A stretch of 31,363 nt of DNA, taken from positions 1 to 31,363 of IMG/VR virus record IMGVR_UViG_3300012664_000303. One strand, given 5' to 3'. Position numbers and translations under genes: made by a program. The notes below the pieces were generated by a model. That model had not been told where the DNA came from. It did not search any database and saw nothing but the letters and a program-made list of their open reading frames with translations. The stretch is from a virus. Its lineage: Duplodnaviria; Caudoviricetes. Shown here piece by piece: positions 1 through 31,363 of the stretch; position 1 is the first letter of the stretch, and every line of letters starts with the position of its first letter.

Positions 1-55
1 AGGTCACTAGCCTTTCAAGCTAGCAAGACGGGATCGTTACCCGTACGCGATACCA
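1..55 (+). tRNA. tRNA-Glu(TTC), 5' end outside window
   Basis: Anticodon arm CTAGC-CT TTC AA-GCTAG; T arm ACGGG-ATCGTTA-CCCGT; CCA at 53-55. Confidence 0.85.
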
Positions 56-146
56 TATTAAAACGCAAAAGCGTTGGTGGTTGACGAATTATCAAACAAG
101 TGCTTTCCACATGCAGGCGTTGTAGATAATGCGTTTTAATATGGTA
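51..146 (+). ncRNA. Stem-bracketed inter-tRNA element A
   Basis: Perfect 17-bp inverted repeat TACCATATTAAAACGCA (51-67) / TGCGTTTTAATATGGTA (130-146). Confidence 0.5.
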
Positions 147-152
147 GTTTAT

Positions 153-226
153 AGCGGGAAGGTCAAGCGACCCGAGCAGTCTCATAAGCTGCATCGAGGG
201 TGGAGCGTTACCACCTCCCGCATCCA
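153..226 (+). tRNA. tRNA-Met(CAT), initiator-like (1:72 mismatch)
   Basis: GCGGGA/TCCCGC acceptor with A1:A72 mismatch; GCAGT-CT CAT AA-GCTGC; T arm GGTGG-AGCGTTA-CCACC; CCA end. Confidence 0.75.
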
Positions 227-229
227 ATT

Positions 230-311
230 TTGTAGTAAAACCCGACAGGAACGGGAGCCCAGGTTTTGGGTCAAGATCGCAACTTGTGAGGTTCGAGTCC
301 TCGACTACAAA
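230..311 (+). ncRNA. tRNA-like RNA with non-canonical anticodon loop, long variable arm, no CCA
   Basis: TTGTAGT/ACTACAA acceptor; CCCG/CGGG D arm; GCCCA-GGTTT-TGGGT; CAAG/CTTG variable arm; TGAGG-TTCGAGT-CCTCG T arm. Confidence 0.6.
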
Positions 312-321
312 TTATTTTTAT

Positions 322-399
322 TGGCCACGAGCGTGCATGGTGTATGCGCCTGACTGTTAATCAGGATTGAGCTTGGTTCGATTCCAAGGTGGCCAGCCA
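322..399 (+). tRNA. tRNA-Asn(GTT)
   Basis: TGGCCAC/GTGGCCA acceptor; CCTGA-CT GTT AA-TCAGG; TTCGATT T loop; GCCA end. Confidence 0.9.
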
Positions 400-483
400 G
401 AGCAAATAGTTATCTTGTTTTGATGCATGGTAACTCAACGGTTGTTAGTGACGATGGGTGTTATCGGAACTTCCACTAATTTA

Positions 484-558
484 GCATTGTAAACTTTGGT
501 AGTGAAGTCCAGCCTCTTAAGCTGAGAGAACTTGGTGCAACTCCAAGACGATGCACCA
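484..558 (+). tRNA. tRNA-Lys(CTT)
   Basis: GCATTGT/ACGATGC acceptor; CAGC-CT CTT AA-GCTG; T arm CTTGG-TGCAACT-CCAAG; ACCA. Confidence 0.8.
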
Positions 559-560
559 GA

Positions 561-707
561 TTTTGAGATAGACGACGAAGTTGAGTCCCTTGTGCGCTAG
601 GTCCCTATTCTTGTGACTGACACACCAGTAGCAACACAAGGTTGTTTAAACTCCTTTGATCGAGACACACTGATGAGTCCTTGAGAAAGATAGTCAGTCT
701 CTCAAAA
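561..707 (+). ncRNA. Putative ~145-nt structured RNA
   Basis: Terminal stem TTTTGAGA (561-568) / TCTCAAAA (700-707); internal CCTTGTG/CACAAGG and GCTA/TAGC helices; no plausible ORF. Confidence 0.45.
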
Positions 708-716
708 ACCTTTTAT

Positions 717-810
717 GGAAAGTAATGCAGCGGGGATGGTCCTGCGACTGGCCTTGAAAACCAGGTTCTGCTTAATCGCGGATGGGGTTCGACTCCTCTG
801 CTTTCCGCCA
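717..810 (+). tRNA. tRNA-Ser(TGA), probable 8/4 fold
   Basis: GGAAAGTA/TGCTTTCC 8-bp acceptor; 4-bp T stem GGGG/CCTC; CT TGA AA loop; long variable arm; G73-CCA. Confidence 0.8.
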
Positions 811-812
811 TT

Positions 813-896
813 TTTGAGGTGACGCTACAGTCGTAACTGCCCGGGCAGGAGAAGACAAAAAGCCTAAGTATGCAGATGAGCTCGCATAGCCTCGAA
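813..896 (+). ncRNA. Putative small structured RNA
   Basis: TTTGAGG...CCTCGAA closing stem; hairpins CAGT-CGTA-ACTG and TATGC...GCATA; palindromes GCCCGGGC and GAGCTC. Confidence 0.35.
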
Positions 897-909
897 TTGT
901 TTTTAAAAT

Positions 910-994
910 GGATGTGTAGGAAAATTGGTAACCCCAGTGGACTGTAAATCCGCCGCCTCTGGCACTGCTGGTTCGACTCCAGCCGCATCCACCA
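910..994 (+). tRNA. tRNA-Tyr(GTA)
   Basis: GGATGTG/CGCATCC acceptor; GTGGA-CT GTA AA-TCCGC; variable arm; ACCA. Confidence 0.92.
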
Positions 995-1119
995 TTTTAA
1001 AATCATATTCAACGGAGCAAGTACCGCTAAGGTTGCGGCAACTGCATCGGTCACCTGGCAGTGGCGAAAAGTATGTGTGCCAGCACAATACGAATTATTG
1101 AGTGTGATTCTAAAATGGT
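991..1119 (+). ncRNA. Stem-bracketed RNA B with kissing loops
   Basis: ~22-bp terminal stem with one A-C mismatch; internal hairpin loops CTGGCA (1055-1060) and TGCCAG (1078-1083) are complementary. Confidence 0.6.
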
Positions 1120-1122
1120 TAT

Positions 1123-1197
1123 GGTGATATAGCACAATGGCAGTGCACTTCCTTCATACGGAATAGGTTGTTGGTTCAAGTCCAACTATCACCACCA
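1123..1197 (+). tRNA. tRNA with CAT anticodon (Met elongator or Ile2)
   Basis: GGTGATA/TATCACC acceptor; TTCC-TT CAT AC-GGAA; ACCA. Confidence 0.85.
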
Positions 1198-1210
1198 ATA
1201 TATAATTCAT

Positions 1211-1285
1211 GCCCTTGTATCCTTAATGGTAGAGGTTCGCTCTTGTAAGGCGAGTGATGCGGTTCGATTCCGTACTGGGGCACCA
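1211..1285 (+). tRNA. tRNA-Thr(TGT)
   Basis: TCGCT-CT TGT AA-GGCGA; TTCGATT T loop; ACCA. Confidence 0.88.
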
Positions 1286-1293
1286 AAATTTAT

Positions 1294-1369
1294 CTCCGAT
1301 TCATATAGCCTGGTAGTATTCATGCTTTGGGAGCATGTCGCGGGGGTTCAAATCCCTCATCGGAGACCA
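1294..1369 (+). tRNA. tRNA-Pro(TGG)
   Basis: CTCCGAT/ATCGGAG acceptor; CATGC-TT TGG GA-GCATG; ACCA. Confidence 0.9.
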
Positions 1370-1387
1370 TTTTAACATGAGGATCTT

Positions 1388-1651
1388 ATGGTAGCAAAGA
1401 ACGATATTACAGGTGATTCGATACAAACGAAAGCAAGTAGTAAAGCCTTTTCTGAAGGTATCGATAGAATCTTTGATAAAGCAAAAGAACGCGAACAAAA
1501 GGAAAAAGAAAAAGCCGAGTACTTCGCAAAGCTAGCATCAGAAACTAAAGCTAAAATGAATCAACAAGAGTTTGATCTTGAAAGCTTAGATCCTGATGAA
1601 CGTTCATGGTATTACGATGCCTATGGCGTTAAGCGTAAGAAAACAAAATAA
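1388..1651 (+). CDS. Hypothetical phage protein (87 aa)
   Basis: GAGGA RBS; N-terminal MVAKNDITGDSIQTK motif I recall from T4-like small ORFs. Confidence 0.8.
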   Translation: MVAKNDITGDSIQTKASSKAFSEGIDRIFDKAKEREQKEKEKAEYFAKLASETKAKMNQQEFDLESLDPDERSWYYDAYGVKRKKTK

Positions 1652-1652
1652 T

Positions 1653-1728
1653 GCGTGCTTAGCTCAGTTGGTAGAGCAGAACGTTGCCAACGTTCAGGTC
1701 GCAGGTTCGAACCCTGTAGCCCGCACCA
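1653..1728 (+). tRNA. tRNA-Gly(GCC)
   Basis: Canonical cloverleaf; GAACG-TT GCC AA-CGTTC; ACCA. Confidence 0.92.
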
Positions 1729-1730
1729 AA

Positions 1731-1816
1731 CTATACGTTAGGAATAACAACTAATTAGTTCCGCGAAAGCCGAGAATTAGTTGCCTATCGTTAGAAGTCT
1801 CGCCCTAACATATGGC
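1731..1816 (+). ncRNA. Putative small structured RNA
   Basis: GTTAGG/CCTAAC outer stem; CAACTAATT/AATTAGTTG inner stem capped by a GC-GAAA-GC tetraloop. Confidence 0.4.
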
Positions 1817-1845
1817 GTACAATGTGATAAGTAGTATGTTAATCT

Positions 1846-1929
1846 GCGGGTGTGGTGTAATGGCAGCCACGCTGGTCTTAGAAGCCAGTGCCGAAAGGCG
1901 TGTCAGTTCGAGTCTGACCACCCGCACCA
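1846..1929 (+). tRNA. tRNA-Leu(TAG)
   Basis: GCGGGTG/CACCCGC acceptor; CTGGT-CT TAG AA-GCCAG; variable arm GCC-GAAA-GGC; ACCA. Confidence 0.93.
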
Positions 1930-1948
1930 ATTAATTTTTAGGATGAAT

Positions 1949-2209
1949 ATGATTAAACCAATACGTAACAAGATTGTAGTAGAAGAAATTGATGTAGAAA
2001 CACAACATGCATCTGGTCTGATTTTAACAAGCAAGGTTACAGGTGAAATCAAACGTGCTAAAGTTCTTGCAATCGGTAATGAAGTGCAAGAAGTAAAAGT
2101 TGGTGATGTGATTATTGTCGATTGGCAACTTGCATCTAAAACTCAATATGAAAGCAAAATTGTTTTCGTTCTCAAAGAAGAAAACGTTATTGCTGTATTC
2201 GAAGAATAA
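1949..2209 (+). CDS. groES: Co-chaperonin GroES-like (Cpn10)
   Basis: MIKPIRNKIVV...SGLIL...AKVLAIG...VKVGDVII...LKEENVIAV; start moved downstream of tRNA-Leu. Confidence 0.9.
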   Translation: MIKPIRNKIVVEEIDVETQHASGLILTSKVTGEIKRAKVLAIGNEVQEVKVGDVIIVDWQLASKTQYESKIVFVLKEENVIAVFEE

Positions 2210-2211
2210 TT

Positions 2212-2287
2212 GCCGCTAAAGCTAATCTAGTGAAAGCGATGGACTGAAAATCCATAGAGTCTGGAGCGTAACCAGATGGCGGCACCA
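2212..2287 (+). tRNA. tRNA-Phe(GAA)
   Basis: GCCGCTA/TGGCGGC acceptor; ATGGA-CT GAA AA-TCCAT; T loop AGCGTAA; ACCA. Confidence 0.88.
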
Positions 2288-2397
2288 AATAAGTGTAGTC
2301 GCTCTACACAAGAAAACACTGCGACCTTAGCTTGGCCGGGCGGTATGTCAGTTACGAAACAGTTGGGTAAAAGTCCCTATGGCTAGGCACGATTTAT

Positions 2398-2472
2398 ACC
2401 CCGTTAGTATAGTGGAAAATACTCTAGGCTACGAACTTAGGGACGGTGGTTCGATTCCATCACGGGGTACCA
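2398..2472 (+). tRNA. tRNA-Arg(ACG)
   Basis: ACCCCGT/ACGGGGT acceptor; CT ACG AA loop; ACCA. Confidence 0.9.
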
Positions 2473-2484
2473 GACAAATAATAG

Positions 2485-2513
2485 TGTACAACGAATTATT
2501 TTTGTGGTATAAT
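2485..2513 (+). promoter_or_regulatory. Phage early-type promoter upstream of the GOLLD-like RNA
   Basis: TGTACA-N17-TATAAT with extended -10 TG. Confidence 0.75.
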
Positions 2514-2519
2514 ATAAGT

Positions 2520-3395
2520 TAATGGCAGCATGATGTCATTAGGATAAGTGTAGCGATACACCCAAAGCTGGAAAGCCTACATACCAGCGCTAGTAATAGT
2601 CCATTCATGCAAGCATGCTTGGGCCCGTGAGGGTCTCTTCACTAATAAGACTGGTGGAGATAACAATGAAGCAAGTGTTGTGGAAAGAATGTTTACTTAA
2701 AGGCTTGAGTCGAAAGACGAGAGGAACCTAAGTGGATAGAGACCAACAGGTGGTGCTGTGGCTCACAACTAACCAACTTGTCAATTGGTACGAGAAAGTG
2801 TAGTGTTATATTTCGAAGGGTCGCTCCTAAGAGGTGTAGCGCAGTATTAATGGTTAGTGGCGGGTACGCGAAAGCCGAGACCCCGACACCGATCGTGAAA
2901 TACGTCTGAGTAGCTCGCGAGGCAAAAGGAACATGGTGTGTTGTATTTTGTATCTAACAAGATATGAAGCAACTGAGGCAGCACATCATAGTAGGTTGTT
3001 ATAGCGTAATGGTAACGCAACTCCCTGTTAAGGAGTCGACTATTGGTTCAAATCCAATTAACGATTAAAATGCAAAGACTGCCTCAGTTGATTGTGAAAA
3101 TCATCTAACGCTCGAGTCGTAAGACAATCGAGTCCGATGGATCCCGCAAGGTGAAGTTGGTTTGTACAATGAATTTCGTAATGGTTTAGCGACCGTGAAT
3201 TGCTCGCAAGGCAAATGTAAAGAATTGTGTAGAGTAACAATCAATGATAAGTCTAGTGCCTGACTTTCAAAACGGCGATGATGTTGAAGTACAGTAATAC
3301 CGCAAGGGTTATTGTGGATGTCTAGAGAAGAGTTGCTCGCAAGGTGGCTTATAATGCTAGAAGCTTCAACGCAGAGGGTGTAATCTCAGCCCTCT
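2520..3395 (+). ncRNA. GOLLD-like giant structured RNA (~875 nt)
   Basis: No credible ORF; many GNRA-capped hairpins (GTGA, GAAA, GCGA, GTAA, GCAA x4); 3' hairpin AGAGGGTG-TAATCTCA-GCCCTCT; own promoter; tRNA-cluster context; embedded tRNA. Confidence 0.75.
2994..3067 (+). tRNA. tRNA-Asn(GTT)-like domain embedded in the GOLLD-like RNA
   Basis: GCGT/ACGC D arm; ACTCC-CT GTT AA-GGAGT; ATTGG-TTCAAAT-CCAAT; G-U-rich acceptor; no CCA. Confidence 0.7.
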
Positions 3396-3434
3396 ACATA
3401 TTAAAGTACATTCGATGAGTGTATTTCAATATGT
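3396..3434 (+). other. Hairpin D (possible processing stem)
   Basis: ACATATTAAAGTACATTC-GAT-GAGTGTATTTCAATATGT; same arm consensus and A-C mismatch as stems B and C. Confidence 0.5.
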
Positions 3435-3438
3435 GATT

Positions 3439-3513
3439 GGACCAATAGCTTAATGGTAAAGCAGTCGACTCATAATCGACCGAGTCTTGGTTCAATTCCA
3501 AGTTGGTTCACCA
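3439..3513 (+). tRNA. tRNA with CAT anticodon (probably Ile2, or Met)
   Basis: GGACCAA/TTGGTTC acceptor; GTCGA-CT CAT AA-TCGAC; ACCA. Confidence 0.88.
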
Positions 3514-3542
3514 TTTACAACGAATTAAATCTGTGATATAAT
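3514..3542 (+). promoter_or_regulatory. Early-type promoter
   Basis: TTTACA-N17-TATAAT; spacer resembles that of the 2485 promoter. Confidence 0.65.
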
Positions 3543-3563
3543 GTCTATATAAAGGAATATGAA

Positions 3564-4145
3564 ATGCAAGTAAATCTACGTAAAGCAAATGCAATCCAAT
3601 CTGAAATCCGCAAGGCGATTCAGGCAGTTAAGTTGGAACTCAATGTTGCAGTGACTGAGTACACTGTTGATGTTCCAGCAGGTTTGGCAGTTGCGCAAAC
3701 AAATTTCTTGTCTGCAATCAAGCGTAAAGAAGCATTGAATGGTGTGTTGTTTAACATTCGTGCGACAGTTGGTCGTATCAATGCAACATCAGGTATTTCA
3801 GATGTGTTGGCTCAAGTTCAACGCGTTGATGCATTGATGACTATCGTTGGCACTGTGGCTAATGCAGCTGAAGCAAAGCCATTGAGTGAAATCACAGCTC
3901 GCATCGATAAGATGAAAGCAAACACTAACGTTGATTCACGTGCAGCTTTGTATGGCGAACGTTACAACAACGTTGAAACTAGTGTTGTATCAGCAGAAAC
4001 AATTGCTGAATACAAAAACAAGATGAAAGAATTAAAGCGTGAGAAGCAAGCGCTTCAAGATAAACTGTTGACACTGAACGTCAGCACAACTATCACTTTA
4101 AATGCAAGTGAAGTTGATCTTCTGAAAGAAGAAGGTATCTTGTAA
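3564..4145 (+). CDS. Coiled-coil protein, DIP1984/DUF6847-like
   Basis: AAGGA RBS; helical; ...IRATVGRINATSGISDVLA... and C-terminal ...LKREKQALQDKLLTLNVSTTITL resemble the family layout (by eye). Confidence 0.6.
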   Translation: MQVNLRKANAIQSEIRKAIQAVKLELNVAVTEYTVDVPAGLAVAQTNFLSAIKRKEALNGVLFNIRATVGRINATSGISDVLAQVQRVDALMTIVGTVANAAEAKPLSEITARIDKMKANTNVDSRAALYGERYNNVETSVVSAETIAEYKNKMKELKREKQALQDKLLTLNVSTTITLNASEVDLLKEEGIL

Positions 4146-4150
4146 AGTTT

Positions 4151-4406
4151 TGAGAAGGATGATAGGAAGTTACAAAGGTAAATCGCAATTTAGCCTTAAA
4201 AGCTGAATACAAATATTACAATTGGTCTTGAAAACCCAATCGTGCAACACCGGTCAACTCATAGTAGTTGCTCTTAGGAATAAACTATCAGACGAAAGTC
4301 GCTTGCTTATTGCTCCTAGGACGTATAAACTTTGTGACCTGCTTTTTGTATATTGTATCTTGCAGGTTGCCAAGCGGTTTTCCGTAATGGAATTGATTCC
4401 TTCTCA
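4151..4406 (+). ncRNA. Putative ~255-nt RNA with 7-nt periodic YTGY repeats
   Basis: Terminal stem TGAGAAGGA/TCCTTCTCA; six in-register heptads at 4332-4373; GAC-GAAA-GTC hairpin; duplicated TTGCTCYTAGGA..ATAAACT. Confidence 0.6.
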
Positions 4407-4426
4407 CCTAATGTGTCATGACTAAT

Positions 4427-4471
4427 CTCAGGAACTCCCGTACACCTGAGTTAAAATAACAAAAAAACGGG
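4427..4471 (+). ncRNA. Compact H-type pseudoknot (preQ1-I-like topology)
   Basis: CTCAGG/CCTGAG stem; loop CCCGT pairs with ACGGG after an A-rich linker. Confidence 0.45.
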
Positions 4472-4476
4472 GCCAT

Positions 4477-4550
4477 GCGGGATTAGTTTAATGGTAAAAC
4501 GAGATCCTTCCAAGTTCAAGTCAGGAGTTCGATTCTCCTATCCCGCTCCA
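4477..4550 (+). tRNA. tRNA-Gly(TCC)
   Basis: GCGGGAT/ATCCCGC acceptor; CT TCC AA loop on a weak stem; TCCA. Confidence 0.85.
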
Positions 4551-4576
4551 AATTTATTGCTGCAAATTCTTAAAGA

Positions 4577-4807
4577 ATGTTTAAAGTATTAGAAAATGAT
4601 AAGGAACTGTACTTAGCAAAAACTCTAGATGAAGCTATGGTGTTTGCTAAAGGTTATGGTTATTTTGTGACTATCAAAGGTAATGACTTTGAAGTCGTTG
4701 GTAAATTCGGTGTTGATACTGTTGCTGATGGCAAATGCCCAGACGGTATCGCATATGATTGGAATAAGGCATCACGCATTGGTCGTGTAAAGAAAGAACG
4801 TATATGA
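4577..4807 (+). CDS. Hypothetical phage protein
   Basis: 76-aa ORF between tRNAs with phage-like codon use. Confidence 0.75.
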   Translation: MFKVLENDKELYLAKTLDEAMVFAKGYGYFVTIKGNDFEVVGKFGVDTVADGKCPDGIAYDWNKASRIGRVKKERI

Positions 4808-4835
4808 AACGAAAACATAAACCTCGAAAACCTAT

Positions 4836-4910
4836 GGGGGTATAACTTAACGGCTAAAGTATCTGGCTTTTAACCAGGAAATCAGAGTTCGATTCTCTGT
4901 GCCCCTACCA
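4836..4910 (+). tRNA. tRNA-Lys(TTT)
   Basis: TCTGG-CT TTT AA-CCAGG; TTCGATT T loop; ACCA. Confidence 0.9.
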
Positions 4911-5010
4911 TATAAAAACACATTAACGACAGTTTAACGGACAAGCAGGAATTTATTCCTCCGTGTTATACAGAAGGCTTTGTATAACGGTTAGTGTGTT
5001 TCTATATGGT
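4907..5010 (+). ncRNA. Stem-bracketed RNA C
   Basis: ACCATATAAAAACACATTAAC / GTTAGTGTGTTTCTATATGGT stem; inner GTTATACA/TGTATAAC hairpin. Confidence 0.5.
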
Positions 5011-5144
5011 TATAGCGAAGAACATTGAAGTTGGTGGCAAGTAACCGAGACGACCACCTTGACGATTAAAGAAAACTGCTGGTAAAACCGATAAATTCCT
5101 TCTCAGGATTTGCAGTAGGCGACGTTAATGTTCTTCGCTATAAC
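5009..5144 (+). ncRNA. Stem-bracketed RNA E
   Basis: Perfect 18-bp GTTATAGCGAAGAACATT / AATGTTCTTCGCTATAAC; inner GGTGG/CCACC and ACTGC/GCAGT helices. Confidence 0.55.
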
Positions 5145-5147
5145 TAT

Positions 5148-5221
5148 GGTGTTAGTAGTGTAGTGGCTGCACAGCTGTCTGTGAAACAGTTAGAGAGGGT
5201 TCGATTCCCCCTTTCACCCCA
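5148..5221 (+). tRNA. tRNA-His(GTG), with acceptor mismatches
   Basis: G-1/C73; GCTGT-CT GTG AA-ACAGT; CCA. Confidence 0.75.
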
Positions 5222-5230
5222 AAAAATTAT

Positions 5231-5305
5231 GCCTTGTTAACTCAGCGGTAGAGTGTCTCCCTTACAAGGAGAAGGTCGGCGGTTCAATCCCGTCACAAGG
5301 TACCA
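5231..5305 (+). tRNA. tRNA-Val(TAC)
   Basis: TCTCC-CT TAC AA-GGAGA; ACCA. Confidence 0.9.
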
Positions 5306-5313
5306 AGTTTAGT

Positions 5314-5387
5314 TCCTGATGTGGTGTAAGTGGTATGCACACGATTAGCGCGCAGAGGTGGCAGTTCGATTCTGTCCGCAGGAGCCA
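5314..5387 (+). ncRNA. tRNA-like RNA lacking a proper anticodon arm
   Basis: Bulged acceptor TCCTG(A)TG/CGCAGGA plus GCCA; D arm; GGCAG-TTCGATT-CTGTC T arm; no 5-bp anticodon stem. Confidence 0.55.
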
Positions 5388-5420
5388 ATGATAAATATGT
5401 AAAACAACTTTGGAGTGATC

Positions 5421-5978
5421 ATGAATGTTTTAGCACTAGATGTAGGTGGAATTCCTCGTCAATGGCTATCGTTCGAGCAAGCGATCCTCTATCAAGCTAA
5501 AAAGCAAGTAGCATGGTCGCTTGGAGATACGGTAGCAACTTTCCGTGGTGGGTTACAAAATGATGGAACAGAATCCATCCTTGAAACTCCATCAATCATT
5601 GCTATTCGTGGCGGCGAAGGTTTCAACCCAGCTAAATTAGGTAATGTTGTTTTGACTAACAAAACCCTATTCGGTAGAGATCGACATGTCTGCGCGTACT
5701 GTGGCAATCATTTTACTGCTAATAACCTTTCCCGTGATCATATCATTCCTGTTTCACGTGGCGGTCAGAATGTTTGGATGAACGTTGTGACTTCATGCAA
5801 GAAGTGTAACTCTGTGAAGAGTGACAAAACACTTAAGGAAGCTGGTCTAGAATTACTGTATGTTCCATATGCACCTAATCATTACGAACATATGATTCTT
5901 CTGAATCGTGGAATTTTGGCAGATCAAATGGAATACTTGGCAGCAGGTGTTCCTAAACATAGTAGAGTGTTTAACTAA
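5421..5978 (+). CDS. HNH endonuclease (McrA-like, zinc-binding)
   Basis: RDxxxCAYCG...DHIIPVSRGG...NVVTSCKKCN; alternative start GTG 5415. Confidence 0.92.
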   Translation: MNVLALDVGGIPRQWLSFEQAILYQAKKQVAWSLGDTVATFRGGLQNDGTESILETPSIIAIRGGEGFNPAKLGNVVLTNKTLFGRDRHVCAYCGNHFTANNLSRDHIIPVSRGGQNVWMNVVTSCKKCNSVKSDKTLKEAGLELLYVPYAPNHYEHMILLNRGILADQMEYLAAGVPKHSRVFN

Positions 5979-5980
5979 AG

Positions 5981-6005
5981 ATGGGGACTTCGGTCCCCGT
6001 TTTTT
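5981..6005 (+). terminator. Rho-independent terminator
   Basis: GGGGAC-TTCG-GTCCCC followed by a T run. Confidence 0.9.
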
Positions 6006-6018
6006 ATTATGAGGCGAT

Positions 6019-6561
6019 ATGAAAAACTATATTACTGTATTTGACAATGTACTCGAGCAAAGCTTTTGTGATAATCTAATCAAGAAGTTTGAGGATCATC
6101 ATGAATCCCAAATTCGAAGAGATGATCGTTACAAAAATTTCACAGAGATTAATTTTGCTCAGGCTCCCAACTTCTCTGAGGAGCAAAACATTATTCTTTC
6201 AAGCATGAAACCAAAGCTTGATGAATATTGTAAAATGCACGGTATCACGTTCTTTCCAGAAAAGATTGGATTCGAACAAGTTCGTATGAAACGATACGAC
6301 GTTGGTAACGATGAATTCAGAGAACATGTTGATGTAGGTGACTATGCATCAGCACGTAGATTCTTAGTCATGTTCTTTTATCTGAACGATGTTAACGAAG
6401 GTGGTGAAACTGCTTTCATTGGTATCGATCACGACATCAAGGTTAAACCAAAACAAGGTAGCATGTTAATGTTCCCTCCAATGTGGACGCATCCACATGC
6501 AGGTTTGCCACCAATCTCCAACGCAAAATACATTTGTGGTTCGTATTTGCATTATGTTTAA
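6019..6561 (+). CDS. 2OG-Fe(II) oxygenase (prolyl-4-hydroxylase-like)
   Basis: HVD...FYLNDVNEGGETAF...FPP.WTHPHAG...K. Confidence 0.9.
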   Translation: MKNYITVFDNVLEQSFCDNLIKKFEDHHESQIRRDDRYKNFTEINFAQAPNFSEEQNIILSSMKPKLDEYCKMHGITFFPEKIGFEQVRMKRYDVGNDEFREHVDVGDYASARRFLVMFFYLNDVNEGGETAFIGIDHDIKVKPKQGSMLMFPPMWTHPHAGLPPISNAKYICGSYLHYV

Positions 6562-6576
6562 TACTTTGGTTCTATA

Positions 6577-6605
6577 TGTACAACATGCAAAACATGTGGT
6601 ATAAT
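6577..6605 (+). promoter_or_regulatory. Early-type promoter
   Basis: TGTACA-N17-TATAAT. Confidence 0.75.
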
Positions 6606-6632
6606 AGATCCATTCTTAGCAAAGGTAAGTAA

Positions 6633-7559
6633 ATGAAAATCGCAATCGCATCAGATGTTCACTTAGAATTTGGTCCACTTCAACTCAAGAATGAAGAAGG
6701 TGCCGATGTACTAGTGTTGAGCGGTGATATTGCAACAGCTCGTGACATGGACTATACAGCAGCAATGTATGGTGACACACGACGTAGTGTAACTGCTGCA
6801 CGTTATCAAGATTTTTTCAGAATGTGTGCAAATGAATTCAAGCATGTTGTGTATGTGCTTGGCAATCATGAACACTATAACTTTGACTTCAAATACACAG
6901 CATCACACATCAAAGCACAATTAGGACACCTCGAAAATCTTACTGTGCTTGACGATGAATGTGTCAAGATCGATGATGTGTTCTTTGTCGGTGGCACAAT
7001 GTGGACTGATATGAATAAAGAAGATCCATTGACATTGTTCCACATGCGTTCAGCAATGAATGACTTCCGTTGTGTTGACAATAGCAATCGCATGGTATAT
7101 CGCACTGTTCCTCTTTATGAATACAATGAAGACGGTTCAGTAAAGAAAGATGAAAACGGTTACAGCATTCCAGTTGGCCACAAGAAGAAAGAATCTCCTT
7201 CTAAGTTTTGCCCAGAAGATGCTGTTGAAGCACATCGTAAATTCATCGATTATTTAAAGGTATGCACATCAGTCCTTGGTGAATCTGATCAGAAATATGT
7301 TGTATGCACGCATCATACACCGAGCCATAGATCATGCCATCCAGTTTATTCGCATGACACATTGATGAATGGTGGTTATCACAGTGATCTTGAAGAGTTT
7401 ATCTTAGATCGACCACAAATCAAATTGTGGACACATGGACATACTCATGAAGATTTTGATTATATGATTGGTGATACACGAGTAGTATGTAATCCACGTG
7501 GTTATATCAAATATGAACCTCGTGCAAACACTTGGAAACTTAAATACGTAGAGGTGTGA
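6633..7559 (+). CDS. Calcineurin-like metallophosphoesterase
   Basis: SDVH, GD, GNHE, THH and HGHTH motifs. Confidence 0.92.
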   Translation: MKIAIASDVHLEFGPLQLKNEEGADVLVLSGDIATARDMDYTAAMYGDTRRSVTAARYQDFFRMCANEFKHVVYVLGNHEHYNFDFKYTASHIKAQLGHLENLTVLDDECVKIDDVFFVGGTMWTDMNKEDPLTLFHMRSAMNDFRCVDNSNRMVYRTVPLYEYNEDGSVKKDENGYSIPVGHKKKESPSKFCPEDAVEAHRKFIDYLKVCTSVLGESDQKYVVCTHHTPSHRSCHPVYSHDTLMNGGYHSDLEEFILDRPQIKLWTHGHTHEDFDYMIGDTRVVCNPRGYIKYEPRANTWKLKYVEV

Positions 7560-7560
7560 T

Positions 7561-8136
7561 ATGAAAGTTTATATTGGACCTTACCGTCGTTGGATTGGAC
7601 CATATCAAATTGCAGAAAAGCTCTGCTTTTGGTGGGACAAAGAAGATGATCGAGTATTTGCATTTGGGCATTGGCTTGCTGAAAATAAAGATGGAACAGA
7701 TTCTTGGTTGACACGTATTTGTCAAGCATTTGATTCTAAGCGCAAGCGCAATGTTGAAATCCGTATCGACAAGTATGACACTTGGAATATGGATGGAACA
7801 TTAGCGTATATCATCCTTCCAATGCTAAAGCAATTGCAATTAACCAAACACGGTTCGCCATCAGTTGATGATAAGGATGTACCTAAAGAATTGCGTAGTA
7901 CATCTGCACCAGCTAAAGAGAATGAATGGGATATCGATGATAACCATCACAAGCGTTGGGAATGGGTTGTAGATCAAATGATTTGGTCGTTCGAACAACT
8001 ACATCCTGATAATGATGCAGAGGTAAGATTCCATAAAAATGGATCATTTGATATGGATGCATTTAAGAAGTACGATGAACGACTTCAAAAAGGGTTAACG
8101 TTGTTTGGCAAATATTTTAGAGGACTTTGGGATTAA
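7561..8136 (+). CDS. Hypothetical phage protein
   Basis: GAGG RBS; Trp-rich; ends LFGKYFRGLWD. Confidence 0.85.
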   Translation: MKVYIGPYRRWIGPYQIAEKLCFWWDKEDDRVFAFGHWLAENKDGTDSWLTRICQAFDSKRKRNVEIRIDKYDTWNMDGTLAYIILPMLKQLQLTKHGSPSVDDKDVPKELRSTSAPAKENEWDIDDNHHKRWEWVVDQMIWSFEQLHPDNDAEVRFHKNGSFDMDAFKKYDERLQKGLTLFGKYFRGLWD

Positions 8137-8459
8137 TGGAAGCACTAATATTAGTTACTATCGGGTTTATTTGCGGTGTATGGTTTCACGTATTGTATGT
8201 GTCCACTCGTAAACAAATCATTGAACTACGAATTGAAAAAGAAATTGATGAGAAGGTAAAGATACTTAAAGAAAAGATCATTCCTTCTCGTATCGAAGAA
8301 TCAAACGGTTTACTGTTCCTTTATAACAGTGAAACGAATGAATTCTTGGGTCAAGGTGCTAATGCAGATGAATTAGAAACATCTGTTAAATCACGATTCC
8401 CAGGAAAATTATTTAATATCCCACAAGACCAACTTGATAAACATTTTAAGGAAAACTAA
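8136..8459 (+). CDS. Hypothetical membrane-anchored protein
   Basis: TAATG overlap with the previous gene; N-terminal TM. Confidence 0.8.
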   Translation: MEALILVTIGFICGVWFHVLYVSTRKQIIELRIEKEIDEKVKILKEKIIPSRIEESNGLLFLYNSETNEFLGQGANADELETSVKSRFPGKLFNIPQDQLDKHFKEN

Positions 8460-8633
8460 ATGAAAGCAACTAAAGACTTCCGCATGAAGAGCACCACAAA
8501 AACCATGTTGGCTCTTGGTAAATTTAAGAATGAAGAAGATCGTGCAGGCTTCCGTCGTGCGATGGTTCAAGCACAACTTTCAGAGGAAAAGGCAAGTCGT
8601 GACAATCAACGCGGAAAGCCAAAAGATGAATAA
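8460..8633 (+). CDS. Small basic hypothetical protein (57 aa, not in ORF track)
   Basis: AAGGA RBS; MKATKDFRMKSTTKTMLALGKF...KPKDE. Confidence 0.7.
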   Translation: MKATKDFRMKSTTKTMLALGKFKNEEDRAGFRRAMVQAQLSEEKASRDNQRGKPKDE

Positions 8634-8850
8634 TACACGATTCATTACGATCGTAGTAGCACTAACTATTTTCTTTGGTTTACTAATTGGTTGGGGAATT
8701 GCATCAACACAATGGACAAAAGAGCTGATTCAAGTTTCCCTTGATAAAGGTCAAAATCCAATGTATGTTAAGTGTGCAATGGAACGAAGTACCTCTAGTG
8801 AATGCAAGACATTAATTACTGCTATTGCTATCGGTAAATCTGATAAATAA
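8626..8850 (+). CDS. Hypothetical membrane protein
   Basis: ATG at 8626; one TM segment. Confidence 0.7.
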   Translation: MNNTRFITIVVALTIFFGLLIGWGIASTQWTKELIQVSLDKGQNPMYVKCAMERSTSSECKTLITAIAIGKSDK

Positions 8851-8854
8851 GGAT

Positions 8855-9133
8855 ATGGCAAAAATAGCATTAATCGGAGACAGTACAACGGATGGCGGTG
8901 TTCTAACACAGAATCCACCATGTCATGTAAAAGTAGGTGGTGTTGAGATAGCACTTGATCAATGTCATGTGACACCTCACAATCCAACTAATAGCATACA
9001 TGGTCAACAAGCAAATAATCTTGTTACTGCATCAGGTAAAGTGACTATTAAAGGAATAAAGGTTGTGATGCACGGAGATCCAGCAACATGCGGTGCAACT
9101 GCAGTTGCTACATCAAAAGCATCAACATCTTAA
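8855..9133 (+). CDS. PAAR-like spike tip protein (T4 gp5.4-like)
   Basis: MAKIALIGD...GG...VTIKGIKVVMHGDPATCG; AAGGA RBS. Confidence 0.8.
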   Translation: MAKIALIGDSTTDGGVLTQNPPCHVKVGGVEIALDQCHVTPHNPTNSIHGQQANNLVTASGKVTIKGIKVVMHGDPATCGATAVATSKASTS

Positions 9134-9134
9134 A

Positions 9135-9418
9135 AGAATTGTTGTAATCCCTTCAAAGCGAAGGACTTCTGGACGCGGGTTCGACTCCCGCCATCTCCAC
9201 CATAAGGAAATTGATATGAAAAAAGATTTGAACCCAATTGCAATTTAATTTTCTTATGATGGGGATGCCATGGTTTCGACAGGGGTAGATAGTAGAGACG
9301 GCAACACGGTAGGCGATGACCGCAAATCAAGCAAATCTCAATAACTGCAAACGATGAGTTATTCGCTATCGCCGCTTAAGGCTAGCTGAGGTAACTATAC
9401 CTTATTACCAAAAATAGT
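9135..9418 (+). ncRNA. ssrA: Permuted two-piece tmRNA
   Basis: Acceptor piece with T arm and CATCTCC-ACCA (ends 9202) precedes the 5' piece GGGGATG...TTCGAC (9261); G3-U70; tag frame 9347-9379 = ANDELFAIAA*. Confidence 0.92.
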
Positions 9419-9444
9419 AAAGGCTCCTTCGGGAGCCTTTTTTT
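9419..9444 (+). terminator. Rho-independent terminator
   Basis: AAGGCTCC-TTCG-GGAGCCTT followed by a T run. Confidence 0.9.
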
Positions 9445-9454
9445 CGCTCATCTT

Positions 9455-9462
9455 TATAAATA
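9455..9462 (+). promoter_or_regulatory. T4-type late promoter
   Basis: TATAAATA upstream of the endolysin. Confidence 0.75.
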
Positions 9463-9498
9463 GTAAGTGTCGATCTGACATGTAACTATGGAGTGAAG

Positions 9499-10122
9499 AT
9501 GGAATTATCATTACAACAATTAAAACAACTTCTCCCAAAGAACCCATATGTTGAACACTGGCATCGTGCACTAGCACAACTATTGCCAGATTATGAGATT
9601 AATACTCCTCAGCGCATTGCTGCATTCATTGCACAATGTTCTCACGAGTCTGGTGGATTTATGGTTCTAAAAGAGAATTTGAATTACAAAGCGCCAACGC
9701 TGCGTAAAATTTTCCCAAAGTATTTCCCTACGGATGAGATGGCTAATCAATATGCTGCGATGCCTAACAAGCAAGAAGCTATTGCTAGCTTAGTTTATGC
9801 AAATCGTATGGGTAACGGGGCACCAGAAACTGGTGACGGCTATCGCTATTGCGGTCGTGGTCTTATTCAATTGACAGGCAAGCAAAACTATACATGGTTT
9901 GCTGCATCGATTGGTATTACTGTCGAAGAAGCCTCAGAGTATCTGCAAACGTTTGAAGGTGCTGCTCAATCAGCATGTTGGTTCTGGGAAACAAATAACC
10001 TAAACCAATGGGCAGATAAAGGCGACATCTTAACATTGACTAAGCGTATCAATGGTGGTACAATCGGTCTCGATGATCGTATCAAACATTATGAACATGC
10101 GTTACATGTTTTAGGAGTATAA
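9499..10122 (+). CDS. Glycoside hydrolase family 19 endolysin
   Basis: AAFIAQCSHESGGF...ENLNY...YANRMGNG...DGYRYCGRGLIQLTG..NY...TKRINGG. Confidence 0.92.
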   Translation: MELSLQQLKQLLPKNPYVEHWHRALAQLLPDYEINTPQRIAAFIAQCSHESGGFMVLKENLNYKAPTLRKIFPKYFPTDEMANQYAAMPNKQEAIASLVYANRMGNGAPETGDGYRYCGRGLIQLTGKQNYTWFAASIGITVEEASEYLQTFEGAAQSACWFWETNNLNQWADKGDILTLTKRINGGTIGLDDRIKHYEHALHVLGV

Positions 10123-10125
10123 CAG

Positions 10126-10419
10126 ATGGGAGATAAAAAGCTTGTAAAGTTTTTATTCGTTTTGTTATTATTGCCTTTAACATTGGCTATGTGTAGTGGA
10201 GATAGATATCGCTATCCGTGCCAAGACCCAGCAAACTGGGATAAAGATTTTTGTAAAATGCCTATATGTGATGTGAATCGTACTTGCCCTGAACACATCT
10301 TTAAAGGCCAACGTGACCCAAGACTAGGACCACCTAAAGATGAAATTAAATCAAATAGTACTCAAGTGCCAGCAGTGGCTGCAACACCAGTTTCACAAGG
10401 AGCGAACTGTGGAAAATAA
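10126..10419 (+). CDS. Cys-rich exported or lipoprotein-like protein
   Basis: Hydrophobic leader ending LAMC; YRYPCQDPANW..C..PIC..TCP. Confidence 0.75.
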   Translation: MGDKKLVKFLFVLLLLPLTLAMCSGDRYRYPCQDPANWDKDFCKMPICDVNRTCPEHIFKGQRDPRLGPPKDEIKSNSTQVPAVAATPVSQGANCGK

Positions 10420-10870
10420 AGAAACATTCATTTATACAGACGAACAGTTAATGGCTCGTCTAAAGTTCTTCATCGGTATTTGTTTATCGTTGACACTCTT
10501 TGGTATTGTATTTGTTGTGTTGTATTCGTTAATCTTCGTTACACAACCATTGAATGCTATTAGCCCAATCGATCAGAAATTCTTTGAATTGATTGTGCCT
10601 ATTGCTACATTCTTAACAGGTACTCTATCAGGTATCATGTTGGCTGGTACTTCTAAAGAAGACAAAGAAGCAATGTTGCAAGCACAAAAGAATGCTGAAT
10701 CAAACTTCGAAGCAACTAAGAAGATGATGACTGCACCTCCACCTGTGCAAGCACCAACTTATGTGTCACCACCAGTGTTTGCTACACCAACTGCAACATT
10801 CGTGCCACAAGTTGTGATGAGTTCAACTGGTAAACCAATGCCTGTTCAACCACCACAGGAAGAACTATGA
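10409..10870 (+). CDS. Two-TM membrane protein with Pro-rich tail
   Basis: GTG start after AAGGAG; two hydrophobic segments. Confidence 0.75.
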   Translation: MENKETFIYTDEQLMARLKFFIGICLSLTLFGIVFVVLYSLIFVTQPLNAISPIDQKFFELIVPIATFLTGTLSGIMLAGTSKEDKEAMLQAQKNAESNFEATKKMMTAPPPVQAPTYVSPPVFATPTATFVPQVVMSSTGKPMPVQPPQEEL

Positions 10871-11085
10871 ACTGGTTAAATAGCATGCTTGCTGACGGAG
10901 TCAATGGCTCTGTTAGCAGCAAAAGAGTAGTAACACTTGCCGCATTCATTGTGGTATGTGTTTCTTATATTGCTGACCAATTCTTTGGTTACAAAGCGAC
11001 ACCTAATCTATTTGAGTCTATGATGTATATCGTAGTCGCAGGATTAGGTTTTACAGTTTCAGAAAAATTTGCAAAGAAAGACTAA
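10867..11085 (+). CDS. Small two-TM protein (holin candidate)
   Basis: SSKR motif, two TMs, basic C-terminus; in the endolysin operon. Confidence 0.65.
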   Translation: MNWLNSMLADGVNGSVSSKRVVTLAAFIVVCVSYIADQFFGYKATPNLFESMMYIVVAGLGFTVSEKFAKKD

Positions 11086-11086
11086 C

Positions 11087-11272
11087 ATGAAGAAGTTATT
11101 AGCAATTGTACTATGTACACTATCACTATCAGTAATGGCAAATGAACCACAAAAGGTTTGTGTTGACAAGATTGGTAAAGATGGTAAAGTGGTTAACGGT
11201 AAAGATGGTAAACCACAACAAGAGTGTAAGATGATGAAAGTTCACAAGAAACTTGAAGTCGAGAAGAAATAA
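11087..11272 (+). CDS. Small secreted Lys-rich protein
   Basis: Signal peptide MKKLLAIVLCTLSLSVMA; GKDGK twice. Confidence 0.7.
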   Translation: MKKLLAIVLCTLSLSVMANEPQKVCVDKIGKDGKVVNGKDGKPQQECKMMKVHKKLEVEKK

Positions 11273-11296
11273 AAAAGGGACCGAAAGGTCCCTTTT
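11272..11296. terminator. Bidirectional terminator
   Basis: A run-GGGACC-GAAA-GGTCCC-T run between convergent genes. Confidence 0.85.
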
Positions 11297-11435
11297 ATTT
11301 TATAAACACTAAAAACTTACATATCAGAACTGCTACACCAACTATTAAGTACAAACATATTGCACTCAATGCAAGTGCAAGTATTGTAGCAGTGCCAACA
11401 CCGTATTGCATTAATTTATTCCATTCTTGTCTCAT
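11295..11435 (-). CDS. Small membrane protein (46 aa, not in ORF track)
   Basis: TAATG overlap with the upstream gene; MRQEWNKLMQYGVGTATILALAL...FIK. Confidence 0.6.
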   Translation of the reverse strand: MRQEWNKLMQYGVGTATILALALSAICLYLIVGVAVLICKFLVFIK

Positions 11436-12217
11436 TATCGTCCAGTCCAAGTTTTAGGCAATGCTTCTAATCTACGTTGCTCTTCTGTTTTTGGTATCCA
11501 TTCAGCGCCAAGATGAGGGTATTTTTTAATTCTATCCTCAATGACATACACGAATGTTAAGCTTATAGTTGATATGACTAATAATGCACCGATTCCAATG
11601 ACAATCTCTGATCGTAATTTTTGTAGACGTTGCTTCTTTCTTTTCATTTCACGATCTTGATCTTTCATTTGCTTAGCGATCAAGACGCGTTGGGTTTGAC
11701 CCATGTGTTTCATCATTTCTTCAACTTCAGTATACAATGCACCCAATTCTGGAGGTGATTGATATACCATCAACTCACGTAGATCAACTGACATTTGTTC
11801 CAGTTGTTTGCGCATCAATACACGTTGCAATGCACGTTTACCAAGTGATGCTTCGCCTGTATAAACTTCATTCTCAGCACGACGTTCTTCTTCATCGAAC
11901 ACTGCCATACACTTATAGAAGTTGTCATAGTATGCACCAAGATGTTCACCAATCTCTCTATAGATGCCGTCATGCGCACCATCATTGGCTTTCTTGTTTA
12001 GTTCAATGACTTCATTCTTTTCACGAATGAATTGATTCTTTTGTTCGACTGTTGGTGGCTTGTCAGGCGGATGTAGCTTTTTGAACTGTTCATCAAGATC
12101 TTTGATGACATCCTTAACTTCACCTGCTGCACCTTTGATGTCTTTGTATAGCTTACAACCTTGCTTGACCGCTGCAACAGCAGAATTTGCAAGCATGAAT
12201 AACGTTACTGGATCCAT
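11435..12217 (-). CDS. Hypothetical coiled-coil protein with C-terminal TM
   Basis: GGAGG RBS; MDPVTL start; 260 aa. Confidence 0.85.
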   Translation of the reverse strand: MDPVTLFMLANSAVAAVKQGCKLYKDIKGAAGEVKDVIKDLDEQFKKLHPPDKPPTVEQKNQFIREKNEVIELNKKANDGAHDGIYREIGEHLGAYYDNFYKCMAVFDEEERRAENEVYTGEASLGKRALQRVLMRKQLEQMSVDLRELMVYQSPPELGALYTEVEEMMKHMGQTQRVLIAKQMKDQDREMKRKKQRLQKLRSEIVIGIGALLVISTISLTFVYVIEDRIKKYPHLGAEWIPKTEEQRRLEALPKTWTGR

Positions 12218-12352
12218 TGAAGACCTCCAGTAATATGAATATTGTTTGTTGTAATCGAATCAGCGGTGAATACCGAATATGTAGTAATAACAAAAAGTGA
12301 AGACTTTTTGTACATTTTTAACCTTTTAGAGTGTAACTACTCACTCTTGATC

Positions 12353-12364
12353 TATTTATAAATA
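12353..12364. promoter_or_regulatory. Overlapping divergent late promoters
   Basis: Palindrome TATTTATAAATA gives TATAAATA on both strands between divergent genes. Confidence 0.7.
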
Positions 12365-12370
12365 GGACTT

Positions 12371-12880
12371 ATGAAAGCACATGTTTTAGGAAACGGTCCA
12401 TCGATAAATTTGTATGAACCTCAAGATGACTATGTTGTTGGTTGCAATTTCCAACAATTCCCAGTTGATGTAAGCGTCATCTTAGATGTACGCCCTTGGC
12501 ACATCTATATGAAAGATAGGTCAATTATTCAAGGCAAACCTGTTATTACATCTCAGTATGCCATGGATGGAATGAAGCACAAGAACATTGAAGCTGAACT
12601 CGATATAGTCTACAAGCTACCATATCTAGAACAATACATGAGTTCTGCACATGTTGCGGTCCAATGGTGTATTGAACATGACTATAGTGAGATCCATCTT
12701 TGGGGTTGTGACTCTATTTGGGCTGACACTGTAGAAACACGAACCGATACAATCATTGAACGTGCTAGAATTCAACAAGATTTGCATATCCATTGGAGAG
12801 AAAAATGGAAAGCATTCATATCATATAACATCATCGTGCATAACACAAAAGAAGGCACACAACTAAGAGACTTACTATGA
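12371..12880 (+). CDS. GNGPS-motif Rossmann-like protein (MptE/DUF115/sialyltransferase-like)
   Basis: VLGNGPS...VGCN...EIHLWGCD. Confidence 0.65.
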   Translation: MKAHVLGNGPSINLYEPQDDYVVGCNFQQFPVDVSVILDVRPWHIYMKDRSIIQGKPVITSQYAMDGMKHKNIEAELDIVYKLPYLEQYMSSAHVAVQWCIEHDYSEIHLWGCDSIWADTVETRTDTIIERARIQQDLHIHWREKWKAFISYNIIVHNTKEGTQLRDLL

Positions 12881-13149
12881 AAAACGTACAAGAGATAGAC
12901 TTTGATTTTGGATTTACTGCTGTCAACGAGGAAGAACTTGATGCAGTACAAACTGTCACCACACAAGTTGAAGCAGCAACATCAGAACTTGAAAAGCTTC
13001 AGGACAAGGTAAACAAACTACGTGCTGCGATAGAACCACTTCTAAAGAATCTTGAGGCAAATCCTGATAAAGCATACATCCATTGGCCAGATCGTCCAGC
13101 GAAGGTCAAACAGTTCAGAACGATGCTCGATGGTATCGTAAAAAGTTAA
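12877..13149 (+). CDS. Hypothetical phage protein
   Basis: DFDFGFTAV...YIHWPDR; ATGA overlap. Confidence 0.8.
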   Translation: MKNVQEIDFDFGFTAVNEEELDAVQTVTTQVEAATSELEKLQDKVNKLRAAIEPLLKNLEANPDKAYIHWPDRPAKVKQFRTMLDGIVKS

Positions 13150-13245
13150 AACTTTAGTACTAATTTAGGGGCCCAGGGCCTCCCCCTAGTCCAATCCCGT
13201 CCGTGCAAGTCATTGACAGGATTGGACTTTTTATTTGCGAAAAAA

Positions 13246-13297
13246 GTGAAAATAATTCGCAAAAAGCATGTACAAAGCCCGCAAACTGCAGTATAAT
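13246..13297 (+). promoter_or_regulatory. Early promoter cassette (repeat family 1)
   Basis: GTGAAAATAATTCGCAAAAAGCATGTACA-N17-TATAAT. Confidence 0.8.
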
Positions 13298-13327
13298 AGA
13301 TCCAACAAACAAACAAAAGGACATTAT

Positions 13328-13480
13328 ATGATTCGCACAGTTATCGGTTTCTTCTTGGTCTTCGCAGCTGTTGGTGGCATGGACAATGCTACAGATGCAC
13401 AACTCTTGCCAATGATTGCAGTTGCTGTTCTCGGTCTGACTTCTATGTACTTTGGCGTTACAAAAATAAATGCGAAATAA
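13328..13480 (+). CDS. Small two-TM protein
   Basis: AAGGA RBS; ATG at 13328. Confidence 0.7.
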   Translation: MIRTVIGFFLVFAAVGGMDNATDAQLLPMIAVAVLGLTSMYFGVTKINAK

Positions 13481-13522
13481 TTCGCAAAAAGCATGTACAG
13501 CATGCAAAAAGTGTGGTATAAT
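13474..13522 (+). promoter_or_regulatory. Early promoter cassette (repeat family 1)
   Basis: GAAATAATTCGCAAAAAGCATGTACA-N17-TATAAT. Confidence 0.8.
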
Positions 13523-13527
13523 TAATC

Positions 13528-13674
13528 ATGACAAAACAAAAGGTATCTCGCAAACGAAATCCTGTAGCAAAGGACCTTCGTACACCGAAGTATCGAATGC
13601 GAGTCACTGTAAGTAAGTTGGCTTTCAAACGCAAGCCAAAACATGTTAAATTTTTGACAATTGAATCGGAGTAA
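13528..13674 (+). CDS. ArfA-like small basic protein (48 aa, probably leaderless, not in ORF track)
   Basis: MTKQKVSRKRNPVAKDLRTPKYRMRVTVSKLAFKRKPKHVKFLTIESE. Confidence 0.6.
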   Translation: MTKQKVSRKRNPVAKDLRTPKYRMRVTVSKLAFKRKPKHVKFLTIESE

Positions 13675-13677
13675 ATT

Positions 13678-14175
13678 ATGGGTCGTAAAGCACGTGTGTA
13701 TGATGCAGCATTGGTCAAGAAGTTCGAAGACAAGTTCTACAGCGAATTTCCTCAAGTCAAAGATGGTGGCACTTTCCAATGGAAAGATGCTACTAAAGTC
13801 ATGCGTCAACTTGGTTTGAATCCACGTAACGGTGACGAATATCCGTTCTATTTCTTCACTAACAAAGTTGCTAAAGGCGTGTACAAAATGCCTCAGAAAC
13901 CAGCTTTGATCAAAGGTACACCAGAAGCCGATGCAGCTTTGGCACCTAAAGTGAAAGTTAAAGCAAACAAGTCTATTGTTTCGAAAGGTCCATCTGTGAA
14001 CTCACAGCGTTGGGCTTCAGGCAAAGCACCTTTGAAAGCTGCTAAGGTTGCTAAGACTACAAAGTCTGACCGTGATGTATCACTCGGTTATGACAACAGC
14101 GTTGAATTCGATGACGTTATGAGCCTTCGTGGTGAATTCGGTCTCGGTGAATTCCGCAACTCTATGGACTTCTAA
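13678..14175 (+). CDS. Hypothetical basic protein
   Basis: GGAG RBS; Lys/Ala-rich. Confidence 0.85.
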   Translation: MGRKARVYDAALVKKFEDKFYSEFPQVKDGGTFQWKDATKVMRQLGLNPRNGDEYPFYFFTNKVAKGVYKMPQKPALIKGTPEADAALAPKVKVKANKSIVSKGPSVNSQRWASGKAPLKAAKVAKTTKSDRDVSLGYDNSVEFDDVMSLRGEFGLGEFRNSMDF

Positions 14176-14351
14176 TGTTTAAATTAGTAGTTACATTTCT
14201 ACTCTTTTGGGGTGGCGTCACAGGTCTCATTGGTATGTGGCGTCATATGCCTAACAACGAGCGATGGTCAACCGTCAAAACAGCAATGTATGGACTAGCA
14301 ACGGCTATCATTACATTTACAATCATGTCAACAATCGTTATTTTATTCTGA
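14175..14351 (+). CDS. Small two-TM protein (58 aa, not in ORF track)
   Basis: TAATG overlap; MFKLVVTFLLFWGG...TIVILF. Confidence 0.7.
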   Translation: MFKLVVTFLLFWGGVTGLIGMWRHMPNNERWSTVKTAMYGLATAIITFTIMSTIVILF

Positions 14352-14359
14352 AGGATTAT

Positions 14360-15175
14360 ATGAAAACGTCTATGAAACTCTTGGCTCTCGCCGTCGCTAT
14401 CGCTGCATTGCCAGCTTGTACACGTATTGAAACTGGTGAAGTTGGTTTGCGTGTTGGCTTTGATAAGCAAGTCAAGAATGATGAATTGCTGCCAGGTTCT
14501 TTTAACCAAACCCTTGTTGGTGATGTGTTGACATTTCCAGTCAAAGAAGTTGCTGTGAAGGTCGACGACTTGAATCCTCAAGCTGCTGACAACTCAACAA
14601 TGAAAGACTTTGATTTGACTGTCATTTACAACATCAATCCAAGTCAGATCGCTGAGATCTACAATACAAAGAATAAGTCATTCCATGCTGTCCATAATGG
14701 TGATACTTATTTGATGTACAACTACATCTTCAATGCTACACGTAACGCCGTTTACAAAGCTGCTCGAAAGCATGAAGCGTTGAATATGGGTGACAATCGT
14801 TCTGTCATGGAAGCTGAAGTTCGAGACACAGTTACTGCTACTTTGGCATCTGAAAATCTTGGTGGTGTGATCAACATTACACAAGTTCTGATTCGTAACG
14901 TGATCCCAGCTGACACAGTCGTTGAATCAGCAAACGCATTGGTTCGTGCTAAGAACGAAACCAAACAGAAAGAAGCAGAAGTTCGTACTGCTAAACTTGA
15001 AGCCGAACGTATTCAAGCGTTGGCTCAAAACTCCGGTGCTATCCAATACATGGATGCTCAAACTCGAATGATGAATGCTGAAGCTGCAAAGATTCAAGCT
15101 CAAGCTATTGCCCAATTCAAAGGCGGTACATTGGTTCTTGGTGGTCAGTCTCCAGTGTTGAACGTAGGTAAGTAA
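14360..15175 (+). CDS. SPFH/Band 7/prohibitin-family lipoprotein
   Basis: Lipobox LPAC; TRIETGEVGL...; C-terminal AEA-rich coiled coil. Confidence 0.88.
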   Translation: MKTSMKLLALAVAIAALPACTRIETGEVGLRVGFDKQVKNDELLPGSFNQTLVGDVLTFPVKEVAVKVDDLNPQAADNSTMKDFDLTVIYNINPSQIAEIYNTKNKSFHAVHNGDTYLMYNYIFNATRNAVYKAARKHEALNMGDNRSVMEAEVRDTVTATLASENLGGVINITQVLIRNVIPADTVVESANALVRAKNETKQKEAEVRTAKLEAERIQALAQNSGAIQYMDAQTRMMNAEAAKIQAQAIAQFKGGTLVLGGQSPVLNVGK

Positions 15176-15176
15176 T

Positions 15177-15707
15177 ATGATTGAAGCTCTGTCATTGGTA
15201 GCGGCATTTGCATTCGCTTCTGCGCTTGTTGTATACATTATCAAATATTTTATGAATCAACGTTTGGAAAAACACATCGAAGAAGATGCTGAACGTCAAC
15301 GTCAAATTGAAGCAACACGTAAATGGCGTGAAGGCTTGAAGTCTAAGCAATCTACTGTACCTCCTCGAGGTCTTGAGACGACGAAGACATATACACCAAC
15401 AAAGCAATCATTTGCACCGTCACCAACACAGAGTGTTCAATCGCATGATGATAGTAATCTGCTTGCGAATATCTTGATCATGGATGCACTCACTCGTCAT
15501 CACAATGAACCAACTATTGAGCGTCGTTATGATGCACGTGTTGAATCAGATACTCCAGATGTTCCTAAGAAAGATACATCATCATGGGGATTTGATGATA
15601 GCGATAGTCGTAAATCTATCTCATCATCTATGGATACATCTTCATCATGGTCCTCAAGTTCATCTGACTCATCGAGCAGTGATAGCGGTCCATCATCAGA
15701 TTGGTAA
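15177..15707 (+). CDS. Membrane-anchored protein with Ser/Asp-rich tail
   Basis: N-terminal TM; C-terminal SSSWSSSSSDSSSSDSG. Confidence 0.8.
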   Translation: MIEALSLVAAFAFASALVVYIIKYFMNQRLEKHIEEDAERQRQIEATRKWREGLKSKQSTVPPRGLETTKTYTPTKQSFAPSPTQSVQSHDDSNLLANILIMDALTRHHNEPTIERRYDARVESDTPDVPKKDTSSWGFDDSDSRKSISSSMDTSSSWSSSSSDSSSSDSGPSSDW

Positions 15708-15711
15708 TTAA

Positions 15712-16095
15712 ATGTTAGATAATAAAAGGAATGTAATGCATAGCGTAAAAATGAATCGTCTTGAGTTGCTCAAGATTGTTAAAGAGAATGCCACTAAACA
15801 TGTGGCAGAGTATGATCAGGCAGTTGAAGACTATAAAGTTGCAGTGATTAAGGTTGCTAAAGCAAACCTGAAACTTGCAAACACAGGTGAAATGGACAAG
15901 TTTTTATCATTTCAACGTATGCCTACAACACCAGCAAATTATGCTGACAACTATACACGTGCTATTCGCATGCTAGAATTGTCGGTCGAAGATACAATTG
16001 ATGTTGAAGAACACATCTTCAATCAACTCGTACTCGATGAGTGGGGTTGGAAGCAAGCATTCGCAGCTCAATCTACATTCTACAAGTCACTATAA
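15712..16095 (+). CDS. Hypothetical phage protein
   Basis: ORF; true start may be MHSVK after AAGGA. Confidence 0.8.
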   Translation: MLDNKRNVMHSVKMNRLELLKIVKENATKHVAEYDQAVEDYKVAVIKVAKANLKLANTGEMDKFLSFQRMPTTPANYADNYTRAIRMLELSVEDTIDVEEHIFNQLVLDEWGWKQAFAAQSTFYKSL

Positions 16096-16104
16096 GGTAG
16101 CATC

Positions 16105-16512
16105 ATGGATTTAGCATTATTAGTTTATGCAATTAGTTTGTTGCATGGTATCAGTACATTTTTCGTGGCATTGATTCTCGTATGCGGTGCAGTTGGTATT
16201 GGTAACTTTATATATTGGATTGATTATTCAAACAGTAAAGAGCGTGAAGAAGGTGTACGTAAACGATTGTGGAAAGCATTTTGGGTTGGCGTAATTTCAG
16301 CATGGGTTTTGATCATCATTCCAACTGAAAAGACTGCATACACAATGGTTGGTGCATACGCTGCTCAGAAAGTTGCAGAGAATGACAAAGTTCAACAAAT
16401 GTCTGGTAAAGTCTTGACTATCATCGAACAGAAACTCGATTCAATTATCGATGATGGTGTTGAAGAAGCCAAGAAAAAGGCAGAGGAAGTTGCAAAGAAA
16501 GCCAAGAAGTAA
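16105..16512 (+). CDS. Hypothetical membrane protein
   Basis: Hydrophobic segments; IIPTEKTAY motif. Confidence 0.8.
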   Translation: MDLALLVYAISLLHGISTFFVALILVCGAVGIGNFIYWIDYSNSKEREEGVRKRLWKAFWVGVISAWVLIIIPTEKTAYTMVGAYAAQKVAENDKVQQMSGKVLTIIEQKLDSIIDDGVEEAKKKAEEVAKKAKK

Positions 16513-16550
16513 TGAGCGGTTGGCGTAAACGACAAATTATGGAGATCGAT

Positions 16551-16793
16551 ATGTTTAATAAAGATACATTGAAGCAACAACTGCGTGAAGGTGTGAAGAC
16601 AGTAACATTCACCAAAACTGATGGATCACAGCGTGTTATGAAGTGTACGCTTCAATCAACTGTAATTCCACCAGCAGATCCTGAAAAAACAGTGACTGCA
16701 CGTAAAACAAGCGATGAAGCACTTGCTGTATGGGATGTGGATGCCTCAGGTTGGCGTTCTTTCCGATACGACGCAATTATTAGTGTACAATAA
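16551..16793 (+). CDS. SH3/WYL_2 (DUF2693)-like protein
   Basis: VTFTKTDGSQRVMKCTL...VWDVDASGWRSFR. Confidence 0.8.
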   Translation: MFNKDTLKQQLREGVKTVTFTKTDGSQRVMKCTLQSTVIPPADPEKTVTARKTSDEALAVWDVDASGWRSFRYDAIISVQ

Positions 16794-16812
16794 TATCTCG
16801 TTGTGGTATAAT
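16784..16812 (+). promoter_or_regulatory. Early-type promoter
   Basis: TGTACA-N17-TATAAT. Confidence 0.7.
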
Positions 16813-16842
16813 ATACCATTGAGATAATAAAGGAATAGAAAA

Positions 16843-18018
16843 ATGGCAAGCATCAAAATCAACGGCAAGACTTTCAAACCACCAAAGAAGCGTATCGCTA
16901 ATCCTCTGTTGGTCGATGAGAAATATACTGGTGAAGAACCCAACTTCATTGGTGTAGAATTCAAAGATGAGAGTGATCGTCGTGTGAAGATGATGCATGC
17001 CTTTTTCTATTACAACTACTACAACGTTGGCAAACACTTTAAGAAGGACATGATTAAGTATGCTAAAGACGAACTTAAATATACTAAAGATCAAATTGAA
17101 CAACTTGAAGCTTCACCTGATTGGACTTGTCAACTACAATCTGGAGCTCTATTGCGCATGCGTGGCCGTGGCCTCGTGTTACGCGATAACGAATTTGACA
17201 AGATAAATTTCAATCTGGAAACCATGTGCAAACATGGTATTCGTAAACTTGCTGAACCTAAAGACGAAGACGAACAAGCAAAGGTCGTCATCTCTGTTCA
17301 AGATCGTATCAAATTTAAAGCACAAGAAACTGTGCTTGGTGATCTTGAGGACATGCTCGATCAATGGATTATGGGTGAATCACCAACCATTGATGTGCAT
17401 GAAGCAATGAAAGCTGCAATCTTACCTGCTCAAGCATCTCGCTTCATCATTGAATGGGCAACTAAGCACATGTCTGAGATTCAAGGTGCTATAAATAAGG
17501 AAGACCCTCAGTTAGTTGAAGGTTATTCACATCTTTCTACCAAGCGTAAGAAAGAATTCGTGAAATGGTTCGAGAGCATTATTGCGGATGCTCAGCGCTT
17601 TAGTGCAAATACTAAGGTTGTTCGCAAAGCTCGTACAAAGAAACCCGTATCACTCGAGAAGCAAGTCTCGAAAATTAAGTACTTGAAGGAGTCGCCCGAG
17701 AATAAACTAGTTTCGATCAATCCGTCTCAGATGATCGGTGCAACAGAAGTATGGACTTACAATGTTAAGTACAAAACTCTGACCCGATATATCGCTGAGT
17801 CAGGTACGGGATTTGAAATCAAGGGCACTACCCTTCAACGTTTCGATACACAAACATCCCAAACACGCAAGCTGCGTAAGCCTGAAGAAACTCTGGCCGC
17901 TGTGCTGTCGTCTGCGAAGACTAAAGGCATTAAGGCGTTTGATGCACTCACTACAAAACCGAGTGAACCAAATGGACGGATCAACGAGGATACGATCATT
18001 TTAAAGGTCAATAAATGA
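16843..18018 (+). CDS. Hypothetical T4-like phage protein (391 aa)
   Basis: AAGGA RBS; C-terminal RKLRKPEE...PNGRINEDTIIL. Confidence 0.85.
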   Translation: MASIKINGKTFKPPKKRIANPLLVDEKYTGEEPNFIGVEFKDESDRRVKMMHAFFYYNYYNVGKHFKKDMIKYAKDELKYTKDQIEQLEASPDWTCQLQSGALLRMRGRGLVLRDNEFDKINFNLETMCKHGIRKLAEPKDEDEQAKVVISVQDRIKFKAQETVLGDLEDMLDQWIMGESPTIDVHEAMKAAILPAQASRFIIEWATKHMSEIQGAINKEDPQLVEGYSHLSTKRKKEFVKWFESIIADAQRFSANTKVVRKARTKKPVSLEKQVSKIKYLKESPENKLVSINPSQMIGATEVWTYNVKYKTLTRYIAESGTGFEIKGTTLQRFDTQTSQTRKLRKPEETLAAVLSSAKTKGIKAFDALTTKPSEPNGRINEDTIILKVNK

Positions 18019-18599
18019 GAAAGCAACTACTAAAACCTACAACATGGATCATCGCTGCGATGGTTATGGTGACAGCAATAGTAACAGCCCAATCACAATT
18101 AAACCAAGTAGCAAAGGTTGAAATCCCGCTAGACGAGAATGACGTTTACTGTCTTACTCGCAATGCATACTACGAAGCGAAGGGAGACTCTCAGATGAGT
18201 CAGATCGCTGTGACACACGTAGTATTAAACCGATTGAACGATCCAGCATTCCCTAAAAATGCATGTGATGTCGTCTATCAAAAGAATCGCAAAGAGAACA
18301 GATCAACTGTATGTCAGTTCTCATGGTACTGCGATAAACGAATGATGAATAGAATCATCGATCCAGTTGGATGGCAAGAATCTCTTGAAGCTGTAAAGAA
18401 AGCAGTCAAGTTGTATTATGCCAAAGGTGTTGATGTCACTGAAGGCTCAACCTTTTATCATGCTTATTATGTTAACCCACGATGGAATCAACTCGAGAAG
18501 GTAACCTCGATTGGATCCCACATTTATTATAAAGTGAATGAAGAATGTCAGAACAACCAGAAGGTATGCACACGAAAAAATCGTTCAGTGAACTCGTAG
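18015..18599 (+). CDS. SleB-like cell wall hydrolase (Hydrolase_2)
   Basis: CLTRNAYYEAKG...VVLNR...FP...C.VVYQ...CQFSW...HIYY. Confidence 0.9.
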   Translation: MRKQLLKPTTWIIAAMVMVTAIVTAQSQLNQVAKVEIPLDENDVYCLTRNAYYEAKGDSQMSQIAVTHVVLNRLNDPAFPKNACDVVYQKNRKENRSTVCQFSWYCDKRMMNRIIDPVGWQESLEAVKKAVKLYYAKGVDVTEGSTFYHAYYVNPRWNQLEKVTSIGSHIYYKVNEECQNNQKVCTRKNRSVNS

Positions 18600-18781
18600 A
18601 AGCACGTGTCAAGAAAGATCGATCAAATTATCTCGATGCAATTATTGACATTTGTAAAGAGCGTATGATCGATCCAGAGGACATCGCAAAGTTAGTGAAC
18701 AATCCTATCAAGGCCAAACTTGAGGCTGAAGGTATGAATCTTGGTTATTTGAAGAAAAAGAATGAGCTTACGTTCGACTGA
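18545..18781 (+). CDS. 33: Late transcription coactivator gp33
   Basis: FSELVE...YLDAIIDIC...IKAKLEAEG..LGYL; synteny with 59 and 32. Confidence 0.85.
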   Translation: MSEQPEGMHTKKSFSELVEARVKKDRSNYLDAIIDICKERMIDPEDIAKLVNNPIKAKLEAEGMNLGYLKKKNELTFD

Positions 18782-19382
18782 TCCATTTGATGCGTATAAG
18801 ATTTACATTGCATGTAAGTTACACTTCGAATCAAAGACATATGACTATTTCAAATACAATGGAAAGTCGAGTGTTACACCGAAGTCGTTCTATGCACGCC
18901 GTGATAAATTCTTTTTCGCAAAAGTAGTTAAGAAGTATGGACTAGACGAGTTGCCATACTTCTATGCATGTATCTTTGCTCATCATGGCACAAAGTGGAT
19001 TGGAGACCTCAATGAGGAATCCGCTGATAATACATTCAAAGCATACAAGGCTTTAATGGAATCATTCACATATCGCTTTGGAAATGATATAGATAAGATT
19101 GTAAGCGCAAATGACTTCGAGAGTTTGTTTGTGGTAGAGGATGGACAACATCCTAAACTCGTTAAGATGCTACTTCAAAACGAGATACCACTTGAAACTT
19201 TCGTTGTTATGAACCGCTTTCTGAACTTCATGCCTAAGTTCGACAAAGAAATTAAAGACCCAATTCTGTGGCCTGATATTTCAATGAAGATCCGCAAGTA
19301 TGATAGGTTCATCAAGGTGAATGATAAAAAAGTTGCAGAGGCATTAAAAAACTGTTTACTACAGCATGCCGATGTGATATAA
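18762..19382 (+). CDS. 59: Helicase loader gp59
   Basis: YIACKLHF...YDYFKYNGK...RRDKFFF. Confidence 0.92.
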   Translation: MSLRSTDPFDAYKIYIACKLHFESKTYDYFKYNGKSSVTPKSFYARRDKFFFAKVVKKYGLDELPYFYACIFAHHGTKWIGDLNEESADNTFKAYKALMESFTYRFGNDIDKIVSANDFESLFVVEDGQHPKLVKMLLQNEIPLETFVVMNRFLNFMPKFDKEIKDPILWPDISMKIRKYDRFIKVNDKKVAEALKNCLLQHADVI

Positions 19383-19383
19383 T
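19355..19383 (+). promoter_or_regulatory. Promoter for gene 32
   Basis: GTTTACT-N17-TATAAT. Confidence 0.65.
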
Positions 19384-19430
19384 ATTCATTCCATATTCTG
19401 TTAGACAAATTGTTAAAAAAGGAAAATACA

Positions 19431-20330
19431 ATGTCATTAGCTAATCTCAAAAAGTCGCGTGGTAGCGACATCTCTAAACTTGTTGCAGCTGCTGAAAAAG
19501 TCGGTGGTGGTCAGCAACAACAATCTTTCGAAGACAATCGCATCTGGAAACCAGAAGTTGACAAAGCAGGTAACGGTTATGCTGTTCTCCGCTTCTTGCC
19601 AGCTGCTGAAGGTGATGATTATCCATGGGCTCGTTATTGGGATCATGGCTTCCAAGGTCCTGGTGGTTGGTACATCGAGAAGTCATTGACTTCAATCGGT
19701 CAAGCCGATCCAGTCTCTGAGGTCAACAGTAAATTGTGGAACTCAGGTTTAGAGAGCGATAAAGATATCGCACGCAAACAGAAGCGTCGTCTTCACTACG
19801 TTTCAAATGTGTTGATCGTCTCTGATCCAGCACATCCAGAAAACGAAGGCAAGGTATTCTTGTTCCAATACGGCAAGAAAATCTATGACAAGATGATGGA
19901 CGTTATGCAACCTCAATTCCAAGATGAGTCACCTGTGAATCCATTCGATTTGTGGGAAGGCGCCAACTTTAAGTTGAAGATTCGTAACGTTGAAGGTTAT
20001 CGTAACTACGACAAGTCTGAGTTCGATAAAGTATCCGCTGTTGCGAATGGTGATGAAGCTGAACTCGAAGCGATCTACGCTAAGTGCTACTCACTCAAGG
20101 AATTCACTGATCCATCTAAGTACAAGTCTTATGATGAATTGAAGGCGAAACTTGAGCGTGTGTTGGGTGGTACAGCTCCACGTACAACTGCAGAGTCAAT
20201 CAATCTTGATGAGCACGCAAGTGCACCATCAGTTGGTCGTGTTGCAGCACCTCGTGCAGAACCAATTGATGAAAGCGGCGGAGATGATGACACTCTCAGC
20301 TACTTTGCTAAATTGGCACAAGACGCTTAA
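19431..20330 (+). CDS. 32: Single-stranded DNA-binding protein gp32
   Basis: DKAGNGYAVLRFLPA...GWYIE...NYDKSEF...DDDTLSYFAKLA. Confidence 0.97.
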   Translation: MSLANLKKSRGSDISKLVAAAEKVGGGQQQQSFEDNRIWKPEVDKAGNGYAVLRFLPAAEGDDYPWARYWDHGFQGPGGWYIEKSLTSIGQADPVSEVNSKLWNSGLESDKDIARKQKRRLHYVSNVLIVSDPAHPENEGKVFLFQYGKKIYDKMMDVMQPQFQDESPVNPFDLWEGANFKLKIRNVEGYRNYDKSEFDKVSAVANGDEAELEAIYAKCYSLKEFTDPSKYKSYDELKAKLERVLGGTAPRTTAESINLDEHASAPSVGRVAAPRAEPIDESGGDDDTLSYFAKLAQDA

Positions 20331-20348
20331 TCTATAGCATGCTATAGT

Positions 20349-20373
20349 AAGGGACCTTCGCGGTCCCTTTTTT
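20349..20373 (+). terminator. Rho-independent terminator
   Basis: AAGGGACC-TTCGC-GGTCCCTT followed by a T run. Confidence 0.88.
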
Positions 20374-20378
20374 ACGTA

Positions 20379-20407
20379 TGTACAGCAGGCTAAAAATATG
20401 GTATAAT
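20379..20407 (+). promoter_or_regulatory. Early-type promoter
   Basis: TGTACA-N17-TATAAT. Confidence 0.75.
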
Positions 20408-20435
20408 AGATACATGATTTAATCAAGGAAAATGG

Positions 20436-20651
20436 ATGGCATTTCTTAAACTCACAGCGATGTATAATCAAACGAGCATGATTATCGTTAATGCTGACAA
20501 TATCGTTTCTATTCAACCAAACTTGGAACGTGAAGGTGGTTGTATCATCGACACAATTAAAGGTCCAGTAGCTACACGTGAAGCAATCGAAGTGGTTGAA
20601 GCGATGCTCGAACAACATTATCAAATTCAAGGCGCAGTAAAAAATGGATGA
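20436..20651 (+). CDS. FlbD-like small protein
   Basis: FLKLT...IIVNADNIVSI...REAIEVV pattern. Confidence 0.6.
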   Translation: MAFLKLTAMYNQTSMIIVNADNIVSIQPNLEREGGCIIDTIKGPVATREAIEVVEAMLEQHYQIQGAVKNG

Positions 20652-21066
20652 TATGCAAGACGACGAGATGTTCCCATTCGACATCAATTATGAACAGATT
20701 TTGAATAGCGATGGCATGTTGCCGATCGTACAAGATTGTGTACGTGCTATTCGCAAGAATGCATACCTGACGCCAGGTGAATTCCTTCAATCAGTAATGA
20801 ATTCAGATCTTCAAGAGGCACTCGAAGTTGCTGATGACGATGAACATTCAAATTATGGTGACTTCATGTTGCTTGCTGAAATGCTTGCACGTGCTGAAGG
20901 TTTAGATGCTGCACAGAACTTCGAAGAGATGCGTCATCGTATGTCACTGATGATTAGCTTTGTAGTTGTTGAATCATTGAGCCGTAAGAAAATGGTCAAG
21001 GTATTCCATGATCGTATTTCATTTGGCGATGACATGAGTAAAGCGGTAATTGTAGAGAAGTTGTAA
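20644..21066 (+). CDS. Hypothetical acidic protein
   Basis: Overlapping ORF chain. Confidence 0.8.
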   Translation: MDDMQDDEMFPFDINYEQILNSDGMLPIVQDCVRAIRKNAYLTPGEFLQSVMNSDLQEALEVADDDEHSNYGDFMLLAEMLARAEGLDAAQNFEEMRHRMSLMISFVVVESLSRKKMVKVFHDRISFGDDMSKAVIVEKL

Positions 21067-21377
21067 TGGCTGGTGTTTACAAAGCAAAACAATGTTTAAA
21101 TTGTGGTGTCACACATCGCAAGCGTGGCAAGTTTTGTTGTGTAAGCTGTTCTAATTCATATCGCACTCTGTCACCTGAAACGATTGAGAAGCATAGAAAG
21201 AATGCATTAGAATATGCACAGACACCAGAAGGTGTCTCTAAAGCTGCAGCGATGTCAAGAGAGAACACAAAGAAAGGGATTGATAATGATAAGCGCCGAA
21301 ATGGTGAATACGTATCAGTACCTGATGATTGGATGATGCACCTCGATCATGAAGATGACGACGGTTTTGTACTATAA
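21066..21377 (+). CDS. Zinc-finger-containing hypothetical protein
   Basis: CLNC...KFCCVSC. Confidence 0.75.
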   Translation: MAGVYKAKQCLNCGVTHRKRGKFCCVSCSNSYRTLSPETIEKHRKNALEYAQTPEGVSKAAAMSRENTKKGIDNDKRRNGEYVSVPDDWMMHLDHEDDDGFVL

Positions 21378-21385
21378 GGAAATTT

Positions 21386-21607
21386 ATGCCATACGTTTAT
21401 GTTAATCCCGATGTGCTTGAAGAGTTTGATGATGACGACTTGATTGATGAACTTAAATCACGTGGAATGTCTGTGCGTTCTGTAGCAGATCAAACGTTTG
21501 AAGTTAATGAAACCATTCGCAAGATCTATGAGAAGCGTCGAATCGGTGAAGACTATCAACGAGAACTCGATGCACTGATCTATGATGTGTTAGGTCGTGT
21601 AGTATGA
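21386..21607 (+). CDS. Hypothetical phage protein
   Basis: AAGGA RBS; DDDLIDELKSRG motif. Confidence 0.8.
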   Translation: MPYVYVNPDVLEEFDDDDLIDELKSRGMSVRSVADQTFEVNETIRKIYEKRRIGEDYQRELDALIYDVLGRVV

Positions 21608-21867
21608 AGATTGAAACAAAGATGTGTCATAGCCATCTGATGTCGATGCTAATGATGCCTGAGCAACTCTATAAAGCTGTTAGTAAGTATGTTGCATTTC
21701 CACCTGACATGCCAGCAGAAGGCATGATTGGATATATGGAAACATATGTGGAGTTCGATGTAAAGAGTCTGGATGAGTTTACAAAGCTTTGGAATGAATC
21801 CTATAAGTTCCCATCAGATCGCACAGATTGGTATCATAGAGTGAAGAGCGGAATGCTCGCAAAGTAG
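21604..21867 (+). CDS. Hypothetical protein
   Basis: ATGA overlap. Confidence 0.7.
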   Translation: MKIETKMCHSHLMSMLMMPEQLYKAVSKYVAFPPDMPAEGMIGYMETYVEFDVKSLDEFTKLWNESYKFPSDRTDWYHRVKSGMLAK

Positions 21868-21880
21868 TACTTTTGTCTAC

Positions 21881-21951
21881 TGTGTCAAAAATGATACACT
21901 GTGAAAATAATTCGCAAAAAGCATGTACAAACTCCCTCTGCGTGGTATAAT
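21881..21951 (+). promoter_or_regulatory. Early promoter cassette (repeat family 1)
   Basis: TGTGTCAAAAATGATACAC + GTGAAAATAATTCGCAAAAAGCATGTACA-N16-TATAAT. Confidence 0.8.
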
Positions 21952-21982
21952 AAATCCAACAAACAAACAAAAGGAGTTTTAA

Positions 21983-22183
21983 ATGTCATTCGAAAAGGTT
22001 GTGTTGGCTGCAGTTGCTAAAGTGTTGAAAGAAGAGCGTAAAGCATCATTCACAAATGGTACTCTCTTCGTTGAATGTGATGTGAAACAAGCAGTGAAGA
22101 TCGAAACAGCATTGTTGAAGATCGTTAATTGTGGAATCATCCTCTCTCGAGTTGGCGATGAATCAGCATTCGATTTTGTTTAA
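21983..22183 (+). CDS. Hypothetical protein
   Basis: AAGGAG RBS. Confidence 0.8.
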   Translation: MSFEKVVLAAVAKVLKEERKASFTNGTLFVECDVKQAVKIETALLKIVNCGIILSRVGDESAFDFV

Positions 22184-22192
22184 GGATAGATT

Positions 22193-22666
22193 ATGAAACG
22201 CGGTGAAATGTTAGACAAGATGCTCCATATTGCAGTGAATGCACATCATGGCCAATTCGACAAAGGTGGAAAGCCTTACATTTTGCATCCACTCAAAGTG
22301 ATGCACTATCTCAAATCAGATGACGAAGAACTCATGTGCATGGCTCTTGGTCATGACGTGATCGAAGACACTGATGTCACATATCAAGATCTTCGCGATG
22401 CTGGTATCTCTGAACGAGTCATCGAAGGTTTGAAGTGTCTCACTAAGCAACGTGGTCAAACTTATGACGAATACAAGACTGCTGTGTTTGGCAATGTTGA
22501 TGCAATGAAAGTCAAGATGGCTGACTTGCGTCATAACACTGACATTCGTCGTCTGAAAGGTGTCACTGAGAAAGACATCGCACGTATTGCAAAATACCAA
22601 AACTTTTACATGGAAATCAAGGCTCGCCTAGAATTCTATACAAATTTGGAAAAGACAGAACCGTGA
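22193..22666 (+). CDS. HD-domain RelA/SpoT-like hydrolase (small alarmone hydrolase-like)
   Basis: AHHGQFDKGGKPYILHPL...GHDVIEDT...VKMADLRHN. Confidence 0.88.
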   Translation: MKRGEMLDKMLHIAVNAHHGQFDKGGKPYILHPLKVMHYLKSDDEELMCMALGHDVIEDTDVTYQDLRDAGISERVIEGLKCLTKQRGQTYDEYKTAVFGNVDAMKVKMADLRHNTDIRRLKGVTEKDIARIAKYQNFYMEIKARLEFYTNLEKTEP

Positions 22667-22953
22667 TGAATGCATACAAAGCAAGATACCGCAATGCTCT
22701 TAAGAAAGCTGCGAAGATTAATCGTTACATCAAGAAAGGCTATCACGTTTTTCATGAAGGTAAACCTAATCGTCTCGGCTTTGTATTGAAAGACAATCAA
22801 TTGCTGTTGCGCCTCAACGATCGATGTTCTGTGATCTACTATCAAAACGATCGTGATTGGGATCACGGTTATTGGACACCAATCAAAGTGTGGAACAAAG
22901 AATTCAACGAAGCATTCGAAGTATACAAACCAGAAGTAAAGATCACATTGTGA
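22663..22953 (+). CDS. Hypothetical protein
   Basis: Overlapping ORF chain. Confidence 0.75.
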   Translation: MMNAYKARYRNALKKAAKINRYIKKGYHVFHEGKPNRLGFVLKDNQLLLRLNDRCSVIYYQNDRDWDHGYWTPIKVWNKEFNEAFEVYKPEVKITL

Positions 22954-23177
22954 ACGAACCACTAAAACAAATTGCAATTAAAGCACAAGTTGAACACTGC
23001 ATTAGCCACGTAAGACTTCAAGAGTTCGCAGAGTTGATTGTGAAAGAATGTGCTAAAGTTGCATACAAATACACAAGTGATTCAGAAAACTATGAATTCT
23101 ATGCTGATATTGGCTGGGATTGTTTACCAAATGATTTACAAAGTCAAATTAAAGAACATTTCGGAATCGAAGAATGA
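22950..23177 (+). CDS. FAELIV...KEHFG.EE paralog 1
   Basis: GTGA overlap; shares motifs with the ORFs at 28389 and 28616. Confidence 0.75.
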   Translation: MNEPLKQIAIKAQVEHCISHVRLQEFAELIVKECAKVAYKYTSDSENYEFYADIGWDCLPNDLQSQIKEHFGIEE

Positions 23178-23341
23178 AAAAGTTTGTTGTATATGAAGTT
23201 GTATATGGTGGAGATGTAGACGGCACTGGTCCTGAACGTTGGCATGGTACATGTGTTGCAGTATGCGATACAATGGATGAAGCATGTGACATTGTTTACT
23301 CTTCTAATGTGGAATGTGAAATCTTTGAGGAAGACGCATGA
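23174..23341 (+). CDS. Hypothetical protein (55 aa, not in ORF track)
   Basis: ATGA overlaps at both ends. Confidence 0.7.
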   Translation: MKKFVVYEVVYGGDVDGTGPERWHGTCVAVCDTMDEACDIVYSSNVECEIFEEDA

Positions 23342-23709
23342 AATATAAACAATGGCGCATCGCTAAACGTGATGGTCAAATCATTCAACAAGTTCGAACA
23401 GTTACATCTAGAGTAACTAATGCAAAATGGTGGAAACCTTGGGCATACAAAGTTGAATATGATTATTCAGAATGGTTTGATGAACCACTTGAAGAGCTTT
23501 ACACATTCAGAATTGGTGATCGTGTAGAAGTAAAGCAAACTGCAGGTTTTCATAAAGGTGCAATGGGTGAAGTGAAGTTCATTGAGCCACGTGGTAGAGT
23601 TTGGGTTTTGCGAGATAATTCAGGATCACCTGTATACTATCACAACGATGAATTAAAATTGATTTGGCGTACACCACAGCATGTACAGCAAACAATTAAC
23701 GATGTATAA
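23338..23709 (+). CDS. Hypothetical protein, SH3/KOW-like C-terminus
   Basis: FRIGDRVEV...GAMGEV. Confidence 0.7.
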   Translation: MKYKQWRIAKRDGQIIQQVRTVTSRVTNAKWWKPWAYKVEYDYSEWFDEPLEELYTFRIGDRVEVKQTAGFHKGAMGEVKFIEPRGRVWVLRDNSGSPVYYHNDELKLIWRTPQHVQQTINDV

Positions 23710-23710
23710 T
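23682..23710 (+). promoter_or_regulatory. Early-type promoter
   Basis: TGTACA-N17-TATAAT. Confidence 0.7.
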
Positions 23711-23737
23711 AGAACTCTGTGAGTGATTGGATAAAAT

Positions 23738-24004
23738 ATGAATGAACAACTAGGTGAAATCATGGACATCACACAAGAAGAGTGTGCTGAGGTGATTCAA
23801 GCGATTAGTAAGATTAGACGATTTGGTCTAACGAGTGTGCATAACGGCGAAAGCAATCAGGCACATCTTGAGGAAGAGATCGGTGATTTGGTGTGTATGA
23901 TCGATCTAATGATTGAACATAACATGATTGACAAAATCTCTGTTGTAGAGGCATCTAAACGTAAACGTGCTAAACTTGCACAATGGTCAGGAATTGAAGT
24001 ATGA
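23738..24004 (+). CDS. MazG-like NTP pyrophosphohydrolase
   Basis: EECAEVIQAISK...LEEEIGDL. Confidence 0.85.
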   Translation: MNEQLGEIMDITQEECAEVIQAISKIRRFGLTSVHNGESNQAHLEEEIGDLVCMIDLMIEHNMIDKISVVEASKRKRAKLAQWSGIEV

Positions 24005-24216
24005 GTAATGACAAGAAAGATTATGAGATCGTATTTGCACCTGGTTGCTTCGATCAGTTTGATGGTACACAAGAGGAACTCGATGAGTTGATCGCTGAGA
24101 TCCATCGAAAGTTCAAGAGCGGTGAGGCATTCGATGAGGCAATCCCATTGACCGAAGAAGGTTCACAGGAAATCGCAGAATTCTTGGAGCGTGCTGAGAC
24201 ACGAAAACTACAATGA
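24001..24216 (+). CDS. Hypothetical acidic protein
   Basis: FAPGCFDQFDGTQEELD; ATGA overlap. Confidence 0.8.
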   Translation: MSNDKKDYEIVFAPGCFDQFDGTQEELDELIAEIHRKFKSGEAFDEAIPLTEEGSQEIAEFLERAETRKLQ

Positions 24217-24362
24217 GTCCATTAACACTATTGACGATTCTATTGATCGTTGTTAAATTAGCAGATTGGATCACCGTATCATGGTGGATTGTATTCGCAC
24301 CTGTTATTTTGCAATTGGTACTATTGGTATTGGTTGTGGCATGGGTGGCATTAAAGGCATAA
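24213..24362 (+). CDS. Small membrane protein (49 aa, not in ORF track)
   Basis: LTILLIVVKL..WI.VSWWIVFAP. Confidence 0.75.
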   Translation: MSPLTLLTILLIVVKLADWITVSWWIVFAPVILQLVLLVLVVAWVALKA

Positions 24363-24363
24363 C

Positions 24364-24609
24364 ATGGGTATCATCACTGATTACTTCAATCGCATTGGTT
24401 ACAAATCAACGTATGACATTGGTGATCGTGTAACAGGCAAATGGAATAAGATCCCATTCTGTGGTACTGTTGGCAATGATACACTCATCAACAACGAAGA
24501 AGGTCCACGCATTACGATTCACTTGGATCTTCCAATCAAATTCAAAGATAAAGTGTACAACATAATCATTGTTAAACACAAAGACATTAAGAAACTAAAA
24601 TCATCATGA
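24364..24609 (+). CDS. Hypothetical protein
   Basis: ORF chain. Confidence 0.8.
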   Translation: MGIITDYFNRIGYKSTYDIGDRVTGKWNKIPFCGTVGNDTLINNEEGPRITIHLDLPIKFKDKVYNIIIVKHKDIKKLKSS

Positions 24610-25055
24610 TGACACATACAATTAAACGAGATTCTTGGCACTTCAAGTTGCAAAACTTTGGTGCTGCTGATCATTATTACGGCAATAAAGAGACCGACAT
24701 TTGTACATACACACGTCGTGTCATTCGCGGTGCATCACTATTCCTATTAGTATGTTCACTTGCATTGTTTGGTGGTTATTGTGTTGGTGACTTCATGTAT
24801 TGGCTCTACACATGCCTGATGTATGGTCATATTGAAATGACATTAGGCGCATTCATGACAGTTACCGTTTTAGGTATGACAGCATGTGGATTGGTGGCTG
24901 CAGCAATGCTGTATACTCATAACAAGTACGAAGAATACAAGTATGCGAAGATGGAATCATGTGGTCATGTTGAACCAGAGCCATCATTCATGCAATTGGC
25001 ATATCGCAAGTTTAAAGACAAAACATGTTTCAAATTGAAAGTTACAGATGAGTAG
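24606..25055 (+). CDS. Hypothetical membrane protein
   Basis: Two TM segments. Confidence 0.8.
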   Translation: MMTHTIKRDSWHFKLQNFGAADHYYGNKETDICTYTRRVIRGASLFLLVCSLALFGGYCVGDFMYWLYTCLMYGHIEMTLGAFMTVTVLGMTACGLVAAAMLYTHNKYEEYKYAKMESCGHVEPEPSFMQLAYRKFKDKTCFKLKVTDE

Positions 25056-25374
25056 AGAATACGCACCAGATCGATGGCAAATTGTGTGCATCAAAGGATC
25101 TGAAGGTGAAGCATGTAAAGTCCTCGGTTCATGGTACGGTGGTTATGCAGGTTCAGATTCATGGAGATTGTCAAGCGGCATCACCAAGATCACTGAATCA
25201 GATATGTGTTACACAGTATTGAACGAGAGCGGATCAATGTACACACTCTATAAAGGTTCACAAGGCATGAGTGGATACACACATAGCATTTACCAATCAT
25301 TGAAATCACAAGAGACTGAGACGCTCACAATCAACGTGATCGATATCGCTGACATTACACAGAAGTTTGCATAA
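25048..25374 (+). CDS. Hypothetical phage protein
   Basis: Y.PDRW...KVLGSWYGGYAGSDSWRLSSGI. Confidence 0.85.
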   Translation: MSREYAPDRWQIVCIKGSEGEACKVLGSWYGGYAGSDSWRLSSGITKITESDMCYTVLNESGSMYTLYKGSQGMSGYTHSIYQSLKSQETETLTINVIDIADITQKFA

Positions 25375-25574
25375 TGTACATCATTCTATCAACAAAGATC
25401 ATGCTCACGTTTATCTTGGTGACATACTCAGGTGTGTTCATTGGTAACTTCATTTGGGATCGCAATACTAAGCTCATGCCATGGTCATTCAAACTTCCAT
25501 TGGGGTTAGTCGCTATTGGTATGTTATTGTCCATTTTTAATTTTGTTTTAGCAGTTATTTGGGGATTGGTATGA
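25374..25574 (+). CDS. Small membrane protein
   Basis: Two TMs; TAATG overlap. Confidence 0.7.
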   Translation: MYIILSTKIMLTFILVTYSGVFIGNFIWDRNTKLMPWSFKLPLGLVAIGMLLSIFNFVLAVIWGLV

Positions 25575-25765
25575 GTAAGCAACAGAAAGCCAACTATGTA
25601 GTGGCTCATCGTTGGGAAGATAGCGAAGCAATTGGTTGCTATGCATATTTTAGTGAAGTGCATTTCGGCACAGTGGATGAAGCACGACAATTTAAGAATT
25701 ATGTGAAGAGTAAACGTCCTGAGCGTGATTGGAAAATCTTTCAAGTAGTGGAGACAGAATTATGA
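25571..25765 (+). CDS. Hypothetical protein
   Basis: ATGA overlap. Confidence 0.7.
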   Translation: MSKQQKANYVVAHRWEDSEAIGCYAYFSEVHFGTVDEARQFKNYVKSKRPERDWKIFQVVETEL

Positions 25766-26109
25766 TGAATATGCAATGCACACGATGCGGTTATGATTAT
25801 AGCAACTCAGGTGATTCAGCACATGTATGTTTTCCAATCAATGTGAAGCCATCAAAACATGAGATCGAACTTGGCCGATTGACCAAGAAGATGAATAAGA
25901 TTAAAGACCAACGTGATAAAGCACGTCATGAGTTGGCTCAATATAAAACTGTATTGCGTGATTTGCCAAACTTGCAACGTCGTTATGACGAGTATCAAAA
26001 ATGGAAGAAAGAACAAGAAACTATGCGTTCATTGATGACACGCGTCAATGAGCAATCATTGTTAATTGAGCGCTTACAGAAAGAACTCAATGCAAGGCCA
26101 CAACTTTAA
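25762..26109 (+). CDS. Hypothetical protein (CxxC plus coiled coil)
   Basis: ATGA overlap. Confidence 0.7.
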   Translation: MMNMQCTRCGYDYSNSGDSAHVCFPINVKPSKHEIELGRLTKKMNKIKDQRDKARHELAQYKTVLRDLPNLQRRYDEYQKWKKEQETMRSLMTRVNEQSLLIERLQKELNARPQL

Positions 26110-26266
26110 CAGAACGCTCAATGCGAAAGGCATGTTCATCTATTGTGGCAAGTGCGGACTAATTAGATTAGGCAATCGTGCCACTCAAAAAGCAATTGCT
26201 AAACCATGTGGTGGTTTACGAGACCTTGATGATGAACAATACTTGAAACTTAAAGGACATAAATGA
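26090..26266 (+). CDS. Small Cys/His protein
   Basis: H...CGKCG...C. Confidence 0.65.
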   Translation: MQGHNFNRTLNAKGMFIYCGKCGLIRLGNRATQKAIAKPCGGLRDLDDEQYLKLKGHK

Positions 26267-26490
26267 CAGTGCCAATCGAACGCAAGAATGCTGTGGTCCA
26301 CACAGAGAAATTCTTGCTTGACTTAGTGAATCCAAAGGTGACACCACGTGTACCAAAGGCAGTGAGAGAAGAGGCACATAGATTGCTTCGCCACTATCCA
26401 TCACAATTTGATATGGATACGATCGCTGCTCGAGAGGATGGACGTAATGAGGTTGTTCGACACAAAGTATTTGGGAATGATTACAAATGA
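26263..26490 (+). CDS. BPSL0761-family-like protein
   Basis: MT.P.ER..AV....FLLDL...TPRVPKAVR..A..LLRHYP. Confidence 0.75.
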   Translation: MTVPIERKNAVVHTEKFLLDLVNPKVTPRVPKAVREEAHRLLRHYPSQFDMDTIAAREDGRNEVVRHKVFGNDYK

Positions 26491-26642
26491 AATTCTTAAT
26501 GATCATGGCATATAATCTAACACTGATTGCTGGAACCACATGGTTGGTAGCAGAACGTGGATGGTCTATGTGGACATATTTGTTGTGTATGCTGTTCATG
26601 TTACATTTTTCGAAAGCAAAAGATGACACAACAACTGCATGA
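26487..26642 (+). CDS. Small membrane protein (51 aa, not in ORF track)
   Basis: ATGA overlap; hydrophobic. Confidence 0.65.
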   Translation: MKFLMIMAYNLTLIAGTTWLVAERGWSMWTYLLCMLFMLHFSKAKDDTTTA

Positions 26643-26901
26643 GGATCTAGTCAATCGGCTACACACACGTGCTCAGATTCGACGTAACATTAGCACACGC
26701 AAATCGGTGCAAGAAGGCAAGCCTGATCGCATCGCTGATTTGTTAGAAGAAGCAGCATATGTGATCGAAGAACTACGCGTTGCATATCATCCAAAATACG
26801 ATACGTATTTTTATCCATCAACTGGTGAATGGGTCGAACCAAAATGTTGTGATCCAAACTGTGAATATTGTGTGCCGAGACCATCTAACGCATACGATTA
26901 A
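26623..26901 (+). CDS. Hypothetical protein
   Basis: RKSVQEGKPDRIADLLEEAA plus C-terminal CCDPNCEYC. Confidence 0.75.
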   Translation: MTQQLHEDLVNRLHTRAQIRRNISTRKSVQEGKPDRIADLLEEAAYVIEELRVAYHPKYDTYFYPSTGEWVEPKCCDPNCEYCVPRPSNAYD

Positions 26902-26923
26902 ACCAGAAACAAAAGTATTCAAA

Positions 26924-27001
26924 ACCTAAGTGTGTCAAAAAAGATACACTTAGGTTTTTTTTCGCAAAAAGCATGTACAATTGCATGCAGTGCTGTATAA
27001 T
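26924..27001 (+). promoter_or_regulatory. Hairpin plus early promoter cassette (repeat family 1)
   Basis: ACCTAAGTGTGTC-AAAAA-GATACACTTAGGT followed by a T run, then TTCGCAAAAAGCATGTACA-N16-TATAAT. Confidence 0.75.
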
Positions 27002-27032
27002 AGATCCATCGAACGAACAAAAGGACAATACA

Positions 27033-27422
27033 ATGTACTCATTCCAACCACTCGCTGATATTCCTGTTGATCACACAGGCTTTGGCATCATCTTCGGCCT
27101 TTGCTGCTTCATCACTATCATCGTATTGATGAATGAGTCAGAACTGTTTTTCCAATGGTTCTTCGTTGCTACTGTCACATGCATCGGTGCTTACTTTGTA
27201 TCATATAGTTGGACTGACCAAACACCAAAGACTTTTAAAAATGAGAAGGTTGTTGGTGAATTTGTTGGTTATGAGTCAGAAGGTTACAAAGAGCGTAGCG
27301 GTAAGTCATATGTTGACAAGCATTTTACTTACATCATCTACAAAGTTGATGGTGGCAACGTGATGCTTCCATGTAAGACAGGCGTTGTGTATCCACAATC
27401 AGTGACATTGTACAAGAATTAA
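27033..27422 (+). CDS. Hypothetical membrane protein
   Basis: AAGGA RBS; two TMs. Confidence 0.8.
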   Translation: MYSFQPLADIPVDHTGFGIIFGLCCFITIIVLMNESELFFQWFFVATVTCIGAYFVSYSWTDQTPKTFKNEKVVGEFVGYESEGYKERSGKSYVDKHFTYIIYKVDGGNVMLPCKTGVVYPQSVTLYKN

Positions 27423-27476
27423 TAGTCCTACAAAACGGTAGACTACTATGTACAAATGCCCGCAGCATGGTATAAT
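27421..27476 (+). repeat. Stem-loop/promoter cassette (family 2, short form)
   Basis: AATAGTCCTAC-N6-GTAGACTACTATGTACA-N16-TATAAT. Confidence 0.8.
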
Positions 27477-27505
27477 AGAACCATCGAACGAACAAAGGAA
27501 CTAAA

Positions 27506-27715
27506 ATGGCAACATTGACTTGGTGGTACGCAGAATGTTTAGATGATGCAGATGCATACTCTATTGTAGCTAAGACAAAGAAGGACGCAGTTGCTCAACG
27601 CAATGAACGTGGTGCTGATCGATTCGCAGAACCAGTACGTAAAACTTTTGTCTACAAAGATGCATTTGATTTGTTTGAGTATGCCACAGGCGAGGGTGGT
27701 GGAAGAGGTATGTAA
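27506..27715 (+). CDS. Hypothetical protein
   Basis: AAGGA RBS. Confidence 0.8.
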   Translation: MATLTWWYAECLDDADAYSIVAKTKKDAVAQRNERGADRFAEPVRKTFVYKDAFDLFEYATGEGGGRGM

Positions 27716-27770
27716 TAGTCCTACATTTTAGTAGACTACTATGTACATAGCATGCAAACTGCGGTATAAT
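27714..27770 (+). repeat. Stem-loop/promoter cassette (family 2, short form)
   Basis: Same arms as the 27421 copy with a different loop. Confidence 0.8.
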
Positions 27771-27802
27771 TGATCCAACACACAAACAAAGGAACTTACC
27801 AA

Positions 27803-28099
27803 ATGGCTAAAATCACTAAAGCAACATTCAAGTCTTTCGTTAAAAAGAATCGTGCAAACTTGGTCATTCGTGTCAAGTCAAAGTTTGATGGCATGTCAGA
27901 TATGTGTGAAGCAACTGGTGAGACATCATTCACATCAGTTCTCGAAGCTGATCGTGCATTCGACAACAATCTCGGCATTCAAGGTGTATGGTTGGTTGGC
28001 ACAGGCGGTGATTATTTCACAGCGTATGAACAAAATGGTGTTAAAGGTATCGAGGTCTATAATTGTTGCGGTCAATTCGTGGTAGGAGTCAAAGCTTAA
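27803..28099 (+). CDS. Hypothetical phage protein
   Basis: AAGGA RBS; MAKITKATFKSF...VYNCCG. Confidence 0.8.
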   Translation: MAKITKATFKSFVKKNRANLVIRVKSKFDGMSDMCEATGETSFTSVLEADRAFDNNLGIQGVWLVGTGGDYFTAYEQNGVKGIEVYNCCGQFVVGVKA

Positions 28100-28248
28100 T
28101 GTACACAGTCATCTTTGCATCTGGTCGTATCATGACATTCCACGTCAAAGCTGTCGCTGAGATGTATGCTAACACAATGGAATCTAAACGTGGTCACCTC
28201 ATCACACCTGAGATGGTCAAAACTTTTGAAAGAATGGCAGTAAAGTAA
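28099..28248 (+). CDS. Small hypothetical protein
   Basis: TAATG overlap. Confidence 0.65.
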   Translation: MYTVIFASGRIMTFHVKAVAEMYANTMESKRGHLITPEMVKTFERMAVK

Positions 28249-28249
28249 T

Positions 28250-28405
28250 ATGTTCACATTTTTGTATTCAATGATGGGACTTCTAGTCTTGATCGAGATA
28301 TGCTTCATCGTATGGTTCGTTAAGAAGTCAAATGAATCAGACGAGTTGTATAGGAAGTCCCTTCGCGAAGTCTTTGAGAGGAAGCAGAATGAACGAACGA
28401 ATTAA
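28250..28405 (+). CDS. Small membrane protein (51 aa, not in ORF track)
   Basis: MFTFLYSMMGLLVLIEICFIVWFVKK... Confidence 0.6.
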   Translation: MFTFLYSMMGLLVLIEICFIVWFVKKSNESDELYRKSLREVFERKQNERTN

Positions 28406-28619
28406 AGAACTTTATTTGCAGGCGGTTGAATATTCAAACGGTCAAATGACATTTGGCGACACACGTGAATTTTTTGCTGAAAAGTTCGCAGAGTTGATTA
28501 TCACCGAATGTATGGCACAATGTACTAAGGTCGAAGAAGATGACGAATTGTGTGGTGTGAGTGATGGTGCTTTATTGTGTCGTGAAGAAATCAAAGAACA
28601 TTTTGGAGTTGAAGAATGA
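28389..28619 (+). CDS. MNERI...FAELI...KEHFG.EE paralog 2
   Basis: GAGG RBS; shared motifs. Confidence 0.8.
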   Translation: MNERIKELYLQAVEYSNGQMTFGDTREFFAEKFAELIITECMAQCTKVEEDDELCGVSDGALLCREEIKEHFGVEE

Positions 28620-28825
28620 ACGAACGAATTCAACAACTTGATAAGCAGGCTAAACTCTGGGCGATGGATAATACTAATTTTCCGATATCGTCTCATATTC
28701 CTGCTGGTTATACAGAAAAGTTCGCTAAGTTGATTGTGACAGAAGTAACTAATATTGTGTTACACTATACCAATGTTGACGAAGGTGTAGCAGTAGCTAA
28801 GAAACATTTCGGAATTGAAGAATGA
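28616..28825 (+). CDS. MNERI...FAKLIV...KKHFG.EE paralog 3
   Basis: Tandem with paralog 2; ATGA overlap. Confidence 0.8.
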   Translation: MNERIQQLDKQAKLWAMDNTNFPISSHIPAGYTEKFAKLIVTEVTNIVLHYTNVDEGVAVAKKHFGIEE

Positions 28826-28992
28826 GCGTGTTCAATCTTTTTTGGGACCTCACACAAGAGGAACGTCTATCTGAACTCGAGGATCGTGTGAAGGAACTCG
28901 AAGAACAAATGGCGATGGCAGCAAAGTGGATCAATTATTTAAAGGAACAAAGCAATGTCATTGACGCTGGACGAACTGAGACAAATACGTGA
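28822..28992 (+). CDS. Small coiled-coil protein (56 aa, not in ORF track)
   Basis: ATGA overlap; MSVFNLFWDLTQEERLSELEDRV. Confidence 0.65.
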   Translation: MSVFNLFWDLTQEERLSELEDRVKELEEQMAMAAKWINYLKEQSNVIDAGRTETNT

Positions 28993-29206
28993 GTCTCTTC
29001 GTGAACTCGTGGCTGATCCACAGATTGATTTTGGTCCAGCATATGAAGGTGCTAAGCAACGGCAAATTGCAGCGCTCAAACTGTTGAACAAAGGCATTCG
29101 TCATCTCACTCCACCAGTAGATGTGGATAAGATCATTGCATCACATGCAGATGCATTGGCCAAAGAGATTGATAAGGAAGTCCTTAATAGTCTACTGAAA
29201 CGGTAG
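28955..29206 (+). CDS. Hypothetical protein
   Basis: AAGGA RBS. Confidence 0.75.
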   Translation: MSLTLDELRQIRESLRELVADPQIDFGPAYEGAKQRQIAALKLLNKGIRHLTPPVDVDKIIASHADALAKEIDKEVLNSLLKR

Positions 29207-29252
29207 TAGAACTATTGTCCTACATGTACAAGCCTCATCCATGCTGTATAAT
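29186..29252 (+). repeat. Stem-loop/promoter cassette (family 2, long form)
   Basis: AATAGTCTAC-N10-GTAGAACTATT...TGTACA-N16-TATAAT. Confidence 0.8.
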
Positions 29253-29282
29253 TGGTCTAACAAATCAATAAAGGAACATCAA

Positions 29283-29471
29283 ATGGACATGAACACAGTT
29301 GCAGAGAATCTGCGCAATACGATCAAAGGCAAAGAGATTCTCTTGGCTAGTTTTGTGAACAGTGGAGAGCTTGGTTACGAAGTGATCAAGCACATGTTGA
29401 CAATGAACATTGATGAACTGAGACGTATCCTCGCAGATGTCGAGGCATGTATGAATAAGGATGTAGAATAA
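29283..29471 (+). CDS. Hypothetical protein
   Basis: AAGGA RBS. Confidence 0.75.
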   Translation: MDMNTVAENLRNTIKGKEILLASFVNSGELGYEVIKHMLTMNIDELRRILADVEACMNKDVE

Positions 29472-29839
29472 TGGCTCGTGAAACTAAGGCACAACGTGAA
29501 GCTCGTGAGGCAATGGAACATGCACAAGCATTGGCACAAGCAGAGGCCACATACGTTGATCGTATGATGGAAACCTTGAAGCGTGCTGTCAAGTATAATT
29601 TTGAGCTTGATGTTGCTGAGACGAATCGATTCTTGGTGACTGATCGAGATGATCCATCTGAACTTTTCTATGTGTCGCCAACATGGTCAAGGTCTGCTGA
29701 TCAGGACTTGGATGAACTTGATTTGCAAGTGGATTATAAGGTTGCAGTCGAGGAGGAACGTCAGCGCCGTGCTGCATTGCGTCAACAAGCATTGGCTAAG
29801 TTAAGCGCTGAGGAAAGGGCTGTCCTGAATCTGCAATAG
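29471..29839 (+). CDS. Hypothetical protein
   Basis: C-terminal ALAKLSAEERAVL motif. Confidence 0.8.
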   Translation: MARETKAQREAREAMEHAQALAQAEATYVDRMMETLKRAVKYNFELDVAETNRFLVTDRDDPSELFYVSPTWSRSADQDLDELDLQVDYKVAVEEERQRRAALRQQALAKLSAEERAVLNLQ

Positions 29840-29901
29840 TCTACCGTTTCGGTTGTAGTACTATTGTCTCATATGTACAAGTCTCATCCATGCTGTATAA
29901 T
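29835..29901 (+). repeat. Stem-loop/promoter cassette (family 2, long form)
   Basis: First 45 bp identical to 30597-30641. Confidence 0.85.
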
Positions 29902-29933
29902 TGATCCAACAAAACAAATAAAGGATCAACAAA

Positions 29934-30089
29934 ATGAAATACATCTTAGTCGAAGCAACATCACCAAAGGAATTGATGGTACGAGTGAATGACTTCATCG
30001 CAGAAGGTTACATCCCACAAGGTGGCATAAGCGTGGCATGTCATTACAGTGGCAGCGTTTATTACACTCAAGCAATGGTAACTAAGTGA
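29934..30089 (+). CDS. DUF1737-like small protein (51 aa, not in ORF track)
   Basis: KYILV...L..RVN..I.EGYIPQGGISV...YTQAM. Confidence 0.7.
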   Translation: MKYILVEATSPKELMVRVNDFIAEGYIPQGGISVACHYSGSVYYTQAMVTK

Positions 30090-30370
30090 ACATCATGCGT
30101 AATCCATTAGACTACATCCCTCACCTGATCGTGGCATCTATCATTGCAATGCCAGTTCTCCTCTTTGTATGTGCTATCGATCAAGGATTTGGTAGTGATG
30201 TAGTGTTGGATACGTATTCAGGTCAAAAATCAGTATGTACTCGTCAGCAGTACAACTATAGCACTAAGACTACTCAATGTGTTGAACGTGTGATGGTTGC
30301 TGCTACATGTAAGAAGATTGAGCACACTGGCCCAATCTTTGGTACATTCATTAATGAGCGTTGTGAATAA
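30086..30370 (+). CDS. Membrane-anchored Cys-containing protein
   Basis: N-terminal TM. Confidence 0.7.
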   Translation: MNIMRNPLDYIPHLIVASIIAMPVLLFVCAIDQGFGSDVVLDTYSGQKSVCTRQQYNYSTKTTQCVERVMVAATCKKIEHTGPIFGTFINERCE

Positions 30371-30379
30371 GGAGATAAT

Positions 30380-30598
30380 ATGACATTTTATGCAACAGAA
30401 CAAGAGGCGATTGCTGCTGCTCATGGGACTGAGGTCGATGAATTTGAGGGCATGAATTGTAATGACATTGGTCAAGATGAATTCTGTACAGGATGGGATG
30501 GTGAGTCTCGTCGATGTGATTGTGGCAATCGTCGTGTCCAATGGCTTGGTGTTGAGGTTGGTGAGGGCAAGTGGTTGGCCTATGCAGAGGCATATTAA
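30380..30598 (+). CDS. Hypothetical phage protein
   Basis: AAGGAG RBS; CTGWDGESRRCDCGNRRV. Confidence 0.85.
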   Translation: MTFYATEQEAIAAAHGTEVDEFEGMNCNDIGQDEFCTGWDGESRRCDCGNRRVQWLGVEVGEGKWLAYAEAY

Positions 30599-30663
30599 TA
30601 GTCTACCGTTTCGGTTGTAGTACTATTGTCTCATATGTACATTGTCCCCACTTGTTGTATAAT
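30597..30663 (+). repeat. Stem-loop/promoter cassette (family 2, long form)
   Basis: First 45 bp identical to 29835-29879. Confidence 0.85.
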
Positions 30664-30669
30664 TGACCC

Positions 30670-30837
30670 ATGCAACAAAACAAACGAATCCACTTTGGCG
30701 ATACTTGGTTCCTCCCACCCTTCCGTACACATGGACTGTGGGTTGAGGATGCAACAGGTAAGAATGTAGCTGAGGCATATAGTTATGAATTGGCTAAGGC
30801 AATGGCAGAATTATTGAACAAGGGAGCAACAAAATGA
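30670..30837 (+). CDS. Hypothetical protein (55 aa, probably leaderless, not in ORF track)
   Basis: ATG 6 nt after the -10 box; ATGA overlap with the next gene. Confidence 0.65.
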   Translation: MQQNKRIHFGDTWFLPPFRTHGLWVEDATGKNVAEAYSYELAKAMAELLNKGATK

Positions 30838-31076
30838 CAAATCGCAAATTCTTCTCCATTGAGTTGGACATCTCATCAGAATATCCAACATCTGATCTTA
30901 TGGTTGATGTATCAAAATATGGACTGATTGCTGAGTTGGTTGATCTACATGGTCCTGGTGGTGGCAATCCTGTGTATAAGTTCTTTAGCTATGATAAAGA
31001 GTCATTGCTTGCCTTCGCTGAGGAATGTGGATATGATTCAGACATTGCCCACATGTTGATTGAGGAGCTTGTATAA
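30834..31076 (+). CDS. Hypothetical protein
   Basis: GGAG RBS; GPGGGNP motif. Confidence 0.8.
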   Translation: MTNRKFFSIELDISSEYPTSDLMVDVSKYGLIAELVDLHGPGGGNPVYKFFSYDKESLLAFAEECGYDSDIAHMLIEELV

Positions 31077-31276
31077 TGAAGACAATCAAGGACATGTATT
31101 ATGTTGCCCTTGGCAATGTGCTTGACTTATTTGAGAAGGCTGACACGTATAAGGCATTTGTAGAATGGGCAGAGACGACAGATGAGGCCAATAGGTATGC
31201 TCGCCGTGCCCTCAAGTACAAAGCTAAGGCAATCGTCGAGCTTGACCGTGAGATGGATACACTAACAAAGGGATAA
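31076..31276 (+). CDS. Hypothetical protein
   Basis: GAGGAG RBS. Confidence 0.75.
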   Translation: MKTIKDMYYVALGNVLDLFEKADTYKAFVEWAETTDEANRYARRALKYKAKAIVELDREMDTLTKG

Positions 31277-31280
31277 GAAA

Positions 31281-31363
31281 ATGAAGGTACGTGATTTGAT
31301 AGAATGGCTAGAGGGTTTCGATGGAGACATGGAACTGATGATGGAACAAAATGGTGGTGAGTA
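31281..31363 (+). CDS. Hypothetical protein, truncated by window end
   Basis: MKVRDLIEWLEGFDGDMELM... Confidence 0.7.
   Translation, partial: MKVRDLIEWLEGFDGDMELMMEQNGGE

Follow-up and report, generated by a model that had tools for sequence, protein, structure and literature searches.

Phage tRNA islands carry many RNAs of unknown function, of which GOLLD and ROOL are examples. One such island occupies the start of IMG/VR record IMGVR_UViG_3300012664_000303 (Caudoviricetes), of which the 31,363 nucleotides analyzed here are referred to as the window. An initial annotation made from the letters alone had noticed long stems that begin at the CCA ends of tRNAs and bracket unrelated sequences, which raises the question of what such stems (frames) do for the RNAs beside them and for the RNAs that they enclose (cargos), a frame and its cargo being called a cassette.

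Stems of the window

The three CCA-initiated stems of the initial annotation and an empty one with a 3-nt loop (3396-3434) were all found where it had placed them. Stem 51-146 consists of 17 perfect pairs, stem 991-1119 of 22 positions with one A.C and two G.U, and stem 4907-5010 of 21 positions with one A.C and one G.U; their left arms begin in the ACCA of a tRNA truncated by the window start, of tRNA-Tyr (910-994) and of tRNA-Lys (4836-4910), respectively. When the frame is numbered from the C of CCA as position 1, the A.C mismatch falls at position 8 in stems 3396 and 4907 and at position 9 in stem 991, and is missing from 51-146, in agreement with the earlier description of a mismatch at a near-identical site in three of four stems. 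Such stems are far above chance: five long ones (17 positions, score at least 14.5) were present in 1-5400, compared with a mean of 0.35 and at most 2 when the sequence was dinucleotide-shuffled 40 times. By the same criterion, 0-2 were counted in each of four further 5.4-kb blocks of the window. The inventory itself was real but incomplete, two elements having been overlooked: a fifth frame of degenerate form (808-911) and, at 5005-5148, a stem of 27 bp from another sequence class. The relevant features are as follows (boxes and determinants refer to RNase III sites, discussed below).

1-55 (+): 3' part of a tRNA ending in ACCA, anticodon loop CUUUCAA (Glu); by eye, no ARAGORN call, truncated by the window start
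51-146 (+): cassette 1, 17-bp frame, 62-nt cargo, degenerate distal box, predicted product 60-139; sequence, fold
808-911 (+): fifth, degenerate frame following tRNA-Ser, arms CCAUUUU/AAAAUGG, inner helix of 8 bp, large bulge, final GG being the start of tRNA-Tyr; sequence, fold
910-994 (+): tRNA-Tyr(GUA), CCA donor for cassette 2; ARAGORN, Rfam
991-1119 (+): cassette 2, 22-position frame, four-way-junction cargo, predicted product 1000-1112, U.G/U-A box 8-9 pairs further in from its position-9 A.C; fold, 11-sequence alignment
1123-1197 (+): tRNA-Met(CAU), 3' of cassette 2; ARAGORN, Rfam
2514-3396 (+): GOLLD RNA, 3' end running into the empty frame; Rfam 3' domain 2933-3392, 5' boundary inferred
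3396-3434 (+): empty cassette, 3-nt loop, predicted 27-nt hairpin product 3403-3429; fold, 5 of 6 determinants
3439-3513 (+): tRNA-Met(CAU), 3' of the empty frame; ARAGORN, Rfam
4836-4910 (+): tRNA-Lys(UUU), CCA donor for cassette 3; ARAGORN, Rfam
4907-5010 (+): cassette 3 in a canonical frame with A.C at 8 and U.G/U-A at 16-17, cuts predicted after 4914 and 5004; fold, determinant score
5005-5148 (+): long-stem RNA, 27 bp, other arm class; stem search, fold
9200-9259 (+): intervening segment of a permuted beta-type tmRNA with a CA-initiated 14-bp stem; ARAGORN, Rfam, fold

The GOLLD RNA contains an internal tRNA-Asn (2994-3067), and its 5' part (2514-2932) is kept in eight loci; a promoter-like site (2485-2513) lies upstream of this part. 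The long-stem RNA extends from the downstream cut predicted for cassette 3 to G-1 of tRNA-His; it is near-identical in the related locus L004, and its inner part recurs within other stems in L010 and L097. The stem at 9201-9258, which had been likened to the frames, was placed by Rfam within the tmRNA (RF01850, 191 bits; RF04321, 155 bits; tag ANDELFAIAA), whose two-piece betaproteobacterial type was confirmed, a CCA-bearing acceptor piece and an intervening segment being present; its CA start and geometry agree with the comparison, whereas its arm sequence differs. An HNH nuclease gene is located directly behind the tRNA island.

Spread of the frame and its pairing as RNA

The frame, with the consensus CCAUAUA-AAAACACAUU...AGUGUGUUUC-UAUAUGG, recurs with differing interiors in related phages, as expected of the reusable cassette proposed earlier. 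The family resides in tRNA islands of uncultured phages, with an estimated ~770 IMG/VR stretches and 10 matches in GTDB genomes. Stems beginning at the CCA were found at 174 of 1593 tRNA ends, compared with 5 of 1593 at an offset of +30, in loci that had mostly been selected by pattern, and most tRNA-linked frames come after tRNA-Lys(UUU), Gln(UUG) or Glu(UUC). Cultured phages matched 1-5400 only in isolated tRNAs or over short GOLLD stretches, and gave no match to the frame of cassette 3. In Rfam searches of the window and of 40 short loci spanning the main cargo families, no frame or cargo exceeded the gathering score, the short loci yielding only tRNA; among the matches from 14 long loci, the best 150 of 301 were tRNA, GOLLD and tmRNA. 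A description of the frame was not found in the literature, and the exact arm sequences occurred in none of the papers searched. Fremin et al. (PMC10690425) reported 8,495 candidate RNAs from IMG/VR; four supplements of that work contain no arm sequence, and some cargo families may be present in the rest of the set.

The frame pairs as RNA. Positions 11-17, which lie outside the first search pattern, are paired in 94-100% of 102 stems with exchanges among C-G, U-A and U.G, so that the compensatory changes anticipated in relatives do exist; pairing extends through position 17 in 94 of these 102 pattern stems and in three of the four window frames. In 168 stems, 135 G.U pairs are spread over nine positions, and A.C occurs at positions 8-9 in 89 of 92 cases (three elsewhere); this frequency of sense-strand G.U together with the restriction of A.C indicates that it is the sense RNA that pairs. 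The upstream CCA is sequestered in the outer helix, as is the first GG of the following tRNA in 58 of 169 cases.

A candidate processing site for RNase III

The frame copies, beginning at a tRNA CCA or at the GOLLD 3' end and enclosing exchangeable small RNAs, are in our view probably host RNase III sites, a reading held with moderate confidence. In the text of PMC1540722, the E. coli RNase III determinants comprise a distal box of U.G then U-A, an A-U-rich proximal box and a weak pair beside the cut; one half-site plus 6 nt upstream is described as sufficient, ~11 pairs as needed between cut and loop in vitro, and G-C at the position equivalent to 8 as lowering cleavage of the minimal substrate 14-fold. 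With box positions derived from that text rather than from the figures, and with a register score to which the search patterns themselves contribute in part, at least 5 of 6 determinants were matched at the register of position 8 by 56 of 108 pattern stems and at ten other registers by none (mean 4.5 and maximum 13 when the pair order was permuted). A register one pair further in, also considered, gave 0 of 108 stems at 5 of 6. Stems located by pairing alone reached at least 5 of 6 in 21 of 60 cases (permuted mean 5.5, maximum 14); of 75 control stems located elsewhere than behind tRNAs, 12 likewise reached 5 of 6. The distal box, at positions outside the first pattern, is exactly U.G/U-A in 48 of 108 stems and pyrimidine-purine plus U-A in 99. 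Within the window, mismatch and distal box of stem 991 are shifted jointly by one, and stem 51-146 is without the distal box and scores 3 of 6.

The agreement with the E. coli rules is partial. A-U at positions 9-10 is near invariant (partly fixed by the pattern), and G-C at position 11, the first proximal-box position, where G-C is preferred, is found in 28 of 255 frames. The suggestion of an RNase III-like site is favored by the fit at a single register and by the lack of any match to the RNase III family in five of five long related phage records, but 97 of 255 frames, and 20 of 75 short ones, have a G-C at position 8, which does not suit those rules. Between the predicted cuts, positions 6-7 are A-U/U-A, in contrast to the G-C preference of in vivo E. 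coli sites (PMC6212723), a need that the minimal substrate does not have. Empty frames have at least 11 inner pairs in 18 of 33 cases and 10, one under the in vitro requirement, in the other 15. In favor of the reading, the inner half of the frame resembles the base of the 23S leader-trailer helix, with a top-three match in 5 of 12 operons from the family of a Polynucleobacter genome. Parts of the window stretch are contained in 24 freshwater runs, all as assembled contigs, one of which (X2, 939-1197, no differences) crosses cassette 2 uncut and may represent precursor or DNA.

If RNase III acts at the best register, a staggered cut with 2-nt 3' overhangs would fall at CCAUAUA^ and CUA^UAUGG, 4 nt behind CCA. 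Three products would follow: an upstream tRNA still carrying a 4-nt trailer, a downstream tRNA preceded by a short leader, and a cargo that a 10-12-bp stem closes. The trailer could then be trimmed by host 3' exonucleases and the leader removed by RNase P, and the released cargos may act as stable RNAs in trans. The two tRNA folds would compete with the outer helix, because the upstream CC pairs with the first GG of the downstream tRNA in many cases, and this helix would fall apart once cut.

An unlikely alternative is that the frame is a clamp or protein handle that stays uncut: RNase E, RNase P and exonucleases would cut the flanks, and the stem would guard the cargo or dock it to a protein of the phage or the host, perhaps an RNase III that binds but does not cleave. 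The position-8 G-C, which is the change that gives binding without cleavage in vitro, would be accounted for in this way, as would the C on the right strand at position 8 in 217 of 255 frames, which resembles sequence recognition. The frame also shows greater sequence conservation than is usual for RNase III sites. However, since the outer helix buries the CCA and often the GG of the next tRNA, an intact clamp would be incompatible with both mature tRNAs, and empty frames offer nothing to guard.

Cargo diversity, exchange and possible roles

Cargos fall into ~145 sequence clusters in 255 contexts (~290 estimated in all), 93 of the 145 being singletons; their interiors are non-coding and unrelated to one another, and 33 of 75 short contexts have a loop of at most 9 nt, so that empty frames are common. 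Gain, loss and exchange of cargos were all observed, exchange being what a scan of related tRNA islands had been proposed to look for. The slot of the empty window frame is filled in L001 and empty in L004, and one cargo occupies the frame behind GOLLD in L001 and the tmRNA intervening segment in L004. The cargo of cassette 3 has an identical copy in L004 behind a hairpin rather than tRNA-Lys, and the cargos behind tRNA-Lys in L001 and L004 are others. Homologues of cassette 1 cargo were identified in L046/L135 and L136, each within a frame of different arm sequence; a third pattern match, in L137, has no frame and was taken as chance. Similarly, the cargo of degenerate frame 808-911 shares 83% identity over 72 nt with a canonical-frame cargo behind tRNA-Gln in L003. 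Kinship of window cargo 3 with a 23-locus AAGCAGGAAC family was rejected, as only a short motif is common and the window failed the pattern. Near-identical cassettes sit behind unrelated tRNAs and in tandem, and recombination between near-identical frames of co-infecting phages would be the most likely route of exchange.

It is rather improbable that the frame is a processing site whose cargos are mostly passengers, such as decayed tRNAs or neutral inserts, without a function of their own. Besides the many singletons and the common empty frames, this possibility is favored by T-arm motifs in 12 of 369 cargos (1.4 in shuffles) and by the missing group-wide folding signal, cargo interiors showing no group gain over shuffles (mean z -0.32, n=159, and -0.43, n=145; pseudoknot z 0.16, n=145). 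The z of plain tRNA spacers was lower (-1.65, n=120), terminators and undetected tRNAs within them being the probable reason. Nevertheless, cargo 2 (1000-1112) adopts a four-way fold with complementary loops CUGGCA/UGCCAG, and in an alignment of 11 sequences 23 of its 46 pairs have changed on both sides, a number reached in 0 of 500 shuffles. In several families, a core also stays constant while the hairpin beside it varies freely, and one cargo of 29 nt hardly changes across the many unrelated RNAs that precede it.

Cleavage by a phage nuclease of another fold is very improbable: the family is nearly viral-only, the match to E. coli rules is imperfect and the HNH gene adjoins the island, but the five long records have no RNase III homologue and the single best register agrees with the host-enzyme rules. 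Least credible of all, the arms could be the inverted repeats that terminate a small mobile DNA element inserting at tRNA 3' ends, with incidental RNA pairing, as the near-identical cassettes behind unrelated tRNAs and in tandem might suggest, but what is retained is sense-strand G.U and a single fixed mismatch rather than perfect repeats, no target duplication was seen in the listed contexts, and the interiors are unrelated and non-coding.

If the frame is a host RNase III site, it might even be a standard RNA expression cassette, in which phages of freshwater bacteria employ the host enzyme's handle to mass-produce, together with their tRNAs, an exchangeable library of small structured RNAs, hundreds in number, as counter-defence effectors; this remains a tentative proposal. 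Equally speculative examples of such effectors are tRNA decoys for anticodon nucleases, RNA-antitoxin mimics and aptamer sponges like the kissing-loop RNA 1000-1112. If true, the coupling with Lys(UUU), Gln(UUG) and Glu(UUC) would link release to those tRNAs that host defence attacks most, and the cargos would form an RNA counterpart of the variable anti-defence protein loci of phages. In practical terms, the frame precisely marks hundreds of candidate small RNAs and predicts their ends, suggests a testable way in which phage tRNA, GOLLD and tmRNA could acquire mature 3' ends, and offers a natural modular design by which any small RNA could be released from a polycistronic transcript.

Relation to known systems

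The T4 tRNA cluster includes the stable species 1 and 2 RNAs. In the accessible part of PMC4810235, RNase III participates in T4 tRNA maturation, and the present island is T4-like in having non-tRNA stable RNAs and, presumably, in relying on host nucleases including RNase III; that part, however, describes no repeated, sequence-conserved frame with exchangeable interiors. Compared with T7 R1.1 and its minimal substrate, as presented in the text of PMC1540722, the frame shares a half-site of ~11 bp, the U.G/U-A distal box, the A-U-rich proximal box, a weak or mismatched pair at the cut and the occurrence of several sites of one design per phage genome. In contrast, T7 stems are small-looped and punctuate mRNA, whereas the frame starts in a tRNA CCA, encloses 30-170 nt of non-coding cargo and often has G-C beside the predicted cut.

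Leader-trailer helices of rrn operons also bracket a stable RNA for release, and in some of 12 operons the base of the 23S helix resembles the frame; in 5 of the 12, the spacer has tRNA-Ala followed by a long hairpin. These hairpins share no common sequence or cargo families, and their enclosed RNA is fixed rather than swapped. In the two-piece tmRNA (RF01850, RF04321), the intervening segment likewise has CCA and then a stem that ends beside the 5' G-run of the next stable RNA, but with a different arm sequence; a tmRNA segment that carries a cassette cargo is new.

Ribozymes of the theta (HDV-like) type that follow phage tRNAs, as outlined in the portion of PMC10879173 consulted, are similarly dedicated RNA elements at the tRNA 3' end that serve trailer removal. 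Unlike them, the frame is a plain helix, and a rough scan of 369 cargos for catalytic core motifs gave no HDV-like and one hammerhead match (2.1 and 0.9 in shuffles). On the sequence evidence, the frame probably represents a new form of the RNase III processing stems of phages, one that carries an unannotated library of small RNAs.

Distribution and consensus of the frames

All four frames (conserved RNA stems of about 17 bp that start at a tRNA CCA or at the GOLLD 3′ end) and the tmRNA stem were present as described in the initial annotation; a frame with its enclosed RNA, the cargo, is called a cassette. Five stems of 17 positions scored at least 14.5 in 1-5400, against a mean of 0.35 in 40 shuffles, the fifth being 5005-5148.

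51-146: cassette 1
808-911: degenerate frame, absent from the initial annotation; interior homologous to cargo in the canonical frame of a related locus (L003)
991-1119: cassette 2, behind tRNA-Tyr
3396-3434: empty frame, behind GOLLD
4907-5010: cassette 3, behind tRNA-Lys
5005-5148: stem of a different arm class, beginning where the downstream cut of cassette 3 is predicted
9201-9258: stem in the tmRNA intervening segment

With the first C of CCA as position 1, the consensus left arm reads CCAUAUA-AAAACACAUU and pairs with AGUGUGUUUC-UAUAUGG. Positions 11-17, which lie outside the first search pattern (T-arm plus ten bases of each arm), were paired in 94-100% of the 102 stems compared, in which C-G, U-A and U.G replace one another. 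In 168 stems, 135 G.U pairs were spread over nine positions and 89 of 92 A.C mismatches fell at positions 8-9, which indicates that the sense RNA is the pairing strand. In addition, the upstream CC pairs with the first GG of the next tRNA in 58 of 169 cases.

The T-arm plus arms pattern matched 124 viral stretches (about 430 estimated), the frame-only pattern is estimated to match about 770 viral and 1700 metagenome stretches, and short-loop frames added 88 further stretches. Just 10 matches were detected in 185,579 GTDB genomes. Each lies on a small contig of a draft assembly, in most cases a MAG, has 1-9 tRNAs close by and is probably mis-binned phage DNA. In 135 sequences, stems scoring at least 13/16 started at 174 of 1593 distinct tRNA 3′ ends versus 5 at a control offset; 78 of the 174 were outside the scan pattern, a few of these 78 being offset duplicates or acceptor stems.

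In a selection that did not require a tRNA, 169 of 254 frames sit behind an ARAGORN-called tRNA, which was Lys(UUU), Gln(UUG) or Glu(UUC) in 119 of them. Per gene, frames followed 60/78 Lys(UUU), 21/68 Gln(UUG), 30/70 Glu(UUC) and 12/61 Leu(UAG) genes and 9% or less of others, with a filter that misses CCACCA ends, such as that of Tyr. The Lys/Gln/Glu bias may reflect a slot inherited from a common ancestor.

Diversity, exchange and structure of the cargos

A total of 239 cargo sequences in 255 distinct contexts formed 145 BLAST clusters (93 singletons; Chao1 about 290), a clustering that under-merges such short sequences. Near-identical cassettes were found behind different tRNAs, tandem cassettes occur, and a 29-nt cargo hardly varies across most of the 30 contexts whose cargo has this length. 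Close relatives differ slot by slot: the window and the related loci L001 and L004 carry three different cargos behind tRNA-Lys, the frame behind GOLLD is empty in the window and L004 and filled in L001, and window cargo 3 lies unchanged in L004 behind a hairpin. The cargo of the L001 GOLLD slot recurs inside the tmRNA intervening segment of L004, which supports the proposed link between the frames and the tmRNA stem. Eleven cargos of about 90 nt (L001:4544, L002:977, L022 and eight more loci, oriented coordinates), mostly behind tRNA-Glu, form a family whose CCA-initiated stem is different and more variable.

Cargo 2 was framed in all 11 distinct sequences found; its four-way fold had 92.5% of cells paired and two-sided changes in 23 of 46 pairs; none of 500 shuffles reached as much, and slid controls lay at about 40%. 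In 11/11, 6 nt of one loop are complementary to its neighbouring loop, yet these bases are invariant, so that covariation gives this kissing pair no support. For cargo 1, two homologues were found, both framed, and other families place a constant core next to a varying hairpin. In the cassettes of L020, L038, L051, L052, L072 and L075, the loop of a hairpin is the complement of a segment further downstream, and by eye the two seem to change together, a possible pseudoknot. T-arm motifs were enriched (12 of 369 cargos versus 1.4 in shuffles). As a group, cargos did not fold better than shuffles, and Rfam gave no match for the frames or cargos searched.

Genomic setting of the tRNA island

The 31-kb record is that of a T4-like phage, with PHROGs matches to the helicase loader gp59 and the single-strand binding protein gp32, and a permuted tmRNA of betaproteobacterial type (9091-9442) suggests a betaproteobacterial host. 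Sequencing runs containing pieces of the window (shares 0.22 and less) came from freshwater. The tRNA island with GOLLD spans 1-5400; GOLLD beside tRNA islands and with internal tRNAs is already described (PMC12286853). Here tRNA-Asn (2994-3067) sits inside GOLLD, and RNA contigs of two runs joining 2997/2998 to 3067 are relatives without it or with another insert. Further elements in or next to the island are as follows.

29-39, 153-226 (CAU anticodon loop), 230-310 and 2263-2273: tRNA-like genes not called by ARAGORN; the T-arm of several is a variant (GGAGCGUUACC type)
400-480 (6 loci) and 1730-1845 (10 loci): conserved spacer elements 3′ of tRNAs; the 3′ part of the latter resembles a promoter within a hairpin
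560-712: conserved structured RNA immediately 3′ of a tRNA CCA, with its own 8-bp closing stem and homologues in 10 loci; no Rfam match
3564-4145: 193-aa protein conserved within tRNA islands of 10 viral loci; no Pfam or PHROG match
4146-4430: non-coding, conserved in 7 loci, no Rfam match; candidate abundant RNA (in the freshwater RNA run X2, a contig spanning 4200-4316 reaches depth 1367 and meets adapter sequence at 4316)
5415-5978: HNH endonuclease gene (PF14279) adjoining the island on its 3′ side

This endonuclease could make the island mobile, in the manner of T4 SegB.

Proposed release of the cargos and comparison with known systems

The initial annotation had proposed a reusable processing cassette, an RNase III-like or phage nuclease site, and we consider a putative RNase III release site the likeliest role of the frame. 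According to Pertzev and Nicholson (PMC1540722), an E. coli site consists of 11 helical bp that include a distal box (U-A/U.G) and an A-U-rich proximal box, one such determinant set being enough; at the pair beside the cut, G-C prevents catalysis and T7 R1.1 carries a U.C mismatch. That numbering, the 22-bp span in a review (PMC3867540) and the in vivo preference for G at position J (PMC6212723) together place the U.G pair ninth from the cut. When six determinants were scored over eleven registers, 56 of 108 pattern stems reached 5 at position 8, the pair beside the predicted cut, and none at other registers (permuted order: mean 4.5, maximum 13), a score partly built into the search patterns. 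Among stems found by pairing alone, 21/60 reached 5 (permuted mean 5.5, maximum 14), and for 13 of the 21 this was at position 8. A score of 5 was also reached by 12/75 control stems. Window frames 991, 3396 and 4907 scored 5, the register of 991 being moved by one together with its mismatch, and 51-146 scored 3.

After cleavage the upstream RNA would end 4 nt beyond its CCA, the next tRNA would carry a leader of a few nt, and the cargo would be freed with a closing stem of 10-12 pairs. Several features run against this fit: 97 of 255 frames have G-C at position 8, pairs between the predicted cuts are A-U, and 15 of 33 empty frames have no more than 10 inner pairs. An uncut clamp or handle is unlikely. 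Somewhat less likely still is a processing site with the cargo as passenger, which the unexceptional folding of cargos as a group favours and the covarying fold of cargo 2 disfavours. Cutting by a phage nuclease is improbable; no RNase III gene was found in five long related records, which for the preferred RNase III reading indicates the host enzyme. Arms acting as a DNA element are the least probable, given the G.U pairs of the sense RNA and the A.C mismatch kept at positions 8-9.

RNase III stems in phage transcripts are known already, and the enzyme also acts on T4 tRNA precursors (PMC4810235). We found no description in the literature of a standard frame anchored at CCA that carries a large library of exchangeable interiors, although some cargos may appear in the supplements of PMC10690425. 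The present analysis contributes the register test and the evidence against it, the cargo common to the GOLLD slot and the tmRNA segment, the kissing-loop cargo with a covarying fold and the tRNA bias. A weak lead comes from 12 rRNA operons in the family to which a Polynucleobacter genome belongs, where the 23S leader-trailer helix is similar at its base to the inner half of the frame (top-three profile hit in 5/12). Long hairpins also lie 3′ of spacer tRNA-Ala in 5/12, and thus hairpins that follow a CCA are not confined to phages.
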